Virus record (IMG/VR): IMGVR_UViG_3300033997_000092
Span: 124,001-188,000 of that record
DNA length: 64,000 nt
Reading direction: 5' to 3' (one strand)
Shown: positions 1-64,000 of the stretch, piece by piece
Layout of the letters: the number at the start of each line of letters is the position of its first letter
Position numbering within the stretch: position 1 is the first letter of the stretch
Made by a program: the position numbers and the translations under genes
Notes under the pieces: generated by a model
Database searches by the model: none
The model's input: the letters and a program-made list of their open reading frames with translations, nothing else
Told to the model about the DNA's origin: nothing

Positions 1-513
1 CAACTCCGTTATAAAATCAAGCCGCTCTTTTGGTTTAGCGCGTTGGAAAGAACAGTCACGCTGCATCTGAATGTAACAGGTAGCATAGAACATATTTTCC
101 CTTATAGGAAACATCTGCGCTATGCGTGAACGTGCTACCTCCAGTTTAATAGCTTTAGTGTCCTCGAAGTCACCTTTAGCATTAGCATCGTAGATAAAGA
201 TCTTGGACGCAGTTTGCTTTATACGGACAACTTTACCTGAATGCGTGGCAATGTCAAGAAATGTCGAGCTGGTAGCTGTCTTCAACAGCTCCTTTTTATT
301 TTTCTTAACAAGTGACATCGGATCGTTTTCATAGATCGTTGTTGCAATCGGAGAAAACAAACGTGTTTTACCAACAGCGTTAGTGTTGTCACGGACCGAA
401 CTATCAAAGTTCTCACCAGTAACAACATACAAGCCGTGGCTATTGCTAAGATTAATCGCGGTGTCGCTGAATGTAGCGAAGTCACTAACACCCCAACCTT
501 TCAATTGAATCAT
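1..513 (-). CDS. SbcC/Rad50/gp46-like recombination ATPase, N-terminal part (runs off window start)
   Basis: Manual translation from ATG at 513: MIQLKGWGVSDFATFSDTAINLSNSHGLYVVTGENFD...NAVGKTRLF (SMC-type Walker A), later YIQMQ (Q-loop-like). Open to position 1; absent from the ORF track. Confidence 0.8.
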   Translation of the reverse strand, partial: MIQLKGWGVSDFATFSDTAINLSNSHGLYVVTGENFDSSVRDNTNAVGKTRLFSPIATTIYENDPMSLVKKNKKELLKTATSSTFLDIATHSGKVVRIKQTASKIFIYDANAKGDFEDTKAIKLEVARSRIAQMFPIRENMFYATCYIQMQRDCSFQRAKPKERLDFITEL

Positions 514-515
514 CG

Positions 516-1748
516 TTACGCCTTATCTTTTTTCTTACTTTTGGATCCTGCACTGTCAGGGTCTTTACCTTGCACAGTAAGGAAATAACGGTCAATACTT
601 AAATCAGCCAGTGCAACATAAAGTGCAGTGTTGCCTGAGAACGCAGGTGTTGTCAGAATACGGTAATCGACTTCTTGCAATGTAGAAAGGATTTTAATCA
701 GTGAAGCAGTAGATACTTCAATTGGCTGATTTGCTTTTTCCTGTTTAGCAAGTGCAGTGTTCCAGATCTTACCAATAGCAGGAGTGTATGGTACAATACC
801 CAAATTGCTTTCGATAATCCAGTCAATCAGGTAACTGATCTTCATAATGAGTTTGCGGGGATCGTTTGCCTTCTTAACGAAAGACACAGTGTTATTCAGA
901 TTGTTGCGTAATATCGCAGCCAATACCTGAACAGCATAAGTGTCAAAGTCTTTGTCGGTTAACGAAGAAGCAACCATCTGTACAGTAGAAGAGGAGAATT
1001 TGTTACCATCAGCAACAAGGCTCAACAAAGAATCCAACTGGCTTAATGCACTACGCATTTGGCCTTCGGATTGGGCTGCAATTGCCTTCAATGCTTTCTG
1101 GGCCTTTTCATCGTCTTTGACTTTGTGGCCTTCAAGCTTACATACCTGAGTCAGGCGTTTGACAATAACGTCTTCAGGAATAGGACGAATGGCAATCTGC
1201 GTACAGCGGTTACGCATAGTGTCTTTCATCTTCTGCGGGTCAGTAGTACAGAATATAAATATGGTGTCCTTGCTAGGACTTTCGGTAGGCATCAGCAAGT
1301 TGCTTTCTGCCTTGTCGGTAAGCAAATGCGATTCGTCGATCAATATGATACGACGGCGGAAACGTGGTTTTTGTTTAGCGGCACGTAACACATCATCAAT
1401 GTTCTCTACTTTACCGTGAGTACCAGCATTGACTTCAACTACATCAGGCAAGTCTTCGGTATCATGCGAACAATAGCTACACTTGCCGCAGGCGTTCATC
1501 GTTTCACAGTTAACAACACGGGCAATCAAACGGCCGAATGTTGTTTTACCGCTACCAGTAGTTCCATGCAGTAGTATTGTCTGAGGGAAGCGTTTTTGTT
1601 TGATGAATCCACGGACAACACCAACAGCGGCTTCTTGTCCTACGAAATCGTCAAGTGTTACAGGACGATATTTGGCTGCCAAGTTGTAAGATGATAAATC
1701 ATCAGGTGACATAACGGGTTGTTTTTTGGTTTTTGATTTGGAGGACAT
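516..1748 (-). CDS. dnaX: DNA polymerase III gamma/tau-like clamp loader ATPase
   Basis: LAAKYRP..LDDFVGQE, Walker A GTTGSGKTT, Zn module CGKCSYC, Walker B IDESH, RNRC (SRC-like). Confidence 0.9.
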   Translation of the reverse strand: MSSKSKTKKQPVMSPDDLSSYNLAAKYRPVTLDDFVGQEAAVGVVRGFIKQKRFPQTILLHGTTGSGKTTFGRLIARVVNCETMNACGKCSYCSHDTEDLPDVVEVNAGTHGKVENIDDVLRAAKQKPRFRRRIILIDESHLLTDKAESNLLMPTESPSKDTIFIFCTTDPQKMKDTMRNRCTQIAIRPIPEDVIVKRLTQVCKLEGHKVKDDEKAQKALKAIAAQSEGQMRSALSQLDSLLSLVADGNKFSSSTVQMVASSLTDKDFDTYAVQVLAAILRNNLNNTVSFVKKANDPRKLIMKISYLIDWIIESNLGIVPYTPAIGKIWNTALAKQEKANQPIEVSTASLIKILSTLQEVDYRILTTPAFSGNTALYVALADLSIDRYFLTVQGKDPDSAGSKSKKKDKA

Positions 1749-1805
1749 AAGAGTATTCCAGTTAAGAACATTACTCTTGTATTTACAGAAATGGGGTCGA
1801 TGAGG

Positions 1806-1844
1806 AAAAAGAAAAGGCAGTGGACTGTTAAATCACACTGCCTT
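1806..1844 (-). terminator. Intrinsic terminator
   Basis: Stem AAGGCAGTG (1814-1822) / CACTGCCTT (1836-1844), followed on - strand by TTCTTTTT. Confidence 0.7.
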
Positions 1845-2006
1845 CGAGAATAGAAAAATTGGCAACGTCGGTAAACAGTTGCGCCTGACAAGAAACCCGA
1901 CGTTGCCTTGTGACAAACCCTTAACCAGGTTACATAAAGGTATGCGTCACTACTAGGGACATTTCCACATCCATTGGAAAGGTGGAGAGTGGGGAACATT
2001 CTCCAA
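1806..2006 (-). ncRNA. Candidate ~200-nt structured sRNA or structured 3' UTR
   Basis: Five consecutive hairpins in an intergenic gap, including a perfect 11-bp stem 1861-1871/1897-1907; ends in a terminator; CTGTAATTT motif just upstream on - strand. Confidence 0.4.
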
Positions 2007-2026
2007 CATATTCAAATTACAGAGTT

Positions 2027-2683
2027 TCAACGAATAGGTAGGTAACTTATGTTTAAATCTACCGCGTAATTCGCAGGAACACTGTGAGTCCAAGGACGCA
2101 AACTTTTAACAGTCGGTATACCAGCAGACATAAACTCTGCGATAGTATCTGGATGGTCTTCAAACATAAGTGAGAAGTCTTCACCAAATAAATCATCAGC
2201 GATGTCCAGTTTAGATGTTCCTAACGGACTGGCTATTAGGGTATCAGGAAGTATTCCGTTTTGCTCAAGCAATTCGTATGCAACACGGAATCCATCAGGA
2301 CGGTAACCACGATGCGTAATCATAACAACGTGATGTGGAACTGAAGGCAAACCAAAGTAAGATGGAAGACTACCATCACGGAAACCTTGAATGATTCCAG
2401 GACTATACTGGCACATGGTAACACGCTTGAAAGCATCGGTCTCATGTAATACTTTGCGTATCAATGAAACGTCAACACCAAGAGCGTTACTCATGCTATA
2501 AACATTCAGGTCAGCAACTGTGTGATTGGTACCACATAGTTTGTTTATTTCTTCCAGATACGAATGGTTCACGTTCCAGATAACTTCATCCAAGTCAAAT
2601 CCAACAACAGGCGTACCAGGCACATAAGGAACAAAATGCTTGATACGCACTTCTTGACTTGTATTATCCAACATTAAAGTCAT
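2027..2683 (-). CDS. HAD-family 5'(3')-deoxyribonucleotidase-like protein
   Basis: VVGFDLDEVI (HAD motif I), ITHR, MFEDHP. Confidence 0.7.
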   Translation of the reverse strand: MTLMLDNTSQEVRIKHFVPYVPGTPVVGFDLDEVIWNVNHSYLEEINKLCGTNHTVADLNVYSMSNALGVDVSLIRKVLHETDAFKRVTMCQYSPGIIQGFRDGSLPSYFGLPSVPHHVVMITHRGYRPDGFRVAYELLEQNGILPDTLIASPLGTSKLDIADDLFGEDFSLMFEDHPDTIAEFMSAGIPTVKSLRPWTHSVPANYAVDLNISYLPIR

Positions 2684-2696
2684 TGAAGGTAATACC

Positions 2697-3851
2697 TTAA
2701 TAAATACGTTGTAAGTTTTTCAAAGTCTTCACACAGGCTTTCATCAAATCACCTGTAAGCTTGGTGCCTGTAAGGTAATAAGACATAGTTTCTGCAAAGA
2801 ATTCTTTGGGATTCGTCATAGCATATTCGCTTGGGTCCATAACAGGAATGCCGATGTCGGTCATTGAAGGCCACAGGCGCTCCAGACGATCTTTGCGTCC
2901 AGTGTCATGCAACAAGTCCAAATCGAAACGATCCAGCTTGTGTACTTTTTTGATGTACGCTATGACTTCTTTTAAAATTACTGATGTGGTGTCATCCGCC
3001 ATCTCTTTTAAGAAATCGCCGATGGAACCATCGTAAGTCATAACTTCTTTGAGAAGACCACGCAGTTTCTTCTCGTCATATTTGCTGACTGTAATGCGCT
3101 TGGCATACAGGCTGAGCCACTTAGCACGGACATCTATTGGAACCATGTGGAACCAAATACCATGTGCTGCTTCGTGCAGTAGTACATACTGAAGATACTT
3201 AGCATCGTCCAACGGAATGTTGTTCAATGACATAACATCTTTACCGCCTTCACCTTCTTTGGTACGGACGTACTTGTAAGTACCTGCCCATTTACCAGCA
3301 CGTGAACGCAGCTCAATATAACCCATACGGTTGATAAAGCCTTCACACTTGTTCTTTTTCAAGATAGTGTAGGCATCAGCAAAAGCACCGACCAAAGTAA
3401 TACGTTCTTCTTTGGTGAATGAGGAACGGTATACACGCAAGTCACACCAGTCTTTGATAGTCAGGGTGCGCTGGTAAGGTTCCACGTTAACATTGAACAC
3501 TTTACCGAATGGAGGATTAGGTCCAAGATTAGCAATGACGTTGTAAGGCTCGACATCGATCTGAACAGAAGTATCGTCTTCTTCAACGCCTTTCTCAAGC
3601 ATGGCACGGCGCTTACCTATAGCAAGAGCCAGATGATTCTTGCCGTTGTACTTAACAACAATGTAGTCATCGGAATCATAAGGTATATGGCGTTCCTGTT
3701 TTTCTTCTACAGGAGCTTTTGCTTTTTTGTCTTTTTTATCAGACTTGGCTGCTTTGTCTTTCTTTTTCTTTTTGTCAGAAACAGGATCAGACTTGCCTTT
3801 GACTTTCTTTTTAGTTTCTTGCCCTTCTGGGGCGCGTAACCTGCTTATCAT
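2697..3851 (-). CDS. Zincin-like metallopeptidase-domain protein with Lys-rich N-terminus
   Basis: LLHEAAHG (HExxH) and YAMTNPKEFFAETMSYY. Confidence 0.6.
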   Translation of the reverse strand: MISRLRAPEGQETKKKVKGKSDPVSDKKKKKDKAAKSDKKDKKAKAPVEEKQERHIPYDSDDYIVVKYNGKNHLALAIGKRRAMLEKGVEEDDTSVQIDVEPYNVIANLGPNPPFGKVFNVNVEPYQRTLTIKDWCDLRVYRSSFTKEERITLVGAFADAYTILKKNKCEGFINRMGYIELRSRAGKWAGTYKYVRTKEGEGGKDVMSLNNIPLDDAKYLQYVLLHEAAHGIWFHMVPIDVRAKWLSLYAKRITVSKYDEKKLRGLLKEVMTYDGSIGDFLKEMADDTTSVILKEVIAYIKKVHKLDRFDLDLLHDTGRKDRLERLWPSMTDIGIPVMDPSEYAMTNPKEFFAETMSYYLTGTKLTGDLMKACVKTLKNLQRIY

Positions 3852-4768
3852 AAAAAACCCCGCACGTGGTTAAAATAGAAATCAAGACGTTCAATAGGAG
3901 TGTAGCGTCTAGTTATTAGTTTACACATTCCATCGTAGACAAAATGCAATAAATACTTGTTGTCTGTATTCCTTGGGTCGACCTCACTGACAACACGGGC
4001 AGAGTATTTTAACCCAGAACGCAGTGGAATGTTTAGGTTATAAATACGGTTCGACAAGTCATCAGGAGTAAAAGAACCTGGTGTAACTATAGCAAAGAAC
4101 TCGCTGTGTTTGTGAGGCCAAGCAGGAACTTCCTGAATGTGATCAAACAACATAATCAATGCGGTACGACTGAAATTTTCCTGATACGGAGCGGCTATTT
4201 CACAGAAAGTCCTGAGTGCATTAATAGTGCCGCCTTCAGTTTCAAATTTAAAACTGTGTTTTGAGAATTCACGCTGAATCTTAGCTGAGGCTGCAAACAG
4301 TCGTTTTAGGTTACCATCGAGATATTTTAACTCGGTAGCACCAGAAGACTTGCGAACGAACACACTTTGAGGAGTGCTGCCAAAGCTAAGCATAATGCGG
4401 TCACGTTCGATATAAATACCCATGAACTTAGGACGCTGTTCATAAATCTTGCCGATGTCAACAGTAGATACAGGCAGAAAGAAATCACCGAGAAGTAAAG
4501 GAGCGCTAACACGAACCAAACTAGATTGCATGTAAACGCGGAATTGAGTTTCGTTCAGTACAATAGGAATATGTCGATCAATAACACCTTTAGCGAAAGT
4601 CAAAAGCTTTTTGTTGTCTTCTGTTATTCCGTAGAGGTTGACAGTGTTTCCTTTACGTAACATCTGTTCTATCTGCGATAAGTGATCGGCTACCTTTTGA
4701 TATGTAGGCCCTCCGGGCACTGTATCTTGTCTGTTAAGCACGTATACAATCATAAGCGTGTTCCCCAC
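3848..4768 (-). CDS. Hypothetical protein
   Basis: 306-aa ORF overlapping the next gene by 4 nt. Confidence 0.7.
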   Translation of the reverse strand: MGNTLMIVYVLNRQDTVPGGPTYQKVADHLSQIEQMLRKGNTVNLYGITEDNKKLLTFAKGVIDRHIPIVLNETQFRVYMQSSLVRVSAPLLLGDFFLPVSTVDIGKIYEQRPKFMGIYIERDRIMLSFGSTPQSVFVRKSSGATELKYLDGNLKRLFAASAKIQREFSKHSFKFETEGGTINALRTFCEIAAPYQENFSRTALIMLFDHIQEVPAWPHKHSEFFAIVTPGSFTPDDLSNRIYNLNIPLRSGLKYSARVVSEVDPRNTDNKYLLHFVYDGMCKLITRRYTPIERLDFYFNHVRGFL

Positions 4769-4769
4769 A

Positions 4770-5480
4770 TGATCAGTTTGTTTTTATTGTGCGCTGCTGC
4801 GCGAAACGTGAGCGGGCTGGCGAAAAAATCGCCGCGCGGATCAAGATCATTTTCCGATCTTTACTAGCAGGAAATCTATTGTGGATCCATTAACCTATTT
4901 TAACATCTTAGCCAGGTAGATCCTAGATATAGAGGTCGTTTGGTTGCAGTGGAAACCAATAGACAGATCCGTCCCATGATACCGATTGATTCAATTGACC
5001 AGAGCACCAATTGTTATATGTTACTCCGGTGCTCCAGTTCCTAGTGTCCATGTCCTCTTGATCCCAGTGTCTGTGGAATGTCTTTAGTGATCAACTGGAA
5101 TCCAGCTTACCGTTAGGTAACATCGCCTGCGCTCCGGTTACCTAACGATCAGTTGAACTACTGTACCAGGTACTAACTAGCCGGGTGAACAGTTTATCAG
5201 TTGAACTCTGTGAGAGTTAATGGGATACAAGCTGACGAATCTTAATTTACAGTATCCTATTTATAACAATACCATGGTAGTATATGTACATCCAATGCCT
5301 ATAGCCTATACTATCATACAATGCCTATACACTACAGATATACACGTATAATAGCTATAAGTACAATTTAGGGGGTTGCTGCAAAACACCAAGGAAAAAG
5401 CTCGAAAAATCGGAAAACTTTTGACCCAGTTTCTAAAAATAGTCCAAAGAAAAATCGTGTTTTTAGACCTGAAAAAGGCT
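4770..5480. other. Candidate replication origin / regulatory non-coding region
   Basis: ~700 bp without a credible ORF; 10 GATC sites in 4771-5150, inverted and direct repeats, AT-rich tract, A-tracts about one helical turn apart. Confidence 0.45.
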
Positions 5481-5503
5481 AGGAAGATTGCTCAGCCTAG
5501 CCT
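5471..5503 (-). terminator. Intrinsic terminator
   Basis: AGGCTAGG/CCTAGCCT stem followed by T-run on - strand, just after the 5511 stop. Confidence 0.6.
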
Positions 5504-5510
5504 CATAGTT

Positions 5511-5732
5511 TTATTGCTTTTCAAAACGACTACGCATTTTAGCGCCGATTTGTTTCATTAACGATTCGATGCGATCACCGTCACCGTCCTCTACAGCTTT
5601 AGTTAATTGTTCTCCTAAGTCACTGGACACAATTTTCATAAAGCCTGATAACATCAGACCGCGGCCCTTTTTCTTTTTGGGCTTGCGGCGTGACTCAGAT
5701 ACTAACTTATCCAAATGCAGTGTTACTTTCAT
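5511..5732 (-). CDS. Small hypothetical protein
   Basis: 73-aa ORF with GAGG RBS. Confidence 0.65.
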   Translation of the reverse strand: MKVTLHLDKLVSESRRKPKKKKGRGLMLSGFMKIVSSDLGEQLTKAVEDGDGDRIESLMKQIGAKMRSRFEKQ

Positions 5733-5739
5733 ATTTACC

Positions 5740-6915
5740 TCAGTAGATTTTGAACGATTTGAATACGCCTGACAAGAATTCTGATCTTTGTAAGGATCTG
5801 CATGTTACTGACCATTGCCAGAGTTCTTTCTTTGCTGTTGATTTGCGTGGAGCGTTGTTGATTTTAAGAACAAGGTTACGTTTCGGTATGACGATAACGT
5901 CTCCTGACCTCAGTGAGCCTGCACTCTCCGGTAATACTACTTGAATGTCACCTATAGTAGTTTCATCCCTGTAGTTGAGTACATCTTGCTCTGTGTTGAT
6001 GTTTCCTTTTATATCTACTTGGAGCAGTTTGAATATCAATGTAGCGTGGGTAAATTCACGGACGTCACGTACACGCACAGGCATGTTCTTGCCTCGGAAG
6101 CTTTCTATGTATGCGCGCGTTACTACATCGCCCGTAGGCGTTTTTAACGGAAATGTAGCAGGATGTACTACCTCATTATTCCTGATGCTGTAGGACACGT
6201 CCACGAAGTATTTTGGCACCAGGATATTGAATTCTACATAGCTGTTTTCGTCACCTGAGTGAACATACACATTTGGCTTACGAGAAGTATCTTGGTAATA
6301 TCCGTAAGTTTCAGATATGTTGTTGTATGCCAGTATTTGATATTTGTAGTTGACTACATCGAACGCTGGAATGAATCCTTCTGAATAACACACGCCGCAG
6401 TTTTCTTCACTGCCACTGAACTCAGTTGGTAAGAAGTGTTCTGTTGCTCTTGTGTCGTCCTCTGGATTATCTACTGCTGACCTTGTCACTTGGTCGCGGT
6501 TTAGAAAATCTGACAACTCTTTTGGCTGTCTGCTTTCGACAGGATTGTAATCGTGTTTATCGTAGACACCTTCGCCGAACATAGTGTCTGAGCCTAAATC
6601 AATGCGTACTTTGGAAGCGTTGCCTCCTGACATTTGATTTGTTGGAAGTGTTACTTTTGACGATTCCGAATCCGACACATAATCATCGTTACTCTGTAAG
6701 GATTCTATTGTCATAACACTGTGACTGCAAGAGCAAGGAATACCTATGCGAGTTCTACGCATAAGCACTATATCCACTGCATCTACAGCAAGCGCGTTCT
6801 CCACTTTATCGCGGAAAGGGTGCAGTTGTTCGTCAAGTCGTGCCTGTGCTGTGTTGGACGTAAAGTTCAAAGCTCTACGTGCGTTTCTTCTTCTACCTGA
6901 TCCTATATCAGCCAT
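5740..6915 (-). CDS. Putative virion structural (neck/head-completion-like) protein
   Basis: Start probably ATG 6915 (GGAG RBS); CSC...CGVCYSEGF motif; C-terminal beta-rich 'LRSGDVIVI' segment. Confidence 0.45.
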   Translation of the reverse strand: MADIGSGRRRNARRALNFTSNTAQARLDEQLHPFRDKVENALAVDAVDIVLMRRTRIGIPCSCSHSVMTIESLQSNDDYVSDSESSKVTLPTNQMSGGNASKVRIDLGSDTMFGEGVYDKHDYNPVESRQPKELSDFLNRDQVTRSAVDNPEDDTRATEHFLPTEFSGSEENCGVCYSEGFIPAFDVVNYKYQILAYNNISETYGYYQDTSRKPNVYVHSGDENSYVEFNILVPKYFVDVSYSIRNNEVVHPATFPLKTPTGDVVTRAYIESFRGKNMPVRVRDVREFTHATLIFKLLQVDIKGNINTEQDVLNYRDETTIGDIQVVLPESAGSLRSGDVIVIPKRNLVLKINNAPRKSTAKKELWQWSVTCRSLQRSEFLSGVFKSFKIY

Positions 6916-6996
6916 TATCCGACTCCTATACAATTCTCGATATTAAATTATTCGATGTTAATTTGAATCTGATTATAGTTGAAGGAACTACCAGAT

Positions 6997-7230
6997 ATGT
7001 TTAAAGCTTTCATTACAAAAATACTCAAAAATGTGCTGAGTTCCGAATTCCAGTCTTTGGAAAATCGAGTGAGTGAATTGGATAAAGAAGTGGCTGACTT
7101 GCGTTCAAAGCACAGCGACTTGGCGCAACGCCATTTGACATTGCACGACAAATACCGCAGAACTAAAAATGTGGTACGCAATATTGAACGTGGTATGACT
7201 CGTAAACAAAAATTGGCGAAAGCTGCATGA
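6997..7230 (+). CDS. Small coiled-coil hypothetical protein
   Basis: AAGGA RBS, heptad pattern, ATGA overlap with next gene. Confidence 0.65.
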   Translation: MFKAFITKILKNVLSSEFQSLENRVSELDKEVADLRSKHSDLAQRHLTLHDKYRRTKNVVRNIERGMTRKQKLAKAA

Positions 7231-7790
7231 TAGTTTTTTCTGCTGACCCAGGAACTAAAAACTTTGCTTGTGCTATTACCGAGCATCGTTATGAGAATGG
7301 TCGTATGGTCTCCAAGATTCTTGCTACTGGCATGATTAAGGATTGCATACGCACACTCAACGAAGATGTTTACGAGGAACTGGCCCGCTTTGAACGTGAG
7401 TTGGTCCGCATCCGTGATTACTACAAACCAGATATTGCTGTGTTCGAGCGTTTCCAATCTCGTGGTCTTAAAGGCACTACGATAGAGTGCATCAATATGA
7501 TGCTGGCTATTTTGATTCGTGTGTTCCGTAAATGCAAGCCCAGATTATTCTTGGCCTCTACTTGGAAGAACCGCATAAACAAACGCGCCGATTTAAAAGC
7601 AACATACAAAGAATTCAAACTTACCAGCAAGAAAAGCCCGAAGACAATCCATGAATTCGACGCTACACTGATCGGATTTTATGCTGCTACCAGACATTAT
7701 GGTATGGTTGACTTCCAATGTTTCACGCCGACAAATTGGAATCCATTTGTTGAGTGGTTTTTAACAAGACCTGGGCTAGCCAAACTGTAA
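7227..7790 (+). CDS. RuvC-like Holliday junction resolvase
   Basis: IVFSADPGTKNFACA, VFERFQ, WK, HEFDATLIG (RNase H-fold acidic residues). Confidence 0.8.
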   Translation: MIVFSADPGTKNFACAITEHRYENGRMVSKILATGMIKDCIRTLNEDVYEELARFERELVRIRDYYKPDIAVFERFQSRGLKGTTIECINMMLAILIRVFRKCKPRLFLASTWKNRINKRADLKATYKEFKLTSKKSPKTIHEFDATLIGFYAATRHYGMVDFQCFTPTNWNPFVEWFLTRPGLAKL

Positions 7791-8398
7791 ATTCCATACT
7801 AAATGATAATAGTGGAGTTTTCAGATTGCCACATCAATGCCCATTAGTTACGTTCTTTGCTACGCACGGGAAGTGCAACATTACAACCTGTCAACACAAC
7901 ACTCCTGTTACTAATACAGGATGCCTGTTGCGTGACCGTCAAGAGAGTTCCAGCGGTATTACTGATACCGAACTCCTATTCTACAAGATCCAACCTAAAA
8001 AGGAAAGCTTTGGATCTAAGTCGCTTGATTCCAGATTTGCTAACTATGTCAGGAAGAAGGCAGAGACAGCGGCAAAAAGTAATATGATATTTGCCATGTA
8101 TTATGAATTTGTTCTGGCTAACCACAAACCAAGTCCACGGTTCATCTATGTTAGTGGTAAGAACAAGTTTATTGACGACATTTTGAATTCGTTTCCTTTT
8201 GTTCAAGAAGGTTTTGAATTCGAGTCATGGACATTGCCTTTCCTAGCACAGCCTAAAACATTTAAGGCTTTCTTGGAAAAGCAAAAGAGAAAGATAACCG
8301 AAAAGATTTCACTTATAAATGTTCTTGGCCTTACTCCAGGAAAGTACAAGAACCTTTGTCACGCACTGAAAAATTACCACACTATTAAGAAAGGATAA
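7754..8398 (+). CDS. Hypothetical protein (Cys/His-rich N-terminus)
   Basis: 214-aa ORF; start uncertain. Confidence 0.6.
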   Translation: MVFNKTWASQTVNSILNDNSGVFRLPHQCPLVTFFATHGKCNITTCQHNTPVTNTGCLLRDRQESSSGITDTELLFYKIQPKKESFGSKSLDSRFANYVRKKAETAAKSNMIFAMYYEFVLANHKPSPRFIYVSGKNKFIDDILNSFPFVQEGFEFESWTLPFLAQPKTFKAFLEKQKRKITEKISLINVLGLTPGKYKNLCHALKNYHTIKKG

Positions 8399-8402
8399 GA
8401 TC

Positions 8403-9044
8403 ATGAGTAAAATTCCAAGCGTTAAAACTATGTCACTTCAGGAGTACAACAAAGTACACGGTAACGATGATGCGGCTCCACTTTATGTAGCTAACGTGTC
8501 CCGTGATGCCAACGTAATGTTTAGTGTCCAGCAACCAAACGGCCGTGCTGTTGCAGTGTTTATCCCAGCAACATTTGCACCTATCGATTTGACACTGCTG
8601 GCAACAAAAGCTTCTCTGGTCCAATCTACAGACTTCCGTGCAAGTCTGTCTCAGGGCCGTTTGGCAATCGTTACTCCTGAATCCGCCGAAGCCGCGCTGA
8701 AGCATCCTGTTGTTGCTGAAGAAGCACGCCGTGTACGTGAAATGAATGCTGCTCCTACAGAAGCAGGCATCACTACAGGCCAGGATCTGGATCTGACAAA
8801 CATGCGTATGACAACTGCTGCTTCTAATAGCAACGGTGTTGCGTATGAACCTACTCCATACGTAACTCAGTTGGTTGATGCTGTACGTCAGGCCGGCAAC
8901 GACGACACTCGTATCGAATCTATTTTTGTTCGCTCTACTCATAAGTTGAGCCGTGCAGATCTGGATTACATCGTTAAAGAAAATGTTGCAGGTAAGTTGA
9001 CTGACCTGTGTCTGGATGAAATCCGCGAGTTAGAAACAGCTTAA
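8403..9044 (+). CDS. Hypothetical protein, possibly virion-associated
   Basis: 213-aa ORF, AAGGA RBS, followed by terminator. Confidence 0.7.
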   Translation: MSKIPSVKTMSLQEYNKVHGNDDAAPLYVANVSRDANVMFSVQQPNGRAVAVFIPATFAPIDLTLLATKASLVQSTDFRASLSQGRLAIVTPESAEAALKHPVVAEEARRVREMNAAPTEAGITTGQDLDLTNMRMTTAASNSNGVAYEPTPYVTQLVDAVRQAGNDDTRIESIFVRSTHKLSRADLDYIVKENVAGKLTDLCLDEIRELETA

Positions 9045-9054
9045 TATTTTGACC

Positions 9055-9090
9055 AAAAAAAAAGGGAGCCCATCAGGAGCTCCCTTTTTT
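9055..9090. terminator. Bidirectional intrinsic terminator
   Basis: A9-GGGAGC...GCTCCC-T6 between convergent genes. Confidence 0.85.
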
Positions 9091-10156
9091 ATTTGATACG
9101 CATTACAATTTGTTTTACTTCCTCTGTCTTTAACCTCAAACATCCCCTGTCTTTCAAATCACTAACAAGATGCTTCAGTAAATCAATAGGCATGTTGTCA
9201 GGATCCAGCTTTATCAAATTCCCTTTCTTATCTCGGTCTCTTGGTAGTTCATAGAAATCGACTTCTGATTGAGTGTTTACTTTTCCTTCTTCAATGAACC
9301 ATTTTATTTTCTTTGCCATTGCTTTACCTGCACTGTCGTTATCAGGTAACACAAATATAAAATCAAGTTCAAGTCTACGGAGCAACTCAAGTTTCTTTTT
9401 GCTAATGTTTTGTGATCCAAGTATAGCAAGTGCTGGTATACCGTTTAACAACAAACGCATTGCATCACGTGGACCTTCAACAAGGAATACAAAGCGTTTA
9501 CCTCTCAGTCTACGCAGCATTTCTTTTGTGTAGTGGTATGAGAACAATCCTTTTTCTTTTACCCAATCACCTTCAGACGCAACATAACTAAGCTGTCCTT
9601 CTACTTTCTTCGTCTTTGCTTTTACTGCTCCGACTAAATCTTTTCCTACCTTAACAGGGAACAGACATTGCACTTGGTGAATCGATCCTTTCTTTCCTCC
9701 GACAGCAACATATCCTCCCATGTTGTATATCAGCCATCCAGGATATTCACGCCACTCTGATGTTATTGGCCATGGCCTGAATGCAGGGCTTCCCAAGCTA
9801 ATCATCATCTGTTCGATGTTGTCTTTCTTCTGTGACAACATACTGCCTTTGATTTCTGCCAGTTTTGTTTTATACCCAGAAGTCATTAGCACACCTTTCT
9901 TAGGTGTTAGCTTTCCTATTTGCTGTAGTCCCAACTTATCTGCAAACGTATTCCAGTTACCGTGGGCTCCACATCCCAGACAGTTGAATGACCCAAGCTC
10001 GTATCTTGAATCTGTTACTACTACCACGCCACATGAAGGTGTTCTTTCATCGTGAAATGGGCATTGTACCATTACCCTGTTCTTGACGTCTTTCTTTGGG
10101 CCGTCAACTTTTTCAAGTTCGGCCATTACTATAGAGTGAGCATCCATAGCAGTCAT
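9089..10156 (-). CDS. DNA primase (CHC2 Zn finger + TOPRIM)
   Basis: CPFHDERTPSC...FNCLGCG, LVEGPRDA, PDNDSAG. Confidence 0.9.
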   Translation of the reverse strand: MTAMDAHSIVMAELEKVDGPKKDVKNRVMVQCPFHDERTPSCGVVVVTDSRYELGSFNCLGCGAHGNWNTFADKLGLQQIGKLTPKKGVLMTSGYKTKLAEIKGSMLSQKKDNIEQMMISLGSPAFRPWPITSEWREYPGWLIYNMGGYVAVGGKKGSIHQVQCLFPVKVGKDLVGAVKAKTKKVEGQLSYVASEGDWVKEKGLFSYHYTKEMLRRLRGKRFVFLVEGPRDAMRLLLNGIPALAILGSQNISKKKLELLRRLELDFIFVLPDNDSAGKAMAKKIKWFIEEGKVNTQSEVDFYELPRDRDKKGNLIKLDPDNMPIDLLKHLVSDLKDRGCLRLKTEEVKQIVMRIK

Positions 10157-10215
10157 AGGATCACCTCATTACTAATTTAGTAGTGAATTTACAGTAATCT
10201 AAAAGGTGAGAATAA

Positions 10216-10503
10216 ATGCTTGCGTCTTCTATGAGAAATATAAAAACTAAACCTTCACGCGCCTTATTGATTGCTCCTATGTTCAGTGACGTTGATATGG
10301 AAGCCTGTGAAGTTATCCACGACTCTACTGTAAAGTGTTATATATTACCAATCAAAGTAGAGGATCTGGCTCGCCGTGTAGTGAAATCAAACCATTTCTT
10401 AGGTCGCACAAGTTCTGATAAGTTGTATGTTATGCAACTGAAAACAGGACAGACTTACAATGTTATTGATTTGGGTAACGACAGCCTGATGATACTGATA
10501 TGA
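10216..10503 (+). CDS. Hypothetical protein
   Basis: 95-aa ORF with AGGTGA RBS. Confidence 0.6.
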   Translation: MLASSMRNIKTKPSRALLIAPMFSDVDMEACEVIHDSTVKCYILPIKVEDLARRVVKSNHFLGRTSSDKLYVMQLKTGQTYNVIDLGNDSLMILI

Positions 10504-11609
10504 TGTTCAAACCTATTAAGAAGGCGGCCACGACCGCTTTCGACTTTAATGCTTCAATGCAGGATTACAATCCAAATCGTCATGCGCCTTTGAGTAAGCT
10601 GGTTAATGAAGCCATGACTTCTGAGGTAGTTCTTCCTCGTGGCCGTGGTCCTGAGTTTAGACCCAGCTCGTTTCCAAGTTGTCCTATTTTAAACTGGATG
10701 AAGCTGATTCGATTTAAACATCTTGGCAATGTCGAAGCACTGCATTATTTCGGAATGGAGTATTATACTTCTGTTGGTACAACTGTCCACGAGAAGATTC
10801 AATACTTCATGGGCTTCACAGGTAAAATGTGGGGACACTGGAAGTGCATTAATCCAACGTGCCGCGAAGCACACAAAGCGGCTGACAAGCTCGACCCGTT
10901 AGGCAATGTCATTGCTGAAGGTAAGCCAACACGCCGATGTACAACAAACAACAAGTGTCCTGAATGTGCTGAGCCTATGTTCTACATAGAGTTCACTTTG
11001 AAGTTCCGCGGTGTCAAAGGTCACATCGATGGAATTGTAAAACTGGACAACGGTAAATGGATTGTTCTTGATTACAAGACAACTTCCATGAAGAAAGTAC
11101 GCAAAGGTTTATTTCCTGAAAAGAAACACTTGCACCAACTACCATTCTACACTTACGTCCTTGAAAAGAAATACGGCAAGAAGTATGGCATGAAGATTGA
11201 CCACTTCTCGCTTATCTATATACCCAGAGATAACCCACGAGCTTTCTTTGAGTACAAGGAAAAGTGGACAGACAACTGGCGTGTGCGCTGTGCTAAGCGC
11301 TTTGATGCCGAATGTGCTAAATGGGAAGCAATACGTGAAGACGTTGCTGGTGATACATTCCACAATGTTGTTGCCCACAAACCTTGCGCTTGTCCTGCCG
11401 ACTACAGAAATAAAATGTACGGCTTTGGTTCCTGTGTTATGGAATCAGTCTGCTTCTCTAGCGGCAAACTCAAAGGAACACTAGCTACGTGGTTAGACAT
11501 TCACAAACGCAAACCTCCAAGACTAAAAGCTTTCGAGGACGTTGTTGAAATGGTCACCCACGGTGAGTACAAAGCCAAAGCAACAAAATCTAAGGCACTC
11601 TCTATATGA
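10500..11609 (+). CDS. Cas4-like PD-(D/E)XK exonuclease
   Basis: RPSSFPSCP, GTTVHEKIQ, GHIDG, DYKT, QL..Y, C-terminal Cys cluster, inserted CxxxxC..CPEC. Confidence 0.8.
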   Translation: MMFKPIKKAATTAFDFNASMQDYNPNRHAPLSKLVNEAMTSEVVLPRGRGPEFRPSSFPSCPILNWMKLIRFKHLGNVEALHYFGMEYYTSVGTTVHEKIQYFMGFTGKMWGHWKCINPTCREAHKAADKLDPLGNVIAEGKPTRRCTTNNKCPECAEPMFYIEFTLKFRGVKGHIDGIVKLDNGKWIVLDYKTTSMKKVRKGLFPEKKHLHQLPFYTYVLEKKYGKKYGMKIDHFSLIYIPRDNPRAFFEYKEKWTDNWRVRCAKRFDAECAKWEAIREDVAGDTFHNVVAHKPCACPADYRNKMYGFGSCVMESVCFSSGKLKGTLATWLDIHKRKPPRLKAFEDVVEMVTHGEYKAKATKSKALSI

Positions 11610-11989
11610 AGAACACATTGGAGAAGTTACTTAGAATACGATCTAAGTTACCTCAGTCTGTTCAAAGTATACTTGATGTCAACTTGGATCAATCAATACC
11701 CAATATCCATATCTATCTTCACAACATATATTGGGCGCACATACACTTACAGGAAGCAATCACCGAACGTGACCGTATAGTGCCTGCAAAGAAAAGACAC
11801 TTGCAGGTAGTTAAAGCTTCAGGTAAAATAACGAACCACTATAGTTCAGTCAAGCTTGAGTCTTTAGACAGAGCATTGATAAGGCTGGACCGTGCGATTG
11901 TAACCAAACAGGATATAATCGAAATGTACGCTAAAAAAGTTGAGGAACTTTTAGATGCTCATAGAACTAAATTTAGCAAAACCGCTTGA
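11606..11989 (+). CDS. Hypothetical protein
   Basis: 127-aa coupled ORF. Confidence 0.6.
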   Translation: MKNTLEKLLRIRSKLPQSVQSILDVNLDQSIPNIHIYLHNIYWAHIHLQEAITERDRIVPAKKRHLQVVKASGKITNHYSSVKLESLDRALIRLDRAIVTKQDIIEMYAKKVEELLDAHRTKFSKTA

Positions 11990-12377
11990 GTCAACTAGTG
12001 GCAACAGTGACTTGAAGTTGCAGACACGTTTAGGCGATACTGGATCTTCAAACATTCGTCCAGAGGGACATGAAGAATTGGTAAAAGCTGAACAAGCCCG
12101 AACTAAAAAGCGTTTGCGTAAGATGACGTTGGACTTGGCTGTTGACGATGCTCAGCTAGATGAAGAAACCAAAAAACAAGAGAAAGAGCTTGATAAACTA
12201 CGGCAGGTTAATTTCTCTTTTGGTACTAAGTCTAAAAAGCCAAGTAAAGGTGTTAAACCAAAAGCTCCTGAAAAAGACGAAGAGGAAGAACCTGAAGAGG
12301 AGCCTGATGAAGGTGAATCTGATGCTGGCGATGAAGAAGACCAGGCCGACGACGAAGAAGCTGAAGGCGACGAGTAA
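11955..12377 (+). CDS. Hypothetical protein with acidic tail
   Basis: 140-aa ORF, GAGGA RBS. Confidence 0.65.
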   Translation: MLIELNLAKPLESTSGNSDLKLQTRLGDTGSSNIRPEGHEELVKAEQARTKKRLRKMTLDLAVDDAQLDEETKKQEKELDKLRQVNFSFGTKSKKPSKGVKPKAPEKDEEEEPEEEPDEGESDAGDEEDQADDEEAEGDE

Positions 12378-12388
12378 CATCTATAAAA

Positions 12389-12396
12389 CTGTAAAT
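12389..12396 (+). promoter_or_regulatory. Phage-specific CTGTAAAT promoter motif (representative; also 1781-, 5245-, 10187-, 19218+, 23682+, 35571+, 40532+, 40574+, 41202+, 52326+)
   Basis: Recurs in the correct orientation ~20-100 nt upstream of replication genes, the tRNA and the acidic-protein genes. Confidence 0.7.
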
Positions 12397-12439
12397 ACCT
12401 GTCTATACGACGGGTATTTTTATTTTTGGCGGAAAAAAC

Positions 12440-13399
12440 ATGGCTAAAGACAAAGTGAAAGAAAAGAAGAAAGCTAAGGCTGTTGACAAGAATGATGTCA
12501 AGTCAGGCAAGAAGCCAGGCAGGAGAGAACAGGCTGCCAGCTCCAAGAAGCTGATTAAGTCAAAAGGTCCTGAGTTTAAAAAGAACAACAAGACCGCCTC
12601 ACGCACTACTGATTTTACGGTAGATGATTTCAAAGAAGCTCCGTATAACCCGCGATATATCAGCCCTGTAGAATTGCAGCGCTTAGGTAAATCGATGACA
12701 ACATACGGTGACTTGAGCGGTATTGTTTTCAACAGGCACTCGGGTGTGACTATTTCTGGTCACCAGCGCTTGAAGCAAGTACGCTTGTATGAACACGGCA
12801 CTGTACTGAAAGATGTAAAAGATGACGGTTACGGTACTGTTGCTGAAGGTTACGTATGGTACAAAGGTCCTAACGGCAAAGTTCGCATTCCATTACGTGT
12901 AGTTGATTGGTCAGATAAGAAAGCTGAATTCGCAGCCAACATCGCAGCAAACGCACACGGTGGTTCGTTCGATAACAAACTGCTGGCTAACTTGGTTGAA
13001 GCAATTGAACCAGGTGACGGCGAGTTCGATATTGATTTACTTGGTATCGATCCTATTACAATCAAAACACTTCCTTATGAAGACAAGATCGGCGATGCTA
13101 ATAAAGAAACGTCTCCGTCAGGTTCCGGTCCATCGTTTGCAGAGTTCAACTCAGAAAGCTTCGACGGCGAGTTGGTACATGAATGTCCTCGTTGTAGTAT
13201 GCGCTTCAACGACAACGGTGAAGAAGTTGTCCGTAAAGGTTACTCTGAGCCTGAAGACGATGACGAAGAAGATGAAAAGCCTTCAAAGAAAAAGTCAAAG
13301 TCAAAGAAGGACAAAGACAAGCCTTTGAAGAAAGGCGCAAAAGAGCTTGCTGAGTTTTCTACTCCGGCTAAGAAAAAGCCCAAGAAGAAATCAAAATAA
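12440..13399 (+). CDS. ParB/Srx-like domain protein with Zn ribbon and Lys-rich termini
   Basis: APYNPRYIS, YGDLSGIVFN, ISGHQRL, ANIAAN, HECPRC. Confidence 0.8.
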   Translation: MAKDKVKEKKKAKAVDKNDVKSGKKPGRREQAASSKKLIKSKGPEFKKNNKTASRTTDFTVDDFKEAPYNPRYISPVELQRLGKSMTTYGDLSGIVFNRHSGVTISGHQRLKQVRLYEHGTVLKDVKDDGYGTVAEGYVWYKGPNGKVRIPLRVVDWSDKKAEFAANIAANAHGGSFDNKLLANLVEAIEPGDGEFDIDLLGIDPITIKTLPYEDKIGDANKETSPSGSGPSFAEFNSESFDGELVHECPRCSMRFNDNGEEVVRKGYSEPEDDDEEDEKPSKKKSKSKKDKDKPLKKGAKELAEFSTPAKKKPKKKSK

Positions 13400-13411
13400 A
13401 AGGAACGATTC

Positions 13412-14479
13412 ATGGCCAAAACAAAAAAGGCTGAAAAAGAATCGGCAGCAATGCGTATCAGTAGGCTGGTACCATTCGCTGTCCCTTCTATTAAGAAAAT
13501 CAACAAACATCCTAAACGCTATAAGTCCATAAGCTTGTTCGCTGGCTGTGGTGGCAGTAGTACGGGAATGAAGATGGCTGGATTTGATGTAATCTATGCC
13601 AATGAGTTTGTTGATATTGCCGCCGATACTTATGCTGCCAATGCTACATCACATACAAAAGTTGATCGCACAGACATTCGTAAAATCAAGTTCACTTCCC
13701 TTATGCGTGAACTTGGACTTAAAGAAGGCGAACTTGATCATATGGACGGTTCTCCTCCTTGCTCTAGTTTTAGTACAGCAGGTAAGCGTGAAGAAGATTG
13801 GGGTAAAGAGAAAGCCTACTCCGAAGATAAAGTCCAACGTACGGATGACCTGTTCCATGAATTCTGCCGCGCGCTACGTGCGTTTAAGCCAAAGACTTTT
13901 GATGCAGAGAATGTTTCTGGTCTTGTGAAGGGCATGGCTAAAGGTTACTTCCGTGAGATTGCTAAGCACCTTGAAGATTGTGGTTATGTTGTTGCTGCAC
14001 AGCTTCTTGATGCTAGTTGGCTCGGTGTTCCGCAGGCCCGTCAACGTATTGTGTTTGTTGGTGTCCGCAAAGACCTTGCAAAGAAGTACGGCTTCAAGCC
14101 TGTGTTTCCTAAACCTCTGTATCGTCAGGTTACTGTTCGTGAGTGTTTGCCTGACATAGCACGTATCAAAACGAAAGTACAGAGCGTTATCAAGTACGTT
14201 GATAGTAACAGGCCTAACAGTACGATTACAGCCAGTGATAGTTTAACTAGCCCGACAGCTAAATTCAGTGACGGTGGCTACATTGAAACATTTGACGGCG
14301 AACAACGCAAGTACAACATAGATGAACTGCGCGTCATCTGTGGGTTCCCTAGCGATTTCAAATTGTTAGGAACCTATGAACAACAATTTGAACGTCTTGG
14401 TCGTAGTCATGTGCCTGTGCAGATGTATTGGGTATGTAAAACTATTGCCGATGAAATTCTCGATAAGATTAAGGATTAG
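13412..14479 (+). CDS. C5-cytosine DNA methyltransferase family protein; predicted carboxymethyltransferase
   Basis: SLFAGCGG, GSPPCSSFS, ENV, PQARQRI, GFP; motif X reads GRS instead of GNS. Confidence 0.9.
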   Translation: MAKTKKAEKESAAMRISRLVPFAVPSIKKINKHPKRYKSISLFAGCGGSSTGMKMAGFDVIYANEFVDIAADTYAANATSHTKVDRTDIRKIKFTSLMRELGLKEGELDHMDGSPPCSSFSTAGKREEDWGKEKAYSEDKVQRTDDLFHEFCRALRAFKPKTFDAENVSGLVKGMAKGYFREIAKHLEDCGYVVAAQLLDASWLGVPQARQRIVFVGVRKDLAKKYGFKPVFPKPLYRQVTVRECLPDIARIKTKVQSVIKYVDSNRPNSTITASDSLTSPTAKFSDGGYIETFDGEQRKYNIDELRVICGFPSDFKLLGTYEQQFERLGRSHVPVQMYWVCKTIADEILDKIKD

Positions 14480-14481
14480 TT

Positions 14482-15258
14482 ATGTCTGAGAGTGGAGATA
14501 ACCACGTAGCCGATGATGGTGCTAAATGGTCCTTTGACGAAAAGGTAACTGCTTCGTTTGACGCTATGCTAGCCGACAGCATTCCAAGCTACGAAACTAT
14601 GCGTAACCTGTGTTTCGAGCTTGGTAAAAACTTTGTCCACAAAGGCAGCCTTATTGTTGACTTGGGCGCCAGTCGCGGTCAGAGTATACAGCGCTTTGTA
14701 GATCATTTCGATTCTATTTACGCGCCGACTGCCTTTGATGTTACTGGTCTTTCATCTGATGGTGTACAGCACGTACTCTTTGAGATTAGTCCTCCTATGA
14801 TGGACGTACTCAAAGATAAATTTTCATTGGCACCAAATATAATGTTGTGTCCAAACGACATTACTGTCCGTGGAAACATCAGTGCTGTGTGCAAGCCAAA
14901 AGCAGCCAGTTTGATTATGAGTATTCTGACAATTCAGTTTACTCCGATTGAGTACCGATTGCAGATCATCGATGAAATCTATCAGAGCTTAGAGCCTGGC
15001 GGTGCTTTTATTTTTGTTGAGAAAGTAATAGGCAATTCAGCACACATTGACCGACTCATGGTAAAAGAATACCTGGCACTAAAAGCCGATCACGGTTACA
15101 CTCAAGAGCAAATCAACAAGAAACGCAAAGCTCTTGAAGGTGTTCTCGTTCCTGTAACCGCCAAGTTTAACGAAGAAATGTTGCGTGATAGTGGATTCCG
15201 TTCTGTTGACTGTTTCTATCGTCACTTAAACTTTGCTGGCTGGATAGCTATCAAATGA
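14482..15258 (+). CDS. cmoA: Carboxy-S-adenosyl-L-methionine synthase (CmoA-like)
   Basis: WSFDEKVTASFDAMLADSIPSY, DLGASRG, LTIQF, L.PGG.FIFVEK, KRKALEGVLVP, NFAGWIAIK. Confidence 0.85.
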   Translation: MSESGDNHVADDGAKWSFDEKVTASFDAMLADSIPSYETMRNLCFELGKNFVHKGSLIVDLGASRGQSIQRFVDHFDSIYAPTAFDVTGLSSDGVQHVLFEISPPMMDVLKDKFSLAPNIMLCPNDITVRGNISAVCKPKAASLIMSILTIQFTPIEYRLQIIDEIYQSLEPGGAFIFVEKVIGNSAHIDRLMVKEYLALKADHGYTQEQINKKRKALEGVLVPVTAKFNEEMLRDSGFRSVDCFYRHLNFAGWIAIK

Positions 15259-16094
15259 AGAAAAAGAAACTTCCAAAAGTAAGGAAACTATTGGGAGAAG
15301 CATTGCAGCCACATCGTAAAAAGCGTTGTGGCGTTTTGCTTTCTGCTGGTGTGGATTCTCACAGTGTTTTACATGCCTGTTTGGATGTAGGCATACGACC
15401 ACTCGTAATAAGCTTTACTCGTCGTGATCACGAAAGCCGTGACTTCAAATCGGCACGTGAAGCTGCAACTCGTTTAGGATTGGATTTCTTTCCTGTCTAT
15501 CTTAAATCAGATCCAGAAGTTCTTGTACGTTATTTGCGCCATGCTGCAAAGCACGGTGTTCGTGGTAAAGCCGCTTTCGAGTGTCTATATCCGATGATGG
15601 CAACTGCCCGTAAGTTAAAACGTAAAGGCATAAAGATCGATTGTTTATTTTCCGGTTACGGTGCCGACGCCTTCTTTGCTTTGAGTAAGAAAGGATGTAT
15701 GCACTACCGTGACAAGATGGCTGAATACGCACTGGAAGCACATGCCCGATATGTCCGTAAAGGATCCCAGCTTGATATTCTCAAACGGTATTTCAAAGAT
15801 GTTGCCTGTGTCAAGTACAGTAGTCCGTGGTGTGCCGAATCTATCCGTGACAGCTTTACAAGACACACGTACTCACATGACGACTTAAACAAGCCAAAAC
15901 AAAAATGGCCTGTACGCAGAGACTTTGACAAAGAGTTCTCTGAGTCAAAAATTTTCAACCACACAAACTACCAGTTGGGTGATAGTGGTATTAGTGCAAT
16001 GTTCCTGCAGTTGCTCGATCACCGCATAAATAGCAAAAACTATAAATCAACTACTGGTATATACAACGACATTGTTCGGAGTCTCGATAAATGA
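15255..16094 (+). CDS. Asparagine synthetase-like ATP-dependent amide ligase (synthetase domain only)
   Basis: PP-loop LLSAGVDS, FSGYGADAFF, KW.VR; no N-terminal Ntn glutaminase domain. Confidence 0.75.
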   Translation: MKKKKLPKVRKLLGEALQPHRKKRCGVLLSAGVDSHSVLHACLDVGIRPLVISFTRRDHESRDFKSAREAATRLGLDFFPVYLKSDPEVLVRYLRHAAKHGVRGKAAFECLYPMMATARKLKRKGIKIDCLFSGYGADAFFALSKKGCMHYRDKMAEYALEAHARYVRKGSQLDILKRYFKDVACVKYSSPWCAESIRDSFTRHTYSHDDLNKPKQKWPVRRDFDKEFSESKIFNHTNYQLGDSGISAMFLQLLDHRINSKNYKSTTGIYNDIVRSLDK

Positions 16095-16570
16095 ATCACC
16101 TGCATCACCTGTATAATCAAGTACGCAAAGCAATACTTGCCGAAGCTACAATGGATAAAGAAGATCGACTTCTCCATAGTTGGCAATTTTTAGTTCAACT
16201 GAAAGGCGTCAACTACGTTGTTGGTAAGACAGGCTACAATACTATGTTTTACCGTATAGGTGATAAGGGCGATACAGTTACTGGCTACCCAGATGATATA
16301 CTCAAAGTGATATTGTCTTGGACCAAGGAAAAATATACAGGCTACATTATTTATGATGGCACTGAAATACGCCGTAAGTCAAAAAGCATCGAAAGCTTAC
16401 TCGAACGTACTGCTAAAAAGGACTACGTCATATTTGGTGTTCGGCCAGATAATACATGGTCCGCTTTGTATGAGGCCAACAACAGCCTAAAAGGTTACCG
16501 TTGGGTAAAAGTTAAAGCACCTGCATCTGACGTTAAAGTTAAAAAGACAAAGTCCAAAACAAAGCACTAA
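16091..16570 (+). CDS. Hypothetical protein
   Basis: 159-aa ORF coupled by ATGA overlap to the AsnB-like gene. Confidence 0.65.
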   Translation: MNHLHHLYNQVRKAILAEATMDKEDRLLHSWQFLVQLKGVNYVVGKTGYNTMFYRIGDKGDTVTGYPDDILKVILSWTKEKYTGYIIYDGTEIRRKSKSIESLLERTAKKDYVIFGVRPDNTWSALYEANNSLKGYRWVKVKAPASDVKVKKTKSKTKH

Positions 16571-16604
16571 TTTGTTTGTACACAAATAATGTGTCGGAGG
16601 CACT

Positions 16605-17270
16605 ATGTCTAAGCAATATCGTGGTATACGTTCCAGTGTTCGTAAAACCAAATCAGAAGCCCGTCGTATGTTCGAGGCTAGACAGGAGCAATTAAAGAGC
16701 TTGTCAGCTCGTAACATAAAAGCCAAGCCTTTACGCAATAGCGTTAAAGATGGTTCGCATCCACCAATGCCTGATCGGGCTGTACGCATTGTTCCACTCA
16801 AAAAGATAGGTACTCTTGTTCAGCAGTTGCCTGATACTCCGATTACTCGTAAGGGTATGACGTTACGGCAATTGATGACAAAGACACCAGCGTTAATGCG
16901 TAACAACTCTGACGATGTTCAAATTGAAACATTGTCGAAGAAGAAAACAAAGTCAGGTTTGCCTGTAGTAGTTGCTAAGGGTTATACTGTTGACCCGTTT
17001 CGTCCAAAAGCAACTCGCCGTGTGCATGAGCTTTATATTGTAGGTCTTGATTCTCAATCGACTCCGATCAGTAAGCAGCGCCGTGTGCTTGTAAGTTGCA
17101 GTTGTGAAAACTACTGCTTTGTTTTTGAGTACGCGAATGCCTATCACGGCGCCAGTAAAATTCTTTACGGAAACGGCCAGAGTCCAGACTTTACTAATCC
17201 AGGTCTGTTACCTGGACTGTGTAAGCACTTGTACTCATTGGCTGAAATTGTACGTGAGAGAGGTATGTAA
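16605..17270 (+). CDS. SWIM-type Zn-finger protein
   Basis: VSCSCENY...LCKHL; GGAGG RBS. Confidence 0.65.
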   Translation: MSKQYRGIRSSVRKTKSEARRMFEARQEQLKSLSARNIKAKPLRNSVKDGSHPPMPDRAVRIVPLKKIGTLVQQLPDTPITRKGMTLRQLMTKTPALMRNNSDDVQIETLSKKKTKSGLPVVVAKGYTVDPFRPKATRRVHELYIVGLDSQSTPISKQRRVLVSCSCENYCFVFEYANAYHGASKILYGNGQSPDFTNPGLLPGLCKHLYSLAEIVRERGM

Positions 17271-17536
17271 TGGCTTGTGAAGGATGTCGCCGTCGCCGCG
17301 AAGCTTTGAAGCGTATGGCAAGCAATGTTATAAATTCCGTGACCCGTGCTGTCAGTCCAAGTCCTGAACCTGCACAATCACGTGGTACTGCATGTGCAGG
17401 ATGTACAACAAAAGCAACATCAGCAGGCTGGGTTAATGTGTGTCGTATTTGTTTGGGACAATCAGATCCGACGCCTTCTCCGAACCACTCTAATGAGCCT
17501 AAATGTAACTTATCTGTTTGTGAGCGTAGAAAATGA
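17270..17536 (+). CDS. Small Cys-rich protein
   Basis: MACEGCRRRR, several CxxC; coupled on both sides. Confidence 0.55.
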   Translation: MACEGCRRRREALKRMASNVINSVTRAVSPSPEPAQSRGTACAGCTTKATSAGWVNVCRICLGQSDPTPSPNHSNEPKCNLSVCERRK

Positions 17537-18192
17537 CACAAGAAAATCAATTAAATGGAACTGAATCCGCAGAAGCGGCTGAGTTGCGCCACGCCCGTGA
17601 ATTAATATCAAAGGCCGAAGATGTGATACAAAGACTTCGTGCCAGTTCTGACGTAGCCACTGAGGAGCTTGGCTCTGTTACAAGTAAGCTGCTTGACCTG
17701 CGTGTTGAACATCGCCTTTTAAAGTCCAAGCTTGATGCCACTTTATTCGACAAAGAAGCATTCAAGCAAAAGTGCGACAAGTTAGAAACAACTGTTAAAA
17801 ACTTGGAAGCCGAACTTGTCAAGCGTAGCACTCAGCTATTACGTGCTTCCAAGCGTAACCAAGAATCACTTGAATTATTTTCCAAGTGCGCTGTACTTTT
17901 CGCTTCTTATGTTTCAAGCTCGAAGCTTCCTGTTTATGTACTCACTCGCTTGAAAGAAATAAACTTTCCTAAGCCAAATACGATCCGTCGTGTTGTTGGT
18001 TTGCCTGCAGAAGCGTGTGCTGTAGAAGCTGTTAAGGTCGTGTTTGATCCGTTTAAGTCTATCAACAAAACTCCACCGACATTCACAAATTCAGATATGC
18101 CGATGGACTACTTCTTAAACGCATTTTATCACACCGTGTCTCCTATCGTTATTGAAGATGCGGAAGTGGCTGCTGGCGAGGAAGCCTCGTAA
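17533..18192 (+). CDS. Coiled-coil hypothetical protein
   Basis: 219-aa ORF with heptads. Confidence 0.65.
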   Translation: MTQENQLNGTESAEAAELRHARELISKAEDVIQRLRASSDVATEELGSVTSKLLDLRVEHRLLKSKLDATLFDKEAFKQKCDKLETTVKNLEAELVKRSTQLLRASKRNQESLELFSKCAVLFASYVSSSKLPVYVLTRLKEINFPKPNTIRRVVGLPAEACAVEAVKVVFDPFKSINKTPPTFTNSDMPMDYFLNAFYHTVSPIVIEDAEVAAGEEAS

Positions 18193-19208
18193 TGCTCGAA
18201 GGTAACCTTACTGGTGGCCAAATACAGGAAGTCATGGATAGGCTACTGTATGATGCACTCGCTCCTGTTATCAGATACACTAACGTATTTGACACCCAGC
18301 TTGTGTATCTTTTGGCTACCGTAACAAAGAATAAAAAGCGCAAGGTATGCGCTGTAAGCAGGCCTGAGACAATTGACTTTTTGTGTAAGGCACTTGCTAC
18401 TTCTGACCCAGAAGAAAAAATGATGTACATAAAGAAGTTGAAGATCGAACGCTCGTTCATTCACGTTTTCCTTAAACGGTTTGTTCAGGCGTATAAAGGT
18501 CCAATCTTCTCATTGTACTACCAGTTTATGTCAGACACTAAAAACAGACAGATATATTCCAAGCGCATGAAGCCTTATTTGGCAAGTGTTGGTTGTTCTG
18601 GCCGTTCCGAAATATTCATAGCGATAACTTCCTGTGAATCTAGTCTGACCCGTTTCTACCATTACTTCGACCGGGTCATTTCTCAGTATTACAAGCTGTG
18701 CTACTTAAAAGCAAAAGGCTTGGTTGATACTAATCCGAATAACAACTATGATTTCCATGACCTCGTGCAGAATTTAAGGCAGCGTACCATAACTGCCTTG
18801 AATAAGTACGATGCCTCTAATGGAGCCTTGACATCTTACATCAAGTGGTGGTTATTCAACAGCTTGACTTGTGGTAGTGGCCAGCATGAATACGGTTTGG
18901 CGTACACTGTTCCACAAAACGTAAAAAGAAAGTTGATGCAGTCTGACGGTCTTGGTGTCAACTTCTCTGTTAGTATGGACTCATTATTATCTGAATCTGA
19001 TGATGGTGAGAATTCAAACTTACACAACCTTATAGCTGGTGAGACTCCAGAGCTGGACGATGAAATCGCGTCCATATCGGAACTCAACCGTATGTATATG
19101 TTTGCCAAGAACGCTGACCCTCACGGCATAGCTAGACTGAGTTTAGAGCTGCCTGAAGTATTCAGTCCTAAAGAGTTGGCTAACATGCGTAAGACAACTG
19201 TGTTATAA
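18192..19208 (+). CDS. Phage sigma70-family RNA polymerase sigma factor
   Basis: Region-2-like DLVQNLRQRTITALNKYDASNGALTSYIKWWLFNSL, then YTVP and SVSMD. Confidence 0.7.
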   Translation: MLEGNLTGGQIQEVMDRLLYDALAPVIRYTNVFDTQLVYLLATVTKNKKRKVCAVSRPETIDFLCKALATSDPEEKMMYIKKLKIERSFIHVFLKRFVQAYKGPIFSLYYQFMSDTKNRQIYSKRMKPYLASVGCSGRSEIFIAITSCESSLTRFYHYFDRVISQYYKLCYLKAKGLVDTNPNNNYDFHDLVQNLRQRTITALNKYDASNGALTSYIKWWLFNSLTCGSGQHEYGLAYTVPQNVKRKLMQSDGLGVNFSVSMDSLLSESDDGENSNLHNLIAGETPELDDEIASISELNRMYMFAKNADPHGIARLSLELPEVFSPKELANMRKTTVL

Positions 19209-19258
19209 AAGCCGTATCTGTAAATAAACAGATCGATACTAAAAGCAAGGAGAAAACT

Positions 19259-20476
<1,218 letters not shown>

Positions 20477-20479
20477 TCT

Positions 20480-21970
20480 ATGTCTAAAAAGTCAAAATCA
20501 ATTGCTGTGGCGTCGAAAGACGTTCCAGCAGTCTTTGATGATTCACTCAAGAAAGGCAAGAAAGGCAAAGCAAAAACAGAGCTTGCTGCTTTCGACCCGA
20601 GTGCCTTACTTGATGAATTACAAGACCAGACCGAACGTAAATACGGCCTGAGTTCTACAACACTTGATCGTGATGAAGCCCGCTTATCTACAGGCCTTAG
20701 TGCCTTAGATTTATTATTGATGGGTGGTATAGTTGGCGGTGGTTGGTACACAGTTTACGGCGGTGAGCAATCTGCCAAGTCAACTCTTACAATGCAACTT
20801 CTTTCTATGATAACGAACGAAGTTGAACGCCGTAACCGTAAAATCGCAAGTAGTATTTTCGACTATGAAGGTTCTTCTGATCCTGAGTACATCGGAAACA
20901 TTATGCGTACACTTGGTCTTCGTGGTGACCCGTCAACAATCTTTGGTATCAAAGATGATGATACTGGTGAGTGGCTTGTGCGTCCTACAATCCGCTACTA
21001 TGCACACGATGTCGGTGACGACTTCTTCAAGTACATTGGTAAGTTGAAGCGTGGCTTACCTGACCTTGAGAAGCACGGTAAGGACTATTACTATGTATTC
21101 GAGCATACCAAAGAGAACAAATCAAAACTCGCTGGTCTGTACGATACTAAGTACCTGACGCGCTACAATAAACTTCGTGTTCCTGCTCCTGATGGCTTTA
21201 TGCAAGCAGTTACAATCGTTGACAGCTATCCTGCTATGTTACCAGACGGCTTGGATGATGATGATCGTAACGAAGCAATGGCCGAACAAGCACGTATGTT
21301 CAGTACTGGTATTCGTAAAATCCGCGGCGGTATGCGTAAAAAACGCATGACTGTTATCGGTGTTAACCAGTTACGTGAACGTCCGGCTACAATGTTCGGT
21401 AATCCTGAATATGAGCCTTGCGGCCAAGCACTGAAATTCTACAGTGATGTCCGTATTAAATCCACCTCACGTGCTTCTGTTCCGTACGGTGGCTTCAAAC
21501 TTGACAAAGGCATTTGTGAAGAAGCAAGTGTTGATATTGAAGGCGGTAAGGATATCTATCGTTTCGTTTGTTTGAAGACAACTAAGAACAAACTTGGCGG
21601 TATTCCTAACCGTGAAGTATGGGCACGTATTTGGGTAAGCGATGCTAACGGTCAGGCGCGTGGCTTCGATCCGGTATTCGATACATTCGAGTATTTGAAA
21701 CAGTTAGGTCTTGTGTCTGGTACAATGGCTAACCTCAAGTTCGATAAGTCTACACCGTTGGGTGATGCTAAGAAAATCACGTGGATGGATTTCAAGTTGT
21801 TAGTTCTTGGAAGCAAGAAAGAAATAACTGAAGTTTGTAAACGTGCCGGCATCAAGCCTGGCTCTATCCGCTCTTGGGTTAAGAAACATTGCGCTAAAGG
21901 TGATGGTCCTCGTTTGTATAAAGAGCGCATCGTTAGCGGTAAAACTGCCGAAGAAGACAGCGACGAATAG
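20480..21970 (+). CDS. recA: RecA/UvsX-like recombinase
   Basis: STGLSALDLLLMGG, YGGEQSAKST, IVDS, NQLR, GQALKFYSDVRI. Confidence 0.88.
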   Translation: MSKKSKSIAVASKDVPAVFDDSLKKGKKGKAKTELAAFDPSALLDELQDQTERKYGLSSTTLDRDEARLSTGLSALDLLLMGGIVGGGWYTVYGGEQSAKSTLTMQLLSMITNEVERRNRKIASSIFDYEGSSDPEYIGNIMRTLGLRGDPSTIFGIKDDDTGEWLVRPTIRYYAHDVGDDFFKYIGKLKRGLPDLEKHGKDYYYVFEHTKENKSKLAGLYDTKYLTRYNKLRVPAPDGFMQAVTIVDSYPAMLPDGLDDDDRNEAMAEQARMFSTGIRKIRGGMRKKRMTVIGVNQLRERPATMFGNPEYEPCGQALKFYSDVRIKSTSRASVPYGGFKLDKGICEEASVDIEGGKDIYRFVCLKTTKNKLGGIPNREVWARIWVSDANGQARGFDPVFDTFEYLKQLGLVSGTMANLKFDKSTPLGDAKKITWMDFKLLVLGSKKEITEVCKRAGIKPGSIRSWVKKHCAKGDGPRLYKERIVSGKTAEEDSDE

Positions 21971-22008
21971 TTTTCGTGGACAGGGATGTCCCGATTTAAG
22001 GAATCTAT

Positions 22009-22302
22009 ATGCAGGATATGTCACAGCTAATCAAATTTCAAGGTAATAAGTTTGTTGTAGAGTTCTCCGGTAAGCTTGTTGAAGGTACTGAGAACGAGCC
22101 TTGGCCTAAATCAATTCAATCTGTTACTTTCACAAACTGCTGTCCTAATATGACTGAAACGCAGACTATTATGGAAAGTAGTTTTGAAAAGCAAGGTTGC
22201 TCACAGATGGCAAATCACATCAGACGTAAGCTGTGGATTGAAATTGTCCGTCATATAGTCACTGTTTTCGGAGTCAAGCCTGACGAAATCTTTAAGGAGT
22301 AA
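22009..22302 (+). CDS. Hypothetical protein
   Basis: 97-aa ORF with RBS. Confidence 0.6.
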   Translation: MQDMSQLIKFQGNKFVVEFSGKLVEGTENEPWPKSIQSVTFTNCCPNMTETQTIMESSFEKQGCSQMANHIRRKLWIEIVRHIVTVFGVKPDEIFKE

Positions 22303-22306
22303 GTCA

Positions 22307-22501
22307 ATGAAAGATAAAACTCTCGGCCAAATTGCCTACGAGGCTTACTGCACTACTACCGATTGGAAAAGTGCTGTGTCTGGTGCACCACTTCCTCAGT
22401 ACCATGAACAACGCAAAGAAGTTATTGATGCGTGGGAAGCTGCTGGTACTGCTGTTGGTGCACACGTAATGCTTAACGGTGACGGCAATGCAAACACTTA
22501 A
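22307..22501 (+). CDS. Small hypothetical phage protein
   Basis: AAGGAG RBS; GQIAYEAY...AWEAA. Confidence 0.65.
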   Translation: MKDKTLGQIAYEAYCTTTDWKSAVSGAPLPQYHEQRKEVIDAWEAAGTAVGAHVMLNGDGNANT

Positions 22502-22613
22502 TTTGCCTCTGTCATTTGAACACAACAACATCTGGTTCAGTTACGGTCATGTTACTGGTGAAGATGTTTTCGATATTTCTAAAGGCTACGTGCCTTACAT
22601 CGGAGTCCTGTAA
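22488..22613 (+). CDS. 41-aa hypothetical protein (not in ORF track)
   Basis: MQTLNLPLSFEHNNIW...; fills the gap and couples via TAATG to the next gene. Confidence 0.45.
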   Translation: MQTLNLPLSFEHNNIWFSYGHVTGEDVFDISKGYVPYIGVL

Positions 22614-23332
22614 TGGAACAAACAACTAAACAAACGCGCAAAGTCAAGCTCGATCAGATTCTTGCTACTTGCTGTCCTATGTTCAACAACCGTTTGGCTG
22701 CATCAGGTAAAGAAACAATCGTTTCGGAACTTGACGGCTCTTACGACGAAGTTTATAAACCTCTTCACCTGATGTTTGCTGCCCGTGATTTCCTGGATAA
22801 CTACGAAGATTGTAATCACATTCGTCAGTTGTTGCCTTATGTTGTTGTTCGTGACACTGACGGCCGTATTGCCATGTACCAACGTACAAGCAAAGGTACT
22901 GAGTTCCGTTTGCAGAACAATTTATCTATCGGCTTTGGCGGCCACATTGATATTTCTGATTTGGTATTGCAGGATGTACCTAATCACAACTTAATTGATG
23001 TCCGTGCTACTATCATGCAAAATGTCGCAACTGAGTTAGGTGAAGAACTTTCTTTGTTTGCCGACAACATGATTCCTGATGTTGAATCCGCTAATCGCCA
23101 CGTACATATCATCAGCAATGCTGGTGCTGTTAATCGCGTACACTTAGCGATTGTGTTTAGCGTTACAGTCCGTGATATTTCTGTTTTGCGAATCGAAGAT
23201 GAATTAAACTTTATCGGCTGGTTCAATCAAGGTCAACTTTTGTCTGAATTTGACTTAGGTGACTTTGAAGTCTGGACTCAGGCACTGCTTGGTATTGACC
23301 TATCTACAGTACCTGCGTTACCACTTCCATAA
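22613..23332 (+). CDS. NUDIX-family phosphoesterase
   Basis: QLLPYVVV, YQR...E.RL...SIGFGGHI, ELGEEL, VHLAIVF. Confidence 0.75.
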   Translation: MEQTTKQTRKVKLDQILATCCPMFNNRLAASGKETIVSELDGSYDEVYKPLHLMFAARDFLDNYEDCNHIRQLLPYVVVRDTDGRIAMYQRTSKGTEFRLQNNLSIGFGGHIDISDLVLQDVPNHNLIDVRATIMQNVATELGEELSLFADNMIPDVESANRHVHIISNAGAVNRVHLAIVFSVTVRDISVLRIEDELNFIGWFNQGQLLSEFDLGDFEVWTQALLGIDLSTVPALPLP

Positions 23333-23344
23333 AGGAGCTGTGCT

Positions 23345-23656
23345 ATGAGTAACATCGCTATTCCAAATCCGTTAAAGCGTACAGAAATCAATGCAAAGAT
23401 TGCCTTAGCTCGTTCCCAGATTGAAGGTCTGGTAGCTTACGCCGAAGCAAACTATTCTGTGTCCTGTACTGAAGCCAAAGCGTTGCTGGCCCGTGTAGAT
23501 AAAGGTGATAAAATCTCCGATTACTTGCACAAGCTCAGTGACTTGGTTACAATGCGTGACCATTTAACTGAAGTCATCCACAACGCAGCCCTTGAAGATG
23601 CAAAGCACTTCACTGAGTTGTCAGGCCGTGTGGACAACTTCGTACTTCCCAAGTAA
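23345..23656 (+). CDS. Hypothetical protein
   Basis: 103-aa ORF, AAGGAG RBS. Confidence 0.65.
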   Translation: MSNIAIPNPLKRTEINAKIALARSQIEGLVAYAEANYSVSCTEAKALLARVDKGDKISDYLHKLSDLVTMRDHLTEVIHNAALEDAKHFTELSGRVDNFVLPK

Positions 23657-23710
23657 GTTGTCTCTACTTAGTAATTTATATCTGTAAATAAACAAGTATA
23701 GATTACTAAC

Positions 23711-23787
23711 GGCCCCTTAGCTCAGTTGGTTAGAGCACTCCCCTCATAAGGGATTGGTCTCCAGTTCAAATCTGGAAGGGGCCACCA
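23711..23787 (+). tRNA. tRNA with CAU anticodon, most likely tRNA-Ile2 (lysidine, reads AUA)
   Basis: GGCCCCT/AGGGGCC acceptor stem as in enterobacterial ileX, D arm, CT-CAT-AA loop, TTCAAAT T loop, encoded ACCA; lacks initiator features. Confidence 0.9.
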
Positions 23788-23801
23788 CTCAAGAGGCAAC
23801 T

Positions 23802-24197
23802 ATGTCTACATTGAAATTTATTACTGATCGTGGAATTGTTGATGGTTCCAAAGCAACGTCAAACGATTTTCTAGGTTCTGTTCGTACAACAGTTAATCCT
23901 GAAGTAGATGTGGAGTATGTACTCCATGCAGCAAAGAAGTTCGGGTGGAACACACTTGTTGTTAAGTCATCCACTTCTCCTGTAGTGATTGAAACTACTA
24001 TCAGCGCTCCTGGTAATTTGAACAACGCAATCTGGATAGATTTATCTCAATGTCCTAACGCTCCAGATACTGTAAACTATGATACAGAACTTCCAGCAGG
24101 CAAAGCAGTTATGTATGCGTGGGAACACCCTGTTACTGCTTTCCGTTTTAAATCGACAGCTCCCTTTGACATCGAATTCTGCTCTAAGCACGACTAA
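23802..24197 (+). CDS. Beta-rich hypothetical protein (131 aa)
   Basis: ATG 23802 with GAGG RBS directly after the tRNA; the track start at 23754 lies inside the tRNA. Confidence 0.7.
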   Translation: MSTLKFITDRGIVDGSKATSNDFLGSVRTTVNPEVDVEYVLHAAKKFGWNTLVVKSSTSPVVIETTISAPGNLNNAIWIDLSQCPNAPDTVNYDTELPAGKAVMYAWEHPVTAFRFKSTAPFDIEFCSKHD

Positions 24198-24685
24198 ATT
24201 CCTCGGGAGGGAATGGCCCCGAAAAGGCACACACGGCGGAACTTGTTAGTTTTCTCCGTATCTGATTGGTTCCTTGCATGAGCCGTGTGTGCCCCAGTAG
24301 GCCAACTGTTTATAGACCTGTTTCCTGTCACTTCGTAGACTTACTTGTCTCTGGTTGCTTTAGTAGCGACCAGCAAGATTTTGTTGCTACCGCATATAGC
24401 ACAAGTCTACTGCATAGAGAATGTAGCTGCCCTTATCGCTGCGCTTTGGACCATTCTTTATCGCATGAAAGCCTTATCCAATACAGCAAAATGAATCAGC
24501 CGCATATCGCCTTCGCAGGACTTATCCAGCTCACGGGCAGCAGCTTGAATATTTTTGTTGTGGGTACGTCACGACAGCACTAATGCCTGCTGTAGGCGAG
24601 CGCCTAATTTCTGGATTCGCGTACTCCAGAGCTGTGGCAGGGAACAGGACTATAAGCAGTTACGCAGTTCATAAGGAACAAACGT

Positions 24686-24850
24686 ATGCACGATATTTTT
24701 ATTTCGCTGCTTGTAATCATCATATTGGTTAACTGGTGTGATTACAAGTTATTCCATCGCCCTACGAGGAGACGGAACGCTACGGGGATCATAAATGCCT
24801 CGTTCCGTTGGGCGGAATGGCCGGCAACCTATTTCACTCCACGTATATGA
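24686..24850 (+). CDS. Possible 54-aa peptide with hydrophobic N-terminus embedded in the structured RNA
   Basis: AAGGA RBS; MHDIFISLLVIIILVNWCDYKLFHRPTRRR... Confidence 0.35.
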   Translation: MHDIFISLLVIIILVNWCDYKLFHRPTRRRNATGIINASFRWAEWPATYFTPRI

Positions 24851-25197
24851 CTAGCGCCTCGGACATCTTATAAATGAATCCTCAAACCAGTTAACTGGAT
24901 GTCTGATACTCTGGGCGTGATGACAAAATACAGAACGTACACCAAGAATTCGATTTTTACAAGACGGTCTCCTGTGCATTGTAACATACATTGGGTGTGG
25001 TGCACAGGAGAACCTAGAATTTATAGAGCAGGACACTGAGTACGCGCCGTCCACGTTCGGCTGCTGAGTACATATTACGCCCGTCGGCTTTCGTTTCCTC
25101 CAAGTTTCTGAGGCCGACAACTCGCTCAGTGTTCTGCACTATAGGTTCTTTGGTCAGGATCTATAGCATAGCTTTACCACAGTTTATTTGCTTTTTC

Positions 25198-25224
25198 GGC
25201 GATCTTCGGGTCGCCATTTTTTTT
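25198..25224 (+). terminator. Intrinsic terminator with C(UUCG)G tetraloop
   Basis: GGCGATC-TTCG-GGTCGCC-A-T8. Confidence 0.9.
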
Positions 25225-25234
25225 GGAGAATTGT

Positions 25235-25861
25235 ATGCTTATTGTATTTGAAGGAATGGACGGTTCAGGTAAATCAGAACAAAGTTCTAGGCTTGTACAA
25301 TATTTCAATCGCATCGGACTGAAAGCTGTGCTATTACGTGAACCTGGCTCTACACCTCTAGGCGAAAATGTCCGTGATATAGTAAAGTTCCGTCCAAACA
25401 ACATGCAGATTAGTGTTTGCGCCGAAACACTGTTAATCTTTGCTTCGCGCGCCCAGCTCGTAATAGATATAAAACAGTATTTGGAAGATGGATATATTGT
25501 TGTACTTGATCGTTGGGTATTTTCTACCTACGTGTATCAGTGCATTGCTAAAGGTGCTCCCGCAGAGGACATCGTAAACCTTTTCTATATCTCTAAGGCA
25601 AATACCGTTGTTCCTGATTTGATCATATACATGGAAAACTCTAGTTCTGTTGTCAAGCGTCCTGATGATAAACTGGAGCAAGACACCGTCGATAAAAGAG
25701 ACATTATGCTTGAAGCTTACCGCAAGCTATTCAAACAAGGCCATGACTCAAAGCTTATGGGTACATTGTTTAAGCCGTACATCGATTGCCCAATTACTCA
25801 TATCGATATAGCCGGTTACCGTATTGAACAAACTGAAGAAAAAATCAAAGCATTATTTTGA
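25235..25861 (+). CDS. tmk: Thymidylate kinase
   Basis: LIVFEGMDGSGKS, REPG, LDRW..ST.VYQ, PDL. Confidence 0.9.
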   Translation: MLIVFEGMDGSGKSEQSSRLVQYFNRIGLKAVLLREPGSTPLGENVRDIVKFRPNNMQISVCAETLLIFASRAQLVIDIKQYLEDGYIVVLDRWVFSTYVYQCIAKGAPAEDIVNLFYISKANTVVPDLIIYMENSSSVVKRPDDKLEQDTVDKRDIMLEAYRKLFKQGHDSKLMGTLFKPYIDCPITHIDIAGYRIEQTEEKIKALF

Positions 25862-25863
25862 CC

Positions 25864-25896
25864 AAAAAAAGGGAGCTCCTAATGGGCTCCCTTTTT
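25864..25896. terminator. Bidirectional intrinsic terminator
   Basis: A7-GGGAGC...GCTCCC-T5 between convergent genes. Confidence 0.85.
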
Positions 25897-25903
25897 CATT
25901 TCC

Positions 25904-26185
25904 TCAGAGTGTTCTTACTTTGTCCAAGAACGCCCCGTCTTTTAACAACGTCCAGTCTCCTGACAACAACTTCACTAACCGTACAGCCTTGACTGCTTGG
26001 TTAGATAATTCACCTGCCACATTCAACTGTTCATAGTGAGGAAGTACAGCATTGTAAGTTGCGCTGACTTCGCTGTTACCAACAGACCCATCTACCGCAC
26101 CCTTCAAAACTGTTTTACAATCCTCATAAACGCGATTGCTGTCCACGATAGTACCTCTCTGTGTTGTGCTGTATCGCACTATCAA
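25904..26185 (-). CDS. Hypothetical protein
   Basis: 93-aa ORF, AGGAG RBS. Confidence 0.55.
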   Translation of the reverse strand: MIVRYSTTQRGTIVDSNRVYEDCKTVLKGAVDGSVGNSEVSATYNAVLPHYEQLNVAGELSNQAVKAVRLVKLLSGDWTLLKDGAFLDKVRTL

Positions 26186-26204
26186 ATTATCTCCTAATCA
26201 CTAT

Positions 26205-26261
26205 CTCTGTTATCCGTTGCATAAATAGGCTATTGACCTACGACTCTAACCCTTGTATAAT
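26205..26261 (+). promoter_or_regulatory. Early sigma70-type promoter with conserved upstream box (copy 1)
   Basis: CTCTGTTATCCGTTGCATAAATAGG..TTGACC-N17-TATAAT. Confidence 0.85.
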
Positions 26262-26309
26262 TCTCCCATCTGCTACAGAGCAGATTAACCCACTATCAAG
26301 GAGTTTGAA

Positions 26310-26702
26310 ATGAGCCATTTAGAAACTGTTGATGCTGAGCAATATACTGCCTTGCAGCGTGTTGCCACTAAGTCACACGGTGCCGTTGTTATTCTATCTT
26401 GGGCAACCGAACGCTTGTTACTTGTTCTGGATGAGCAGACAGGTGAAACTAAAACTGTTCCAGTCAGTGAAGTCACACACATCATTGACTATGACATCCG
26501 AAGCGTTGAACGTCAGTTGACTGATGTTGTTGTGGAGTATCTGACTTCCGATTGCTCTGACTTAGATTCTGACTCAGACCTGTACGGTGTTGTGTCTGAA
26601 GCACTGGACAGTGATGATTCAAACCGAATCAAAGATTACTTCCAGCGCTTTATCGACAACTTGAACTGGAACTCTATTCAGAAGAAGGTCGAAGCTAACT
26701 AA
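26310..26702 (+). CDS. Early hypothetical protein
   Basis: AAGGAG RBS after early promoter. Confidence 0.7.
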   Translation: MSHLETVDAEQYTALQRVATKSHGAVVILSWATERLLLVLDEQTGETKTVPVSEVTHIIDYDIRSVERQLTDVVVEYLTSDCSDLDSDSDLYGVVSEALDSDDSNRIKDYFQRFIDNLNWNSIQKKVEAN

Positions 26703-26749
26703 ACTGTCTGGGGAGCATGGTCTCCCCAGCACTGGCACAAACTTCATAT

Positions 26750-26806
26750 CTCTGTTATCCGTTGCATAAATAGGATATTGACTTTGCCTATATCCTAGTG
26801 TATAAT
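26750..26806 (+). promoter_or_regulatory. Early sigma70-type promoter (copy 2)
   Basis: Same upstream box; TTGACT-N17-TATAAT. Confidence 0.85.
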
Positions 26807-26877
26807 ACACCTAGCCAATGAGCTAAAACTATTGTGTCAATTATGGCATCAATGATTAACTATTAAGGAATACAAAA

Positions 26878-27345
26878 ATGAACAATACAAAAATGTTAGC
26901 CGATTCTTCTCTTTCTGTTTCTGTACAACGCCACCGTTTAGTTATCGTGGGTAATGTGTTTGAAGAAACAGGCGCCGTATCTCGCACCCTGTGCCGTATC
27001 CCTCTTACCGACAAATCTCCAGAAGAGGTTGTCGAGCATGTCAAACAAATGCTGTCTGCTTTACCTATCTACACACCTATCAAGTTGTTTGACTCAGAAG
27101 GTTATCCTGCTGACGTCCGTATTTACGGTAACTACTGGGTAGTGTTTAAAGAGACAGCGGGCCGCAGCGCTATCCGAATTCGTGTCGATGCACAAAAACT
27201 CCATGCAGATATACCTTACATGGCACTTCGCATCTGCCTGAAATACGGCCTTGATGAAACGAGCCCTACGTACATCGTCCTGTGTAAATCACTTCAGGCA
27301 ATGTATGACGCCAAATTCCGTAAATACCTGCGGGGTACAGTATGA
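26878..27345 (+). CDS. Early hypothetical protein
   Basis: 155-aa ORF, AAGGA RBS. Confidence 0.7.
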   Translation: MNNTKMLADSSLSVSVQRHRLVIVGNVFEETGAVSRTLCRIPLTDKSPEEVVEHVKQMLSALPIYTPIKLFDSEGYPADVRIYGNYWVVFKETAGRSAIRIRVDAQKLHADIPYMALRICLKYGLDETSPTYIVLCKSLQAMYDAKFRKYLRGTV

Positions 27346-27821
27346 TTGCTTATGCTTTCTTGCGTAATGTAAATATCGAACCAACAACTACTTTCTTTGA
27401 TCTGCTGGCTCCCATCGATTGTGATGGGGCCAACCAGAATGCTCTGCAACTGGAGTTGATCTTAGAAGCTATCGTCAATCACATGCCTGAACGCACACGC
27501 ATCCTGAATTCAATCAAGCTGCGTGTTGCTTACCAGCAGGCACCGTGGTCGCTTAGGTGTTTGACGCCTATGAGTCGTGCTTTAGATGCTTTGAGTCCTA
27601 AACTCAAAGAGCAATTGGATAAGTACATGGCTTTGCCTTACAAGCAATACCCTTTCTTGTCCTGCTACGATTCTCGCAGGATAGGAAAGATCGTTGACCT
27701 GCGTAACGTAGTCTGGTTCGATCCTGTAACTAGCTCACTGTTGACGTACAACAAGAATGCTATTGACGCATTCTTTCTTACGTTGCCTGCTACTACGGAG
27801 TATATCGATGGCAGAAAATAA
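27342..27821 (+). CDS. Hypothetical protein
   Basis: 159-aa coupled ORF. Confidence 0.65.
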   Translation: MIAYAFLRNVNIEPTTTFFDLLAPIDCDGANQNALQLELILEAIVNHMPERTRILNSIKLRVAYQQAPWSLRCLTPMSRALDALSPKLKEQLDKYMALPYKQYPFLSCYDSRRIGKIVDLRNVVWFDPVTSSLLTYNKNAIDAFFLTLPATTEYIDGRK

Positions 27822-27987
27822 AACAGCACGGCTGGTCGATAAGAACCGAAAGCTGACCGCTCTGTTAGTCACTGCAAAGAAAGACTACCGTGACCTGAAG
27901 AACAATTACCATGCAGCACTTCAGTTGCTTTCGGCGTATACAAACAAAAGCATGGAAGAATTAAAACAACAATTGGAAAAACAGTAA
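27808..27987 (+). CDS. Small coiled-coil protein
   Basis: GGAG RBS before ATG 27808. Confidence 0.55.
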   Translation: MAENKTARLVDKNRKLTALLVTAKKDYRDLKNNYHAALQLLSAYTNKSMEELKQQLEKQ

Positions 27988-28110
27988 TGAAACCAAAGCA
28001 AACTAAACTTGTACAGCCTTCAGGTAAAATAGTTGTGGTTGTATCAAAGCGGCGCCTTGCACATACAGGCACCATCCACATCAACTCAAATTCAGAAACA
28101 GGGTCTTTGT

Positions 28111-28656
28111 ATGAAACAAGACATAATCCAGTACAACAGTAAAATCGCAGGCACGGAATACCTGAGTTCGTTCTATATTTGTTCTCTGGTTGTCCGTGTC
28201 CGTGATAAGAAAGGCAATGAGTTATTGTTGACTTTCAATTCCGTTGAAGCGGCTTTTCATTACTTCAAAACGAAGACGCCGTTGTTCCGTGAAAAGATTT
28301 ATAGCTGTTCGATGCCTAGCAAAGCACGGTACTATGGCTCTGAGAAATCCGGCTGCCCGATGCGTGATGACTGGGATGAAATCAAATCCCGCGTTATGTA
28401 CAAACTCAACTTAGCTAAGTTTACCCAGAACCTCCTTCTCGGTACTTGGCTTGTTGCTACAGGCGAAGCCAAACTTATCGAGTTTTCCCCTTGGGATAAA
28501 GTTGACAACTTCTGGGGCGTCAACGAAAAAGGTGAGGGTAAAAACAAACACGGCCGCATCCTGACAAAAGTCCGCGCTAAACTGTCTGGTCGTAAGTACA
28601 AAATGTCCGACTTAGATCCAAGTGATCTGATTGTCGATATGTCCGAATATTATTAG
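28111..28656 (+). CDS. NADAR (YbiA-like) family protein
   Basis: LSSFY, FNSVEAAFHYFK, RDDWDEIK, AKFTQN, TGEAKLIE.SP, DNFWG, GKN..GRIL..VR. Confidence 0.88.
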   Translation: MKQDIIQYNSKIAGTEYLSSFYICSLVVRVRDKKGNELLLTFNSVEAAFHYFKTKTPLFREKIYSCSMPSKARYYGSEKSGCPMRDDWDEIKSRVMYKLNLAKFTQNLLLGTWLVATGEAKLIEFSPWDKVDNFWGVNEKGEGKNKHGRILTKVRAKLSGRKYKMSDLDPSDLIVDMSEYY

Positions 28657-28666
28657 GAGAAGTGCG

Positions 28667-29602
28667 ATGGTTGATATTAATGCAATTGCCGATTTACTTA
28701 TCGGTGCTTATCATTTAGCTTCAACGTCAGGTAAAGACGTTGTTGTTACCCGTGACATTCTCGATAAAGTTATGGGTGCAGACAACACTGAGTCAGACCG
28801 TATAGCTAATCTGCATGCCGTGCAGACTCTTTTGGCTCAACGGGACTTTGGCTTTGTTAGCTATCGTATGCAGGATCATCCTGTGTATCTGATCTCCAAC
28901 AACCTCAAAGATAAGATTGATTCTGCTGGACGTATCACTGATGATCACGTTAATCAAATGGTACGCAAGCAACGCAGTCGTGGTTTGGCAGCTATTCGTG
29001 ATTTGGCTGATTTGGATATGAGCGAATCCTTGCTGACCAAATCAACGTGTTCGGCTATCGGCCATTCCCGCATCGGTTACGTTGTACACAAAGACGGGAA
29101 GACTACCGTACAACAGAGCCAAGTGCGTTGTGTGCGTTGTGGTGCGTCAGGCTTGAAGTCATTACCTGCATTCATTATCGAAATGAAAGCTGTCAGTAAG
29201 ACTAAGCCTAACCAGTTGAAGATCACAGGCGTTTGTATTTCTGACTATGCCACAACCGACGTTGTTGAGTTGTCTTGGCGTGATGTCATTCACGTACCTG
29301 GACGTCGTAGCAACGTATTGTCTAAGGCCGCAGCTACATTCCCCCAATCTATCGCGCAAACTGATACTTACTTGCGTGATGTAATTGCAGAAGCAACTAT
29401 GTCTGGTACTGGTGATGACTGCAAACCTGAGAAAGCCCGTTTGCTTAAAGCTCCGTCCAAAAACAAAGATGCTTCTCAAAATAAAGTCAAAGAAGCTCCG
29501 CCGAAGAAAGTGCGTGACAAAAAGCCAGCTAAAGCTAAGCCAGCTAAAGCCGATAAGGACAAAGCTAAAAAGGATAAAACTGACCAGAAGAAACCACGTT
29601 AG
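28667..29602 (+). CDS. Hypothetical protein with Zn-binding motif and Lys-rich tail
   Basis: AGGAG RBS; C...GH...CVRCG. Confidence 0.7.
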   Translation: MVDINAIADLLIGAYHLASTSGKDVVVTRDILDKVMGADNTESDRIANLHAVQTLLAQRDFGFVSYRMQDHPVYLISNNLKDKIDSAGRITDDHVNQMVRKQRSRGLAAIRDLADLDMSESLLTKSTCSAIGHSRIGYVVHKDGKTTVQQSQVRCVRCGASGLKSLPAFIIEMKAVSKTKPNQLKITGVCISDYATTDVVELSWRDVIHVPGRRSNVLSKAAATFPQSIAQTDTYLRDVIAEATMSGTGDDCKPEKARLLKAPSKNKDASQNKVKEAPPKKVRDKKPAKAKPAKADKDKAKKDKTDQKKPR

Positions 29603-29638
29603 CCTGAGTGCGGAGCTTGTCTCCGCTGGAGATTTTGT

Positions 29639-30163
29639 ATGATCGACACCAATAATGTAGTAGCTCATTTGATGTCAAAGCCGTTTCCGAAAGCAACAGT
29701 GAAGTCGCCTAAGTTTTGGTTTTTCGTAGGTAACACACCTACAGAATATTTTATGCGTATGCCTGATGAAGGACAGTCATGTGGTGTACATTGTTCCTTT
29801 GTAACGATGCAGGAACCTTTACGGGAAGTTAAAATAACACTGGCTAACTTTGTCGATGACCTGCGCTTATCCGCACGATCTGTTTTGATGCAGATGAAAT
29901 TGCTTTGTATGTCTGAGCATTGCTGCTCTCCTAGTATGGATAAGTTTGTTGCTTGTCCTGAAAAGATTGACGAGTTTGTGCAAGAACTCCGCATCTATAT
30001 GGTAGAAACAAAGAATCCGCTATTCCCGATATTGGATTTTGTCGAAATCTATCTTGATAAAGCCAATCAGTCTGTTTGTGTGCGTGTAGTGCCTAACTAT
30101 GTCGGCATTTGCAAATCAGCGCGTGAACATTCGATTCCTTTGTTTGATTCAATGCAGGTATAG
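29639..30163 (+). CDS. Hypothetical protein
   Basis: 174-aa ORF. Confidence 0.6.
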   Translation: MIDTNNVVAHLMSKPFPKATVKSPKFWFFVGNTPTEYFMRMPDEGQSCGVHCSFVTMQEPLREVKITLANFVDDLRLSARSVLMQMKLLCMSEHCCSPSMDKFVACPEKIDEFVQELRIYMVETKNPLFPILDFVEIYLDKANQSVCVRVVPNYVGICKSAREHSIPLFDSMQV

Positions 30164-30164
30164 T

Positions 30165-30410
30165 ATGGCGACTTATCATCTTGCTTTGCCTAAAGGCCTA
30201 CACAAGGCCAATTACAAAAACTGGATTGTTGTCCAACAAATATCTCCTGGTACATTTGTTAAGTTCAACTCTACCCATAAATACAAGCGTGATGACTTTG
30301 AAGCTGTTGGTATTATGGATGTTGTTGAGCTTGTATCTAAACTGCAGGCACAAATTGCAACGTACCAGGACGTCTTATCAAAACTATTAAGGAAATCCAA
30401 ATGCGACTGA
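30165..30410 (+). CDS. Hypothetical protein
   Basis: ATG 30165 directly after the upstream stop. Confidence 0.55.
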   Translation: MATYHLALPKGLHKANYKNWIVVQQISPGTFVKFNSTHKYKRDDFEAVGIMDVVELVSKLQAQIATYQDVLSKLLRKSKCD

Positions 30411-30745
30411 CCGTTCTATGTGTTCCTCCGTACGATCAGCAACAGCCTGACGATTACAAAAATTTCTTAGATTTACTTCAGGAATTCTGTAAACAATTTG
30501 AACCCGGCGAAATCTTTACTACTGTCGGAATTTACCCTGATGGAAGCCTTAAATGGAACGGTGTTCCTGCAAAGAATCTTCCTGACCACATTTTGTACAA
30601 TATTATGAATCGGGGCGGCCGTACATTTTTAGTAAACGGTCTTGTATTCAACGCGGGAGCTTATGACCAGCACGAATTGCGTAATCTTTACGAGATTTAT
30701 TCCCAACGCTGTGCTGCTAAGCACGACACTCAACCTTATTGCTGA
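30401..30745 (+). CDS. Hypothetical protein
   Basis: 114-aa ORF, AAGGA RBS. Confidence 0.6.
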   Translation: MRLTVLCVPPYDQQQPDDYKNFLDLLQEFCKQFEPGEIFTTVGIYPDGSLKWNGVPAKNLPDHILYNIMNRGGRTFLVNGLVFNAGAYDQHELRNLYEIYSQRCAAKHDTQPYC

Positions 30746-30753
30746 GGTACACT

Positions 30754-31419
30754 ATGTCAAAGTTTAATGTTTTGGAAACGGAATACACTGATATAAAATC
30801 AAAAGAGACTTTTAAATGTGCGATGCTTTGTAACAACTCACGCATAAAGTTTGGCTTCCTTATGACTCAGGGACTTGTAGCTATGGTACCTGGCTATAAG
30901 CCATTAGTGTTTATGCTTATGAATGATCACCACAAAGCGGCTGCCTCAGGTACGATTGTTATAAAATCGTCTGGTATTTCTGATGTTGACTGCCGTACAG
31001 TAGTAAACGCTTTTGCTTCTGCGTTGGATGACAAACTAACCAACGTGTTGATTGCTGTTCCTACGTATGATATTTCTGACATTGAATCGGTTGAACCCAA
31101 CTATGCAACTATACTGACCTCGTACACTTTCGCGTATTTAGATTCTTCAAACTACTACGAAGGTACGTTTGGCTTGAAGACTTCGGTTTGTACAAGTTCT
31201 TGTTCGGTGGATGTCCTTGTATATGATTTGGAGTACACTAAAGAAACTCTATCTACTGGCGAAATGGTTGAACAAAATTACCCTATGCCAATTGATGAAT
31301 TGTGTGGGACATTCAAACTTTCTTTAGATATGTTTGTGTTTGATAAGACATGCAGCGATGTTGCATCGGACGGTGCATCCAACGTGGTATTAGTTGACTC
31401 TTCCAGTACACTACAGTAG
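30754..31419 (+). CDS. Hypothetical protein
   Basis: GAGG RBS before ATG 30754. Confidence 0.6.
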   Translation: MSKFNVLETEYTDIKSKETFKCAMLCNNSRIKFGFLMTQGLVAMVPGYKPLVFMLMNDHHKAAASGTIVIKSSGISDVDCRTVVNAFASALDDKLTNVLIAVPTYDISDIESVEPNYATILTSYTFAYLDSSNYYEGTFGLKTSVCTSSCSVDVLVYDLEYTKETLSTGEMVEQNYPMPIDELCGTFKLSLDMFVFDKTCSDVASDGASNVVLVDSSSTLQ

Positions 31420-31426
31420 GTACAGT

Positions 31427-32461
31427 ATGCGTATAGGTTTTGCATGTAAGTATGTCCATCCTGACCAAAGTCTTCCTAAGAAGCACCTGAAAGAAATCGA
31501 AGGCCGTTACAACATGCGAAGCACTACGGCCACACGCTGCCGTAACGATCCTGACTGGCAGGATTTGTTATGGGAGATTGCTGAGCATAACGCACAGTGT
31601 ATTATTAACCTCGTAGAATACGTTAGCTCTTTGCCAAAAATGGCACACATGGTCCGTATAAGCAGTGATGTTCTTCCACTGTACACTCATGTTGAGTTTC
31701 AACATTTCTACAAACGCAAAGATGTCCGCACTATGTTAGCTAAATGCCTGGCTCCTGCAGGTCAGTTAGCCCGTGACAAGGATATCCGACTTAGCTTTCA
31801 TCCAGGTCAGTTCTGTGTGTTAGCTTCTGATAGACCAGATGTAGTTGAGAACTCTATCCTTGAGTTTGAATACCATACAGACGTTGCCAAGTACATGGGT
31901 TACTGCAAATCGTTTCAGGATTTTAAATGCAATGTTCATCTGTCGGGTAAGGGCGGTGTAGAACAATTCCGTAAGACGTTTAAGAAGTTGAGTCCTGAGG
32001 CACGTAATATCCTTACGATAGAGAACGACGAGTATAGTGCAGGCCTTGATTATGTATTGTTTGTGTCTGACATTGTTCCAATCGTTTTAGATATTCACCA
32101 CAATTGGATAAACACAGGCAACTACATACGACCGTCAGACCCCCGCGTTAGGCAGGTTTTAGATAGTTGGCAAGGCAAACGTCCTACCATGCACTATTCG
32201 TATAGCCGTGAAGAAGTTCTGCTGAGTGCTGGCCATAAGTGTAAATACACTAACCCAAACATGGATAAACTTTTAAAGCGTGGCGCTGTATCAGGTAAGT
32301 TAAGGGCCCACAGCGACTTTTATCCAAATGTATCTGCCAATCGTTGGGCACTAAGTTTTTTGCCTGAGTTTGATATTATGTGTGAGAGCAAGATGAAAAA
32401 CTTGGCTTCACTGGAACTAATTGAATTTTACAGGAGCATACATGCAAGCAATGCTACTTAG
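31427..32461 (+). CDS. uvsE: UV damage endonuclease
   Basis: MRIGFACKY, RISSD, RLSFHPGQF.VL.S, IEND, LDIHH, HYS, AHSD, DIMCESK. Confidence 0.92.
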   Translation: MRIGFACKYVHPDQSLPKKHLKEIEGRYNMRSTTATRCRNDPDWQDLLWEIAEHNAQCIINLVEYVSSLPKMAHMVRISSDVLPLYTHVEFQHFYKRKDVRTMLAKCLAPAGQLARDKDIRLSFHPGQFCVLASDRPDVVENSILEFEYHTDVAKYMGYCKSFQDFKCNVHLSGKGGVEQFRKTFKKLSPEARNILTIENDEYSAGLDYVLFVSDIVPIVLDIHHNWINTGNYIRPSDPRVRQVLDSWQGKRPTMHYSYSREEVLLSAGHKCKYTNPNMDKLLKRGAVSGKLRAHSDFYPNVSANRWALSFLPEFDIMCESKMKNLASLELIEFYRSIHASNAT

Positions 32462-32732
32462 TGATTTGGACGCATCTGCCATAATCTATGGTTTCCGTCC
32501 TCGCACAGAAAAAGAAAACGTGCAAGAATACCGTAATGAGTTTGCCGTTGCTTTACGCCGCGGCGGTCACGGTGAATCTGCCTTCTGTGTTTATACCAGT
32601 TTGCGTCGTGATGACTTCTCTGGTCAGAATCCATTTGACGTACTCAAAATATTCGACAAAGTTAAAGCACTAGAAGATGATCCGAAGTATCTTCATGTGG
32701 AAGCTTTGCCCCGTTATAAGGCGTCCTCGTAA
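32442..32732 (+). CDS. Hypothetical protein
   Basis: AGGAG RBS. Confidence 0.55.
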   Translation: MQAMLLSDLDASAIIYGFRPRTEKENVQEYRNEFAVALRRGGHGESAFCVYTSLRRDDFSGQNPFDVLKIFDKVKALEDDPKYLHVEALPRYKASS

Positions 32733-32759
32733 GGCTGTAATCGTTGGAGTGTAAACGAT

Positions 32760-32927
32760 ATGAAAGAAATTCGCAGAGACATCTACCGTGATGGCCTCAA
32801 CAAAATGCCATATCCTCAACTGGACAGAACGTATGCCAGCTTGATGGGTTCGCAACCTAATCTACGTGAGAGTGCGGCTCGCCGTGCTGCTATGCAGCGC
32901 CGTGTATTGCGTAGCTTATTAAAATAA
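32760..32927 (+). CDS. 55-aa basic hypothetical protein (not in ORF track)
   Basis: GGAG RBS; MKEIRRDIYRDG...; fills intergenic gap. Confidence 0.45.
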   Translation: MKEIRRDIYRDGLNKMPYPQLDRTYASLMGSQPNLRESAARRAAMQRRVLRSLLK

Positions 32928-32949
32928 TGTCAATAGAAGGAAATATACT

Positions 32950-34677
32950 GTGGAACATGCAATCGATGATTTAAAACAGCTTCCTGTTTCTGCTGTGCTT
33001 GGGTTTGTTGAAAAGTACCATCCCAGCTACGCAGACACTTTGTACAACAACCACTCAGGCCTCAACCTGAATGCAGCTATTCGCTTTTTAATACTGGCCG
33101 ACGTGTTGGCTAAATTCAGTACGTTTAAATACTTCCTTGTTCACACAATGATGCTGGAAGACTCTATCGATGTCTTCAACGGTAAAGTTCATGTGACAAC
33201 AAGCAAGTTTGCTGAATTGTATGAATCTTTATCGCCTGAAGCCCTCGGTATCTTACTTGGCGCGGCCATTCAGGCTCCTGGTCACCTGGACTTCGATCCT
33301 GATGTCGCTAATCAGTTGCACAGCAAAGACAAACAGCAAGCCGTTTACGCCTTGATTGCTTTGTTGGGTTACCTGATGCCTTTTGATCGCAGTGACTTCT
33401 CTAAATTCGTAGAGGCGCGCACCGAAGCAGTTTTTGAAACAACAACACACTCAGGTGATTACGTTTCTGCCCGGTTTAACAACGGCCATGTCGAAACCCT
33501 GTATGAGTTTATCGGCAGCTCTGATGCACCAGTATTGTTTTCTCCTGAAGGCAAATACTACGGTATTTCTTACAGTGTTGATTCCGAGGTTGACTTTGCA
33601 GCGCAGCCTGTTATCGAAGGTGAAGTCGAAGCTTTGGAGATTCTTATTCCAAACATGATGACGAATGCTGAAATCGAAGAAGCAGAGCCTGCATATCTGC
33701 GCCGTATTGCTTTGATTCAGGCTCTTCCTAACAATCAGGATTTAGATTTGGCTAAACTGGCTACTCTGCCTGATAGCGTTCTGGCTAAGATGGGAGATCC
33801 TGCGACTCACCACAGTGCGTTTAACAAGCTGCGTCCTACTAAAGTTAGTCGCAGTACAGGCTACTCTAATCAGTGTCGTGATTTAATTGCTCCTACGATT
33901 CTCAGTTTGAAAACTGACTTGGAGCAATTCGGCGAATCGTTTATGATTGTTGGTGCCGCCACTGTGCAGCGTTTGATTGCTTCTATGCGTAGCCTCAAAC
34001 CTGCTGAAGACGGTCACGACCATAACGCACATTTTAACGTAGTTTCTTTTATGGGCGAGAAGTTTGCCGACAGTAAAGCTGCCGAATTGCCTATCAAAGT
34101 AATTGAGTCCTGTGTTGAAGGCGACACAGTATTTGTTCCGTTTGACCGCGCGTTGCTTACCGACTATTTGCAGTCTGTTGGTATGCCGTACAACACAAAA
34201 CGGATCAAAGAAGGCGCGTTGATTATTTCTCTGTACAATGCGTTGGATGATTACCGTAATCAGTATCAGCTTTCACAGCATGGCACAGATGCCGACGACG
34301 AAGATAATGACGAAGCCGACACAGAGTCGTATGAAGGTGAAACCAGTAACGAACTTGGTGCCCGTGACATTGTTGCTCTGCATAATCTCAGTTTGACAAT
34401 ACAGGTAGCAGGTCAGGATTATCAGATTCCTACCTCTATCGAACACGGCCTTGACCTGCCTTTGAACAACGTGGCTCCTCGTGTGAATGAAATAGCGACG
34501 GATGCGTCCAACGCTATTAAGCACTTGGTTGGTCAACTCAAAGCATGTGAGGGTGACGGACGTATCGATAAGCTGGTAGAGCTTGGATATGACCGCGATA
34601 CGTTAGAAGCGTTAGACCCAGAGATTAGTGAAAACTATCTCAATCGTCTGCTGGCGCAACATAGCCTCAAACGCTAA
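32950..34677 (+). CDS. Large hypothetical protein
   Basis: 575-aa ORF, AAGGA RBS. Confidence 0.75.
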   Translation: MEHAIDDLKQLPVSAVLGFVEKYHPSYADTLYNNHSGLNLNAAIRFLILADVLAKFSTFKYFLVHTMMLEDSIDVFNGKVHVTTSKFAELYESLSPEALGILLGAAIQAPGHLDFDPDVANQLHSKDKQQAVYALIALLGYLMPFDRSDFSKFVEARTEAVFETTTHSGDYVSARFNNGHVETLYEFIGSSDAPVLFSPEGKYYGISYSVDSEVDFAAQPVIEGEVEALEILIPNMMTNAEIEEAEPAYLRRIALIQALPNNQDLDLAKLATLPDSVLAKMGDPATHHSAFNKLRPTKVSRSTGYSNQCRDLIAPTILSLKTDLEQFGESFMIVGAATVQRLIASMRSLKPAEDGHDHNAHFNVVSFMGEKFADSKAAELPIKVIESCVEGDTVFVPFDRALLTDYLQSVGMPYNTKRIKEGALIISLYNALDDYRNQYQLSQHGTDADDEDNDEADTESYEGETSNELGARDIVALHNLSLTIQVAGQDYQIPTSIEHGLDLPLNNVAPRVNEIATDASNAIKHLVGQLKACEGDGRIDKLVELGYDRDTLEALDPEISENYLNRLLAQHSLKR

Positions 34678-34734
34678 CTCTGTTAACCGTAGCAAAAATA
34701 GGGTATTGACTTATCACCAATACCCTAGTATAAT
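34678..34734 (+). promoter_or_regulatory. Early sigma70-type promoter (copy 3)
   Basis: CTCTGTTAACCGTAGCAAAAATAGG..TTGACT-N17-TATAAT; 10-bp inverted repeat over the -35. Confidence 0.85.
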
Positions 34735-34807
34735 GTACCCATGCACAGCGCATAGAATACATAGATTACTGAGGGACTAAAGCAGATAGTATCTGTCCCA
34801 TAAGTAG

Positions 34808-34865
34808 TTCTATTAACCGTAGCAAAAATAGGGTATTGACTACGGGCACCTAACCCGTGTATAAT
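34808..34865 (+). promoter_or_regulatory. Early sigma70-type promoter (copy 4)
   Basis: Same box; TTGACT-N18-TATAAT. Confidence 0.8.
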
Positions 34866-34915
34866 CTGCCCTGTAATTTGATTCGTTTTTCACAACTATT
34901 TATTGGAGAGCTACT

Positions 34916-35539
34916 ATGGCTATCAAACGCAAAAATATCGCAGGTAAGAAATCTTCAACTAAAGCAGCAAAAGCTGAAACTCAGGTGAAGTTGGTTAAAC
35001 CCAAGGCTTTGAAGAAAGTCAAAAAAGCTGATGCTGACAAAGGTGTAAATAAAGCACCACAAGCAGCTACTACCAAGCTGAATGCTAAGGCTAAAGAAAA
35101 GCTGACCAATTACTTGGCCACGCAAGGTGCCTTAGTTAGCACAATGTTTGCTGCTGTTGAAGAACACGGTGTTGATCGAGTATTGGCTGCTCTGGCTAAC
35201 ATCAAACCAGGTAAGCCTGCGAAAGAACCGAAAACAACTAAAGCTCCTAAAGACTCTAAAGCTAAGGTTGTGCAGTTCACACGTCCTGGTCGCGAGTTCC
35301 CTGTTTCTCTGAAAAAGCAAAAACAGGATTTTGCAACTATCAAAGACGGCTACCGTGATGCTATGGCTAAAGTGCCTAAAGAGCTGGGTGTTCGTATGAC
35401 ACACTTCAACAAAGTGATCACTGCGAACAAAGTCACCTTGTTAGTTTCTGGTGTTCGTCGTGTAGACGGCGTATGGTCGTTCACTGGTATCACTGCTGAC
35501 AACAAGAAAGCAAACGTACCAGTCGAATCTGTTTTGTAA
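34916..35539 (+). CDS. Lys/Ala-rich basic protein
   Basis: 207-aa ORF, GGAG RBS. Confidence 0.75.
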   Translation: MAIKRKNIAGKKSSTKAAKAETQVKLVKPKALKKVKKADADKGVNKAPQAATTKLNAKAKEKLTNYLATQGALVSTMFAAVEEHGVDRVLAALANIKPGKPAKEPKTTKAPKDSKAKVVQFTRPGREFPVSLKKQKQDFATIKDGYRDAMAKVPKELGVRMTHFNKVITANKVTLLVSGVRRVDGVWSFTGITADNKKANVPVESVL

Positions 35540-35626
35540 TACATGGTGGGTAATACCCACCTTTCTAATTCTGTAAATAAACCAACGTGATTCAAAAATC
35601 ACAAATATCAACTGTGGAGAGTTAAC

Positions 35627-37393
35627 ATGCCTAAAGTTAAAAGTAACTCAGGTTTAGTCGGTAAGTCAGTTGCACGTTTAGATGGTTCAACTGATAAGAT
35701 TATTGAAGTAATCGGCCGTGGTTACAAAACTAAGTCTGGCGGCCGCGCCATCAGCCCTGATTGCCTGGTGTCTGTCAAAGGTAAACTGACCGAAATCGAA
35801 CCTGTAAGCAAACGTCTGATCGAAGACTCAGGCAAAGGCTATGCGAAGCTGACCGAAGAAGCGCCAGCTAAAAAATCCAAGTCAGGTAAAGAAGAAAAAG
35901 CTTCTGGTAAATCTGGCGGTAAATCTGGCAAAGGCTCAGGCAGCAAATCTGGCAAAGATGAAAAGCCAGCTAAAGGCAAAGCTAAGAAAGCTGATGCCGA
36001 TGAAAAGCCAGCTAAAGGCAAAGCTAAACGTAAACAGGCCGAAGACGTTGATCTGGAAATGGACGATGATGTTCAGCAGGTAGAAATTGACGACATCAAC
36101 CAAAACCTGGCAAACGAAATCAATAAGCTGGCCAAAAACACACTGACTGCCGTGCTGAAAAAGCATTACAGCAACGTCACCGATGTTAAAGTGCAGGTAC
36201 AGTTCAATCCTGATAGTTCAGATGACAATCAGGTAGTGAACGTCAACTCCAGCGTGTTCATCGCTATGCCTCAGATGCCTGAGTTTGAAATGTCGAAAGC
36301 CGTTTCAAAAGTAGTGTTGGCCGGTGTGTGGGAAAAGCAAGTCGAAAAAGAAAGCAGCGTTGCTAAGAAAGTTGCTTCTCTGTTAGACCTGGACGAAGGT
36401 GTGTATCCTGAAGTTGGTTCAAGCCTGGTCGATGAAGATGGCAGCATGTTCTTCTTTGTTGGTATTCACAAAGACAAAAAGCATTTTGTCCTGCAGGACG
36501 AAGACGGTGCAGCGGTACTGTTGTTAACTGCCGACTTTGAAGCCTACGACATGCCTGTGTCTTCTGCTGCTCCTGAAGAGGAAGAGCTTGACCTGGACAT
36601 GGACGATGAAGACGAACTGGAACTGGATCTGGACGAAGACGATTCTGATGCCGACGGCGAAGACGAAGACGGTGTTGACGACGAAAGTGGTGACGATAGC
36701 GAAGACCCGTTAGAAGGCATGGATGAAAAGTCCATCGCTAAACTTCTGAAGAAGAAGTGGACACGTGCCCAGATGGAACAGTACCTGGATGATTACTTCG
36801 AGTTAGATGACGAAGAAATCGAAACCATTTCTGAACTTTCTGATGACGAGCTGGCCGACTACGTAGCTAACTACTGTGCTGCTGCGGATAACGCTGCCGA
36901 CGAAGAAGAGGAAGAGGAGTCTGACGAAGACGACGATTCTGGCCTGGACGAAGACTTCTCCGAAACTGACGAAGACGAAGACGAAGACTCCGACGACTCT
37001 GATGAAGAGGAAGAAGAGGAATCTGACGAAGATTCTGACGAAGACGAGGAAGAGGAGTCTGATGAAGATTCTGACGAAGACGAGGAAGAGGAGTCTGATG
37101 AAGATGAAGACGACTCGGATGCCGACGAAGAAGAGGAAGAGGAGGAAGAGGAGTCTGATGAAGACGACGAATCCATTGACGCCGATTACATCAACGGCCT
37201 GAGCGGTTCTGAACTGGCTACCTTCTACAATGAAAACAAACAGTCATTGCCTCCGATGCCTAAAGCTATCCGCAATCAGACAGATAAAAAGAAACGCAAA
37301 GCTGCTCTGGCTGCCTGGCTGATCGAAAACTTAGTCGAAGAAGACACCGATACTCTGGGTCTGGACGAAGACGAATTCGGCGACGACGAATAA
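35627..37393 (+). CDS. Very acidic low-complexity protein with basic N-terminal region
   Basis: 588 aa with long D/E tracts. Confidence 0.8.
   Translation: MPKVKSNSGLVGKSVARLDGSTDKIIEVIGRGYKTKSGGRAISPDCLVSVKGKLTEIEPVSKRLIEDSGKGYAKLTEEAPAKKSKSGKEEKASGKSGGKSGKGSGSKSGKDEKPAKGKAKKADADEKPAKGKAKRKQAEDVDLEMDDDVQQVEIDDINQNLANEINKLAKNTLTAVLKKHYSNVTDVKVQVQFNPDSSDDNQVVNVNSSVFIAMPQMPEFEMSKAVSKVVLAGVWEKQVEKESSVAKKVASLLDLDEGVYPEVGSSLVDEDGSMFFFVGIHKDKKHFVLQDEDGAAVLLLTADFEAYDMPVSSAAPEEEELDLDMDDEDELELDLDEDDSDADGEDEDGVDDESGDDSEDPLEGMDEKSIAKLLKKKWTRAQMEQYLDDYFELDDEEIETISELSDDELADYVANYCAAADNAADEEEEEESDEDDDSGLDEDFSETDEDEDEDSDDSDEEEEEESDEDSDEDEEEESDEDSDEDEEEESDEDEDDSDADEEEEEEEEESDEDDESIDADYINGLSGSELATFYNENKQSLPPMPKAIRNQTDKKKRKAALAAWLIENLVEEDTDTLGLDEDEFGDDE
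36992..37047 (+). repeat. 56-bp exact repeat, copy 1 (copy 2 at 39142-39197)
   Basis: GACGACTCTGATGAAGAGGAAGAAGAGGAATCTGACGAAGATTCTGACGAAGACGA present in two different genes. Confidence 0.9.
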
Positions 37394-37421
37394 TTCTTCT
37401 GTCCTGAATAGGAAGACTAAT

Positions 37422-37447
37422 AAGAGGGCACATCTGCTGCCCTCTTT
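37422..37447 (+). terminator. Probable terminator
   Basis: AAGAGGGCA/TGCCCTCTT stem with short T tail. Confidence 0.5.
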
Positions 37448-37456
37448 GGAGATTGC

Positions 37457-38749
37457 ATGTATCGTATTATTCCAAGTTTGGATATTGCTGCATTGACTCA
37501 ACTTATCTATTCCGGGTTTGTTGATGTTGCTGTACGCAATCAGGAAGACACGGACATTGCTATTCCATTAGCTCTGTCTGGATCGAAGTACGAAGTCGGT
37601 GCCAAAAACGTACAGAAACAATTTGCCCCACGTATATTAAAGTCGGACCTATTAGGTTTGTATAAACGTATGTGTCGCGGTTCGTTTCATGCGATTGATG
37701 TTATCAAACTTCTTTACCGTACAGGTATCGCTGTTCCAAAAAGCGAAGTCCTTACCGCGCTGTGGGCTGAAATGCCTGTTGACGGTTCGTTAGAGTTGCC
37801 AGATAATACAGTCCTGACGTTCGCTGATCTGAAAGCTGTGTTTAAAGAGCATCTACGTGCGGCATTCAAACGCAGTGGCATCTACTGCTATCCGAAAAAA
37901 TTCGTAGACTACTACGAAGACCTGTTTAAGTATGTTGAACCATCTAAACGGCCTTCTGGTGTACGGCTGAAAAATTTATTGGTCGTATCAGGCTGCGAAG
38001 CCGACGTTGTTCTGACCTACACTGTGTTTATGGGTAAACTCAGATTGACGTATGCTGGCGCTAAGCTAGGCACACGGATTTATGATATTACTCCTCAGTG
38101 TAAGATAAACCGAAGCATTCCAAACAATATGCCAAACACAATAACTAAAAAGCTCGAAGGCTTGAAAGTGTCCGTGTTCGGTAAATTTGTTTTCACTAAG
38201 GACGCACGTACACGTTTTGATAAAAGCCAACTTGATGCTGTTGTGGAAACCTTCGTTGGTTTGGATGTTGATTCTTACCAAGATACAAAGCTTGAACGGT
38301 TTGAATCTTCACATCCTATCAGGCCTTATTTACGCCGTTACGAAGAACGCTACGCATCGGCAAAAACATTCATAGCAGAACATGCTAAGAATAGTATCAA
38401 GCGTGACAAAGCCTCAAAGTTTGTTGCAGAGTATGATGCCAAACAGGCTGAGTACGACAAAGCAATAAGCGAATACCGCGCTAAGTTGCGTCAGGAAGAT
38501 CCAATTAAGTGTTTGCATTTCCTTGCATTCGACTTTGTTAAGTCTTCTACCAATTTAGACCGTACGGCAAAATTTGCTCCTGTTCGAGCCAAGTACCCGT
38601 CAGTTATAGAAAAACTGAAAGAGCTTGAGTTTGACACTATGCACGTTTCGTTCGACAATACTCCACTTAGCAAGAACCCGTATTGCTATAAAGGTGTTAT
38701 GCACCGAATCGAAGTAGACGGTATTCCTATGTGGATAAAAGAATCTTAA
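37457..38749 (+). CDS. Hypothetical protein with degenerate NAD-dependent DNA ligase adenylation-like domain
   Basis: VLTY..GKL...G...DIT......IP...V.G.F, LHFLAFD, LKELEF, Y.YKGVMHRI; no KxDG. Confidence 0.5.
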   Translation: MYRIIPSLDIAALTQLIYSGFVDVAVRNQEDTDIAIPLALSGSKYEVGAKNVQKQFAPRILKSDLLGLYKRMCRGSFHAIDVIKLLYRTGIAVPKSEVLTALWAEMPVDGSLELPDNTVLTFADLKAVFKEHLRAAFKRSGIYCYPKKFVDYYEDLFKYVEPSKRPSGVRLKNLLVVSGCEADVVLTYTVFMGKLRLTYAGAKLGTRIYDITPQCKINRSIPNNMPNTITKKLEGLKVSVFGKFVFTKDARTRFDKSQLDAVVETFVGLDVDSYQDTKLERFESSHPIRPYLRRYEERYASAKTFIAEHAKNSIKRDKASKFVAEYDAKQAEYDKAISEYRAKLRQEDPIKCLHFLAFDFVKSSTNLDRTAKFAPVRAKYPSVIEKLKELEFDTMHVSFDNTPLSKNPYCYKGVMHRIEVDGIPMWIKES

Positions 38750-38766
38750 ACCGAAAGGAAAAAGCT

Positions 38767-40488
38767 ATGTTACATCAAAATCTGATCAAACTGACCTCTG
38801 CCGAAATTCAGGAACTTTTACGTTCCGATGACCGTCCGAATTGGGCAACCTATGCTACGGACACACTGATTGAAGCCTCACTGGCTGTTGATTCAAACCT
38901 GTCCTTCTTCGACGTTAAGGATTACCGCGGTACTGCTGACCAGTGCGACACACGTAACCGCATGCTGGCTATCCAGTGTCTGGACAAATACTTCGATGGC
39001 GCTACTGCCAACGCTTCTGTTGACGTTGTTGAAGAAGTAGCTATTCAGGCTACTGCCGGTGCGGATGCTCAACCTGAAGTTGTTGATGTCGAAGAAGACT
39101 TCGATGAAGATGATTCTTCAGAAGACAGTGAAGAAGATTCTGACGACTCTGATGAAGAGGAAGAAGAGGAATCTGACGAAGATTCTGACGAAGACGACTC
39201 CGAAACTGAGCTTATGGAAATCATCGAACTTCTGGAGCAGCCTGTTCAGACGCTTGCGGATGTCCTTATCGAATCTCTTGACGAAGAACAGTTAAGCGAT
39301 TTAACTGAAATTCTGGTCGAACACATTGACGGTGATGACAGCGACGACGAAATCGATCTCGATGATGACGAAGACGACGAAGACAGCGACGAAGGTGATG
39401 AAGACGGTGAGTTTGATAACCTGTCCGATGTATTCTACGCCGACCAATCATCTATCGCTGCTAACCTGGTAATCGTGTTGTCTGCCGCCGATACGGCTGA
39501 ATTGTTCCCACACCGCAACGCTTTAGCGACAGTTAAATCTGTCGATGTTGCTGGCGAAGATGTCATTGTTGATATGGTGCGTGGTCTTACTGGTTTGAGC
39601 CAGACTGACACTAACGCAGACAACCGTAAAGGTTTACTGGTTCCTGGCCTGATCGAAGCGTTTGAGCATGTAGAACATTTCAACTCACGCGACCTGTTAG
39701 TTGCTGCTGGTAGTTCGAGCCAGTTCGTCCGTGCAGTTAATGCGCTTGCTGCGCGTTTAAGTGATGAAGTTCTGGTAAGCTTCCAGAACAGCTTCGACAA
39801 CTTAGGTCTGGCTGACTTTAACCTGGAAACTGAAAACGGTTCTTTCAACGCCGGTTCTTTCGTCAGTGTCCGTGCAAGTGTAGCTCCAGTTACTTCTGAT
39901 TCTACCGTAAGCACGGCTATCACTGTGTTTGTTCAGTTGCGTATTCCTGGCATGTTCGTTACACGTTTACGTGATACTTACATCCAGTCTATTGTTGATT
40001 ATGTTGAATCCAATGACATCAACACTCCGGTTACTTTAATGGTTTCCGCGAACGCTACTGATTTGCTGTTTAACAACAAACTGGTTGCCCCAGCAACACC
40101 TAAGAATCCGGCAAAAACTTACGACCTTCAGAACATCCTGAAGCAAACTGAAACTACGCAGATGTACGGCTTCCAGACGTTCAGTATGCCTCAGTTGCTG
40201 GATATTGCTGAATCGTTGAACCGTGCCCACGAAAGTGATTTGATTCTGGACTCCGATGACAGTAATGACATCGAATCTCTGGACATTGACTCTACTGTTG
40301 GCGGCAGCACGATTCCAGAAGCAGACTTCAATCTCAGCATCCTGCCGCTGAATGGCTCAGCTACAGGTATTCTGCCGTGGGGTGATACTCACGTTATGAT
40401 TGCTGATTTGAACGCTGGTAGCGTTGAAGAAGACGAAGAAGGTGATTCTGACGACATGGAAGGCCTGGACTTCTCTGACGACGAATAA
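38767..40488 (+). CDS. Acidic hypothetical protein
   Basis: AAGGA RBS; D/E tracts plus a folded-looking C-terminal half. Confidence 0.8.
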   Translation: MLHQNLIKLTSAEIQELLRSDDRPNWATYATDTLIEASLAVDSNLSFFDVKDYRGTADQCDTRNRMLAIQCLDKYFDGATANASVDVVEEVAIQATAGADAQPEVVDVEEDFDEDDSSEDSEEDSDDSDEEEEEESDEDSDEDDSETELMEIIELLEQPVQTLADVLIESLDEEQLSDLTEILVEHIDGDDSDDEIDLDDDEDDEDSDEGDEDGEFDNLSDVFYADQSSIAANLVIVLSAADTAELFPHRNALATVKSVDVAGEDVIVDMVRGLTGLSQTDTNADNRKGLLVPGLIEAFEHVEHFNSRDLLVAAGSSSQFVRAVNALAARLSDEVLVSFQNSFDNLGLADFNLETENGSFNAGSFVSVRASVAPVTSDSTVSTAITVFVQLRIPGMFVTRLRDTYIQSIVDYVESNDINTPVTLMVSANATDLLFNNKLVAPATPKNPAKTYDLQNILKQTETTQMYGFQTFSMPQLLDIAESLNRAHESDLILDSDDSNDIESLDIDSTVGGSTIPEADFNLSILPLNGSATGILPWGDTHVMIADLNAGSVEEDEEGDSDDMEGLDFSDDE

Positions 40489-40640
40489 TCGCTCCTGGTG
40501 CGCTGGGTAGAAATACCCAGCTTTCCTTAATCTGTAAATAACTATGTAAGATTCGCTGTTTTTGAATTTGATTCTGTAAATGATAATTCAGTAATTCAGT
40601 AAATCGAGCCAACAACCAACACCGATAAAAAGGAACTGTT

Positions 40641-41168
40641 ATGTCTAAAGACAAAAAATCGCTGCCTGCGAAGACCGGCGGAGCGCAACGTCCAAGTCGC
40701 TTAAACAAAGTGATTAAGAAACTGGATAAAATCTCTGCACTGTCCGACACAAAAGGCCTGCCGTTTAATATCCGCGTTATCGCACGTAACGCACCTACTG
40801 AAATCAGCGGTATCATTATCAGCCTGGACAACGCTCTGACTATTCAGGGCACACGTCACGGTTCTTCAAAAGAAGAAGTGACCAGTATTCCTCTGAACAA
40901 AATCATTAGCATTGTAGGTGGTGTTAATCAGCCTTCAATCGTTACTTATCGCGGCGATGCAGTTCTGATGCAGACCAAGCGCGGTACTCTGACTCCTAAA
41001 GTTATCGGCGGTCAGTCTGTTTATCACATCATGGACAAAGTCACTGGTGACGAAATCGTTGTGTTTAACCATGACGATATTACAGTTGAAGCAAAAGGCG
41101 ATCCTAACGAGATCCGCGAATCTTCTGCTGCGAAAAAGAAAAAGCCAGGCTTTAAGAAAGCCAAGTAA
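40641..41168 (+). CDS. Hypothetical beta-rich basic protein
   Basis: 175 aa, AAGGA RBS. Confidence 0.75.
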   Translation: MSKDKKSLPAKTGGAQRPSRLNKVIKKLDKISALSDTKGLPFNIRVIARNAPTEISGIIISLDNALTIQGTRHGSSKEEVTSIPLNKIISIVGGVNQPSIVTYRGDAVLMQTKRGTLTPKVIGGQSVYHIMDKVTGDEIVVFNHDDITVEAKGDPNEIRESSAAKKKKPGFKKAK

Positions 41169-41274
41169 TTCTGACTCAGGGTTCTTGTTAGAATCCTGAA
41201 TCTGTAAATCTGAATTTGGAAGATACACTCTTTCCCAAATAAGTGTTACGTAACAATAAAGAAGGAAAACCAAA

Positions 41275-41739
41275 ATGGCTAAAGCCAAGAAAACGAAGTT
41301 AAGCCCAATCGCTCAGGCCCTGTTAGCTGCTCTGTCTGCTGCTGTTGAAGAAGGTCTGTTGACTGCTGCACAAATCGCTGAAGCTGCCGGTATCGAAGCC
41401 GAAGAAGAAGCTCCTGCGAAAGGCAAAGGCAAAGGCAAAGCTGAAAAAGCTCCTGCGAAAGGCAAAGGCAAAGGCAAAAAAGCTGCCGACGAAGACGAAG
41501 ACGATGACGACGATGATGACGGTGACGACGACGAAGATGGCGATGACGACGAAGACGAAGACTTCGACCGTGATGAAGCCATCGAAACTCTGGTTGAAGC
41601 CGGTCACAAAAAGGCCAAGCTGAAAAAGCTGGATGACGAAGAACTCCAGGAAATGCTGGACGAGCTGGAAGACGAAGACGGTGATGATGACGACGATGAC
41701 GACGACTTCGATGACGAAGACGACGAAGACGACGAATAA
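41275..41739 (+). CDS. Small protein with KG repeats and poly-Asp/Glu tracts
   Basis: APAKGKGKGK repeats and acidic tracts. Confidence 0.8.
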   Translation: MAKAKKTKLSPIAQALLAALSAAVEEGLLTAAQIAEAAGIEAEEEAPAKGKGKGKAEKAPAKGKGKGKKAADEDEDDDDDDDGDDDEDGDDDEDEDFDRDEAIETLVEAGHKKAKLKKLDDEELQEMLDELEDEDGDDDDDDDDFDDEDDEDDE

Positions 41740-41822
41740 CATCTGATCTGCCTGGTACAAGAACCGTAAATTAAAAACAATGGGCAGTTTAACACACTGC
41801 CCAATTTTCTGGAAAAACGAAA

Positions 41823-42272
41823 ATGAAACAACTGAAGAAAATCGGGAGTTCAGCAACCCGTCTGTTAAAGATTGCTGATGCACTGGACAAACAAGCAGAA
41901 GCGTTACGCGCTGAAGCGAATGCAATCACCGGTCAGGTAGCCGAAGCTTCAGGTGCTGAAGCTCCTGCTAAAGGCAAAGGCAAAAAAGCTGAAAAGCCTG
42001 CCAAAGCTGAAAAAGCCGAAAAGTCTGGCAAAGGCAAAAAAGACAAAAAGGCTGAAAAAGCAGCTAAGTCTGAAAAAGCCGAAAAGTCTGGCAAAGGCAA
42101 AAAGGACAAAAAGGCTGAAAAAGCTGAAGCTGCTGAAAAGCCGGCCAAGTCTAAAAAAGACAAAAAGGCCGCTAAGTCTGAAAAGCCTGGTAAAGGCAAA
42201 AAGGACAAAAAATCAAAAAAGCCTGAAGGGGCCGATACTGAGGATTTCGACTTCGGCGATGAAGACGAGTAA
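41823..42272 (+). CDS. Histone H1-like Lys/Ala-rich protein
   Basis: N-terminal coiled coil plus AEKSGKGKKDKK repeats. Confidence 0.75.
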   Translation: MKQLKKIGSSATRLLKIADALDKQAEALRAEANAITGQVAEASGAEAPAKGKGKKAEKPAKAEKAEKSGKGKKDKKAEKAAKSEKAEKSGKGKKDKKAEKAEAAEKPAKSKKDKKAAKSEKPGKGKKDKKSKKPEGADTEDFDFGDEDE

Positions 42273-42302
42273 ACCCGATGTCGGTTCCCGTTGAACTGAA
42301 GG

Positions 42303-42329
42303 AAAGCGGGGCTTAGGCTCCGCTTTTTT
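42303..42329 (+). terminator. Intrinsic terminator
   Basis: AAAGCGGGGC-TTAG-GCTCCGCTTTTTT. Confidence 0.85.
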
Positions 42330-42347
42330 GCTTTCTGAGGACCATCT

Positions 42348-42770
42348 ATGATTCTTGAATTAACACAATATTTGGCACAGTGCAGTTCTCCGGGTATGGC
42401 GCTACAGGCATTGCACAGTAACGCTGTTATCTTGGCACAGGAACTAAATCAATTACGCTTCGAGTTTGATTCTTGTGAAGTTACTGTTGCCAAGAATTCA
42501 CATTTCCTAAAAGATTCCAAATCAAACTGGGACACGGCAGCATACAAACTCGCAATCAGTAAAGCTGAGCGGGACAGAACTCTGCTGTCTTATCGTATCG
42601 TCCAAGCAGAGAAGCTCCAAAAGATCTTACTCAGTAAGATCAGTGATCTGTCTGGAATTTCTGTTCTGGACGTTGAAGATTTGTTAGATCCGTCTCTTAT
42701 GGATCAAGTAATATCCCTGTCCCAGATCCATTTAGAGAAGGCATTATCATCTATCAAACAACTGGAGTGA
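42348..42770 (+). CDS. Hypothetical protein
   Basis: 140 aa, GAGGA RBS. Confidence 0.65.
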   Translation: MILELTQYLAQCSSPGMALQALHSNAVILAQELNQLRFEFDSCEVTVAKNSHFLKDSKSNWDTAAYKLAISKAERDRTLLSYRIVQAEKLQKILLSKISDLSGISVLDVEDLLDPSLMDQVISLSQIHLEKALSSIKQLE

Positions 42771-43162
42771 TTATGGACTCTGCACTTAAGGATTGTATAT
42801 TTAAAGTGCAGGCTGCAAAAGCCGCACTTGCTCAATCGAACAAAAATTTGATTGAGTATGTTTTCCGCGTATGTCCGTTAGGAAACTACTGCCTGCTTGT
42901 TACTATAGATCCAGACAAGCTACAAGGTCGATTATCTCCAGATTTTGAATTTGAAGCGTGTGTCTCTTTGCAGATATTGCACCCTGTTAGCATGGAAGAG
43001 GCACACTTATCTCCCACTACATCGGATAGTGTAACACTTCAAGAACTAACTAAAATCAGAAGAATTCTTGAATCTGGTCAGTTGCCTGAGCGTGACGACA
43101 CACTAACAAAACGATTTATCGAAGTTATGGAAATGAAATATAGCGGTGAGCAACATGGCTAA
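42767..43162 (+). CDS. Hypothetical protein
   Basis: 131-aa coupled ORF. Confidence 0.6.
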   Translation: MIMDSALKDCIFKVQAAKAALAQSNKNLIEYVFRVCPLGNYCLLVTIDPDKLQGRLSPDFEFEACVSLQILHPVSMEEAHLSPTTSDSVTLQELTKIRRILESGQLPERDDTLTKRFIEVMEMKYSGEQHG

Positions 43163-45206
43163 AGTGAAAAAAGCGCAAGCATATTCCGAGGACAGTATTA
43201 GAGTCCTCGAAGGATTGGAAAAAGTACGCAGTAACGCGACTATGTACATGGGCGACTTGGGTACGCCGATGGTATATCGCATGGTTAAGGAAGCCGTAGA
43301 TAACTTCTACGATGAAGCACAAGCTGGCCGTAATACTGGCGGTATAGTTGCATTCAGCCTAAAAGAAAATCGCTACATCATTGCTGACTTCGCGCAGGGT
43401 ATTCCTGTCGGTATGAAGAAAGTAGGCGGCAAGAGTGTTAGTACATTGACTGTTGTTATGACCGAGCTGCATGCCGGCGGTAAGTTTGATGACAGTGCTT
43501 ATAAAACTTCATCAGGTACACATGGTGTTGGTATCAGTGCTACCAACGCATTGTCGAAAGAGTTCCGTGTTTGGACTCGCCGTGAAGGCTCCTGGTACTT
43601 CCAGGAATTCAGTTGTGGTGTTGCATTAGCTGATGTTAAAAAGCTCAGTGACGACAAAGCACTAATTAAACGCTGTGACTTCCTGAAGCCGTATCGCAAA
43701 CGTCTCGGCACAGTGATCGAGTTTATTCCTGATCAGTCAGTGATAGCAGAAAACGCATCGCGTACAAAGAAAGTCAAAAATCTTATTGAAGCAAAGTTGG
43801 ACATCAAAGTTGCTGGCCCTTGGCTGCGTAACTTAGCTATGCTTACTCCTGGTCTTGAAATTACCTACATGCACTTGGATAAAGACATCAGCAAGACTTT
43901 CCAGAACAAGAAAGGCCTTCCTGGTATCATCAACAACATCGTCGAGAAGAACACTCTGACTCCACTGAACAGCCGTGCTATGTTCGAGTACAGTGACGAT
44001 TATCTGAGTATGTGTTTGCTTTGGACTACACACGCCGACGACAATTACTTCCAGTCGTTTGTAAACAGTAGCCCGACTATCGATCACGGTATGCACGTAA
44101 AAGGTTTCCGTGATGCTTTGGCAGAAGCACTTAAACCGTATCTGCCTAAAAAGAAAGCAACAAAAAGCAAGCGCAGTAAGAAACCTGAGAACGATTTTAA
44201 AGTCGAAGATTTGTTTATCGGCCTTGTAGGTGTTATCAACTGGCGTATGAACTCCGCACAGTTCTCTGGTCAGGTGAAAGACAAACTTGTTTCAAAGGTC
44301 GATGTGCAGATCTATGAAAAGCTTGTCGGTGAACTCAAAGCATTCTTCACTAAGCACAAAAAGCTCGGTAAAGAAATTGTAGCCCGTGCCGTAGCAGCTT
44401 CCGGTGTTCGTGCTTCACTGGCAAACATTATGAAGTCGATGTCCGAAGTGCGTTCAAGCACACGTAGCATGTTGCCTGCCTGTTTGACCGAAGCTCCTAA
44501 CTGCTCAGATGAAGATCGTGAACAGTATATCGTTGAAGGTGACTCGGCTGCGGGTACTGCAAAGAACGCACGTAACGCTAACCAGGAAGTTGTGTCGCTT
44601 TCTGGTAAGATTCTCAATGCCTTGCGTGAAAGTTTACCGAAGTTGCTTTCTAACGAACGCATACAAGACTTGATTGCTTGTGCTGGTGCTGACCTGAAGT
44701 CGTTGGATCCAAAAGACAAGAACCCGCATTTCTCTGTTGAGAAGTTGCGTGTTGGTCGTGTGATACTTCTTGCGGATGCTGACCCTGACGGCTTCCACAT
44801 TACAACACTGTTGATTGCTTTCTACTGGCGTATGTTCCCAGATTTGATTAAGCAAGGCCGCCTGTATGTTGTTGATGCTCCACTATTCAACGCTATGCAC
44901 AAAGGCAAACACTACGGCGGGAACTCTGCTGAAGAATGTCTGGCAGCTATGGAAAAAGACAATGTTCCTAAGCAGCTTATGTTCCGTGCTAAAGGTTGGG
45001 GTGAAGTACCTGAAGATATGTTGGGTTACATTGCCTTTGATCAGAAGACACGTAAACTTATCCGTATCACAGAGGAAACCTGTAAAGACAAGTTGCGCTT
45101 CTACTACCAGTTCATTGCTGAAGATGCCTCAGCCAGACGCCGCCTGTTAGGTCTTAAAGGTTCTGCTGGTGCTGAGATACCTGTAGAAGAATCTAAGGAA
45201 GACTAA
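43155..45206 (+). CDS. gyrB: Type IIA topoisomerase subunit B (GyrB/ParE-like)
   Basis: IRVLEGLEKVR, EAVDN..DE, GIPV, LHAGGKF, SGTHGVG.S..NALS, IVEGDSA.G, LADADPDG.HI, KGWGE. Confidence 0.93.
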   Translation: MAKVKKAQAYSEDSIRVLEGLEKVRSNATMYMGDLGTPMVYRMVKEAVDNFYDEAQAGRNTGGIVAFSLKENRYIIADFAQGIPVGMKKVGGKSVSTLTVVMTELHAGGKFDDSAYKTSSGTHGVGISATNALSKEFRVWTRREGSWYFQEFSCGVALADVKKLSDDKALIKRCDFLKPYRKRLGTVIEFIPDQSVIAENASRTKKVKNLIEAKLDIKVAGPWLRNLAMLTPGLEITYMHLDKDISKTFQNKKGLPGIINNIVEKNTLTPLNSRAMFEYSDDYLSMCLLWTTHADDNYFQSFVNSSPTIDHGMHVKGFRDALAEALKPYLPKKKATKSKRSKKPENDFKVEDLFIGLVGVINWRMNSAQFSGQVKDKLVSKVDVQIYEKLVGELKAFFTKHKKLGKEIVARAVAASGVRASLANIMKSMSEVRSSTRSMLPACLTEAPNCSDEDREQYIVEGDSAAGTAKNARNANQEVVSLSGKILNALRESLPKLLSNERIQDLIACAGADLKSLDPKDKNPHFSVEKLRVGRVILLADADPDGFHITTLLIAFYWRMFPDLIKQGRLYVVDAPLFNAMHKGKHYGGNSAEECLAAMEKDNVPKQLMFRAKGWGEVPEDMLGYIAFDQKTRKLIRITEETCKDKLRFYYQFIAEDASARRRLLGLKGSAGAEIPVEESKED

Positions 45207-45238
45207 TTTATAGCTATCCGTTTAATAACGAGGTAGCT

Positions 45239-45628
45239 ATGTACTACGTTCTCCTTGATGTAACATGCAGTCCAGTGGAGACAGCGGACTTACGATTCGT
45301 TCAGTCTCCATCACTGGTTACTTTTTGGTTCTGTGTAGAGAAACTCCCGACATATTTAATGATTGCTTCGTTGATGGTTCTTGATAGCGAAGGCAATATA
45401 TTGAAGTCTGTATGGGACAGTTACAAAAAGACCGTTGATGCGTATACACTTGATTTAATCGACAGTATATGTATTGACGGCACAACAACTGATTTCTCAA
45501 AATACATAGATCCTTCTGGTATGCCAAATCTCGGTTACGATTCATTCTATGATTCGGATTTAATATACGAACGCAAACGAGAGATGTTGCCGCGTATAAA
45601 CAACATACTTTCAACAATATTGAAGTGA
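45239..45628 (+). CDS. Hypothetical protein
   Basis: 129 aa, GAGG RBS. Confidence 0.6.
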   Translation: MYYVLLDVTCSPVETADLRFVQSPSLVTFWFCVEKLPTYLMIASLMVLDSEGNILKSVWDSYKKTVDAYTLDLIDSICIDGTTTDFSKYIDPSGMPNLGYDSFYDSDLIYERKREMLPRINNILSTILK

Positions 45629-45635
45629 GGATTTT

Positions 45636-46088
45636 ATGGCCACTAAAGCAGAAAGCACTGTCTTTTTATTCATGCCGTTTCATTTTGCTGGACATACAAA
45701 TACTTGGTTCAAAACAACATTGCCTGTGATTCGTGGAGAACGCGAACACCGTGATGGTACGCCAGCGCAACGGCTGTTAGATGTAATGCCGTCTTTCGCT
45801 GCTGCTGTTATCGTAGATAGCCTAGGCTACTTTATTAAAAAGCAACCAAGCAATATGTTTGGTGAACACGTTATCCGTGTGTTCTCTGAAGGCATGCAGT
45901 GGTTAGAACAGAATTCAGTTAGCATTAGCCGTGACGCACTTTTGTCTGAGTTGCAGGTTGTATCAAACCCAAACAACAGGCTGAAGACCGTTAAGTCCAC
46001 GGCATCATCGGATGCTTATAACAGCAAGGCGTTTACTGATTTCCTGACTATCGTACTTCCTAAGGGTGTCCCTTCTGCTTTAGGATAA
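45636..46088 (+). CDS. Hypothetical protein
   Basis: 150 aa, GAGGA RBS. Confidence 0.65.
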   Translation: MATKAESTVFLFMPFHFAGHTNTWFKTTLPVIRGEREHRDGTPAQRLLDVMPSFAAAVIVDSLGYFIKKQPSNMFGEHVIRVFSEGMQWLEQNSVSISRDALLSELQVVSNPNNRLKTVKSTASSDAYNSKAFTDFLTIVLPKGVPSALG

Positions 46089-46089
46089 T

Positions 46090-46147
46090 CTCTGCTATCC
46101 GTTGCAGAAATAGGTCATTGACATCTGATATTCTCCTGTAGTATAAT
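46090..46147 (+). promoter_or_regulatory. Early sigma70-type promoter (copy 5)
   Basis: CTCTGCTATCCGTTGCAGAAATAGG..TTGACA-N18-TATAAT. Confidence 0.8.
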
Positions 46148-46175
46148 CGCGTGAGTGATTCTTTGGAGAAACTCT

Positions 46176-46526
46176 ATGAATAACGCTGATGAATTTCTTA
46201 AACGCAAAAGGATATTCATTGCTACATTTATTCCCACGGACAAATATCCTAAGCCTCCTGCATCCAATCATTGGACCGTTCATGTTCCAGTTGTGTTCGA
46301 TTACAGGTCTAATCAACTCAAGGCTTATGTGATGGGGAATGATTATGTTGTTGAAGCAGTTCACTCTGGCTTCATCCACAAGTTTTTTAGTTTACGGGAA
46401 GTTCCTTCTACAGACGCCCAGTACCAAAACATAGTAGAACGAGTAAAGTACATTCGAGGGATCTATGAGAGACAAAAAGAAAGCGATAAAAGCCGCGAAG
46501 TCCAAAGCGCCTGGCAAAGAACCTGA
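46176..46526 (+). CDS. Early hypothetical protein
   Basis: GGAG RBS before ATG 46176. Confidence 0.6.
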
Positions 46527-48033
46527 AAAGAAAAAGAAGGGCAAAGGTCACGGCAGATTAACCGCTGACCAAGTAATGCAGATTCTACCTGACACCGTTG
46601 TTGATGAAACAATGATGTCGTACTCTGCCCGTGCAAGTTTCAACTACGGTTCGTTTGTTGTTGAAGACCGCGCCGTTCCCGATTTTCGTGATGGCCTGAA
46701 GCCTGTACAGCGACGAGTTATTTATGCGATGTACAACTTGGGTCTTGGACACAAAGCTAAGTTTAAAAAGTCTGCGCGTGTTGTTGGTGACACGCTTGGC
46801 CTGTATCATCCACATGGTGATGCTGCATGTTATGGTTCTCTTGTTGGTTTAGCTAACACGATTCCGAAGATTGTTGATGGTCAAGGTAACTGGGGTAGTC
46901 CAGTAGACAATGCCGCAGCGCAGCGTTATACCGAATGCCGTTTAAGTTCGTTCAGTGATCTATTCCTGTTAGATCCGGGTTACATGAAGGTAGTTCCGCA
47001 CGAACAGAACTACGACAACACAACAACGATTCCAATGTATTTGCCTTCAACAGTCCCAACAATGATGTTGATGGGTAACGTCGGCGGTATCGCGTATGGT
47101 GTCCGTGCCTGTAACCCAGCGTTTGAGTTTGAAGGTGTTATCAAACTTTCTGAGATTGCGTTATCTGGTAAAAAGGTAACACACAAAGATTGTATCAAGC
47201 ACCTGAACATTCGCGCTCCGTACGGTTCCAAGTGTGTATCAAGTCCTGATGAAATTGCGGAGTTTATCCGTACAGGCCGTGCATCGTTGAAGTTTGTTCC
47301 TCACATCGAACTCAATGAAAAGCAAAAGATCATTGAAATCAAATCATACTCGCCTGGCTTTTGCTCAGCCAAGCAAGTTGAGAAAGCTGCTCAGAAGATT
47401 GCAAGCCACAAGTCTGTTGCTCGTTGGACTCCTGACTGCGGTAAGAAAAATCCCAAAGCGGGCCCGCATGGTGCGTACTACTACATTACGCCTAAGCGCG
47501 GTATCAGCGAAGACGACCTGTACGACCTGCTTGATGATGTAACTAAGATCTTGACAGGCAGTGAATACTATTGCTTGGGTGTTACTGTTCGTAAGCTGGA
47601 TGACAAGAACGTGTTTAGCTATTGCAGCTATTCTACCTTCTTTAATCAGTGGGCTGCCTACCGCCTGAAGCTGGAACGCAGCTATCTGTTGAGCTTAATC
47701 AGCCAGACTGAAATAGAGCTTGACAGGCAAGAGCTTTTGCTGTATGCTGTTGTCAACCGTAAACAAATACTTGCGGTGCTGGCAAAAGCGTTGGAGAGTT
47801 CTGACCCAGATGCTTACATGGCTAAGGCACTCAAGATTGACAAAGCGAAAGCGAAAGCAATCTTGGACTTGCAGGTAAGGCGTTTAGCTAAACTCGAACA
47901 GGGTGAGTTGCAGGCAAAAATCACAGAGTTGAAGGCCCGCATCAAGCAATACAAATTGGACCACAAAGATCCAATTAACCGCACAGTTTCTCACATGAAG
48001 AAAACTGTAAATCAATACCTGAAGAAGCAGTAA
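46465..48033 (+). CDS. gyrA: Type IIA topoisomerase subunit A (GyrA/ParC-like, no C-terminal pinwheel)
   Basis: [43 protein letters not shown]. Confidence 0.93.
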
Positions 48034-48115
48034 AATGTTTGAGGGTGGTCTGGGTCGCTAATTTGATTCCAGATTCACCCTCCAGATCTATAGGATCTAA
48101 CTAGGAAGTAAAAAC

Positions 48116-49429
48116 ATGAGCAAACTGACTGGAAACTCGGTCCAAGCTTTGATTGCTGGATTAGAGTGTGTTAAATCCGTTGTAAATACTGCACAAGCCA
48201 CACCTCAACTATTGCACTCAGAGGAACGTGCGCTTCAATCCCTTTCATCATGCACTGAAGGCTTAAACAGTTTTCTCAGTGTGTCCCGTGAGCCAGCGGC
48301 TCGCCAGTTACGCAAAGAAGTCAAGGTGTTACACAACACGCTTGCGTCACTGGCATCAGGCATAGAAAATGAGGACTTAGATCCTGAGGAATTCTTAGAA
48401 TCCTTGACAGGTGAAGTCAACAATTTAGCCTCATCGATTGAAATCGTAGGCTTATCTATGGCAAATGAATCAGACATATCAGACGCGGAATTGGGTATCG
48501 AATCCGAAAGCGCATCTACCGAACTGTCTGACTTCAAAAAACTCCCAGACCAAGAAGTTGATGTTGCTGATGCAGTTAACACTGTCCGCAAACTAAATCG
48601 CTACGACAGCTACCGTAATGCTTTGGCGCGCAAGCTCCAGAAGCCGTTCTCTGTTCAGCCTGTTGATCTGCCTATTGTCGTCAGGTTCCAGAACAACCGA
48701 CTCAACATGCCTGCGGTACTTGAATCTGTTTTTCCTGGACGTGTTGACCCTGTCGGTGTTACAGGAAAGACTGCTGCCGATATAGGTATTGTGTTGCAGA
48801 ACCAGATTGTTGTTCAGTTCTCAAAGACCTACGCTATGGAAATCGCACAGGAACTTATGAACGAAGACGACACTGCTGAACGCCTGTCGAATTCACGTAC
48901 TGTACTCAACAACTTGCGTAAACGGGAACGCACACTGAATAAAGAGCTTGAGAAGCTTGCCGAAGAGGAAGCAGCACTTGGCAAAAAGATCTCAAAGATT
49001 ACCCGTACTCGTATCGAAAAACAACGCGCCCAGATATTTGCAAACTTAGCAAAGCTGGAAGATCCTATCAAACAGAATATGGACCGCGTAAAAGAAGCAC
49101 AGTCTGTCAAACGCAGCAAAGCCAAAGTCGCCCTGAAGCCTGAAGCTGCCTACCTGACACGACTGAATATGTTTTTGGAAGAATTGTCTGCACGTGGTAA
49201 GAACTACACCACGCTCAGCAATACTTTCTTGACCAGTCCTGCGAACAGTGACTTGGTTCTTGCGTGGTTAGTTCCTACCGCTGCATATACCAAGCTTGCA
49301 AATCTCAGCGGCTCTAACACTGCGGTAACATCTTGGGGATTACCGTGGAGTGGACGTAAAGCTGTTGTTCGTAGTACCGTTGACATTCCTGACGGTGTTT
49401 TCTTACCTACTAAGGTACGCAAGCATTAA
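48116..49429 (+). CDS. Hypothetical coiled-coil protein, possibly virion/head-associated
   Basis: 437 aa; CTAATTT motif upstream. Confidence 0.7.
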   Translation: MSKLTGNSVQALIAGLECVKSVVNTAQATPQLLHSEERALQSLSSCTEGLNSFLSVSREPAARQLRKEVKVLHNTLASLASGIENEDLDPEEFLESLTGEVNNLASSIEIVGLSMANESDISDAELGIESESASTELSDFKKLPDQEVDVADAVNTVRKLNRYDSYRNALARKLQKPFSVQPVDLPIVVRFQNNRLNMPAVLESVFPGRVDPVGVTGKTAADIGIVLQNQIVVQFSKTYAMEIAQELMNEDDTAERLSNSRTVLNNLRKRERTLNKELEKLAEEEAALGKKISKITRTRIEKQRAQIFANLAKLEDPIKQNMDRVKEAQSVKRSKAKVALKPEAAYLTRLNMFLEELSARGKNYTTLSNTFLTSPANSDLVLAWLVPTAAYTKLANLSGSNTAVTSWGLPWSGRKAVVRSTVDIPDGVFLPTKVRKH

Positions 49430-49983
49430 TGGAAAATAAACTTCCAGCGAGAGAACAAGCTGGTATGACTCAGTGTTGTATTTGTCACACGTGGACAGGC
49501 ACAATACACTGGCATCATACCATTCCTCGTTCTCTTGGAGGCACTGACAGTTTGCAGATTCCTATTGACGCAGACTGTCACAACAACCTCCACGCAAAAG
49601 CGGATGCAATCGTAGCGATGATTCGTAGTGGAGGTAAACGAACTGTGAAATCTAGGTTCTGGGCTAAACAGGAAGCTGAGAACCGGGCTGAACAGTGGTT
49701 GCAGATATTGATACACGCTATGTTGTATCCTCCTGTATCTGCTGGTGAGAAAATGATACTTCTTCCTTCAATAAAAGTTGATATGTCTACCAGACAACAA
49801 ATTCAACTGTTGCAGAAAGATTTACCAGGTGTTACCAATTTAGAGCAATTGCTCCAGTTTTGTATAAACTACACATTACATAATAAAGGATATAAGAATT
49901 ATGGCGACAAAGAGAAACACTCTGATTCCAACCCGGGGCGAATCACACAAGAAAATAATCGAAGGAAGACTAACTTGTGGTGA
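49429..49983 (+). CDS. HNH-domain protein
   Basis: CCIC...HWHHTIPRSLGGTD...DCHNNLH. Confidence 0.75.
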   Translation: MENKLPAREQAGMTQCCICHTWTGTIHWHHTIPRSLGGTDSLQIPIDADCHNNLHAKADAIVAMIRSGGKRTVKSRFWAKQEAENRAEQWLQILIHAMLYPPVSAGEKMILLPSIKVDMSTRQQIQLLQKDLPGVTNLEQLLQFCINYTLHNKGYKNYGDKEKHSDSNPGRITQENNRRKTNLW

Positions 49984-50767
49984 TTGTATTGGGCTGACAA
50001 GAGAGGTACTCATTTCTGGGGAAAGTGTCCCCTGCAACAAACAGGGCATGAAAGCTATTAGTAAAGCCTGTCCTAAGTTCCGTCCTGATTGTTTCCAGTT
50101 GCGCGGAGCAATCGAAGCCGAAGAAAATGTGTTAAGCGAGTTTGGTGCGATTATGTCAACCTTTGACACTAATCAGATTCGTATCTTCGGTATCGTAATG
50201 ATGAATGAAGCTATCACACGTAAACACGGCTTTAATTTTTACCAGCGTGTTTATGTCCGCTATCGTGGTACTGCTTCCTCAAACTACCTGTCGAATTTTA
50301 TGACTGCACGGATTCTCATGGCCGATGCAGAAAAAGTTTACATCTGTTCCGACGACGGCAAAATTGTGCTGACGTATGAAAACACTGGTGTTAATGGTCC
50401 TTCTATCTATGATGCGGAATCTTTCATTCCACTTCGTGATATGATGATTGCTAAAGCCCGCAAGATGGATCCTGATGTCCACCGTGCGACAACAAAAGCA
50501 CTGCGTCCTAAAGAAGCAGACTTCGATCTCAAACTCAACACTAACGGTATTCAGGGAACAATTACTGATATTACCCGTGTGTCAAAATCCAACGGCGGCA
50601 TAGGCAAGCGTAAACGCTCCTCTGAGATTGTCGATTTGGTTTCAATCGTACAACAGATTGAACGTGGTACAGGAGGCACAGCTAAGACCGAAGACGGCAG
50701 TGTTGTGTTGCGTCCTGATCGTTATAAGCGTAAGAGCGGTGGTGTCACTGAGTTGTCAGACTTCTAA
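49901..50767 (+). CDS. Hypothetical protein with N-terminal Cys cluster
   Basis: CGDC...C...ACP; AAGGA RBS. Confidence 0.7.
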   Translation: MATKRNTLIPTRGESHKKIIEGRLTCGDCIGLTREVLISGESVPCNKQGMKAISKACPKFRPDCFQLRGAIEAEENVLSEFGAIMSTFDTNQIRIFGIVMMNEAITRKHGFNFYQRVYVRYRGTASSNYLSNFMTARILMADAEKVYICSDDGKIVLTYENTGVNGPSIYDAESFIPLRDMMIAKARKMDPDVHRATTKALRPKEADFDLKLNTNGIQGTITDITRVSKSNGGIGKRKRSSEIVDLVSIVQQIERGTGGTAKTEDGSVVLRPDRYKRKSGGVTELSDF

Positions 50768-50777
50768 GGAGTTTGCA

Positions 50778-51956
50778 ATGGCTAAGCTTGACCCAAGATC
50801 GCTTTCCCATTTTATCTGTGATACTCTCCGTGTTAAATATGGGACTCAACAGTTTAAAAACTTAATGAGTTCCACGTTGTTGTACATCTGTACTTCGACA
50901 AACATCAAAGTGTACCACAGAACACTCAAAGACAACGCGGACTTTTCCGTGTTAGATATTACTCCTGCTCAGTTCAGAATGGAACTTATGGATTCAGGTT
51001 ACGTTACTGCTAACCTTAAGTTCTATTCAACTTTCCTTAGCCTGCTTACTGCAAATGCTTTGGATAAGTTTGTGGCTGAGGAGCTTTGTTACAAGTACAA
51101 AATCTGTCCTTGTGATGCAAAGCCTATCTTCAACTTTATTGTTGAACTCAAAGGATTCCGCACAGAGATTCGCAAATTCGCTAAGTCTCGCGGAATAAAG
51201 TCACGCGATTATTCGTTTACCAGATTACAGGAAATCAAAGATACGTTTTCTTCGATGTTGCCTGAGCTGGAAAAACACATTCGCAGAACAACAAACAAGA
51301 AGCTGGACTTCATTCGCAAATATTTCAATATGTCCCGCGAGGAGCTTTGGTCTGATTTAGTAGTGCATACGCTACGTGCCTACTACAAATCGGTACCGAA
51401 TGACTTCAGTGAACTCAAACAGTTGAACTACTTGCGTACCGCAGTAAATAACCGCGCACTCAACCTAATCGAAAGTCATGTCAGCCAGAAGCGCCAGCGT
51501 TTGGTTAACATGGGTTCAGACAACAAAGAAGGTGCGAAGTTCGTCCTTATGGTGGAAGCCGAATCGCAAATGACACTTAACAGTGAAGGCGAATCGCAGT
51601 CTCTTGAAACACTGGGTGAGGGTGAGTTTTGGTTAAACGGAGCTGAGAGTCAGGATTTTACACTGAGCATAGATTCACTGCGTTCTAAGTACCGCAATAC
51701 AAAACGTGGTGTTGTTCTTTCGGTGTTTGCAGGATTTGAGGTTCCACGTCTGACAACATGGATGCGTAAGCGCCGTATGTTACGTGCGGTAGATAAAAAC
51801 TCACAGGACATTATGGAGACCAAAGACATCGGGGAAATGTGCAGCATCCTCGCAGAATTTTTAAATGTCAAAGTCGATGTCATTCACACAGCTTTAGGGA
51901 GATTTGGACATGAACTTGGTTTCTTGCGCCGTGGAGGTAAAGCAGATGCCTTCTGA
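50778..51956 (+). CDS. Divergent sigma-factor-like protein
   Basis: AAGGAG RBS; EELWSDLVVHTLRAY...NYLRTAVNNRALNLIESHVSQKRQR resembles sigma region 2. Confidence 0.45.
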   Translation: MAKLDPRSLSHFICDTLRVKYGTQQFKNLMSSTLLYICTSTNIKVYHRTLKDNADFSVLDITPAQFRMELMDSGYVTANLKFYSTFLSLLTANALDKFVAEELCYKYKICPCDAKPIFNFIVELKGFRTEIRKFAKSRGIKSRDYSFTRLQEIKDTFSSMLPELEKHIRRTTNKKLDFIRKYFNMSREELWSDLVVHTLRAYYKSVPNDFSELKQLNYLRTAVNNRALNLIESHVSQKRQRLVNMGSDNKEGAKFVLMVEAESQMTLNSEGESQSLETLGEGEFWLNGAESQDFTLSIDSLRSKYRNTKRGVVLSVFAGFEVPRLTTWMRKRRMLRAVDKNSQDIMETKDIGEMCSILAEFLNVKVDVIHTALGRFGHELGFLRRGGKADAF

Positions 51957-52371
51957 TATTGTGTTGAGCGACCAAAAGTCGCTTGTAGATCTCGAACAGA
52001 CTACCTTTGATTTAATATCTGTTCCATCCGATACGTCGTATCGTCGGATGTGCATCTATATCCTGATGCAGACTGTGCAGCAGTACCCAAATACAGGTGA
52101 ATCTATGTTGTGCCACATAATTTCAACTCGTTTTGGTTACCATTCCTCATTTGTACGCGCTTGCCTTCGGGCAGCTTCAAACTACAACGGAATATATACT
52201 TTACGTGCTTGGTCAAATCGCATGATGCGTAAATCATCGGAACGGTTCTATGTAACACATAAGAACTTCGATGCGTATAAAGACTATTTACACTCGTTGC
52301 ATCCGGAGTTCTGCAATCCTGAATTCTGTAAATTGAATGTTGTATGGCCGCAGCTTGAAAAAGGTAAATAA
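51946..52371 (+). CDS. Hypothetical protein
   Basis: GGAGG RBS; coupled to helicase. Confidence 0.6.
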   Translation: MPSDIVLSDQKSLVDLEQTTFDLISVPSDTSYRRMCIYILMQTVQQYPNTGESMLCHIISTRFGYHSSFVRACLRAASNYNGIYTLRAWSNRMMRKSSERFYVTHKNFDAYKDYLHSLHPEFCNPEFCKLNVVWPQLEKGK

Positions 52372-53744
52372 TGTCTAAGTCCTTGTACTCGCCGAATGGT
52401 GAAATGGACCTGATAAAGACACTGACTAATCCCGAGACATCAGATAAATCCCGTGCTGCTGTCTTGGGTAAGTTGGATCAATCGTTATTTAATGCTCCTG
52501 CTACGTTAGCCGCTTTTCGCAGAATTCAAACTCTTGCACAGAAGAGGCAACGTGTCCCTATATGGGACGATCTTATCGATGATCCTTCATTCGATGCAGA
52601 TGTCAGGGCTGAGTTAGAGGAATCAGATCGAGAACCTATCCGCTCTAAGAAACGGCTTACTACCGTAATCGAGCGTCTTGATAAGTACAGGAAGTTGCGT
52701 GAACTGTTACAGATCACTGAAACGTCCATCGCTTATTTTGACAGAGAGGATAAGTTAGATCCAGATGAACTAGCCGATAACATATCCAACAAGTTGGCTC
52801 ATGTCAGGAAGAAACATTCCACAGAACAAAAAATATGGAACATGGGGGTAAAGAGTAATACATCAAAGTTTATCAGAAATACTTTGAACAAGGGCAAAGA
52901 GAAACAACTACTTACCGGGTTCAAGGATTATGATGATCGCAATGGTGGATTGCCTGACTCTGGTGTATTCATACTTGCAGGTACTACATCTGGCGGTAAA
53001 TCAGTTGTAGCAAACAACTTGCTGTACAATCTTGTTACAAACAACCGCCGTTTGTCAGGTGTTAAGATAACACTTGAAATGACCGCCGAACAAGAACTTA
53101 AACGTATCATGTCGATGGTCACAGGTATTCCTTTCTGGCGTATCAAGCAAAACAAACTTAATGCCGCTGAGAAAGAAAGCATAGTCCGTAAGATGGCTAA
53201 GTTCAATAAGAAGATCAAGAAACGTAAGTGTCAGATGTCTTGGGTAAGTCCTGAAGGCTCCATGACTATCGATGACGTCTTGAATATGTGTAAGCCTTTC
53301 GGCTACAACGTAATCTTGTTGGACTACATCAGCTTGCTTGAAGGAGTTGATGATGATAACCAGTGGCGTATGTTGAGTGCTATTGCCCGTAAAGCAAAAG
53401 TATATGCAACAGAAACCAAAACCTTGTTTGTTATTCTATGTCAGTTGGATGGCAAAACTAACCAGTTGCGTTATTCTCAAGGTGTTAAAGAACATGCTGA
53501 CGTAATGTGGGCCTGGAATTACACTGACGAAGAACAACGTGCCTTGAAAGTTTTACCAATCAAAGTAGTTAAAGCGCGTGATGGTGAGTTGTTCAACTTA
53601 GACTTGAGCGAACACTTTGAAGTTATGCGTGTTGGTGATATGGATTCTGATTCAGGTCCTAAGTTTAGTAGTAAAATGCGTAAACCTAAGTCTGGCTCCA
53701 AAGAGGATAATGAAGAAGGAAACGACGGCTATGTGATGTCGTAA
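52371..53744 (+). CDS. dnaB: DnaB-like replicative helicase
   Basis: TGFKDYD...GG, LAGTTSGGKS, TLEM, LDYISL, LCQL, LRYSQGVKEHAD, KARDGE. Confidence 0.9.
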   Translation: MSKSLYSPNGEMDLIKTLTNPETSDKSRAAVLGKLDQSLFNAPATLAAFRRIQTLAQKRQRVPIWDDLIDDPSFDADVRAELEESDREPIRSKKRLTTVIERLDKYRKLRELLQITETSIAYFDREDKLDPDELADNISNKLAHVRKKHSTEQKIWNMGVKSNTSKFIRNTLNKGKEKQLLTGFKDYDDRNGGLPDSGVFILAGTTSGGKSVVANNLLYNLVTNNRRLSGVKITLEMTAEQELKRIMSMVTGIPFWRIKQNKLNAAEKESIVRKMAKFNKKIKKRKCQMSWVSPEGSMTIDDVLNMCKPFGYNVILLDYISLLEGVDDDNQWRMLSAIARKAKVYATETKTLFVILCQLDGKTNQLRYSQGVKEHADVMWAWNYTDEEQRALKVLPIKVVKARDGELFNLDLSEHFEVMRVGDMDSDSGPKFSSKMRKPKSGSKEDNEEGNDGYVMS

Positions 53745-53746
53745 TC

Positions 53747-53772
53747 AATGGGGGCCATAGTGCCCCCATTTT
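53747..53772 (+). terminator. Intrinsic terminator
   Basis: AATGGGGGC/GCCCCCATT stem plus T tail. Confidence 0.7.
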
Positions 53773-53805
53773 GCATTTATGCGCCAAAATTCAGTGGAGA
53801 TTGCT

Positions 53806-54612
53806 ATGACGGCAATACTTATTAGCCAAGAAGACGGTCCTTACGGAATCGTAACAGAGTCCTATGAGATAGGTCCTTCAGAATTCAATGTTATTCTTTC
53901 TGATAGTGTTGTTGCTACAAACAACCTAATGGTCATTCACTTTGATCATAATGAATATGTTCGGTCGAACAAAGGCAACCAGTTACGTACCCATGTAAAC
54001 CAAGAACTCGAAGAACCTGATGGTGATCTTGACCTTTCACAAATCCGTGACCGTGTTGTGAATTCGATGCCTTATAAAACACGAACCATATTAGCTGACG
54101 TTGCCAAAAGCATGGCAGACGTTGCCGACTTTGAAAATGTAATTGATGTGGATGCTAAAGACTTGGAAAAGTTTACTAGCAAAATATCAAAAGAATCAAA
54201 AGGCCTTTCTAAGAAACTACGTGAAGACCTACTTCCTGCTGTAATGTCATTTGACCACGCCTCAGCCTATGTTGAGGCTTTTGTTCGTGACGGCTTACAG
54301 TTATCTGGTTTCGCTGTCGATAGTGGTGATTTATCTCCACACATTGCTGCCCTTGTTAAAATCCAGACTGTCAGCCATATAGCGGAAGCTATGAAAGGCA
54401 ATAAAAAGCTCATGGCCAAATATATGAGCATGTATACAAAGCAAGCGTTCGATGAAGCTGTCTTACTAGGTAAGAATCTAGCTAAAAGAGTGCTTGCTGA
54501 GCGTTATACGCAAACTTTGTCGAATCCAGTAGGTAGAGTCACTAATTCAATAGGGACAGTATCTGGATTGAGTAAACGACATGAAGAAAAAGCGCATAAT
54601 ATCCAAAGCTGA
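53806..54612 (+). CDS. Hypothetical protein upstream of terminase
   Basis: GGAG RBS; position only. Confidence 0.65.
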   Translation: MTAILISQEDGPYGIVTESYEIGPSEFNVILSDSVVATNNLMVIHFDHNEYVRSNKGNQLRTHVNQELEEPDGDLDLSQIRDRVVNSMPYKTRTILADVAKSMADVADFENVIDVDAKDLEKFTSKISKESKGLSKKLREDLLPAVMSFDHASAYVEAFVRDGLQLSGFAVDSGDLSPHIAALVKIQTVSHIAEAMKGNKKLMAKYMSMYTKQAFDEAVLLGKNLAKRVLAERYTQTLSNPVGRVTNSIGTVSGLSKRHEEKAHNIQS

Positions 54613-56758
54613 CAGTAAGGCCATGTCGCATACGCAAATTGATGCGATAGCAGACCTTATTGGATTGGCTAAAGTACAGACCCGCCTTCCTGATGATTTT
54701 GAAGAATTGGCTGAGCCTAGTGCTGACATAGGCCTGTACGATGACGACTTTGATTTACAATCTATAATCGAGGCCGAACTAACGAATTTCAGCCCTATTC
54801 CAAGGGATATGAAAATCGATGACAGTTCGATGCCTCTAGCACCTAATTTCTACGATTTCTGTATTGGTGAAAGCTTCTTAAACTCACCGCCTTACTTGGA
54901 ACAGGCTCTTATAGGTGTACGTTTCTTTGGCGACTACTGTGTCCATTGTTCAGACAACGAATGGATGAGCGATGATGGTCACGAAGCTGATGAAGGCCTA
55001 CCTATGTTTGAGAGTAAGGTTTGCTTACTCCAAAATGGTACCTGTCCTAAGTGCGGTGCACGTAAAGTAGAAATGTACAAGTCAGGTGAACTGAACTTCT
55101 ACAACGAGTTGGCTGTAAACGCTGGTCAACGTAGTGGTAAGTCTGCTGTGACGACTATGATTGCAGCTTACATACTCCACATGTACTTGAAACTTGGTAA
55201 GCCTAATGACTTACTGGGTATTCGACCTAACGAAGTTCTGCATGGTACATTCCTTGCCTTAACATTGGGCCAAGCGCGTGAGAACTTATGGGACCCATTC
55301 TACGGTTACATTACCGAAAGTCCGTGGTTCAAGAACTACCATAGACTACTACGCCACTATGAGAAGCTGTATGGTGAGCAACTTTTCTCTATCAAAGAAA
55401 TGTTTGTCCGTTACCGTCACCGCAATATGCTGTGGTATCCAGCTACTCCTGACCAACGTACATTACGTGGACGTACACGTATATTCGCCGCAATCGACGA
55501 ATTAGGTTGGTTCGACAACAACAGAGACACCAAGAAAGTTAAAGATAACGCTCACGGTGTTTACACTGCTGCATCAAACAGTTTGGCTACTGCACGTCAG
55601 GCCGAACGACGCCTCATTAAAATGGACTTCGATAGACCTGTAACTGGTTACATGGTCAACGTAAGTTCCCCTAGCAGTATACGCGATAAGATATGCGAAC
55701 TGGTCCGTTTATCAGTTGGATCTAAAAAGCTGCTTGGTCTGCATAAACCTACTTGGAAGATGAACCCGAACTTACCGTTCGACAGTGACATTATCCAAGA
55801 ATACTTCCGTCGTGATCCAATTGCTGCTAAACGCGACTTGGGAGCAGAGCCTTCACTTTCTGCCCATCCGTTTATAGCCAATTCTCAATTCATCCTTAAC
55901 GCTATCCGCGAGAAAGGCCGCAACTGGATTAAATATCGCCTCAAAATCGAAATCTTCGGTAAAGGTAAACTCGCCAAGCGCTATCGCACTGCCGAAATCC
56001 AAGCTGTTCAGGACAAGAACAACAATCCAAGCGTTATGGCTGTGGATGCTGGCCTAACTAACAACAGCTTTGCTCTTACAATAGGTTCGATCCACGATGG
56101 CATACCACATATAGATCTTATCATTGAAGTACAGCCTCTTCCTGGTATTCCAGTTAGCCATACATTGCTCTATACTGACATTATACTTCCTCTTATTGAA
56201 AAGCGTAATGTCCGTGTTCTGTTAGCTGACCGTTGGAATAGTGTAAAGTTATTAGAAGATGCCTTACGTCAGTGTCCTGAACAACTCAAAATAGCCAAAC
56301 AGTATAGCTTAAAGTATACTGACATGGTTGCCACACGCGATGACATAGAAATGAAGAATCTTATGATTCCAATTCCTGAAACTCATCCGTGTACAATAGA
56401 ACAGTTAATCGACCATAACCCAGACGATTATCCTAAGTGTTTTGAAGGACGTCCAGTTGATCACTTCATTGTTCAAATGGCCACAATACAAGACATGATG
56501 AAGAAAGGTGTAGGTAAAGGTGACGGGTTCACTGACGATATTTGGCGCTCTGCTGCATTAACACATTGGGGCCTTCGTAATCCTGATTTTGTAGAACACT
56601 TGATACCTGCTATAACTCAAGCTCCTAAAACGCAACCTCTTATTGCACACATGGGTAAGTTGTCGCGTATTGCGGGAGGAACAAGTGCTGGTGGGACAAG
56701 CGCATCTGTATTGTCGTCTTCTGGCGGCTATTTGGGTTACAGAAAGAGCCTGAAATAG
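54581..56758 (+). CDS. terL: Terminase large subunit
   Basis: NAGQRSGKS, AAIDELGW, VSSP, AVDAG..NNSFA, ADRWNS, TDD; Zn-ribbon insert near N-terminus. Confidence 0.88.
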   Translation: MKKKRIISKADSKAMSHTQIDAIADLIGLAKVQTRLPDDFEELAEPSADIGLYDDDFDLQSIIEAELTNFSPIPRDMKIDDSSMPLAPNFYDFCIGESFLNSPPYLEQALIGVRFFGDYCVHCSDNEWMSDDGHEADEGLPMFESKVCLLQNGTCPKCGARKVEMYKSGELNFYNELAVNAGQRSGKSAVTTMIAAYILHMYLKLGKPNDLLGIRPNEVLHGTFLALTLGQARENLWDPFYGYITESPWFKNYHRLLRHYEKLYGEQLFSIKEMFVRYRHRNMLWYPATPDQRTLRGRTRIFAAIDELGWFDNNRDTKKVKDNAHGVYTAASNSLATARQAERRLIKMDFDRPVTGYMVNVSSPSSIRDKICELVRLSVGSKKLLGLHKPTWKMNPNLPFDSDIIQEYFRRDPIAAKRDLGAEPSLSAHPFIANSQFILNAIREKGRNWIKYRLKIEIFGKGKLAKRYRTAEIQAVQDKNNNPSVMAVDAGLTNNSFALTIGSIHDGIPHIDLIIEVQPLPGIPVSHTLLYTDIILPLIEKRNVRVLLADRWNSVKLLEDALRQCPEQLKIAKQYSLKYTDMVATRDDIEMKNLMIPIPETHPCTIEQLIDHNPDDYPKCFEGRPVDHFIVQMATIQDMMKKGVGKGDGFTDDIWRSAALTHWGLRNPDFVEHLIPAITQAPKTQPLIAHMGKLSRIAGGTSAGGTSASVLSSSGGYLGYRKSLK

Positions 56759-56771
56759 AGCTTCCACAACG

Positions 56772-56786
56772 CTAATTTATAGCTAT
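56772..56786 (+). promoter_or_regulatory. CTAATTT candidate late-promoter motif (representative; also 10172, 16567, 45203, 48058)
   Basis: CTAATTTATAGCTAT is identical at 45203 and 56772; precedes portal operon. Confidence 0.5.
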
Positions 56787-56808
56787 AGGTTGGCTATGGA
56801 GAATTAAA

Positions 56809-57042
56809 ATGAAAGTCGTTAATCCATTCGATTTATTGAAGCAGGATAAACCGGATAGTTTGGCCAGTCAGAGTTCTGATGGCCTTGTAAGTGAATCAAC
56901 CGTTATAAATGACGATCCAAGTGTGTGCCCTAAGTGCCGCGCTCCTATGGACACAAAGCAAATCAGAACTCCAGACTTCAAAGGTTTGGAGCCTGTATTT
57001 TGGTGCAATAGTTGCAGAGTAACTACGCCTAAACCTCTTTAA
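56809..57042 (+). CDS. Small Zn-ribbon protein
   Basis: CPKC...WCNSCRV. Confidence 0.7.
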   Translation: MKVVNPFDLLKQDKPDSLASQSSDGLVSESTVINDDPSVCPKCRAPMDTKQIRTPDFKGLEPVFWCNSCRVTTPKPL

Positions 57043-57051
57043 GGTAGCAGT

Positions 57052-58860
57052 ATGTTCAATTTCAAATCACGTATTGTTGCCGATTCCGGTTCGGGTAAAA
57101 AACAACAGAGTACGCTGGGTGTTTCTTCTCGCCCGCGTAAATCTCCTTCAAATCCTGGGTTCGTATCTGAATCCAACGCTGGTTCAGGTCCTACATTTGG
57201 CAAGATGGAAGTCGGATTAGATACATCCTTATTGCTTGAAGGTATGGATAGTGAACTCAGAGACAGACAACTATTTTCAGTGTATCGTGATATGTATTGG
57301 CACGATCCTGTTTGTGGTAGCTGTGCGGATTTATTCAGTACGCTCCCATTCAGTGAGTTTAATATTGGTGGTGCCCAAGACAAATACTTGGACTCCTACC
57401 GCGAAGCTATTGAAGTATTAAACTTGCGTAGTATTATGCCTCGCGTTTCCATTGACCACCAAGTAACCGGTGCGTTCTGTGGAAGTATGTTGTATAGTGC
57501 TGAAAAGAAAAAGATCTACGACTTGATGCCTCATCGCTACGATGATATAGCCGTGCATTCACTTCCTCTTTATAGCCAAGATCCTATTATGTATCTTCGC
57601 ATGAACGATGAAATGAAAAACACGCTGCGTTTGGACAGCCGGCGTATCGATATGATCCGTGAGCAGATGGGCGACAAGTTTTTTTCCAAGCTTATGGAAT
57701 CTGAACTTGAGCTTGATCCAATCGGAACAATCTATGTTCCACGTAAGACATTCTCGTTTGGCGAAGGTGTTAGTTACTTTAAACGTGTTCTGCCTCTGTG
57801 GTTAATTGAGAAGAACCTGTATCGTGGTACATTAGTTGAATCAGGTCGCAGGCAACGTGGTATCTTACACTTGATGTTAGGTGAAGAAGACTGGCAGCCA
57901 CAACCTGAAGACTTCCAACGTATCACAGATATGTTTATGGATGCTGATGCTGACCCAATCGGAGCTGTAGTGGCTACACGTTTAGGTATTAGCGTTAGTG
58001 AAATGCGTCAAGGCGGTGACTTCTGGAAAGTAACTGACATCTGGGACCAAACTACCCAAGTTAAAATGCGGGCACTTGGTATCAGTGAAGCATTCCTGTC
58101 TGGTGATGCAAGTTATGCAAACATGGAAGGTTCAATGACCGTGTTTGTTGAAACTCTCCGTGCGTACCGTGATATGATGACACGGAAGATATTCTATGAA
58201 AAAGTCTTCCCGCTTGTTTCATTGATGAATGGATTTACTGCTAAGAACGGCAAGATTTTAACCAAGTCAGGTCTGATGGAAGGTAACACTCAGGATATCC
58301 TGAGACGTATGCAAGACGGCTCTAAGTTGTTTATTCCTACAGTACACTGGGCAAAACAACTCAAGCCAGAACACGACCAGTCTTATATCGATATTTTAAA
58401 CATGATGACTGAGAAAGGCATACCAGTACCATTACGAGCGTTAGCTGCTGCTGGCGGATTCAACTTGGACCAATTGCTAATGAATCAATCCGAAGACTTG
58501 GCTACACAACGTCAACTCTTGGAATACAACAAACAGCTTTCTGATATGAAAGCTAAGTACGCTCCTGCTGAAGCTGGTGCTGGCGGTGAAGGTATGGCTT
58601 CTTTCTCCTCTGTGTTAGGTGATCGCCCTATGCCTAAATTGTTTGACCGTGACTTCGGTGAGCGCTCTGAAATTGTAGGCGTTACACGTACAGGTAAGCC
58701 TAAACATATCATCAACCAGCGCGCCGCTAACGCTAAGATGAACCAACAGATTATCAAAGGTCTGACATCGATTGCCCGCAGCGGTAATACTCCATTAACC
58801 AACTTGACTTCAACAGGAATGTTGCCGTCACCTGCATTATTCCGCGGTATGGGACAATGA
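57052..58860 (+). CDS. Portal protein (probable)
   Basis: Follows terL; YRDMYWHDPVCGSCADL, ALGISEAFLSGDASYAN portal-like segments. Confidence 0.75.
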   Translation: MFNFKSRIVADSGSGKKQQSTLGVSSRPRKSPSNPGFVSESNAGSGPTFGKMEVGLDTSLLLEGMDSELRDRQLFSVYRDMYWHDPVCGSCADLFSTLPFSEFNIGGAQDKYLDSYREAIEVLNLRSIMPRVSIDHQVTGAFCGSMLYSAEKKKIYDLMPHRYDDIAVHSLPLYSQDPIMYLRMNDEMKNTLRLDSRRIDMIREQMGDKFFSKLMESELELDPIGTIYVPRKTFSFGEGVSYFKRVLPLWLIEKNLYRGTLVESGRRQRGILHLMLGEEDWQPQPEDFQRITDMFMDADADPIGAVVATRLGISVSEMRQGGDFWKVTDIWDQTTQVKMRALGISEAFLSGDASYANMEGSMTVFVETLRAYRDMMTRKIFYEKVFPLVSLMNGFTAKNGKILTKSGLMEGNTQDILRRMQDGSKLFIPTVHWAKQLKPEHDQSYIDILNMMTEKGIPVPLRALAAAGGFNLDQLLMNQSEDLATQRQLLEYNKQLSDMKAKYAPAEAGAGGEGMASFSSVLGDRPMPKLFDRDFGERSEIVGVTRTGKPKHIINQRAANAKMNQQIIKGLTSIARSGNTPLTNLTSTGMLPSPALFRGMGQ

Positions 58861-59621
58861 AGAAACTGCTACACACCTTAGACCGTTTATGCCTGTCAGT
58901 TAGCCGGTGGTTAGTTTACCACCGGTTCGCTCAGTATGAGTGGTCTCCAGTACAAAAACTAATAGATAAAAGCGCCCGTGAAGATACTACTGGAATCGAT
59001 TCCGCTGTCCATTCATTGAAAATAAACATCAGTGATAAAGACATGCTAGTTCCTGAACTTGGCTTATTTACAGGACAAGGTGCCTATATATGCAAAGCTT
59101 GGGTAAATCCACTAGGCTTCAATCTGCCTGATTATCCTGGCGGTGACAAGATTGTAACATCGAGTTCGTATGTGAACGCTGTTAAAGCAAAACAAGAATT
59201 GGATGAATTGGTCCAGACCTTGATAGCTTATCTCCGTGATACATTGAAATACGATGTCGATATTGGACGCTGGACTCGGTTTCTGTTTGAAATGCCTGAA
59301 TTGTTACTGTTCCAGTATTTCTCACATCCTCATTTTAAAGACTTTGCCAAAAACTACAGTGTTGCGATAGGCTCCCTTGTAGCTTTTGAACGAAAAGGAT
59401 TCCATACAGATAACACTGAATCTTCTAAAGCCAGACTCAAAGAACTTGAAACACAGTTGCTTCATGTTATGTGTAGCGGTTTGCATTTATACAGTTACAA
59501 GTTTTATTGTGAACTTGTACGTGAACTTCCAAAAGACTTTGCGGAGCGTATGCCTGCAGTCAAACTTAAAATGAAACATACTACACAGGAAACATTTACT
59601 TATGTGTCCTGTAATTTGTAA
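58857..59621 (+). CDS. Hypothetical protein
   Basis: 254-aa coupled ORF. Confidence 0.65.
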   Translation: MKKLLHTLDRLCLSVSRWLVYHRFAQYEWSPVQKLIDKSAREDTTGIDSAVHSLKINISDKDMLVPELGLFTGQGAYICKAWVNPLGFNLPDYPGGDKIVTSSSYVNAVKAKQELDELVQTLIAYLRDTLKYDVDIGRWTRFLFEMPELLLFQYFSHPHFKDFAKNYSVAIGSLVAFERKGFHTDNTESSKARLKELETQLLHVMCSGLHLYSYKFYCELVRELPKDFAERMPAVKLKMKHTTQETFTYVSCNL

Positions 59622-59627
59622 GGAGCT

Positions 59628-60047
59628 GTGATGGGATTACCTGATGAATACACATTAGGACAACTCAAGGAACACATAGCTGGTGGTGGTTATCTTCGCA
59701 TACTTGCAAAGTGTAAATCAAAGCCGTACACAGGAGTAGTTTTCATTGTGTCTGGCGTTAAGCACGATGCAGCCGTTAACTATCACGATGTTTCAGTGTC
59801 TTTTGGTTTCTTTTTATCGAATGATATGGGTGACCTGACACTTGAACGTCCTAAGTCTGAGGTACTGCATCTGCGTAAAGCAAATCAGCTTGACTTGGAC
59901 CTGTGTTACTTGGCCGGATTGTATGGCAGGAGGCTAGGTACGTTGTTTACGACTCAGCCTGATTCAGCCTACGTGTCGTCGGCTATATTCAACAACACTG
60001 AATTTGAATCTTCCGTTGTATTAGGAGAATCAACTGATGGCGAATGA
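59628..60047 (+). CDS. Hypothetical protein
   Basis: AAGGAG RBS. Confidence 0.6.
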   Translation: MMGLPDEYTLGQLKEHIAGGGYLRILAKCKSKPYTGVVFIVSGVKHDAAVNYHDVSVSFGFFLSNDMGDLTLERPKSEVLHLRKANQLDLDLCYLAGLYGRRLGTLFTTQPDSAYVSSAIFNNTEFESSVVLGESTDGE

Positions 60048-60291
60048 ACTTGATAAGAAATTTGCAGAGCGTTTTGGTTTGCCTGAGCAAGACTGGACTT
60101 CTGACAAAATCAAAATTCCATTTGAGTCGCTGAAGCTTACTGAAGCACAAAAGACAAAAGCAATGTCCGAAGCTGTAGGTTATGCCAGCGACAAATTCTA
60201 CAAAGGACAAAATCAAGATCCGTACTTGTATTACTTCTTGATGTTGTCTACACCGAATGCCGTTATTATGGCAGCATTACTCAACACATAA
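60037..60291 (+). CDS. Hypothetical protein
   Basis: AGGAG RBS. Confidence 0.6.
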   Translation: MANELDKKFAERFGLPEQDWTSDKIKIPFESLKLTEAQKTKAMSEAVGYASDKFYKGQNQDPYLYYFLMLSTPNAVIMAALLNT

Positions 60292-60306
60292 CACTGGGAC
60301 AAATTC

Positions 60307-60738
60307 ATGGATACTTTGTTTAGCTTCTACAATCTTGATGTAGCAAAACTTAAACGTGTGACCTTCTTAAATTCATCAGGTAGTGTTCCTGCTGAAATCA
60401 TGGAAGTTCTCAACGAATTTGCCGACAATATCGACGAACATTTTGATATTGGCCAGGCGACTGATTACGAAACTGCTGAGCCTCTAATGGAAGCTTTGCA
60501 GGAATTTCTGATTGTCAACGGTGTCATGGACGATCCTTCAGAGCTGGACATTGATGAAGACGACGAAGATGCAGAACTTCCGCTGCCTCCAGTCATGATA
60601 GAATCAGTTGTCCGTCTGCGCGTAGGTAATGAAGTTAAATTCCTTATCCACGTTATGGATCCAGACAGTGATATGTACGATGACGAAGAAGAAGACATCA
60701 GTTTTGATGATGACGAAGAAGAGGAAGACTTCGAGTAG
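60307..60738 (+). CDS. Acidic hypothetical protein
   Basis: 143 aa, D/E-rich. Confidence 0.7.
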   Translation: MDTLFSFYNLDVAKLKRVTFLNSSGSVPAEIMEVLNEFADNIDEHFDIGQATDYETAEPLMEALQEFLIVNGVMDDPSELDIDEDDEDAELPLPPVMIESVVRLRVGNEVKFLIHVMDPDSDMYDDEEEDISFDDDEEEEDFE

Positions 60739-60809
60739 TCAGGTGTGGGAAGGGCGCTATATGTGCCCTTTTCGCGATCTTGTGGCATAAAATTTCGCAG
60801 GTGACTATC

Positions 60810-61124
60810 ATGTTTGTTCAACTTGTACATGAATCCGTGTTAACTGTCGGCCATTATCTTAACAATGTTCAAAACGGTATTTATACGGTTATGTTGGTTC
60901 CGGTAGATTCTAGGGAAGATGCTGTTATACGTCTACGCGCTTTTAGTGACCGTATTCGCCAAAAGCTTCCTGCTATGGACAGTCCTGAGCTAACTGCCTA
61001 TTGTTGTGGTAGCAATCCTATCAAATGTTGTGGTAAGCTACATAGTCATATAGAATCGGTTATCGCACAGGCAAATCCAAAGACGCCTAAAGTTATAGAT
61101 CATAGACGGGACTGGCAAAAATGA
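60810..61124 (+). CDS. Hypothetical protein
   Basis: AGGTGA RBS before ATG 60810. Confidence 0.55.
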   Translation: MFVQLVHESVLTVGHYLNNVQNGIYTVMLVPVDSREDAVIRLRAFSDRIRQKLPAMDSPELTAYCCGSNPIKCCGKLHSHIESVIAQANPKTPKVIDHRRDWQK

Positions 61125-61468
61125 AAATACTTGTAGCTATCTCTGGTGCTGGTGCTGCCAAATCTGTAAATAGTGTAGTAAGAAAAGACGGTAAGATCCA
61201 TTACGCGGGTTTAGTGTTCCCTGACTTCGATAAACCCATTGTCTTAAAGTCAGGCAAACACAAACGTGCCGTACTTGCTAAGAAAGGGAAGTTCTTTAAG
61301 TTGGTTCGCTATGGTAGAGTTGGATATGAAGATTTTACCACCCACAAAGACAAAGAAAGACGCGATAGATTTCGTGCCCGCTTTCGTGGCATCCTAACTA
61401 AAGAAGGGAAGCCTGCTTACAAAGATAAATGGACCGCCGCACACTGGGCTTACTACGACTTATGGTGA
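61121..61468 (+). CDS. Basic protein of a family shared with giant viruses/cyanophages (DUF5754-like)
   Basis: VRYGRVGYEDFTTHKDKERRDRFRARF...DKWTAAHWAYYDLW. Confidence 0.6.
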   Translation: MKILVAISGAGAAKSVNSVVRKDGKIHYAGLVFPDFDKPIVLKSGKHKRAVLAKKGKFFKLVRYGRVGYEDFTTHKDKERRDRFRARFRGILTKEGKPAYKDKWTAAHWAYYDLW

Positions 61469-61471
61469 TAT

Positions 61472-61912
61472 ATGGTTACTGAACTTGTTTTCGGATGTGG
61501 ATGTGTCAAACCAACAAAGCGCGAACCGTTAAAAGCCTCTACTTCTCGTTGTCCTGTACATGGTCATGGAGTAGTAGCATTGACATCGGGTAAGCGTTTG
61601 CGTAACAAGCTCGACACTAAAAAGTTGAAAGCTGTATGCTGTCCTTTGGCAGAATTCACACATGAAGACAGTTTGGTAATTGTTGATTGTTCAAAACCCC
61701 TCAAGGTACTACAAAAACAAGTAACAGGAAAACACGTTGTTTACAAAGATGCTAAGTCATTGGCAGTCCTGTCTCTATGTATCTCATTTGCTAAGTCTGT
61801 TACTGTTCATACACGGAGCCCTTTAGTATTCCGTATGTGTAAATATCCAGATAGCATAACTTCGATGACGCCTAATGGTTCAGGTAAATACGATGTCAAA
61901 AAAGCAAGCTAA
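61472..61912 (+). CDS. Hypothetical Cys-rich protein
   Basis: CGC...CPVHG. Confidence 0.6.
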   Translation: MVTELVFGCGCVKPTKREPLKASTSRCPVHGHGVVALTSGKRLRNKLDTKKLKAVCCPLAEFTHEDSLVIVDCSKPLKVLQKQVTGKHVVYKDAKSLAVLSLCISFAKSVTVHTRSPLVFRMCKYPDSITSMTPNGSGKYDVKKAS

Positions 61913-62867
61913 AAATATACCGATCCTTGACGTTATAGATGCGTACAATTGGTTGAATCGCGCTTACTTCTCTGCTCCCAAACTCACTACCAAAGCTGGT
62001 GAGCCTACTGGTGCAGTTAAAGGTTTCGTTAATATGGTCAACAGCCTTATTAAAAAGCGCATTGAAAAATATGGTGTGTGTTACTTGGTTGTTGCTTTTG
62101 ACAGCAACAAAGGAAAGAACTGGCGCCACCAATACACCGCTGACTTCCTTTCAAAGAACAAGAAGCACATAGGTGTAATGCCTACAGATACCGACAAAGG
62201 ATATAAAGGCACACGGTTAAAAGATGAAACAAAATCATCTGAACTTAATCCACAAATTGAATTGGCTAAACAGGTACTTGCTGCCCGTGGAATCGTTTGC
62301 TTAGAATCTCCAAGATACGAAGCAGATGACATCATAGGTACTCTTGCCTTACACGCCAGTCCTAAAACGTACAACCTTATGATATGGAGCCGTGATAAAG
62401 ATTTCGCGCAGCTACTTTCTAGGAATGTACGCATAACACAGCAAGCTCAAGGTAATACCAAAGAGATTGTTGTGACACGCATGAACTGCAAAGAAGTCTA
62501 CGGTGTACTTCCAAAACACGTTATACCTTATCTGGCCATGTGCGGAGATAAGTCTGACAATGTTCCTGGTATACCTGGAATAGGACCAGCTAAAGCAGTA
62601 GAGCTGATTGCCTTACATGAGAACAGTGAAGATCTCATGTCTTCGATTTTCGCAGGATCTTATACAAAAGGACTTCAAAAGAAACTTACCGATCCAGTCA
62701 ACCAAAAGTTGTATTATATGTCGGAGACTTTAGTTTCTATTTGCACAGATGTACCAAACGTACCTACAAAATTAAGTGAGTATCGTCTTGGTAAACTTTC
62801 AAACCACATGAAACAACTAAACAAACTTGCCAAGCGTTGGGAGTTTACACAGTTGTTTACCGTTTAG
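61893..62867 (+). CDS. 5'-3' exonuclease / flap endonuclease (Pol I N-terminal-like)
   Basis: IDAYNWLNRAYFS, AFD, YKGTR, YEADDIIGTLA, SRDKDFAQL, GDKSDNVPGIPGIGP. Confidence 0.92.
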   Translation: MSKKQAKNIPILDVIDAYNWLNRAYFSAPKLTTKAGEPTGAVKGFVNMVNSLIKKRIEKYGVCYLVVAFDSNKGKNWRHQYTADFLSKNKKHIGVMPTDTDKGYKGTRLKDETKSSELNPQIELAKQVLAARGIVCLESPRYEADDIIGTLALHASPKTYNLMIWSRDKDFAQLLSRNVRITQQAQGNTKEIVVTRMNCKEVYGVLPKHVIPYLAMCGDKSDNVPGIPGIGPAKAVELIALHENSEDLMSSIFAGSYTKGLQKKLTDPVNQKLYYMSETLVSICTDVPNVPTKLSEYRLGKLSNHMKQLNKLAKRWEFTQLFTV

Positions 62868-62879
62868 CAGGAATAATAT

Positions 62880-64000
62880 ATGAGCGAAGCACATCAAGTA
62901 CAAGGTGAAATCCAATGTGAAGATCAGGTCCAGGGTCACGTTCCTGGAACCCAGGTTAAGCCTGTAGAAATACAGACAGCTTTCATACCTGCACCTGAAC
63001 CAGACCATGCACCTGACGAAACTTACGCTATTTCAAATGATCCGGTTGAGCATTACCGCAAAACTGATCTTACCCCGCACATGGTGTCTGTGTCTCTGAT
63101 CGGTGGTACGTCTGTTGATCCTGAAATTGTTGAAGCAGAAGCCGAAGGCCAGTTAGCTGTTTTAGGCGAAACACAGGTAGAAGTATTGGAAGACGTGGAT
63201 AGTGAAGAGGTCCATGAACCTGTTGACGACCAAGCAGCCGTTGGTCTTGCTGTGCAGACTGAACAGCGTCCTGCTAAACGTAAGAACAAAAACAAATTGA
63301 CCACTCGTAATACTCCTATTGCACAAAACAGTTACAAGCCTGCAGGCAATGAATTGAAAGCAGCGTCTCCTGGTAGTTTGCAGCAATTGGCGGAACGGTT
63401 CAACAACAACGTAGACATTCCATCTCCAATCGATTACGTTGTTTATAGCAGCGTCGGTTACCTGAGCGCTGTCATGACACGTCCTCACCCGGACATGGTA
63501 AAGGCTTCTGCTGAATACAATGCCGGTGACGCGACTGCAAAACGCCGTATGCTTATCCAAACAGAGCAACATGCAGTTGATGTTATGGTTCTTACATCGA
63601 CAGTGTTCGGCAGTTTCAGTAATTGTGGTCGTCCTATCGCAAACAACTACAAAGACTTCGTTAATATGGTGCGTAGTGACCGCGAACCTAAAGCTAAGCG
63701 TTTAGGTCGTATTTCGTTCATGCGTTATGACGCGCAGAACACACGTAAGTTCCTGGCAGCCGCCTTCGTTCAATACAATGACGGCAGCCGCAATCCAGAA
63801 GATGCTACAACTGTCAACTTGAATGCGTTGCGTAAATCTCTGGTCAAAATCTTTGAAACATTCCGCAATGTACGCATCGGTATTATGTTCTTTGGTGACG
63901 ATCAGCACAAGCCTACTCACTGGTCTGAGATTGAATCGGTGATTGAAGCTGTGTGCCGTGAAAACAAACGGCAAGTAACTGTCTTTGTTCACAGCCGTGT
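62880..64000 (+). CDS. Hypothetical protein with C-terminal macrodomain-like segment (partial, runs off window end)
   Basis: Manual translation from ATG 62880 (AGGA RBS) is open to the end: ...LGRI...AAAFVQYNDG...NLNALRKSLVKI...RIGI...HWSEIESVIE...VTVF. Confidence 0.55.
   Translation, partial: MSEAHQVQGEIQCEDQVQGHVPGTQVKPVEIQTAFIPAPEPDHAPDETYAISNDPVEHYRKTDLTPHMVSVSLIGGTSVDPEIVEAEAEGQLAVLGETQVEVLEDVDSEEVHEPVDDQAAVGLAVQTEQRPAKRKNKNKLTTRNTPIAQNSYKPAGNELKAASPGSLQQLAERFNNNVDIPSPIDYVVYSSVGYLSAVMTRPHPDMVKASAEYNAGDATAKRRMLIQTEQHAVDVMVLTSTVFGSFSNCGRPIANNYKDFVNMVRSDREPKAKRLGRISFMRYDAQNTRKFLAAAFVQYNDGSRNPEDATTVNLNALRKSLVKIFETFRNVRIGIMFFGDDQHKPTHWSEIESVIEAVCRENKRQVTVFVHSR

What the first reader, a model, noticed from the sequence alone, without database searches (positions are those of the whole stretch)
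4770..5480. Origin-like region: GATC cluster, repeats, AT-rich tract and phased A-tracts
Seen: GATC at 4771, 4839, 4845, 4856, 4884, 4919, 4966, 5060, 5089 and 5147 (10 in 380 bp; about 1.5 expected at random). An 11-bp inverted repeat at 5111-5121/5137-5147. Direct repeats ATCAGTTGAACT (5148, 5196) and CAATGCCTATA (5293, 5319). A TA-rich stretch at 5255-5370, A-tracts roughly every 10-11 bp at 5383-5476, and a leftward CTGTAAAT promoter at 5245-5252. The region lies near the main strand switch (~6950). Inference: a transcription-primed origin, possibly sensitive to Dam/SeqA, or a packaging/terminus site.
Basis: partly seen in the sequence, partly recalled or inferred. Interest (0 to 1): 0.6.

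Follow-up and report, generated by a model that had tools for sequence, protein, structure and literature searches.

The report
Origin-like control region of jumbo phage
A 742-base gene-free stretch in the replication gene cluster of an uncultivated 261-kb jumbo phage carries the genome's most extreme GATC, TA-step and bent-DNA signals. Relatives keep the same layout, so it is probably a replication origin or a long regulatory leader, and which one cannot be settled by computation.

Summary
The GATC cluster (10 in 380 bp) is the densest in the whole 261,032-bp phage genome (scan statistic P about 2e-4). The TA-rich tract is the genome's densest TA-step region. The A/T-tract phasing is the strongest in non-coding DNA.

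The region is a 742-bp gap (4769-5510) between two leftward genes in a T4-like replication and recombination module, 1.4 kb from the main strand switch. On the minus strand it reads:
- intrinsic terminator;
- phased A/T tracts;
- TA-rich, easily melted DNA with short direct repeats;
- phage promoter motif TACTGTAAAT;
- a roughly 490-nt untranslated leader with all ten GATCs and several inverted repeats;
- a GC-rich tail;
- a fast-evolving orphan gene.

The gap is syntenic in all relatives examined. GATC enrichment recurs in 8 of 8 complete leaders of the subclade. Four relatives carry their genome's only long dA:dT homopolymer there. The phage encodes a T4-Dam-like methylase.

My best reading is a transcription-activated, possibly Dam-sensitive origin (about 0.4). 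A structured regulatory leader or ncRNA is nearly as likely (about 0.3). No DnaA boxes, no Rfam match and no RNA or coverage data were found. The element is unannotated in every relative.

The parts
5740..6933 (-). 397-aa conserved gene (phrog_21298, function unknown; 4 invariant Cys). I used it as the anchor to find syntenic loci.
   Evidence: The AlphaFold model is low-confidence (pLDDT 55.6) and has no significant PDB fold match.
5511..5732 (-). 73-aa gene, the last gene of the upstream leftward operon. It matches only the C-terminal part of phrog_31583.
5470..5502 (-). Intrinsic terminator of the upstream operon. The hairpin is GGCUAGG-N12-CCUAGCC (5477-5502), followed by UUUUUC.
   Evidence: The fold gives -16.6 kcal/mol. 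An equivalent hairpin plus T-run follows the small gene in L013, L016, L020, L023, L025 and PaBG.
5351..5476 (.). Phased A/T tracts with a 10-11 bp period, predicted to be intrinsically bent DNA.
   Evidence: This is the second strongest periodicity in the genome and the strongest in non-coding DNA. Its power (0.80) exceeds all 200 shuffles. The same holds in 9 of 15 gaps overall, this one included, among them those of AD1, fHe-Yen9-02 and PaBG.
5238..5370 (.). TA-rich, easily melted segment with short direct repeats: a 20-nt unit at 5289-5308 and 5315-5334 with core CAATGCCTATA, and TATAGGC three times on the minus strand. I regard it as a candidate unwinding element or activator-binding region.
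5245..5254 (-). Phage promoter-like motif TACTGTAAAT, pointing leftward.
   Evidence: The motif is enriched genome-wide and sits upstream of genes on the same strand, including clamp loader, primase and SSB. The same motif occupies the equivalent place in L012, L013, L016, L020, L023-L027 and NCTB. A phage sigma factor gene lies at 18192-19208.
4754..5244 (-). Untranslated leader of about 490 nt between the promoter and the next gene. No conserved ORF lies in it.
   Evidence: Other CTGTAAAT copies lie 27-113 nt from their gene; this one lies 484-499 nt away. No peptide similarity to any relative's gap was found. RNA fold z-scores are -3.66 (minus strand) and -2.72 (plus strand).
4771..5150 (.). 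Cluster of ten GATC sites, all inside the leader or at its junction with the gene.
   Evidence: All ten are retained in the 99.5%-identical variant contigs L009 and L011.
5086..5207 (.). Three copies of a TCAACTG-type element: two direct 12-mers (5148-5159, 5196-5207) and one inverted copy (5086-5097). They flank the 11-bp perfect hairpin 5111-5121/5137-5147, so one arm has two alternative partners.
   Evidence: An analogous arrangement of one arm with two partners is seen in L012, L016 and L020.
4998..5038 (.). Hairpin with a 13-bp stem (CUGGAGCACCGG...GGUGCUCUGG on the minus strand).
4838..5064 (.). Long-range inverted repeat GGATCAAGA/TCTTGATCC (4838-4846 and 5056-5064). Each arm contains a GATC.
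   Evidence: GATCTTGATC(C) recurs in L012, L016 and L025.
4790..4842 (.). GC-rich tail of the leader with CGCGCA-type repeats, directly upstream of the next gene.
   Evidence: The sense strand is C-rich and G-poor in relatives (C/G per 80-nt window: 38/14, 35/15, 32/18) but only weakly so here (24/17).
3848..4753 (-). 301-aa orphan gene downstream of the leader. It evolves very fast.
   Evidence: It is 23% identical to the L012 counterpart, against 64% for the next gene. It has no Pfam, PHROG or NCBIfam hit and no homologue other than itself among 5.8 billion proteins. The model is unusable (pLDDT 38).

Best explanation
The gap is a conserved cis-acting control region of the phage replication module. 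Most likely it is a transcription-activated origin of replication.

Shown by the analysis:
- The upstream leftward operon ends at an intrinsic terminator.
- Next come about 120 bp of phased A/T tracts (bent DNA), then about 130 bp of the most TA-rich, nearly least stable DNA of the genome, carrying short direct repeats.
- A phage-type promoter (TACTGTAAAT) follows. Its motif class also precedes the clamp-loader, primase and SSB genes.
- The promoter fires leftward into a roughly 490-nt untranslated stretch full of inverted repeats and GATC sites.

Inferred, not shown:
- Transcription from this promoter, and the negative supercoiling behind the polymerase, help open the TA-rich segment, or the transcript supplies a primer, as at T4 oriE/oriF/oriG.
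- The short repeats bind a phage or host factor.
- The GATC cluster, methylated by the phage's own T4-Dam-like enzyme, marks the locus as unreplicated or just replicated. That could limit or time firing, as GATC clusters do at oriC and the P1 origin.

The same transcript also serves as mRNA for the fast-evolving downstream gene.
For: Three independent genome-wide extremes fall within 700 bp:
- GATC density is first in the genome.
- TA-step density is first, and duplex stability is third lowest.
- A/T-tract phasing is first among non-coding DNA.

Location:
- The gap lies inside a T4-like replication and recombination module: SbcCD-like nuclease, clamp loader, RuvC-like resolvase, primase, Cas4-like exonuclease, SSB and UvsX-like recombinase.
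- It lies 1.4 kb from the main point of transcriptional divergence. Active T4 origins also sit near such points (PMC3016281).

Synteny:
- A gene-free gap sits at the same place in all relatives examined: AD1, Alexandra, pEa_SNUABM_23, PaBG (1,478 bp), NCTB, L012, L013, L016, L020 and L023-L027.
- In fHe-Yen9-02 the stretch is annotated with two small ORFs.
- Phased A/T tracts beat all shuffles in 9 of 15 gaps, this one included.

GATC enrichment:
- It is seen in 8 of 8 complete leaders of the subclade (P from 1e-2 to 4e-7; pooled 80 sites against 21 expected, all ten leaders counted).
- Among the other 4-bp palindromes only CCGG, at low counts in the GC-rich tail, is enriched as much.
- The sites share no extended flanking consensus, so GATC itself is the selected unit.

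Methylase: the phage encodes a Dam-family enzyme closest to T4 Dam, and the gene is widespread in the family.

Homopolymers:
- In four relatives the only dA:dT homopolymer of 16 or more in the entire genome lies in this leader.
- It appears as poly-T or poly-A on the sense strand depending on the genome. That argues for a DNA-level role, such as an unwinding element downstream of a promoter, as in T4 oriF/oriG.

Inverted repeats: they are conserved with compensatory changes but fold equally well on both strands.
Against: - There is no direct evidence of initiation. GC skew simply follows gene orientation, and only assembled contigs were available, with no raw reads or coverage profiles.
- There are no DnaA boxes, and no IHF consensus site in this phage.
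- The direct repeats are few (2-3 copies) and short, so calling them iterons is weak.
- No recognisable initiator gene is adjacent. Both neighbours are orphans with uninformative models.
- In this phage the easily melted DNA is at and upstream of the promoter, not downstream.
- The 3' part of the leftward transcript is C-rich, which disfavours a stable R-loop.
- GATC clusters are absent from the homologous gaps of Alexandravirus and PaBG, although Alexandravirus phages carry Dam.
- Compensatory changes in helices are also what a functional RNA predicts.
Confidence: 0.4

Rival explanations
1. The gap encodes a long structured 5' leader or a separate non-coding RNA. The TACTGTAAAT promoter makes a roughly 490-nt untranslated RNA (370-870 nt in relatives). 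Its alternative helices, one arm with two possible partners, act as an attenuator, antiterminator or processing signal that controls the fast-evolving downstream gene, or the RNA acts in trans. The bent, TA-rich DNA upstream is then simply an activating region of a strong promoter.
For: - The promoter motif is well supported, and its distance to the gene is exceptional.
- The long leader is conserved across the subclade.
- The leader folds better than shuffles (z = -3.66).
- Among four relatives, 12 predicted pairs show compensatory changes. They include a hairpin with the invariant loop CGAAGUGA and a long-range helix of 28-39 nt.
- L016, L020 and L025 carry hairpin plus U-run terminator-like modules inside the leader.
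- The C-rich, G-poor tail resembles a Rho-utilisation site.
- The pattern of one arm with two alternative partners recurs in the window, L012, L016 and L020.
Against: - Sense and antisense strands fold equally well, both singly and in the alignment (-35.3 against -35.6 kcal/mol), so nothing points to the transcribed strand.
- Rfam gives no match, even at E up to 10.
- The covariance model of the conserved hairpin finds only the four sequences it was built from, not the window, L012, L026 or L027.
- An RNA reading gives no reason for GAUC enrichment.
- It does not explain homopolymers that are poly-U in some relatives and poly-A in others.
- It does not explain why the gap persists in Alexandravirus and PaBG, where the promoter lies about 40 nt from the gene.
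- No RNA data were available.
Confidence: 0.3
2. The GATC cluster is a DNA-level, methylation-dependent switch on transcription. It lies in the transcribed leader and is bound when unmethylated or hemimethylated, by a host SeqA-like protein or a phage protein. Expression of the downstream orphan gene would then be tied to the replication or methylation state of the phage DNA, with no role in starting replication.
For: - GATC alone is the conserved unit, with no extended flanking consensus.
- The phage carries a T4-Dam-like methylase.
- SeqA silences or activates promoters that have dense GATC, such as dnaA, gidA and lambda promoters (PMC8488378).
- The cluster lies between a promoter and its gene.
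Against: - The host is unknown, so it is unknown whether SeqA is present.
- The GATC sites lie 100-480 nt downstream of the promoter, not over it.
- This reading does not explain the family-wide conserved bent and TA-rich half, or the homopolymers.
Confidence: 0.12
3. The region is a packaging (pac) site or physical terminus, recognised by the terminase and gated by Dam methylation as in phage P1.
For: - The P1 pac site is a 161-bp element with seven GATC-containing hexamers, and its cleavage depends on methylation (PMC10028697).
- Records of this phage family are circular or permuted.
- The source JGI contig is cut 50-180 bp from the cluster.
- The contigs or records of G005 and NCTB are cut inside the homologous leader.
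Against: - In NCTB, G005 and L013 the cuts fall exactly in long homopolymers, which break assemblies.
- The 127-bp terminal repeat of the record is the size of an assembler overlap.
- Only 2 of the 10 GATCs sit in TGATCA/G hexamers, and those two are not grouped.
- The region lies in the replication module, not next to a recognisable terminase gene. A Terminase_6C search of the genome found nothing, so the terminase was not located.
Confidence: 0.06
4. The region is a non-functional remnant of decayed genes, and its odd composition arose by chance.
For: - The 73-aa gene matches only the C-terminal quarter of a 253-position family, so some gene loss has occurred nearby.
- Half of AD1's apparent gap is probably unannotated coding sequence.
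Against: - Three genome-wide extremes coincide in the gap.
- The layout and the GATC enrichment are conserved across lineages that share only 34-47% protein identity in the neighbouring gene.
- No peptide similarity to anything was found in any frame.
Confidence: 0.04

Closest known systems
Bacteriophage T4 origins oriF (uvsY) and oriG: a phage promoter plus an A+T-rich unwinding element, primed by an R-loop
   Same: - A phage-specific promoter of the class that also drives replication genes.
- A location in a T4-like replication and recombination gene set, near a point of transcriptional divergence (PMC3016281).
- One transcript could serve as both primer and mRNA.
- Relatives carry a unique long dA:dT tract downstream of the promoter.
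   Different: - T4 minimal origins are about 100 bp, with the unwinding element directly downstream of the promoter. Here the least stable DNA is at and upstream of the promoter.
- The downstream leader is about 490 nt and of average composition.
- Its 3' end gives a C-rich RNA.
- T4 origins have no GATC cluster.
Bacteriophage T4 oriE and iteron-type origins (R6K gamma, P1 oriR, lambda ori)
   Same: - Short direct repeats next to an A+T-rich segment and a promoter.
- The repeat sequences are lineage-specific while their position is conserved.
- An adjacent fast-evolving gene could encode the matching binding protein.
- From my own knowledge, not checked in a paper here: P1 oriR combines repeats with GATC sites that must be methylated.
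   Different: - Only 2-3 short repeat copies are present, against 4 or more evenly spaced 12-22-bp iterons.
- No initiator is recognisable.
- The GATC sites are not in the A+T-rich part.
- There are no DnaA boxes.
E. coli oriC and the dnaA promoter region: GATC clusters sequestered by SeqA
   Same: An unusually high GATC density. PMC8488378 describes this for oriC, and from memory oriC has 11 GATCs in 245 bp, comparable with the 10 in 380 bp here. There is also an adjacent easily melted segment, bent DNA, and a promoter transcribing away from it.
   Different: - There are no DnaA boxes.
- The methylase here is the phage's own.
- The host, and whether it has SeqA, are unknown.
- The GATCs lie in a transcribed leader rather than in the unwinding element.
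ColE1-type origin (RNA II preprimer)
   Same: From my own knowledge of ColE1: a structured untranslated transcript of about 500 nt runs from a promoter towards a defined downstream point. Leaders in this clade are 370-870 nt long.
   Different: - ColE1 needs a G-rich RNA segment pairing with C-rich template. Here the RNA tail is C-rich.
- No antisense RNA I equivalent was seen.
- The transcript runs on into a protein-coding gene.
Phage P1 pac site
   Same: A cluster of GATC sites in a phage that encodes its own Dam-type methylase, with bent DNA nearby (PMC10028697).
   Different: - P1 pac lies within the small terminase gene and consists of 4 + 3 TGATCA/G hexamers within 161 bp.
- Here the sites span 380 bp and only two are such hexamers.
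- The neighbours here are replication genes.

Membership tests
T4 oriF/oriG-type R-loop origin | Phage-specific promoter within the element | tested here: met
   TACTGTAAAT lies at 5254-5245 on the minus strand. The motif is 3-fold over-represented, and 19 of 30 copies are intergenic; all but the gap copy lie 27-113 nt upstream of a gene on the same strand. This is sequence evidence only, with no transcript data.
T4 oriF/oriG-type R-loop origin | A+T-rich DNA unwinding element immediately downstream of the promoter | tested here: not met
   The least stable DNA is 5238-5342, at and upstream of the promoter. Downstream 50-bp windows have average stability, -63 to -76 kcal/mol, apart from a moderate dip near 4860. 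Relatives do have a unique long dA:dT tract 235-320 nt downstream.
T4 oriF/oriG-type R-loop origin | Persistent R-loop that primes leading-strand synthesis; autonomous replication of a plasmid during infection | not testable with these tools
   This needs an infection experiment. The C-rich RNA tail is unfavourable for R-loop stability.
Iteron-type origin (T4 oriE, R6K, P1 oriR, lambda) | Cluster of several evenly spaced direct repeats | tested here: inconclusive
   Found: two 20-nt units 26 bp apart, TATAGGC three times, and ATCAGTTGAACT twice plus one inverted copy. These are few and short, and no shuffle test was run on them.
Iteron-type origin (T4 oriE, R6K, P1 oriR, lambda) | Adjacent gene for a matching initiator protein | tested here: inconclusive
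   The neighbouring 301-aa and 397-aa proteins have no family assignment, and their models are unusable or uninformative. The 301-aa gene evolves fast, as a specificity partner might.
DnaA/oriC-type origin | Cluster of DnaA boxes (TTWTNCACA) | tested here: not met
   There are no strict matches in the gap, and at most one each in L013, NCTB and PaBG.
DnaA/oriC-type origin | High GATC density with sequestration of hemimethylated sites | tested here: inconclusive
   The density criterion is met, and a Dam-family methylase is present. Methylation state and SeqA binding cannot be tested, and the host is unknown.
P1-type pac site | Two groups of TGATCA/G hexamers flanking a cleavage site within about 160 bp, inside or next to the terminase gene | tested here: not met
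   Only the GATCs at 4771 and 5089 sit in TGATCA, and they are 318 bp apart. The neighbours are replication genes.
ColE1-type RNA-primed origin | G-rich preprimer segment pairing with C-rich template near the initiation point | tested here: not met
   The sense strand of the leader's 3' tail has C at or above G here (24/17 per 80-nt window) and strongly so in relatives.
Any described RNA family (Rfam 15) | Match to a curated covariance model | tested here: not met
   The only hit at gathering score in the 64-kb window is a tRNA at 23711. At E up to 10 the region gives only four chance-level hits, all outside the leader.

The most novel reading that the evidence does not exclude
This locus may be the previously unrecognised principal replication origin of a whole family of jumbo phages (Alexandravirus, Baikalvirus/PaBG, Lu11, NCTB and many uncultivated relatives). 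It would be built from bent DNA, an easily melted TA-rich or homopolymer tract, and a phage-sigma-dependent promoter. In one subclade it would have gained a GATC-dense, inverted-repeat-rich initiation zone whose firing is gated by the phage's own Dam methylase, giving a phage-autonomous counterpart of oriC-style sequestration.
Probability: 0.25. Interest if true: 0.75.

Novelty: new variant of a known kind. Interest (0 to 1): 0.6.

Why it matters
As far as my literature searches here found, no replication origin has been mapped or proposed in this phage family, and this region is unannotated in every relative.

The analysis points to one short, conserved, statistically exceptional locus where an origin can be tested directly in cultured relatives such as Erwinia, Dickeya, Yersinia and Pseudomonas phages.

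If it is an origin, the GATC cluster together with a phage-encoded Dam would be a rare case of a lytic phage timing its own initiation by methylation.

If it is an RNA, it is a new 400-900-nt structured leader class.

There is also a practical point. The long homopolymers at this locus explain why assemblies of these phages break there, so contig ends at this place should not be read as genome termini.

Tried and rejected
DNA and RNA searches that found nothing useful:
- Nucleotide searches of the phage collection, near and distant, gave no match.
- Rfam at gathering score and at E up to 10 gave nothing relevant.
- The gap sequences of distant relatives do not align with ours.
- A six-frame peptide comparison of all gaps found no conserved ORF involving ours.
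- A covariance model of the hairpin conserved in L016, L020, L023 and L025 found only its own training sequences, so no motif-level homology to the window could be shown.

Replication and expression evidence:
- Whole-genome GC skew follows gene orientation at all four strand switches and cannot locate an origin.
- All runs that hold the phage are kept as assembled contigs. The four runs I laid gave only low-depth fragments, with no starts, strand or RNA evidence.

Neighbouring proteins:
- Atlas look-alikes scored below the informative range. A weak Piwi-like lead for the 301-aa protein (0.79) was not pursued.
- The AlphaFold models had pLDDT 55.6 and 38.3.
- Foldseek against the PDB gave no significant match.
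- The large word-based protein search was used twice, because the family scans left both neighbouring proteins open.

Specific ideas tested and dropped:
- DnaA boxes and IHF sites are absent from the window's gap.
- Contig and record ends fall in this gap in NCTB, G005 and L013. I considered that they might mark a physical terminus and rejected it, because the ends fall in long homopolymers.
- The second-ranked GATC cluster and the top-ranked A-tract periodicity (window about 42,000-43,000) are coding sequence and unrelated.
- Presence of Dam does not track the presence of a GATC cluster across the family.
- Triple-GATC pattern scans of the GATC-poor relatives found nothing.
Full report
**What the window is**

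The window is bases 124,001-188,000 of a 261,032-bp virus record that IMG/VR classes as having direct terminal repeats. The repeat is 127 bp, the size of an assembler overlap, so I treat it as a circular assembly. The record I was given is a rotated, reverse-complemented copy of JGI contig Ga0310127_000048.

No nucleotide match exists in the phage collection. The proteins place the phage as a distant relative, about 30-36% identity, of the following:
- the Erwinia and Dickeya Alexandravirus phages;
- Yoloswag;
- Pseudomonas phages PaBG, Lu11 and HRDY3;
- Yersinia phage fHe-Yen9-02;
- phage NCTB.

The closest relatives among 5.8 billion proteins share only 39-47% identity in the anchor gene and come from metagenome contigs. 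Near-identical copies occur in subsurface and wastewater metagenomes.

**Checking the observation**

GATC:
- The motif is under-represented in the genome: 619 sites, 2.37 per kb against 3.77 per kb expected from composition.
- The ten sites between 4771 and 5147 form the densest 400-bp window of the genome. The runner-up has seven and is coding.
- Under uniform placement of 619 sites, a maximum of ten or more appears in 0.02% of 5,000 simulations.

Other signals:
- 5255-5370 has 26 TA steps in 116 bp. The genome mean is 7.7 and the genome maximum, 27, lies at 5247.
- 5238-5342 is the third least stable 100-bp duplex of the genome.
- A/T tracts around 5351-5476 show the second strongest 10-11-bp periodicity in the genome. 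The strongest is a lysine-rich coding repeat at 41950-42270.
- The inverted and direct repeats are exact.

Three independent genome-wide extremes therefore coincide within 700 bp.

**Anatomy**

The region is a 742-bp gene-free gap (4769-5510) between two leftward genes. Read on the minus strand, in the direction of transcription, it contains:
- the end of a 73-aa gene (5511-5732);
- an intrinsic terminator (hairpin 5477-5502, -16.6 kcal/mol, then UUUUUC);
- phased A/T tracts;
- the TA-rich segment with short direct repeats (TATAGGCATTG-type units);
- the motif TACTGTAAAT (5254-5245);
- about 490 nt without any conserved reading frame. This stretch holds all ten GATCs, an 11-bp perfect hairpin, a 13-bp hairpin, three copies of a TCAACTG element (two direct, one inverted) and a long-range repeat GGATCAAGA/TCTTGATCC;
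- a GC-rich tail (4790-4842);
- a 301-aa gene (3848-4753).

**The promoter motif**

CTGTAAAT behaves like a phage promoter:
- It occurs 30 times against about 10 expected.
- 19 copies are intergenic, although only about 8% of the genome is intergenic.
- All intergenic copies but the one in this gap lie 27-113 nt upstream of a gene on the same strand. The genes include clamp loader, primase, a ParB-like gene, SSB and a tRNA.
- The copy in the gap lies 484-499 nt from its gene, which is exceptional.

A phage sigma factor is encoded at 18192-19208, and PaBG is reported to encode one too (PMC7412058).

**Genomic context**

The neighbours form a T4-like replication and recombination module:
- SbcC- and SbcD-like nuclease;
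- clamp loader;
- a polynucleotide-kinase-like protein;
- a RuvC-like resolvase;
- primase;
- a Cas4-like exonuclease;
- DNA methyltransferases;
- SSB;
- a UvsX-like recombinase.

The main switch from leftward to rightward genes is at about 6950, 1.4 kb from the gap. A second divergent switch lies at about 231.3 kb of the genome. GC skew follows gene orientation at every switch and so says nothing about replication.

**Comparative evidence: the gap**

A gene-free gap at the same place, after the homologues of the 397-aa gene and the small gene, exists in all relatives examined:

| Relative | Gap length |
|---|---|
| AD1 | 968 bp annotated, about 400 bp real |
| pEa_SNUABM_23 | 495 bp |
| Alexandra | 498 bp |
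| PaBG | 1,478 bp |
| NCTB | spans the record start |
| L012 | 824 bp |
| L013 | at least 740 bp |
| L016 | 1,142 bp |
| L020 | 998 bp |
| L023-L027 | present |

In fHe-Yen9-02 the stretch is annotated with two small ORFs.

The terminator and the phased A/T tracts are widespread. Periodicity exceeds all 200 shuffles in 9 of 15 gaps, this one included, among them those of AD1, fHe-Yen9-02, pEa_SNUABM_23 and PaBG.

Short repeated motifs lie between the bent DNA and the promoter. They differ from lineage to lineage:
- TATAGGC in this phage;
- ACCACCATGGT in L012;
- AACCACC in L013;
- TGTAGCT-type in AD1 and fHe-Yen9-02.

**Comparative evidence: the leader**

In Alexandravirus the promoter-like motif lies about 40 nt from the next gene. 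There the conserved part is only the upstream, untranscribed half. In the subclade of this phage (L012, L013, L016, L020, L023-L027, NCTB) the promoter is followed by a 370-870-nt leader.

GATC is enriched in all eight complete leaders, with P from 1e-2 to 4e-7. Pooled over the ten leaders (the eight complete ones and two cut short at contig ends) there are 80 sites against 21 expected. This holds even in GATC-poor genomes. Among the other 4-bp palindromes only CCGG, at low counts in the GC-rich tail, is enriched as much. The 79 sites analysed share no extended consensus beyond a mild A/T preference, so GATC itself seems to be the selected unit.

Small blocks recur before the GC-rich tail: AATAGAT(C/T)T, GATCTTGATC(C) and CGCGCA-type repeats.

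**Homopolymers**

Several relatives have long simple tracts in the leader:
- T22G7 in L023 and L024;
- A26 in L027;
- A37 or more across the NCTB record junction;
- T26 or more in L013;
- (CTTTT)n in L025.

In G001, G004, G005 and NCTB this is the only dA:dT run of 16 or more in the whole genome. This explains why the NCTB record, the G005 contig and the L013 contig are cut in this gap. Those ends are therefore not evidence for a physical terminus. The tract is poly-T or poly-A on the sense strand depending on the genome, which fits a DNA-level role better than an RNA-level one.

**Methylase**

The phage encodes a Dam-family N6-adenine methyltransferase (Pfam MethyltransfD12, E = 1.5e-25). Its closest solved relative is T4 Dam. 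The gene is present in AD1, Alexandra, NCTB, fHe-Yen9-02, G002 and G005. It was not found in PaBG or in three incomplete records. Presence of Dam does not track presence of the GATC cluster.

**RNA or DNA?**

The leader folds better than shuffles on both strands (z = -3.66 and -2.72).

Among L016, L020, L023 and L025, 12 predicted pairs show compensatory changes. They include a hairpin with the invariant loop CGAAGUGA and a long-range helix with arms of 28-39 nt. In L016 and L020 that helix has two alternative 3' partners.

However, the reverse complement of the alignment scores the same (-35.6 against -35.3 kcal/mol). Single leaders show no consistent strand preference either. What is conserved is therefore the inverted repeats, and the transcribed strand is not singled out.

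A covariance model of the hairpin finds only its four training sequences. Rfam has nothing.

GAUC bases are predicted to pair more than average, largely with other GAUC sites. That is expected of a palindrome embedded in inverted repeats.

The sense strand of the leader tail is C-rich and G-poor. This is strong in relatives and weak here. It resembles a Rho-utilisation site and is unfavourable for an R-loop made by the leftward transcript.

**Neighbouring proteins**

The 397-aa protein has four invariant cysteines and a beta-rich C-terminal part. Its model is of low confidence and has no significant fold match.

The 301-aa protein has no homologue beyond its own cluster and no family hit in this phage or in the relatives' counterparts. 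Its model is unusable. It evolves much faster than its neighbours: 23% against 64% identity to L012, and 37% against 81% between L016 and L020. Neither protein can be called an initiator.

**Interpretation**

I rank a transcription-activated origin first (about 0.4), for these reasons:
- the position in the replication module near transcriptional divergence, as for T4 oriE, oriF and oriG (PMC3016281);
- family-wide conservation of an untranscribed bent and easily melted half;
- lineage-specific short repeats;
- a unique homopolymer tract whose orientation varies;
- selection on GATC itself in a phage that carries Dam.

The main counter-arguments:
- there is no direct evidence of initiation;
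- there are no DnaA boxes;
- the repeats are few;
- no initiator is recognisable;
- the unwinding element is on the wrong side for the T4 oriF model;
- the RNA tail is C-rich.

The other readings:
- A structured regulatory leader or ncRNA is nearly as likely (about 0.3). It is not exclusive of the origin reading, because at T4 origins one transcript is both primer and mRNA.
- A purely transcriptional Dam switch: about 0.12.
- A pac site: about 0.06.
- A non-functional remnant: about 0.04.

**Novelty**

The element is not annotated in any relative. It matches no curated RNA family. The literature I could search does not discuss it. It works like known transcription-activated or iteron-type phage origins, but it fails or cannot be tested on several of their defining features. 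I therefore file it as a new variant of a known kind, not as a member of any named family.

No step in this work was of a kind that needed to be referred.

Noticed in passing
G000:118411-118524 (about 5.5 kb left of the window start; L033:8411-8524): A short intergenic spacer upstream of the SbcD-like gene is the least stable 100-bp duplex of the whole genome. It also ranks third and fourth for A/T-tract phasing. It is a second origin-like or strong-promoter-like spot.
   Followed up: no
window 6926-7025: The divergent intergenic spacer at the main strand switch is the second least stable 100-bp duplex of the genome.
   Followed up: no
window 41823-42272 (+): A 149-aa ORF made of Lys/Ala/Glu-rich repeats (KAEKSGKGKKDKK-type) with an acidic tail. 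It produces the genome's strongest A-tract periodicity signal. It could be a basic DNA-binding or internal protein.
   Followed up: partly
window 42571-42970: The second densest GATC cluster of the genome (7 in 400 bp) lies inside two small ORFs (42348-42770 and 42767-43162).
   Followed up: partly
L023:5937-5965, L024 contig end, L027:6466-6491, L005/L034 (NCTB record junction), L013 contig end, L025:6133-6188: Long homopolymers or simple repeats sit in the homologous leaders. In four genomes they are the only dA:dT run of 16 or more. Assemblies and records break there, so those ends are not physical termini.
   Followed up: yes
window about 4590-4716: The source JGI contig Ga0310127_000048 is cut here, 50-180 bp from the GATC cluster. 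The record I was given is a rotated, reverse-complemented copy. No sequence feature explains the cut, so it may be chance.
   Followed up: partly
L002 (Dickeya phage AD1) 9200-9770: The AD1_214 annotation looks truncated at its N-terminus: it aligns with residues 188-531 of the fHe-Yen9-02 homologue. About half of AD1's 968-bp unannotated gap is therefore probably coding.
   Followed up: partly
L012:6556-6570, L026:5991-6003, L027:6028-6040: A conserved block, CTTTCTTTTCTTAWAAATCAATGACTTAC, lies upstream of the promoter in three divergent relatives. It contains a perfect IHF core consensus (AATCAATGACTTA). It is absent from the window.
   Followed up: partly
G000:18762-19616; window 12440-14479; window 18192-19208: The phage has a T4-Dam-like methyltransferase. 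It also has a ParB-N-like protein next to a second DNA methyltransferase, and a phage sigma factor (phrog_17569) that may read the CTGTAAAT promoters.
   Followed up: partly
window 3848-4753 (-): The 301-aa orphan gene's nearest language-model neighbours are all Piwi-domain clusters, but at a score (0.79) that shuffled proteins often reach. I did not pursue this.
   Followed up: no

What the first reader, a model, noticed from the sequence alone, without database searches (positions are those of the whole stretch)
12440..16570. Operon predicted to install carboxymethyl-cytosine (and an amide derivative) in phage DNA: ParB-like + C5-MTase(N->R) + CmoA + AsnB-like
Seen: four tightly spaced genes behind one CTGTAAAT promoter. 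The C5-MTase keeps all catalytic motifs, but motif X is L-G-R-S (Arg codon 14402-14404) instead of G-N-S/A. The next gene is a full CmoA, followed by a PP-loop amide ligase. Established: CmoA makes carboxy-SAM from SAM and prephenate, normally for tRNA cmo5U together with CmoB, and no CmoB is visible here. An engineered Asn->Lys change in M.MpeI (N374K) turns a C5-MTase into a carboxymethyltransferase. Inference: the Arg binds the Cx-SAM carboxylate, the enzyme writes 5-carboxymethylcytosine, and the AsnB-like enzyme amidates it, giving an anti-restriction hypermodified base. I recall a comparable pathway being reported for a cyanophage, so the chemistry may not be wholly new. Its presence, target site and end product in this jumbo phage would still need to be established.
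Basis: partly seen in the sequence, partly recalled or inferred. Interest (0 to 1): 0.92.

Follow-up and report, generated by a model that had tools for sequence, protein, structure and literature searches.

The report
Phage carboxymethylcytosine DNA-modification gene cassette
This jumbo phage carries a gene cassette that very probably writes 5-carboxymethylcytosine into its DNA and then links an amine to it, but the pathway (CmoA/CmoX/CmoY) was published for a cyanophage in December 2025, so this is a new member of a known system.

Summary

- **C5-MTase:** its best solved relative is SpCmoX (PDB 8YF3, E 3.6e-57, against 1e-19 for ordinary C5-MTases). Its Arg331 (codon 14402-14404) aligns with SpCmoX Arg350, which binds the carboxy-SAM carboxylate in place of the usual Asn.
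- **CmoA:** it keeps Arg199 of E. coli CmoA (here Arg215). The 261-kb genome has no CmoB.
- **Ligase:** a synthetase domain alone, with no glutaminase domain, like SpCmoY.

However, the chemistry, the Arg rule, the ligase step and the ParB association were all published by Yang et al. (Nat Commun 2025, PMC12783734), who counted 5,615 such MTases in viral data.

Three things remain open:
- the target motif, because the target-recognition region differs from SpCmoX;
- the amine, because the ligase is only 27-31% identical to the glycine ligase;
- the role of the 159-aa protein, whose family sits almost only inside such cassettes.

Verdict: new member of a known kind, moderate to low interest.

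The parts
12389..12396 (+). CTGTAAAT motif, a candidate phage promoter element upstream of the cassette
   Evidence: The window has 15 copies against 3.1 expected, and none of 100 shuffles reached 15. Most copies are intergenic, 30-70 nt before start codons and in the same orientation. Genome-wide there are 30 copies against about 12.6 expected from base composition, both strands. The phage encodes its own sigma factor at 18192-19208. Promoter function is not shown.
12393..12419 (+). Terminator-like hairpin followed by a T-run, probably ending the upstream gene 11955-12377; it overlaps the motif
   Evidence: 11-pair stem (4 G-C), 5-nt loop, then TTATTTTTGG.
12440..13399 (+). ParB-like (ParB N-terminal / sulfiredoxin-fold) protein, 319 aa, with Lys-rich tails; probable DNA-binding partner of the MTase
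   Evidence: PHROG 620, E 5.1e-29. ESM Atlas score 0.95, with 81 of 100 feature hits being ParB_N clusters. It is 50% identical to the PaBG 'ParB-like nuclease'. Homologues sit directly upstream of CmoX in PaBG, L017, L018 and L027, 0.6 kb upstream in L022, and directly upstream in pEa_SNUABM_5, where CmoX is 18 kb from CmoA. Pfam PF02195 itself gives no hit.
13412..14479 (+). CmoX-type DNA cytosine C5-carboxymethyltransferase, 355 aa; catalytic SPPC at 13751-13762; Arg331 codon at 14402-14404
   Evidence: PF00145, E 6.7e-49. Best PDB hit is 8YF3 (SpCmoX), E 3.6e-57, with R331 aligned to R350. It is 56% identical to the PaBG MTase. It is the only PF00145 gene in the genome. All MTases next to a CmoA in the fetched loci carry E-R-x-G-R, while the 10 MTases in loci without a detected CmoA carry G-M-S.
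14482..15258 (+). CmoA-type carboxy-SAM synthase, 258 aa; Arg215 codon at 15124-15126
   Evidence: TIGR00740, E 2.9e-35, below the curated cut-off. Best PDB hits are E. coli CmoA 4GEK (4e-23) and YecO 1IM8. Y37, D60, G62, S64 and R215 align to EcCmoA Y39, D62, G64, S66 and R199. It is 29% identical to the biochemically proven SpCmoA.
15255..16094 (+). CmoY-like ATP-dependent (AMP-forming) amide ligase, 279 aa: an AsnB-type synthetase domain only; PP-loop SAGVDS at 15342-15359
   Evidence: PF00733, E 8e-11. The AF2 model has pLDDT 95.9. Foldseek top hits are the synthetase domains of beta-lactam synthetase, AsnB (TMq 0.77), ASNS and carbapenam synthetase. All 55 homologues found are 250-301 aa and none carries a glutaminase domain. 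It is 27-31% identical to SpCmoY.
16091..16570 (+). ORF159, a conserved cassette-associated protein of unknown function whose start overlaps the end of the ligase gene by 4 nt
   Evidence: PHROG 23597, E 2.6e-31. The family has about 75 clusters at 50% identity. Twelve of 13 informative contexts lie beside or within about 2 kb of CmoA and/or the ligase, in varying gene order. The model is confident (pLDDT 92) but has no significant fold match.

Best explanation
The cassette is a member of the published CmoA-CmoX-CmoY phage DNA hypermodification system.

1. CmoA converts SAM plus host prephenate into carboxy-SAM.
2. The C5-MTase homologue (CmoX) flips out a target cytosine in phage dsDNA and attacks C6 with Cys117. 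It transfers the carboxymethyl group of Cx-SAM to C5, with Arg331 holding the cofactor's carboxylate. The product is 5-carboxymethylcytosine.
3. The stand-alone AsnB-type synthetase (CmoY-like) adenylates that carboxylate and couples it to an amine. Glycine or another small amine or amino acid is most plausible. The product is an amide-hypermodified cytosine that blocks host restriction.
4. The ParB-like protein is a DNA-binding helper tied to CmoX.
5. ORF159 is a lineage-specific accessory of the CmoA/ligase half, with unknown role.

Basis of each step:
- Shown here by sequence: family membership, the diagnostic residues, the gene linkage, and the absence of CmoB.
- Taken from the published homologues: the chemistry.
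- Inferred: the target motif, the amine, the anti-restriction role, and the roles of the ParB-like protein and ORF159.
For: - **CmoX:** the best solved relative is SpCmoX 8YF3 at 3.6e-57, against 1.5e-19 for M.HaeIII. R331 aligns to R350, and the codon was checked.
- **Published precedent:** SpCmoX accepts only Cx-SAM, R350 contacts the carboxymethyl group, SpCmoA makes Cx-SAM, SpCmoY ligates glycine, and virion DNA carries the glycine amide (PMC12783734).
- **CmoA:** R215 equals EcCmoA R199, the residue that salt-bridges the cofactor carboxylate.
- **Genome content:** no CmoB, one C5-MTase and one Asn_synthase in the complete genome.
- **Ligase:** the fold is an AsnB / beta-lactam-synthetase synthetase domain with an intact PP-loop and no glutaminase domain.
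- **Conservation:** the same gene set occurs in PaBG in the same order, and in 50 Erwinia/Dickeya and 1 Yersinia jumbo-phage records. It also occurs in metagenomic contigs L017, L018, L021, L022, L027 and L028. In the fetched loci the Arg in motif X co-occurs with a CmoA neighbour.
Against: - There are no biochemical or DNA-composition data for this uncultured phage. All sequencing runs that hold it are kept only as contigs.
- CmoA scores below NCBIfam's trusted cut-off.
- The ligase is only 27-31% identical to SpCmoY. The tblastn E of 4e-16 is far weaker than the 1e-56 edge threshold the paper used for ligase clusters, so the amine may differ.
- The target-recognition region does not align with SpCmoX, so the GC motif cannot be transferred.
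- The genome strongly avoids many 6-bp palindromes, including GpC-containing ones: ATGCAT 1 against 58 expected, TGCGCA 1 against 31, CAGCTG 7 against 77. This suggests the modification does not give blanket protection of GpC sites.
Confidence: 0.78

Rival explanations
1. The pathway is the same up to 5cxmC, but the end product is a different, undescribed amide, made with an amine other than glycine. ORF159 would take part, for example by delivering or selecting the amine or by acting on DNA. The target motif would be narrower than GC.
For: - The ligase belongs to a separate sequence group from SpCmoY: 27-31% identity and E 4e-16.
- D243 in the QLGDSGI motif is invariant in this ligase group and is missing in SpCmoY.
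- The paper itself notes ligase clusters with different pocket residues and unknown amines.
- ORF159 stays linked to CmoA and the ligase through several gene-order rearrangements.
- The target-recognition region differs from SpCmoX.
- GpC-containing palindromes are strongly avoided.
Against: - Most other residues conserved in this ligase group are shared with SpCmoY, including K105, E109, D138, the NKP.QK motif, R221 and H236.
- S-B43 performs the full chemistry without any ORF159 homologue.
- The fold and complex predictions gave no functional lead for ORF159.
Confidence: 0.35
2. The cassette stops at a plain carboxamide, 5-carbamoylmethylcytosine (dC +57 Da), with free ammonia as the nucleophile.
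For: AsnB-type synthetase domains can use ammonia (established knowledge of asparagine synthetase B). The fold matches AsnB at TMq 0.77.
Against: - No glutaminase domain is found in this protein or in any of its 55 homologues.
- In the paper, the ligase cluster predicted to use ammonia is the one that carries the glutamine-hydrolysing domain, whereas the domain-less SpCmoY uses glycine.
Confidence: 0.1
3. This is an ordinary methylation module. The MTase writes 5mC with SAM, while CmoA and the ligase serve tRNA or metabolite modification, as the database names 'tRNA methyltransferase' and 'asparagine synthase' suggest.
For: The default annotations of homologues in PHROGs and GenBank.
Against: - Arg replaces the motif X Asn. 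SpCmoX accepts only Cx-SAM, and its R350N mutant is dead with both cofactors.
- The genome has no CmoB.
- The only tRNA in the window is tRNA-Met(CAT), which is not a cmo5U tRNA.
- The genes are tightly coupled and their linkage is conserved.
Confidence: 0.04

Closest known systems
CmoA-CmoX-CmoY system of Synechococcus phage S-B43 (Yang et al., Nat Commun 2025, PMC12783734; SpCmoX structure PDB 8YF3)
   Same: - It has the same three enzyme families.
- The CmoX SPPC motif and the Cx-SAM-binding Arg are conserved (R331 = R350).
- CmoA keeps the Arg199 equivalent.
- The ligase is an Asn_synthase domain without a glutaminase domain.
- There is no CmoB.
- A ParB-domain neighbour is present, a feature the paper reports for 1,660 contigs.
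   Different: - Identity is only 34-39% for CmoX, 29% for CmoA and 27-31% for the ligase.
- The gene order differs: ParB-X-A-Y-ORF159 here, A-Y-X in S-B43.
- The target-recognition region differs, because SpCmoX has three insertions there.
- An extra ORF159 is present, and a separate ParB-like gene. No ParB-like gene is annotated within 5 kb of the S-B43 cassette.
- The host lineage is a PaBG/Erwinia-type jumbo phage, not a cyanomyovirus.
Pseudomonas phage PaBG genes 176-180 (Baikalvirus), with the Erwinia/Dickeya/Yersinia jumbo phages (Alexandravirus, Rivsvirus, Yoloswag, Y3, fHe-Yen9-02)
   Same: These are the closest cultured relatives of the cassette. PaBG has ParB-like, CmoX (56% identity), CmoA (41%), an ORF159 homologue (33%) and the ligase (35%) in one block. 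The PaBG genome paper did not recognise the pathway.
   Different: - In PaBG the ORF159 homologue sits between CmoA and the ligase.
- In the Erwinia-type phages the CmoX gene lies about 18 kb from CmoA and the ligase. In pEa_SNUABM_5, where it was examined, a ParB-like gene sits directly upstream and CmoX carries an insertion of about 350 aa after the PPC motif.
- Alexandra adds a DUF1611-like gene that this genome lacks.
Engineered M.MpeI N374K carboxymethyltransferase
   Same: A basic residue replaces the motif X Asn in the SAM pocket, which lets a C5-MTase use Cx-SAM (as described in PMC12783734).
   Different: M.MpeI N374K is an engineered Lys variant specific for CG. The enzyme here is natural, carries Arg, and its motif is unknown.
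Bacterial tRNA cmo5U pathway (CmoA + CmoB)
   Same: CmoA makes Cx-SAM from SAM and prephenate, and Arg199 binds the carboxylate (PMC3663124).
   Different: No CmoB is present. The acceptor enzyme is a DNA C5-MTase homologue, so the substrate is DNA cytosine rather than tRNA ho5U34.

Membership tests
CmoX (DNA cytosine C5-carboxymethyltransferase) | C5-MTase catalytic core with the SPPC catalytic-Cys motif | tested here: met
   PF00145, E 6.7e-49. S114-P-P-C117, ENV and QARQR are present.
CmoX (DNA cytosine C5-carboxymethyltransferase) | Arg at the position of SpCmoX R350 (HhaI N304), which binds the Cx-SAM carboxylate | tested here: met
   R331 aligns to R350 both in the phmmer alignment to 8YF3 and in the MAFFT alignment. 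The codon CGT is at 14402-14404.
CmoX (DNA cytosine C5-carboxymethyltransferase) | A CmoA gene in the neighbourhood | tested here: met
   CmoA starts 2 nt after the CmoX stop codon.
CmoX (DNA cytosine C5-carboxymethyltransferase) | Cx-SAM-dependent formation of 5cxmC on dsDNA | not testable with these tools
   This needs an enzyme assay or LC-MS. It has been shown only for SpCmoX.
CmoA (carboxy-SAM synthase) | Score above the curated equivalog threshold (TIGR00740 / NF011995) | tested here: not met
   122.1 bits against a cut-off of 193.3, and 83.9 against 285. The proven phage enzyme SpCmoA is itself only 29% identical to this protein and was not scored against the model here.
CmoA (carboxy-SAM synthase) | Arg199 (E. 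coli numbering), which salt-bridges the carboxymethyl carboxylate, plus the SAM-binding residues Y39, D62, G64 and S66 | tested here: met
   R215, Y37, D60, G62 and S64 align to them in the 4GEK alignment, with the chain offset of 14 verified through Y39. N132 is not conserved (Ile here).
CmoY (5cxmC amide ligase) | AsnB-type AMP-forming synthetase domain with a PP-loop and no glutaminase domain | tested here: met
   PF00733. SAGVDS at residues 30-35. The model fold matches 1CT9, 1MBZ and 6GQ3. All homologues are 250-301 aa.
CmoY (5cxmC amide ligase) | Glycine-carboxylate-binding pocket residues of the SpCmoY cluster | not testable with these tools
   The residues are given only in figure images (Supplementary Fig. 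8). Identity to SpCmoY is 27-31%, with E 4e-16.
ParB N-terminal domain (PF02195) protein associated with CmoX | Match to the ParB_N profile | tested here: inconclusive
   No Pfam hit at E 10, and none by a genome-wide search. Against that, PHROG 620 matches at 5e-29, ESM Atlas scores 0.95 with 81 of 100 hits in ParB_N clusters, and structural matches reach the ParB_N-fused DNA MTases at TM 0.5-0.57.
tRNA cmo5U pathway (CmoA/CmoB) | Presence of the carboxymethyltransferase CmoB | tested here: not met
   TIGR00452 finds nothing in the complete 261-kb genome. The control genomes do ring.

The most novel reading that the evidence does not exclude
This jumbo-phage lineage may make a cytosine hypermodification that is not the published glycine amide. 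A distinct CmoY subfamily, possibly helped by the cassette-restricted ORF159 family (confident model, no recognisable fold), would attach another amine to 5cxmC at a motif narrower than GC. That would extend the 'carboxyl handle' chemistry to a new base and add a fifth, uncharacterised component.
Probability: 0.3. Interest if true: 0.55.

Novelty: new member of a known kind. Interest (0 to 1): 0.3.

Why it matters
It places the recently discovered 5-carboxymethylcytosine pathway in the PaBG/Erwinia-type jumbo phages. These include cultured phages of Pseudomonas aeruginosa, Erwinia amylovora, Dickeya and Yersinia, whose genome papers and annotations call these genes tRNA methyltransferase and asparagine synthase.

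Such a base modification would affect restriction digests, sequencing and host-range or defence studies with these phages.

The open items are the target motif, the amine and the ORF159 protein. They are concrete and cheap to test, because E. coli supplies Cx-SAM itself.

As a discovery it adds little. The published survey already counted thousands of such cassettes in viral metagenomes, probably including this IMG/VR contig.

Tried and rejected
- **Nucleotide search against the phage collection** (megablast): no match. Relatives are visible only at protein level.
- **The search for related loci with single proteins:** ORF159 and CmoA found nothing. CmoY found one locus. CmoX found only ordinary MTases without CmoA.
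- **Word-based homologue search for ORF159:** only near-identical proteins. The exhaustive HMMER search was needed.
- **Function of ORF159:** Foldseek against PDB and AFDB clusters, VIA-align wide and the ESM Atlas gave nothing above noise. The best was Z 6.9 to YkuJ / PUR-like folds over the N-terminal half only.
- **Complex prediction of CmoA + ligase + ORF159:** 'no answer'. This is not evidence either way.
- **Chorismate mutase as a prephenate source:** none in the genome. ORF159 does not match any chorismate mutase fold.
- **Read-level evidence for modification:** not possible. All runs holding the phage are stored as assembled contigs.
- **Glycine-pocket residues of SpCmoY:** available only as images in the paper's supplement.
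- **Inferring the target motif from palindrome statistics:** suggestive only.

Full report
**Observation**

The region 12440-16570 holds five co-directional ORFs on the + strand, either almost touching or overlapping:
- 12440-13399 (319 aa)
- 13412-14479 (355 aa)
- 14482-15258 (258 aa)
- 15255-16094 (279 aa)
- 16091-16570 (159 aa)

The last two junctions are 4-nt ATGA-type overlaps.

Profile searches give the following:
- The second ORF matches PF00145 C5-MTase at 6.7e-49.
- The third matches CmoA TIGR00740 at 2.9e-35, though below the curated cut-off, and PHROG 4752 at 3.6e-64.
- The fourth matches PF00733 Asn_synthase at 8e-11, over the synthetase part only.
- The first has no Pfam hit even at E 10. 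It matches PHROG 620 'ParB-like' at 5e-29, and the ESM Atlas places it among ParB_N clusters: score 0.95, 81 of 100 hits.

The sequence at 14384-14425 translates to QFERLGRSHVPVQM, with the Arg codon CGT at 14402-14404.

**Promoter claim**

CTGTAAAT occurs 15 times in the window against 3.1 expected. Copies mostly lie 30-70 nt upstream of start codons and in the gene's orientation. The phage encodes its own sigma factor at 18192-19208. The motif is therefore a reasonable promoter candidate, but this is not shown.

At 12389 the motif overlaps a terminator-like hairpin with a T-run at 12393-12419. At other sites such hairpins precede the motif. The next copy is at 19218, so the transcription unit may run on through 16605-19208.

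**What it is**

Yang et al., Nat Commun 2025 (PMC12783734) showed the following for Synechococcus phage S-B43:
- A phage CmoA makes carboxy-SAM.
- A C5-MTase homologue, CmoX, transfers the carboxymethyl group to cytosine C5 at GC sites.
- An asparagine-synthetase-like ligase, CmoY, couples glycine to it.
- In the crystal structure 8YF3, Arg350 replaces HhaI Asn304 and contacts the carboxymethyl group. The wild-type enzyme accepts only Cx-SAM.
- A survey found 5,615 CmoX, 4,257 CmoA, 2,251 ligases and 1,660 ParBc proteins in viral data, including IMG/VR v4.

The window's MTase has 8YF3 as its best solved relative at 3.6e-57. M.HaeIII scores 1.5e-19 and M.HhaI 1.4e-14. In that alignment, and in a MAFFT alignment with SpCmoX and the PaBG enzyme, R331 falls on R350 within a conserved QQxERxGR block. 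SPPC is also conserved.

Among the loci fetched here:
- Every MTase with a CmoA neighbour has the Arg. This holds for S-B43, PaBG, L017, L018 and L022 and for L027. L021, a 2.3-kb contig with no CmoA in view, and pEa_SNUABM_5 also carry it.
- The ten MTases from loci without a detected CmoA have G-M-S at that position.

CmoA's best solved relatives are E. coli CmoA 4GEK (4e-23) and YecO 1IM8. Its R215 aligns with Arg199, the residue that salt-bridges the cofactor carboxylate and distinguishes CmoA from ordinary SAM enzymes (PMC3663124). Y39, D62, G64 and S66 are also conserved.

The complete genome is an IMG/VR record of 261,032 bp with direct terminal repeats, and the window is bases 124001-188000. 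It has no CmoB, one C5-MTase, one Asn_synthase and no chorismate mutase.

The ligase model is confident (pLDDT 95.9). It matches the synthetase domains of beta-lactam synthetase, AsnB (TMq 0.77), human ASNS and carbapenam synthetase. It has a PP-loop, SAGVDS. All 55 homologues found are 250-301 aa and none has a glutaminase domain.

**Relatives**

The closest cultured relative is Pseudomonas phage PaBG. It has ParB-like, CmoX (56% identity), CmoA, an ORF159 homologue and the ligase in one block. Its genome paper lists the genes separately and does not recognise a pathway.

The set is also present in 48 Erwinia, 2 Dickeya and 1 Yersinia jumbo-phage records. In those phages CmoX lies about 18 kb from CmoA and the ligase. 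In pEa_SNUABM_5, the one examined, a ParB-like gene sits directly upstream of it.

This argues for two sub-modules: ParB-like + CmoX, and CmoA + ORF159 + ligase.

A core SSB gene shows that the wider clade (Phage NCTB, Lu11, Dickeya JA11 and JA29, phiRSL1 and others) mostly does not appear among the hits for the cassette genes.

The phage itself is found in subsurface metagenomes, its likely source, and in wastewater metagenomes from 2024.

**What remains unknown**

1. **Target motif.** The region between motifs VIII and IX does not align with SpCmoX, which has three insertions there. GC specificity therefore cannot be assumed. The genome avoids many 6-bp palindromes to an extreme degree: AACGTT 1 against 91 expected, ACATGT 1 against 58, ATGCAT 1 against 58, TGCGCA 1 against 31, CAGCTG 7 against 77. 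All xGGCCx sites are at expectation. Strong avoidance of GpC-containing sites fits poorly with blanket GpC protection. This is an inference, not a test.

2. **Amine.** Identity to the glycine ligase SpCmoY is 27-31%, with E 4e-16. Most conserved residues are shared. However, D243 of the QLGDSGI motif, invariant in this group, is missing in SpCmoY. The paper gives the pocket residues only as images. A plain amide from glutamine is disfavoured because there is no glutaminase domain.

3. **ORF159.**
   - *Family and context.* The family has about 75 clusters at 50% identity. In 12 of 13 informative contexts it lies beside or within about 2 kb of CmoA and/or the ligase. The gene orders vary: A-159, Y-159, A-159-Y, Y-A-159 and A-x-159-x-Y.
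   - *Where it is absent.* It is absent near the S-B43 cassette, and that cassette works without it.
   - *Structure and binding.* Its model is confident (pLDDT 92). Fold searches give nothing above noise, and a complex prediction gave no answer.

**Verdict**

The system is a new member of a known kind. Interest lies only in the lineage, the undefined motif and amine, and the extra protein.

Noticed in passing
whole genome G000 (window = G000:124001-188000): Many 6-bp palindromes are avoided to an extreme degree (maximal-order Markov observed/expected): AACGTT 1 against 90.7, ACATGT 1 against 58.4, ATGCAT 1 against 58.3, TGCGCA 1 against 31, AGTACT 4 against 70.5, CAGCTG 7 against 77, TTCGAA 6 against 56.9. 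Among 4-mers, CTAG is at 0.41, CCGG 0.51 and GATC 0.57. All xGGCCx sites, GCCGGC and GAATTC are not avoided. Site avoidance therefore coexists with the modification cassette.
   Followed up: partly
window 16091-16570: ORF159 belongs to a small family (about 75 clusters at 50% identity) found almost only inside CmoA/CmoY cassettes, in varying gene order. It has a confident AF2 model with no recognisable fold, and it is not mentioned in the published description of the pathway.
   Followed up: yes
window 16605-17270: This 221-aa protein (PHROG 18980, unknown function) has a SWIM-like C-x-C...C-x-H pattern (VSCSCENYC ... GLCKHLYS). Homologues lie downstream of the cassette in L017, L018 and L022.
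   Followed up: partly
window 18192-19208, with CTGTAAAT sites (e.g. 19218, 23682, 35571, 40574, 41202, 52326): A phage-encoded sigma factor is present (PHROG 17569 at 1e-104; Sigma70_r2 weak). The over-represented intergenic CTGTAAAT motif may be its promoter element. One copy precedes the tRNA-Met at 23711-23787.
   Followed up: partly
L026:1666-3771 (Erwinia phage pEa_SNUABM_5): The CmoX homologue there is 701 aa. Residues 6-97 and 446-685 match the window's enzyme, and an insertion of about 350 aa starts right after the catalytic PPC motif. This could be an intein or an inserted domain. A ParB-like gene, annotated 'transcriptional repressor', sits directly upstream.
   Followed up: partly
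L004:3178-4233 (Erwinia phage Alexandra) and L027:3429-4457: Some relatives carry an extra DUF1611-family gene inside the cassette, beside the ligase. The two copies are 42% identical to each other. None is found in this genome. This hints at a more elaborate modification in those phages.
   Followed up: partly
L018:6313-6999 and L022:6254-6988: The CmoA-like proteins of these related cassettes do not keep the Arg199 equivalent. L018 has Glu and L022 has Lys in the alignment.
   Followed up: no
L006-L015 (IMG/VR contigs): C5-MTases with no detected CmoA neighbour, about 45% identical to the N-terminal half of the window's enzyme, carry G-M-S-V-P-P at motif X instead of the canonical G-N-S/A.
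   Followed up: no
window 10500-11609: A PD-(D/E)XK / Cas4-like exonuclease gene (PF12705 at 5.7e-9; PHROG 1706 at 5.6e-32) lies upstream of the cassette in the same orientation.
   Followed up: no

What the first reader, a model, noticed from the sequence alone, without database searches (positions are those of the whole stretch)
15255..16094. Glutaminase-less asparagine-synthetase-like ligase: the amine donor is open
Seen: a 279-aa, very basic protein with only the synthetase domain (SAGVDS, SGYGAD) and no N-terminal Cys glutaminase. Inference: it adenylates a DNA-bound carboxyl and couples ammonia or another amine (amino acid, polyamine), so the final base could be a new one. The coupled 159-aa ORF (16091-16570) may be an accessory factor.
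Basis: inference. Interest (0 to 1): 0.65.

Follow-up and report, generated by a model that had tools for sequence, protein, structure and literature searches.

The report
CmoY-type phage DNA amide ligase
This gene is a jumbo-phage homologue of CmoY, the ATP-dependent ligase recently shown to attach glycine to carboxymethylated cytosine in phage DNA; the system is already published, but this copy's amine is untested and its active-site signature is unusual.

Summary
Window 15255-16094 (+) encodes a 279-aa protein of pI 9.8 with a PP-loop (SAGVDS) and SGYGAD. It has an asparagine-synthetase C-domain fold and no glutaminase domain. The complete 261-kb phage genome has no glutaminase gene.

It sits in a tight operon: ParB-like, C5-methyltransferase, CmoA-like, the ligase, then a 159-aa ORF. 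This matches the CmoA/CmoX/CmoY system of Synechococcus phage S-B43 (Yang et al., Nat Commun 2025, PMC12783734). There CmoX makes 5-carboxymethylcytosine and CmoY ligates glycine to it with ATP. The window's methyltransferase has the SPPC motif and the Arg350-equivalent. The ligase is 31% identical to SpCmoY over its full length.

The amine remains open. The ligase belongs to a narrow, well-supported clade that has Ala where 124 of 125 other homologues have Arg. It also has Tyr at the AsnB-Glu348 / beta-lactam-synthetase-Tyr348 position. Some clade members lie outside CmoX/CmoA modules.

The 159-aa ORF is a jumbo-phage-restricted, module-linked gene: 26 of 27 loci have CmoY and CmoA nearby. 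Its function is unknown.

The parts
12440..13399 (+). ParB-like (ParBc) protein, 319 aa, first gene of the module
   Evidence: It matches phrog_620 (ParB-like) at 5e-29. It is 50% identical to PaBG_00176. ParBc proteins are reported as frequent CmoX neighbours (PMC12783734).
13412..14479 (+). CmoX-type DNA cytosine-C5 carboxymethyltransferase, 355 aa
   Evidence: Pfam DNA_methylase scores 7e-49. The closest solved structure is SpCmoX 8YF3 at 3.6e-57, against 1.5e-19 for M.HaeIII. The GSPPCS catalytic motif is present, and Arg in LGRSHVP aligns with SpCmoX R350.
14482..15258 (+). CmoA-like carboxy-SAM synthase, 258 aa
   Evidence: NCBIfam TIGR00740 (CmoA) scores 2.9e-35, which is 122 bits and below the 193-bit equivalog cutoff. 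It matches phrog_4752 at 4e-64. It is 29% identical to the biochemically verified SpCmoA. Its stop overlaps the ligase start as ATGA.
15255..16094 (+). CmoY-like AMP-forming amide ligase (glutaminase-less asparagine-synthetase C-domain), 279 aa; this is the finding
   Evidence: It is 31% identical to SpCmoY with E 1e-23. The AF2 model has pLDDT 95.9. Foldseek finds beta-lactam synthetase at 5e-10 and AsnB 1ct9 at TMq 0.77. A family profile hits AsnB at 1.6e-8.
15342..15359 (+). PP-loop S30-A-G-V-D-S35 (ATP pyrophosphatase motif)
   Evidence: It aligns with AsnB SGGLDS. S30, G32, D34 and S35 are at least 98% conserved in 133 homologues.
15651..15668 (+). S133-G-Y-G-A-D138 motif; Y135 is specific to the narrow clade
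   Evidence: It aligns with AsnB S346-G-E348-G-S-D351 and with beta-lactam synthetase T-G-Y348-G-A-D. Y135 is found in 8 of 8 narrow-clade members; the commonest residues elsewhere are T, I, L, H and M.
15729..15731 (+). A159, where 124 of 125 other CmoY-like proteins (SpCmoY R150 included) have Arg
   Evidence: The flanking Tyr/Phe anchors align without ambiguity in L006 and P0007.
16091..16570 (+). 159-aa ORF (P159 family, phrog_23597), basic C-terminal tail, translationally coupled to the ligase; module-linked, function unknown
   Evidence: The ATGA overlap is confirmed. It is 33% identical to PaBG_00179. Of 27 IMG/VR loci, 26 have CmoY and CmoA within about 3 kb despite shuffled gene order. 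It is absent from the other 86 of 93 CmoY loci.

Best explanation
The gene encodes a CmoY-type ligase in a PaBG-like jumbo phage (261 kb, direct terminal repeats). The steps below are all inferred by homology and gene context. The phage CmoA-like enzyme makes carboxy-SAM. The CmoX-type C5-methyltransferase homologue transfers the carboxymethyl group to cytosine C5 in phage DNA, giving 5cxmC. The 279-aa ligase binds ATP through its PP-loop, adenylates the 5cxmC carboxylate, and an amine attacks to form an amide, giving a hypermodified cytosine. The hypermodified base presumably blocks host nucleases. The enzyme has no glutaminase domain, so the nucleophile must enter from solvent. Glycine or another small alpha-amino acid is the single most likely amine (about 0.4), because the only characterised homologue uses glycine. 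This clade's altered active-site signature (A159, Y135, E161, Y166, Y239) means glycine cannot simply be transferred. The 159-aa ORF is a lineage-restricted companion of the module with unknown role.
For: Published biochemistry covers the homologous system: SpCmoA makes Cx-SAM, SpCmoX makes 5cxmC at GC sites, and SpCmoY plus ATP plus glycine makes 5gcxmC. 5gcxmC was found in S-B43 virion DNA (PMC12783734). The ligase aligns with SpCmoY over its full length at 31% identity and E 1e-23. The fold is an asparagine-synthetase/beta-lactam-synthetase synthetase domain at pLDDT 95.9. All core motifs are intact. The neighbouring methyltransferase is closest to SpCmoX 8YF3 and keeps SPPC and the Arg350-equivalent. 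CmoA and the ligase are translationally coupled. Of 63 IMG/VR loci with ligase homologues, 56 have a CmoX homologue in the flanks. Of 93 loci analysed, 86 have CmoX and 86 have a CmoA-like gene. The same ParB-CmoX-CmoA-ligase order is found in Pseudomonas phage PaBG. The module lies among replication and recombination genes. No glutaminase domain occurs in the whole phage.
Against: Nothing has been measured for this protein or for any jumbo-phage homologue. Identity to SpCmoY is only 31%, and the two fall in different major clades. The narrow clade replaces the Arg found in 124 of 125 other homologues. Four lineages of that clade (L105, L106, L107, L100) show no CmoA or CmoX in the flanks held. 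A complete phage from the sister group (G002) has the ligase but no CmoA or CmoX at all. The family is therefore not strictly tied to 5cxmC. The CmoA-like protein scores below NCBIfam's equivalog cutoff.
Confidence: 0.78

Rival explanations
1. Same enzyme and same DNA substrate, but the nucleophile is not an amino acid. It would be free ammonia, giving 5-carbamoylmethylcytosine, or a non-carboxylated amine such as a polyamine or ethanolamine. The product would be a base not yet described.
For: The narrow clade has lost the Arg (A159) that 124 of 125 homologues keep, including glycine-using SpCmoY. It has also lost the Asp three residues before it. It has gained a conserved Glu (E161) and several aromatic residues (Y135, Y166, Y239, W192). 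The S-B43 paper states that several ligase clusters have distinct pocket residues and may use other amines.
Against: I could not show that A159 or the gained residues line the amine pocket. No model coordinates were available, and the paper's pocket residues appear only in a figure. The Arg is also kept in L010, whose phage lacks CmoX, so it may serve a general role. A basic residue at position 165 (7 of 8 clade members) could compensate.
Confidence: 0.3
2. The ligase acts like beta-lactam or carbapenam synthetase. After adenylation, the cytosine's own N4 amine attacks, cyclising 5cxmC to a fused five-membered lactam (a pyrrolo[2,3-d]pyrimidine-type base). No external amine is used.
For: The top Foldseek hits are beta-lactam synthetase (5e-10) and carbapenam synthetase, both intramolecular amide formers. 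The clade-specific Tyr135 aligns with beta-lactam synthetase Tyr348. From my own recollection of the literature, that Tyr is part of a Tyr-Glu catalytic dyad. The clade also gained a conserved Glu (E161) and lost the near-universal Arg.
Against: This is pure inference from a few residues. AsnB gives the best TM-score (0.77). The equivalence of E161 to the synthetase's Glu could not be tested, because the C-terminal half has no sequence-detectable match to solved structures. The N4 amine of cytosine is a poor nucleophile. There is no precedent in DNA.
Confidence: 0.05
3. The protein does not act on DNA. It would amidate a small-molecule or RNA carboxylate instead, for example ammonia-dependent asparagine synthesis, NAD-synthetase-like amidation, or tRNA cmo5U. 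Its place in the operon would then be incidental.
For: Some narrow-clade members lie far from any CmoX or CmoA, one of them between NMNAT/NUDIX and NAMPT genes. G002 has the ligase without CmoA or CmoX. A weak profile hit to NH3-dependent NAD synthetase (7e-4) covers the PP-loop region.
Against: In the window the gene is translationally coupled to CmoA and sits two genes from CmoX. The same arrangement recurs in PaBG, L006, L190 and most loci. The score is far below the asparagine-synthase equivalog cutoff. The only characterised homologue works on DNA. No CmoB homologue was seen among the module genes scanned.
Confidence: 0.07

Closest known systems
SpCmoY (A0A514ABJ0 / QDH50619.1) of Synechococcus phage S-B43, the 5cxmC-DNA:glycine ATP-dependent amide ligase (Yang et al., Nat Commun 2025, PMC12783734)
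   Same: Both are glutaminase-less asparagine-synthetase C-domains of about 270-280 aa with a PP-loop. They align over their full length (31% identity, E 1e-23). Both are encoded next to CmoA and a CmoX with SPPC and the carboxymethyl-binding Arg.
   Different: They fall in different major clades (patristic distance 4.2). The window protein has Ala for SpCmoY R150, Tyr for its Ile in the SGxGAD motif, and QLGDSGI versus QLGSNID. Its pI is 9.8 against 5.8. Gene order differs: X-A-Y here, A-Y-X there. The window module has ParB and the 159-aa ORF, and S-B43 lacks both in the 10.7-kb stretch annotated; tblastn found no 159-aa ORF homologue in any Synechococcus phage record. The window protein's activity and amine are untested.
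'Asparagine synthase' genes of jumbo phages PaBG (PaBG_00180), Erwinia pEa_SNUABM_5, Yersinia fHe-Yen9-02, Dickeya AD1
   Same: They are the closest isolate homologues (35-40% identity). PaBG has the same ParB-CmoX-CmoA(-159)-ligase module. They share the 159-aa ORF family.
   Different: All keep the Arg at position 159 and lack Tyr135. Many Erwinia/Dickeya genomes insert a DUF1611 gene between CmoA and the ligase and keep CmoX elsewhere. None has been characterised; PaBG's gene was listed as a metabolic asparagine synthase (PMC7412058).
Asparagine synthetase B (E. coli AsnB, 1CT9) and human ASNS
   Same: The synthetase-domain fold matches (TMq 0.77). The PP-loop and the SGxGxD motif align. 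The chemistry is shared: an acyl-adenylate followed by amide formation.
   Different: There is no N-terminal Ntn glutaminase domain and hence no ammonia tunnel. AsnB Glu348 is Tyr here. The score is far below the family cutoff. The C-terminal half is not detectably similar by sequence. The substrate is a DNA base, by homology to SpCmoY.
Beta-lactam synthetase (1JGT/1MBZ) and carbapenam synthetase (1Q15)
   Same: These are the best Foldseek E-values (5e-10). The xGYGAD motif with Tyr at the 348 position is shared.
   Different: Those enzymes keep a vestigial N-terminal domain and form intramolecular lactams on small molecules. No evidence here points to cyclisation.

Membership tests
CmoY (5cxmC-DNA amide ligase, Yang et al. 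2025) | Full-length homology to the characterised SpCmoY | tested here: met
   BLASTP gives 31% identity over residues 25-276, E 1e-23. tblastn to S-B43 gives 4e-16.
CmoY (5cxmC-DNA amide ligase, Yang et al. 2025) | Asparagine-synthetase ATP-binding domain only, with PP-loop and no glutamine-hydrolysing domain | tested here: met
   No GATase_7 occurs in the whole genome.
CmoY (5cxmC-DNA amide ligase, Yang et al. 2025) | Encoded with CmoA and a CmoX carrying SPPC and the Arg350-equivalent | tested here: met
   The association is family-wide in 86 of 93 loci.
CmoY (5cxmC-DNA amide ligase, Yang et al. 2025) | ATP-dependent ligation of an amine to 5cxmC in DNA | not testable with these tools
   This needs LC-MS of DNA or an enzyme assay.
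CmoY, glycine-using cluster | Pocket residues that bind the glycine carboxylate (paper's Supplementary Fig. 8) | tested here: inconclusive
   The residue list exists only as a figure and is not in the held text. The window's clade has Ala where SpCmoY has R150 and 124 of 125 homologues have Arg. Whether that Arg is the glycine binder is unknown.
Asparagine synthetase B, glutamine-hydrolysing (TIGR01536) | N-terminal class-II glutaminase domain with catalytic Cys, and a score above the equivalog cutoff | tested here: not met
   The protein starts MKKKK and has no such domain. It scores 37.6 bits against a cutoff of 267.1.
Beta-lactam / carbapenam synthetase | Tyr-Glu catalytic dyad and a vestigial N-terminal domain | tested here: inconclusive
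   Tyr135 aligns with Tyr348. The Glu partner could not be mapped. The N-terminal domain is absent.
CmoX (DNA cytosine-C5 carboxymethyltransferase), neighbouring gene | SPPC catalytic motif plus Arg at SpCmoX position 350 (Asn in M.HhaI) | tested here: met
   GSPPCS and LGRSHVP align to the SpCmoX residues. The best PDB hit is 8YF3.
CmoA (carboxy-SAM synthase), neighbouring gene | Match to the CmoA equivalog model | tested here: inconclusive
   TIGR00740 scores 2.9e-35, but at 122 bits is below the 193-bit cutoff. It is homologous to the verified SpCmoA (29% identity, 2e-22).
NH3-dependent NAD synthetase (NadE) | Full-length similarity to NadE | tested here: not met
   Only profile positions 10-96 (the PP-loop region) match 2e18, at 7e-4.

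The most novel reading that the evidence does not exclude
The hypermodified cytosine of this phage is not the published 5cxmC-glycine amide. Its ligase clade has lost the family-wide Arg (A159) and carries a beta-lactam-synthetase-type Tyr (Y135) plus new Glu and aromatic residues. It may therefore couple a different nucleophile, such as ammonia or a non-carboxylated amine. In the extreme case the nucleophile is the base's own N4, giving a fused lactam. Any of these would give a DNA base not yet described. The 159-aa ORF would be a lineage-specific helper.
Probability: 0.35. Interest if true: 0.75.

Novelty: new member of a known kind. Interest (0 to 1): 0.42.

Why it matters
The CmoA/CmoX/CmoY pathway is a newly described route to hypermodified phage DNA. 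It installs a carboxyl handle on cytosine and then decorates it by amide formation. Only one ligase, which uses glycine, has been characterised. This window shows the system in PaBG/Erwinia-type jumbo phages. It also singles out a small clade whose ligase differs at a position otherwise nearly invariant, which makes it a concrete candidate for a second amide chemistry. If the amine differs, that would add a new natural DNA base and a new enzyme for site-directed DNA functionalisation. If the amine is glycine, the finding is routine annotation of a known system.

Tried and rejected
- **Megablast of the module against the phage collection:** no match.
- **Pocket residues from the paper:** they exist only in figures, and the text of the supplements gives no residue list.
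- **phmmer of the ligase alone against PDB:** only chance hits to bromodomains at E about 0.3.
- **Profile of the C-terminal half (A3) against PDB:** nothing. A159 and E161 could therefore not be mapped onto AsnB or beta-lactam synthetase residues.
- **Complex prediction of ligase plus 159-aa ORF:** no verdict (score 0.00). This is not evidence for or against binding.
- **Fold of the 159-aa ORF (pLDDT 84.8):** Foldseek against PDB gave nothing below E 0.1. VIA-align gave best Z 7.3 to YkuJ and 5.7 to Pur-alpha, covering the N-terminal half only, which is within the tool's stated noise range. The ESM Atlas gave TM below 0.4. Pfam and NCBIfam gave nothing meaningful.
- **221-aa ORF at 16605-17270 as a module member:** rejected, because its homologues lie about 40-180 kb away from the ligase in PaBG and Erwinia genomes.
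- **Search for a glutaminase-fused ligase in Pseudomonas phage SM1, to test the Arg's role:** the candidate genes were not asparagine-synthetase-like.
- **Close relative lacking the module (Dickeya JA11):** not retrieved by megablast with the AD1 region.
- **Basicity as evidence for DNA binding:** rejected, because SpCmoY itself has pI 5.8.
- **Logan contigs behind L098 and L099:** they could not be searched whole.
Full report
**What is there.** The window is part (124001-188000) of a complete 261,032-bp viral record with direct terminal repeats. The finding's ORF at 15255-16094 (+) is real. It encodes 279 aa with pI 9.83 and net charge +25. SAGVDS starts at residue 30 and SGYGAD at residue 133. 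Only 15 in-frame codons lie upstream of the ATG, and the ATG overlaps the stop of the preceding gene as ATGA. So a glutaminase domain is absent, not merely missed. No GATase_7 domain occurs anywhere in the phage genome, while the same search found it in all 14 control genomes. The 159-aa ORF at 16091-16570 starts with an ATG that overlaps the ligase stop in the same way.

**Context.** Five tightly packed genes lie on the + strand:
- a ParB-like protein at 12440-13399;
- a C5 DNA methyltransferase homologue at 13412-14479 (Pfam DNA_methylase 7e-49);
- a CmoA-like protein at 14482-15258 (TIGR00740 at 2.9e-35, below the equivalog cutoff);
- the ligase;
- the 159-aa ORF.

Around them are a clamp loader, a primase, a PD-(D/E)XK nuclease, SSB, a UvsX-like recombinase and topoisomerase II. 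The module therefore sits in the DNA-metabolism region of a jumbo phage.

**It matches a published system.** Yang et al. (Nat Commun 2025, PMC12783734) studied Synechococcus phage S-B43.
- CmoA makes carboxy-SAM.
- CmoX, a C5-methyltransferase homologue, transfers the carboxymethyl group to cytosine at GC sites, giving 5cxmC.
- CmoY, a glutaminase-less asparagine-synthetase homologue, ligates glycine to 5cxmC with ATP, giving 5gcxmC.
- 5gcxmC was found in virion DNA.

The same paper reports 2,251 associated AMP-forming ligases and frequent ParBc neighbours. It states that several ligase clusters have distinct pocket residues and may use other amines.

**Tests of that assignment here.**
- The ligase aligns with SpCmoY from residue 25 to 276 (31% identity, E 1e-23).
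- The methyltransferase is closest to the SpCmoX crystal structure 8YF3 among all PDB chains (3.6e-57, against 1.5e-19 for M.HaeIII). It keeps GSPPCS and the Arg aligned with R350, the residue that contacts the carboxymethyl group.
- An AlphaFold2 model of the ligase, built on 56 homologues, has pLDDT 95.9. Its best structural matches are beta-lactam synthetase (E 5e-10), human and E. coli asparagine synthetase (TMq 0.77 for 1CT9) and carbapenam synthetase.
- A family profile aligns the PP-loop with AsnB SGGLDS, and SGYGAD with AsnB SGEGSD.

**Linkage across phages.**
- Among 63 IMG/VR loci that encode relatives, 56 have a CmoX homologue in the flanks.
- After clustering all same-strand neighbours of 93 loci, CmoX-like and CmoA-like genes each occur in 86 loci and ParB-like genes in 50.
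- In isolates the closest relatives are annotated 'asparagine synthase' or 'hypothetical' in Erwinia, Dickeya, Yersinia and Pseudomonas jumbo phages (35-40% identity).
- PaBG has the same ParB-CmoX-CmoA-(159)-ligase block. Its paper listed the gene as a metabolic asparagine synthase (PMC7412058).

**Mechanism.** By homology, the ligase adenylates the 5cxmC carboxylate in DNA and an amine attacks to give an amide. With no glutaminase domain, the nucleophile comes from solvent. None of this is measured for the window protein.

**Which amine?** This part is still open.
- A FastTree of 133 non-identical homologues places the window protein in a narrow clade of 8 sequences (down to 42% identity, SH-like support 0.945). 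That clade is far from the SpCmoY clade, which has support 0.98.
- All core motifs are intact: S30, G32, D34, S35, S61, D63, K105, E109, D138, N212, P214, K217, R221, H236, Q240, G242, S244 and I246.
- The clade has Ala at position 159, where 124 of 125 other sequences have Arg, including SpCmoY (R150), PaBG and L010.
- The local alignment is well anchored. The pattern [YF]-[R or A]-x-x-x-F is preserved in L006 and P0007.
- Also clade-specific are Tyr135 (the commonest residues elsewhere are T, I, L, H and M), Glu161, Tyr166 in a two-residue insertion, Tyr239 (others Leu) and Trp192. Asp156 is lost.
- Tyr135 occupies the position of AsnB Glu348 and of beta-lactam synthetase Tyr348. From my recollection of the literature, those residues act on the attacking nitrogen.

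I could not place the clade-specific residues in three dimensions. No model coordinates are returned, and the paper's pocket residues appear only in a figure. The C-terminal half also has no sequence-detectable match to solved structures. The signature is therefore a lead, not a result. It makes direct transfer of 'glycine' unsafe. It also leaves room for ammonia, for a non-carboxylated amine, or, as a long shot, for intramolecular lactam formation.

**A caution on the family.** The ligase is not always tied to CmoX.
- G002 is a complete 277.6-kb phage in the sister group. It has the ligase but neither CmoA nor any C5-methyltransferase homologue. There the ligase sits with a thymidylate-synthase-like gene, a PLP enzyme and a GNAT.
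- Another sister-group member, P0009, lies in a methyltransferase-ligase-...-CmoA-like block.
- Within the narrow clade, the window, its 95% relative L190, and L006/L111 carry the full module.
- L105 (75% identical ligase), L107, L106 and L100/L101 show no CmoA, CmoX, ParB or 159-aa ORF in the flanks held. L105 shares no neighbour with the window at all.
- L100 places the ligase between an NMNAT/NUDIX gene and NAMPT.
- Whether those phages encode CmoX elsewhere could not be checked.

For the window itself, translational coupling to CmoA and the conserved block argue strongly for the 5cxmC pathway.

**The 159-aa ORF.**
- It belongs to phrog_23597.
- Seen from the ligase side, it occurs in only 7 of 93 loci, all ParB-bearing jumbo-phage modules.
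- In isolates it is found in 53 records, with the same genus counts as the jumbo-phage ligase hits. It is absent from Synechococcus, Staphylococcus and Salmonella phages that have the ligase.
- Seen from its own side, 26 of 27 IMG/VR loci have both the ligase and CmoA within about 3 kb. Gene order is shuffled among Y-159, A-159-Y, Y-A-159, Y-159-A and A-(DUF1611)-Y-...-159.
- That is good linkage evidence, though it comes from related lineages.
- It also accompanies ligases of different clades; AD1's ligase groups with SpCmoY. So it tracks the phage lineage and the module rather than a ligase type.
- Its fold gave no convincing match. The complex prediction gave no verdict. Its function is unknown.

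**Verdict.** The system is known since December 2025, so this is a new member of a known kind. What remains of interest is the untested amine in a clade with a distinctive active-site signature, and the lineage-specific companion gene.

Noticed in passing
L005:3178-4233 (Dickeya phage AD1), L007:8821-9927, and 12 of 27 loci L191-L217: A DUF1611 gene (PF07755 plus PF17396) sits between CmoA and the ligase in many Erwinia/Dickeya-type jumbo phages. It may be a further hypermodification step. It is absent from the window.
   Followed up: partly
L010:5201-11481 (genome G002, 277,601 bp, DTR): A complete jumbo phage carries a CmoY-like ligase but no CmoA and no C5-methyltransferase homologue. The ligase lies with a thymidylate-synthase-like gene, a PLP-dependent enzyme and a GNAT. 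This looks like a different base-hypermodification cluster that recruited the same ligase family.
   Followed up: partly
L105:10001-10840, L106:8602-9444, L107:4421-5260: Ligases 57-75% identical to the window's lie in phage contigs that share no other gene with the window's neighbourhood. They have no CmoA or CmoX within the flanks held. This suggests the ligase gene moves between unrelated phages.
   Followed up: partly
L100:1-3702 and L101: A narrow-clade ligase lies between an NMNAT/NUDIX (NadR-like) gene and a NAMPT gene, which is an NAD-salvage context. Whether this is functional or incidental is unknown.
   Followed up: no
window 16605-17270: A 221-aa, very basic ORF (pI 10.25, phrog_18980) lies directly after the module. 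Its homologues lie elsewhere in PaBG and Erwinia phage genomes, so it is probably not part of the system.
   Followed up: yes
window 18192-19208: A 338-aa protein matches a phage 'RNA polymerase sigma factor' family (phrog_17569, 1e-104). It lies four genes downstream of the ligase.
   Followed up: no
window 23711-23787: A tRNA-Met (CAT) gene.
   Followed up: no
Erwinia phage vB_EamM_Y3, record positions about 10451-19462: A 2OG-Fe(II) oxygenase is annotated in the CmoA/ligase neighbourhood of Y3. It is another possible module variant (feature names; PMC6143709).
   Followed up: no
window 1-64000: The GC dinucleotide is not depleted (observed/expected 1.13). There is thus no sign of avoidance of the GC motif that SpCmoX targets. 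The target motif of the window's CmoX is unknown.
   Followed up: no
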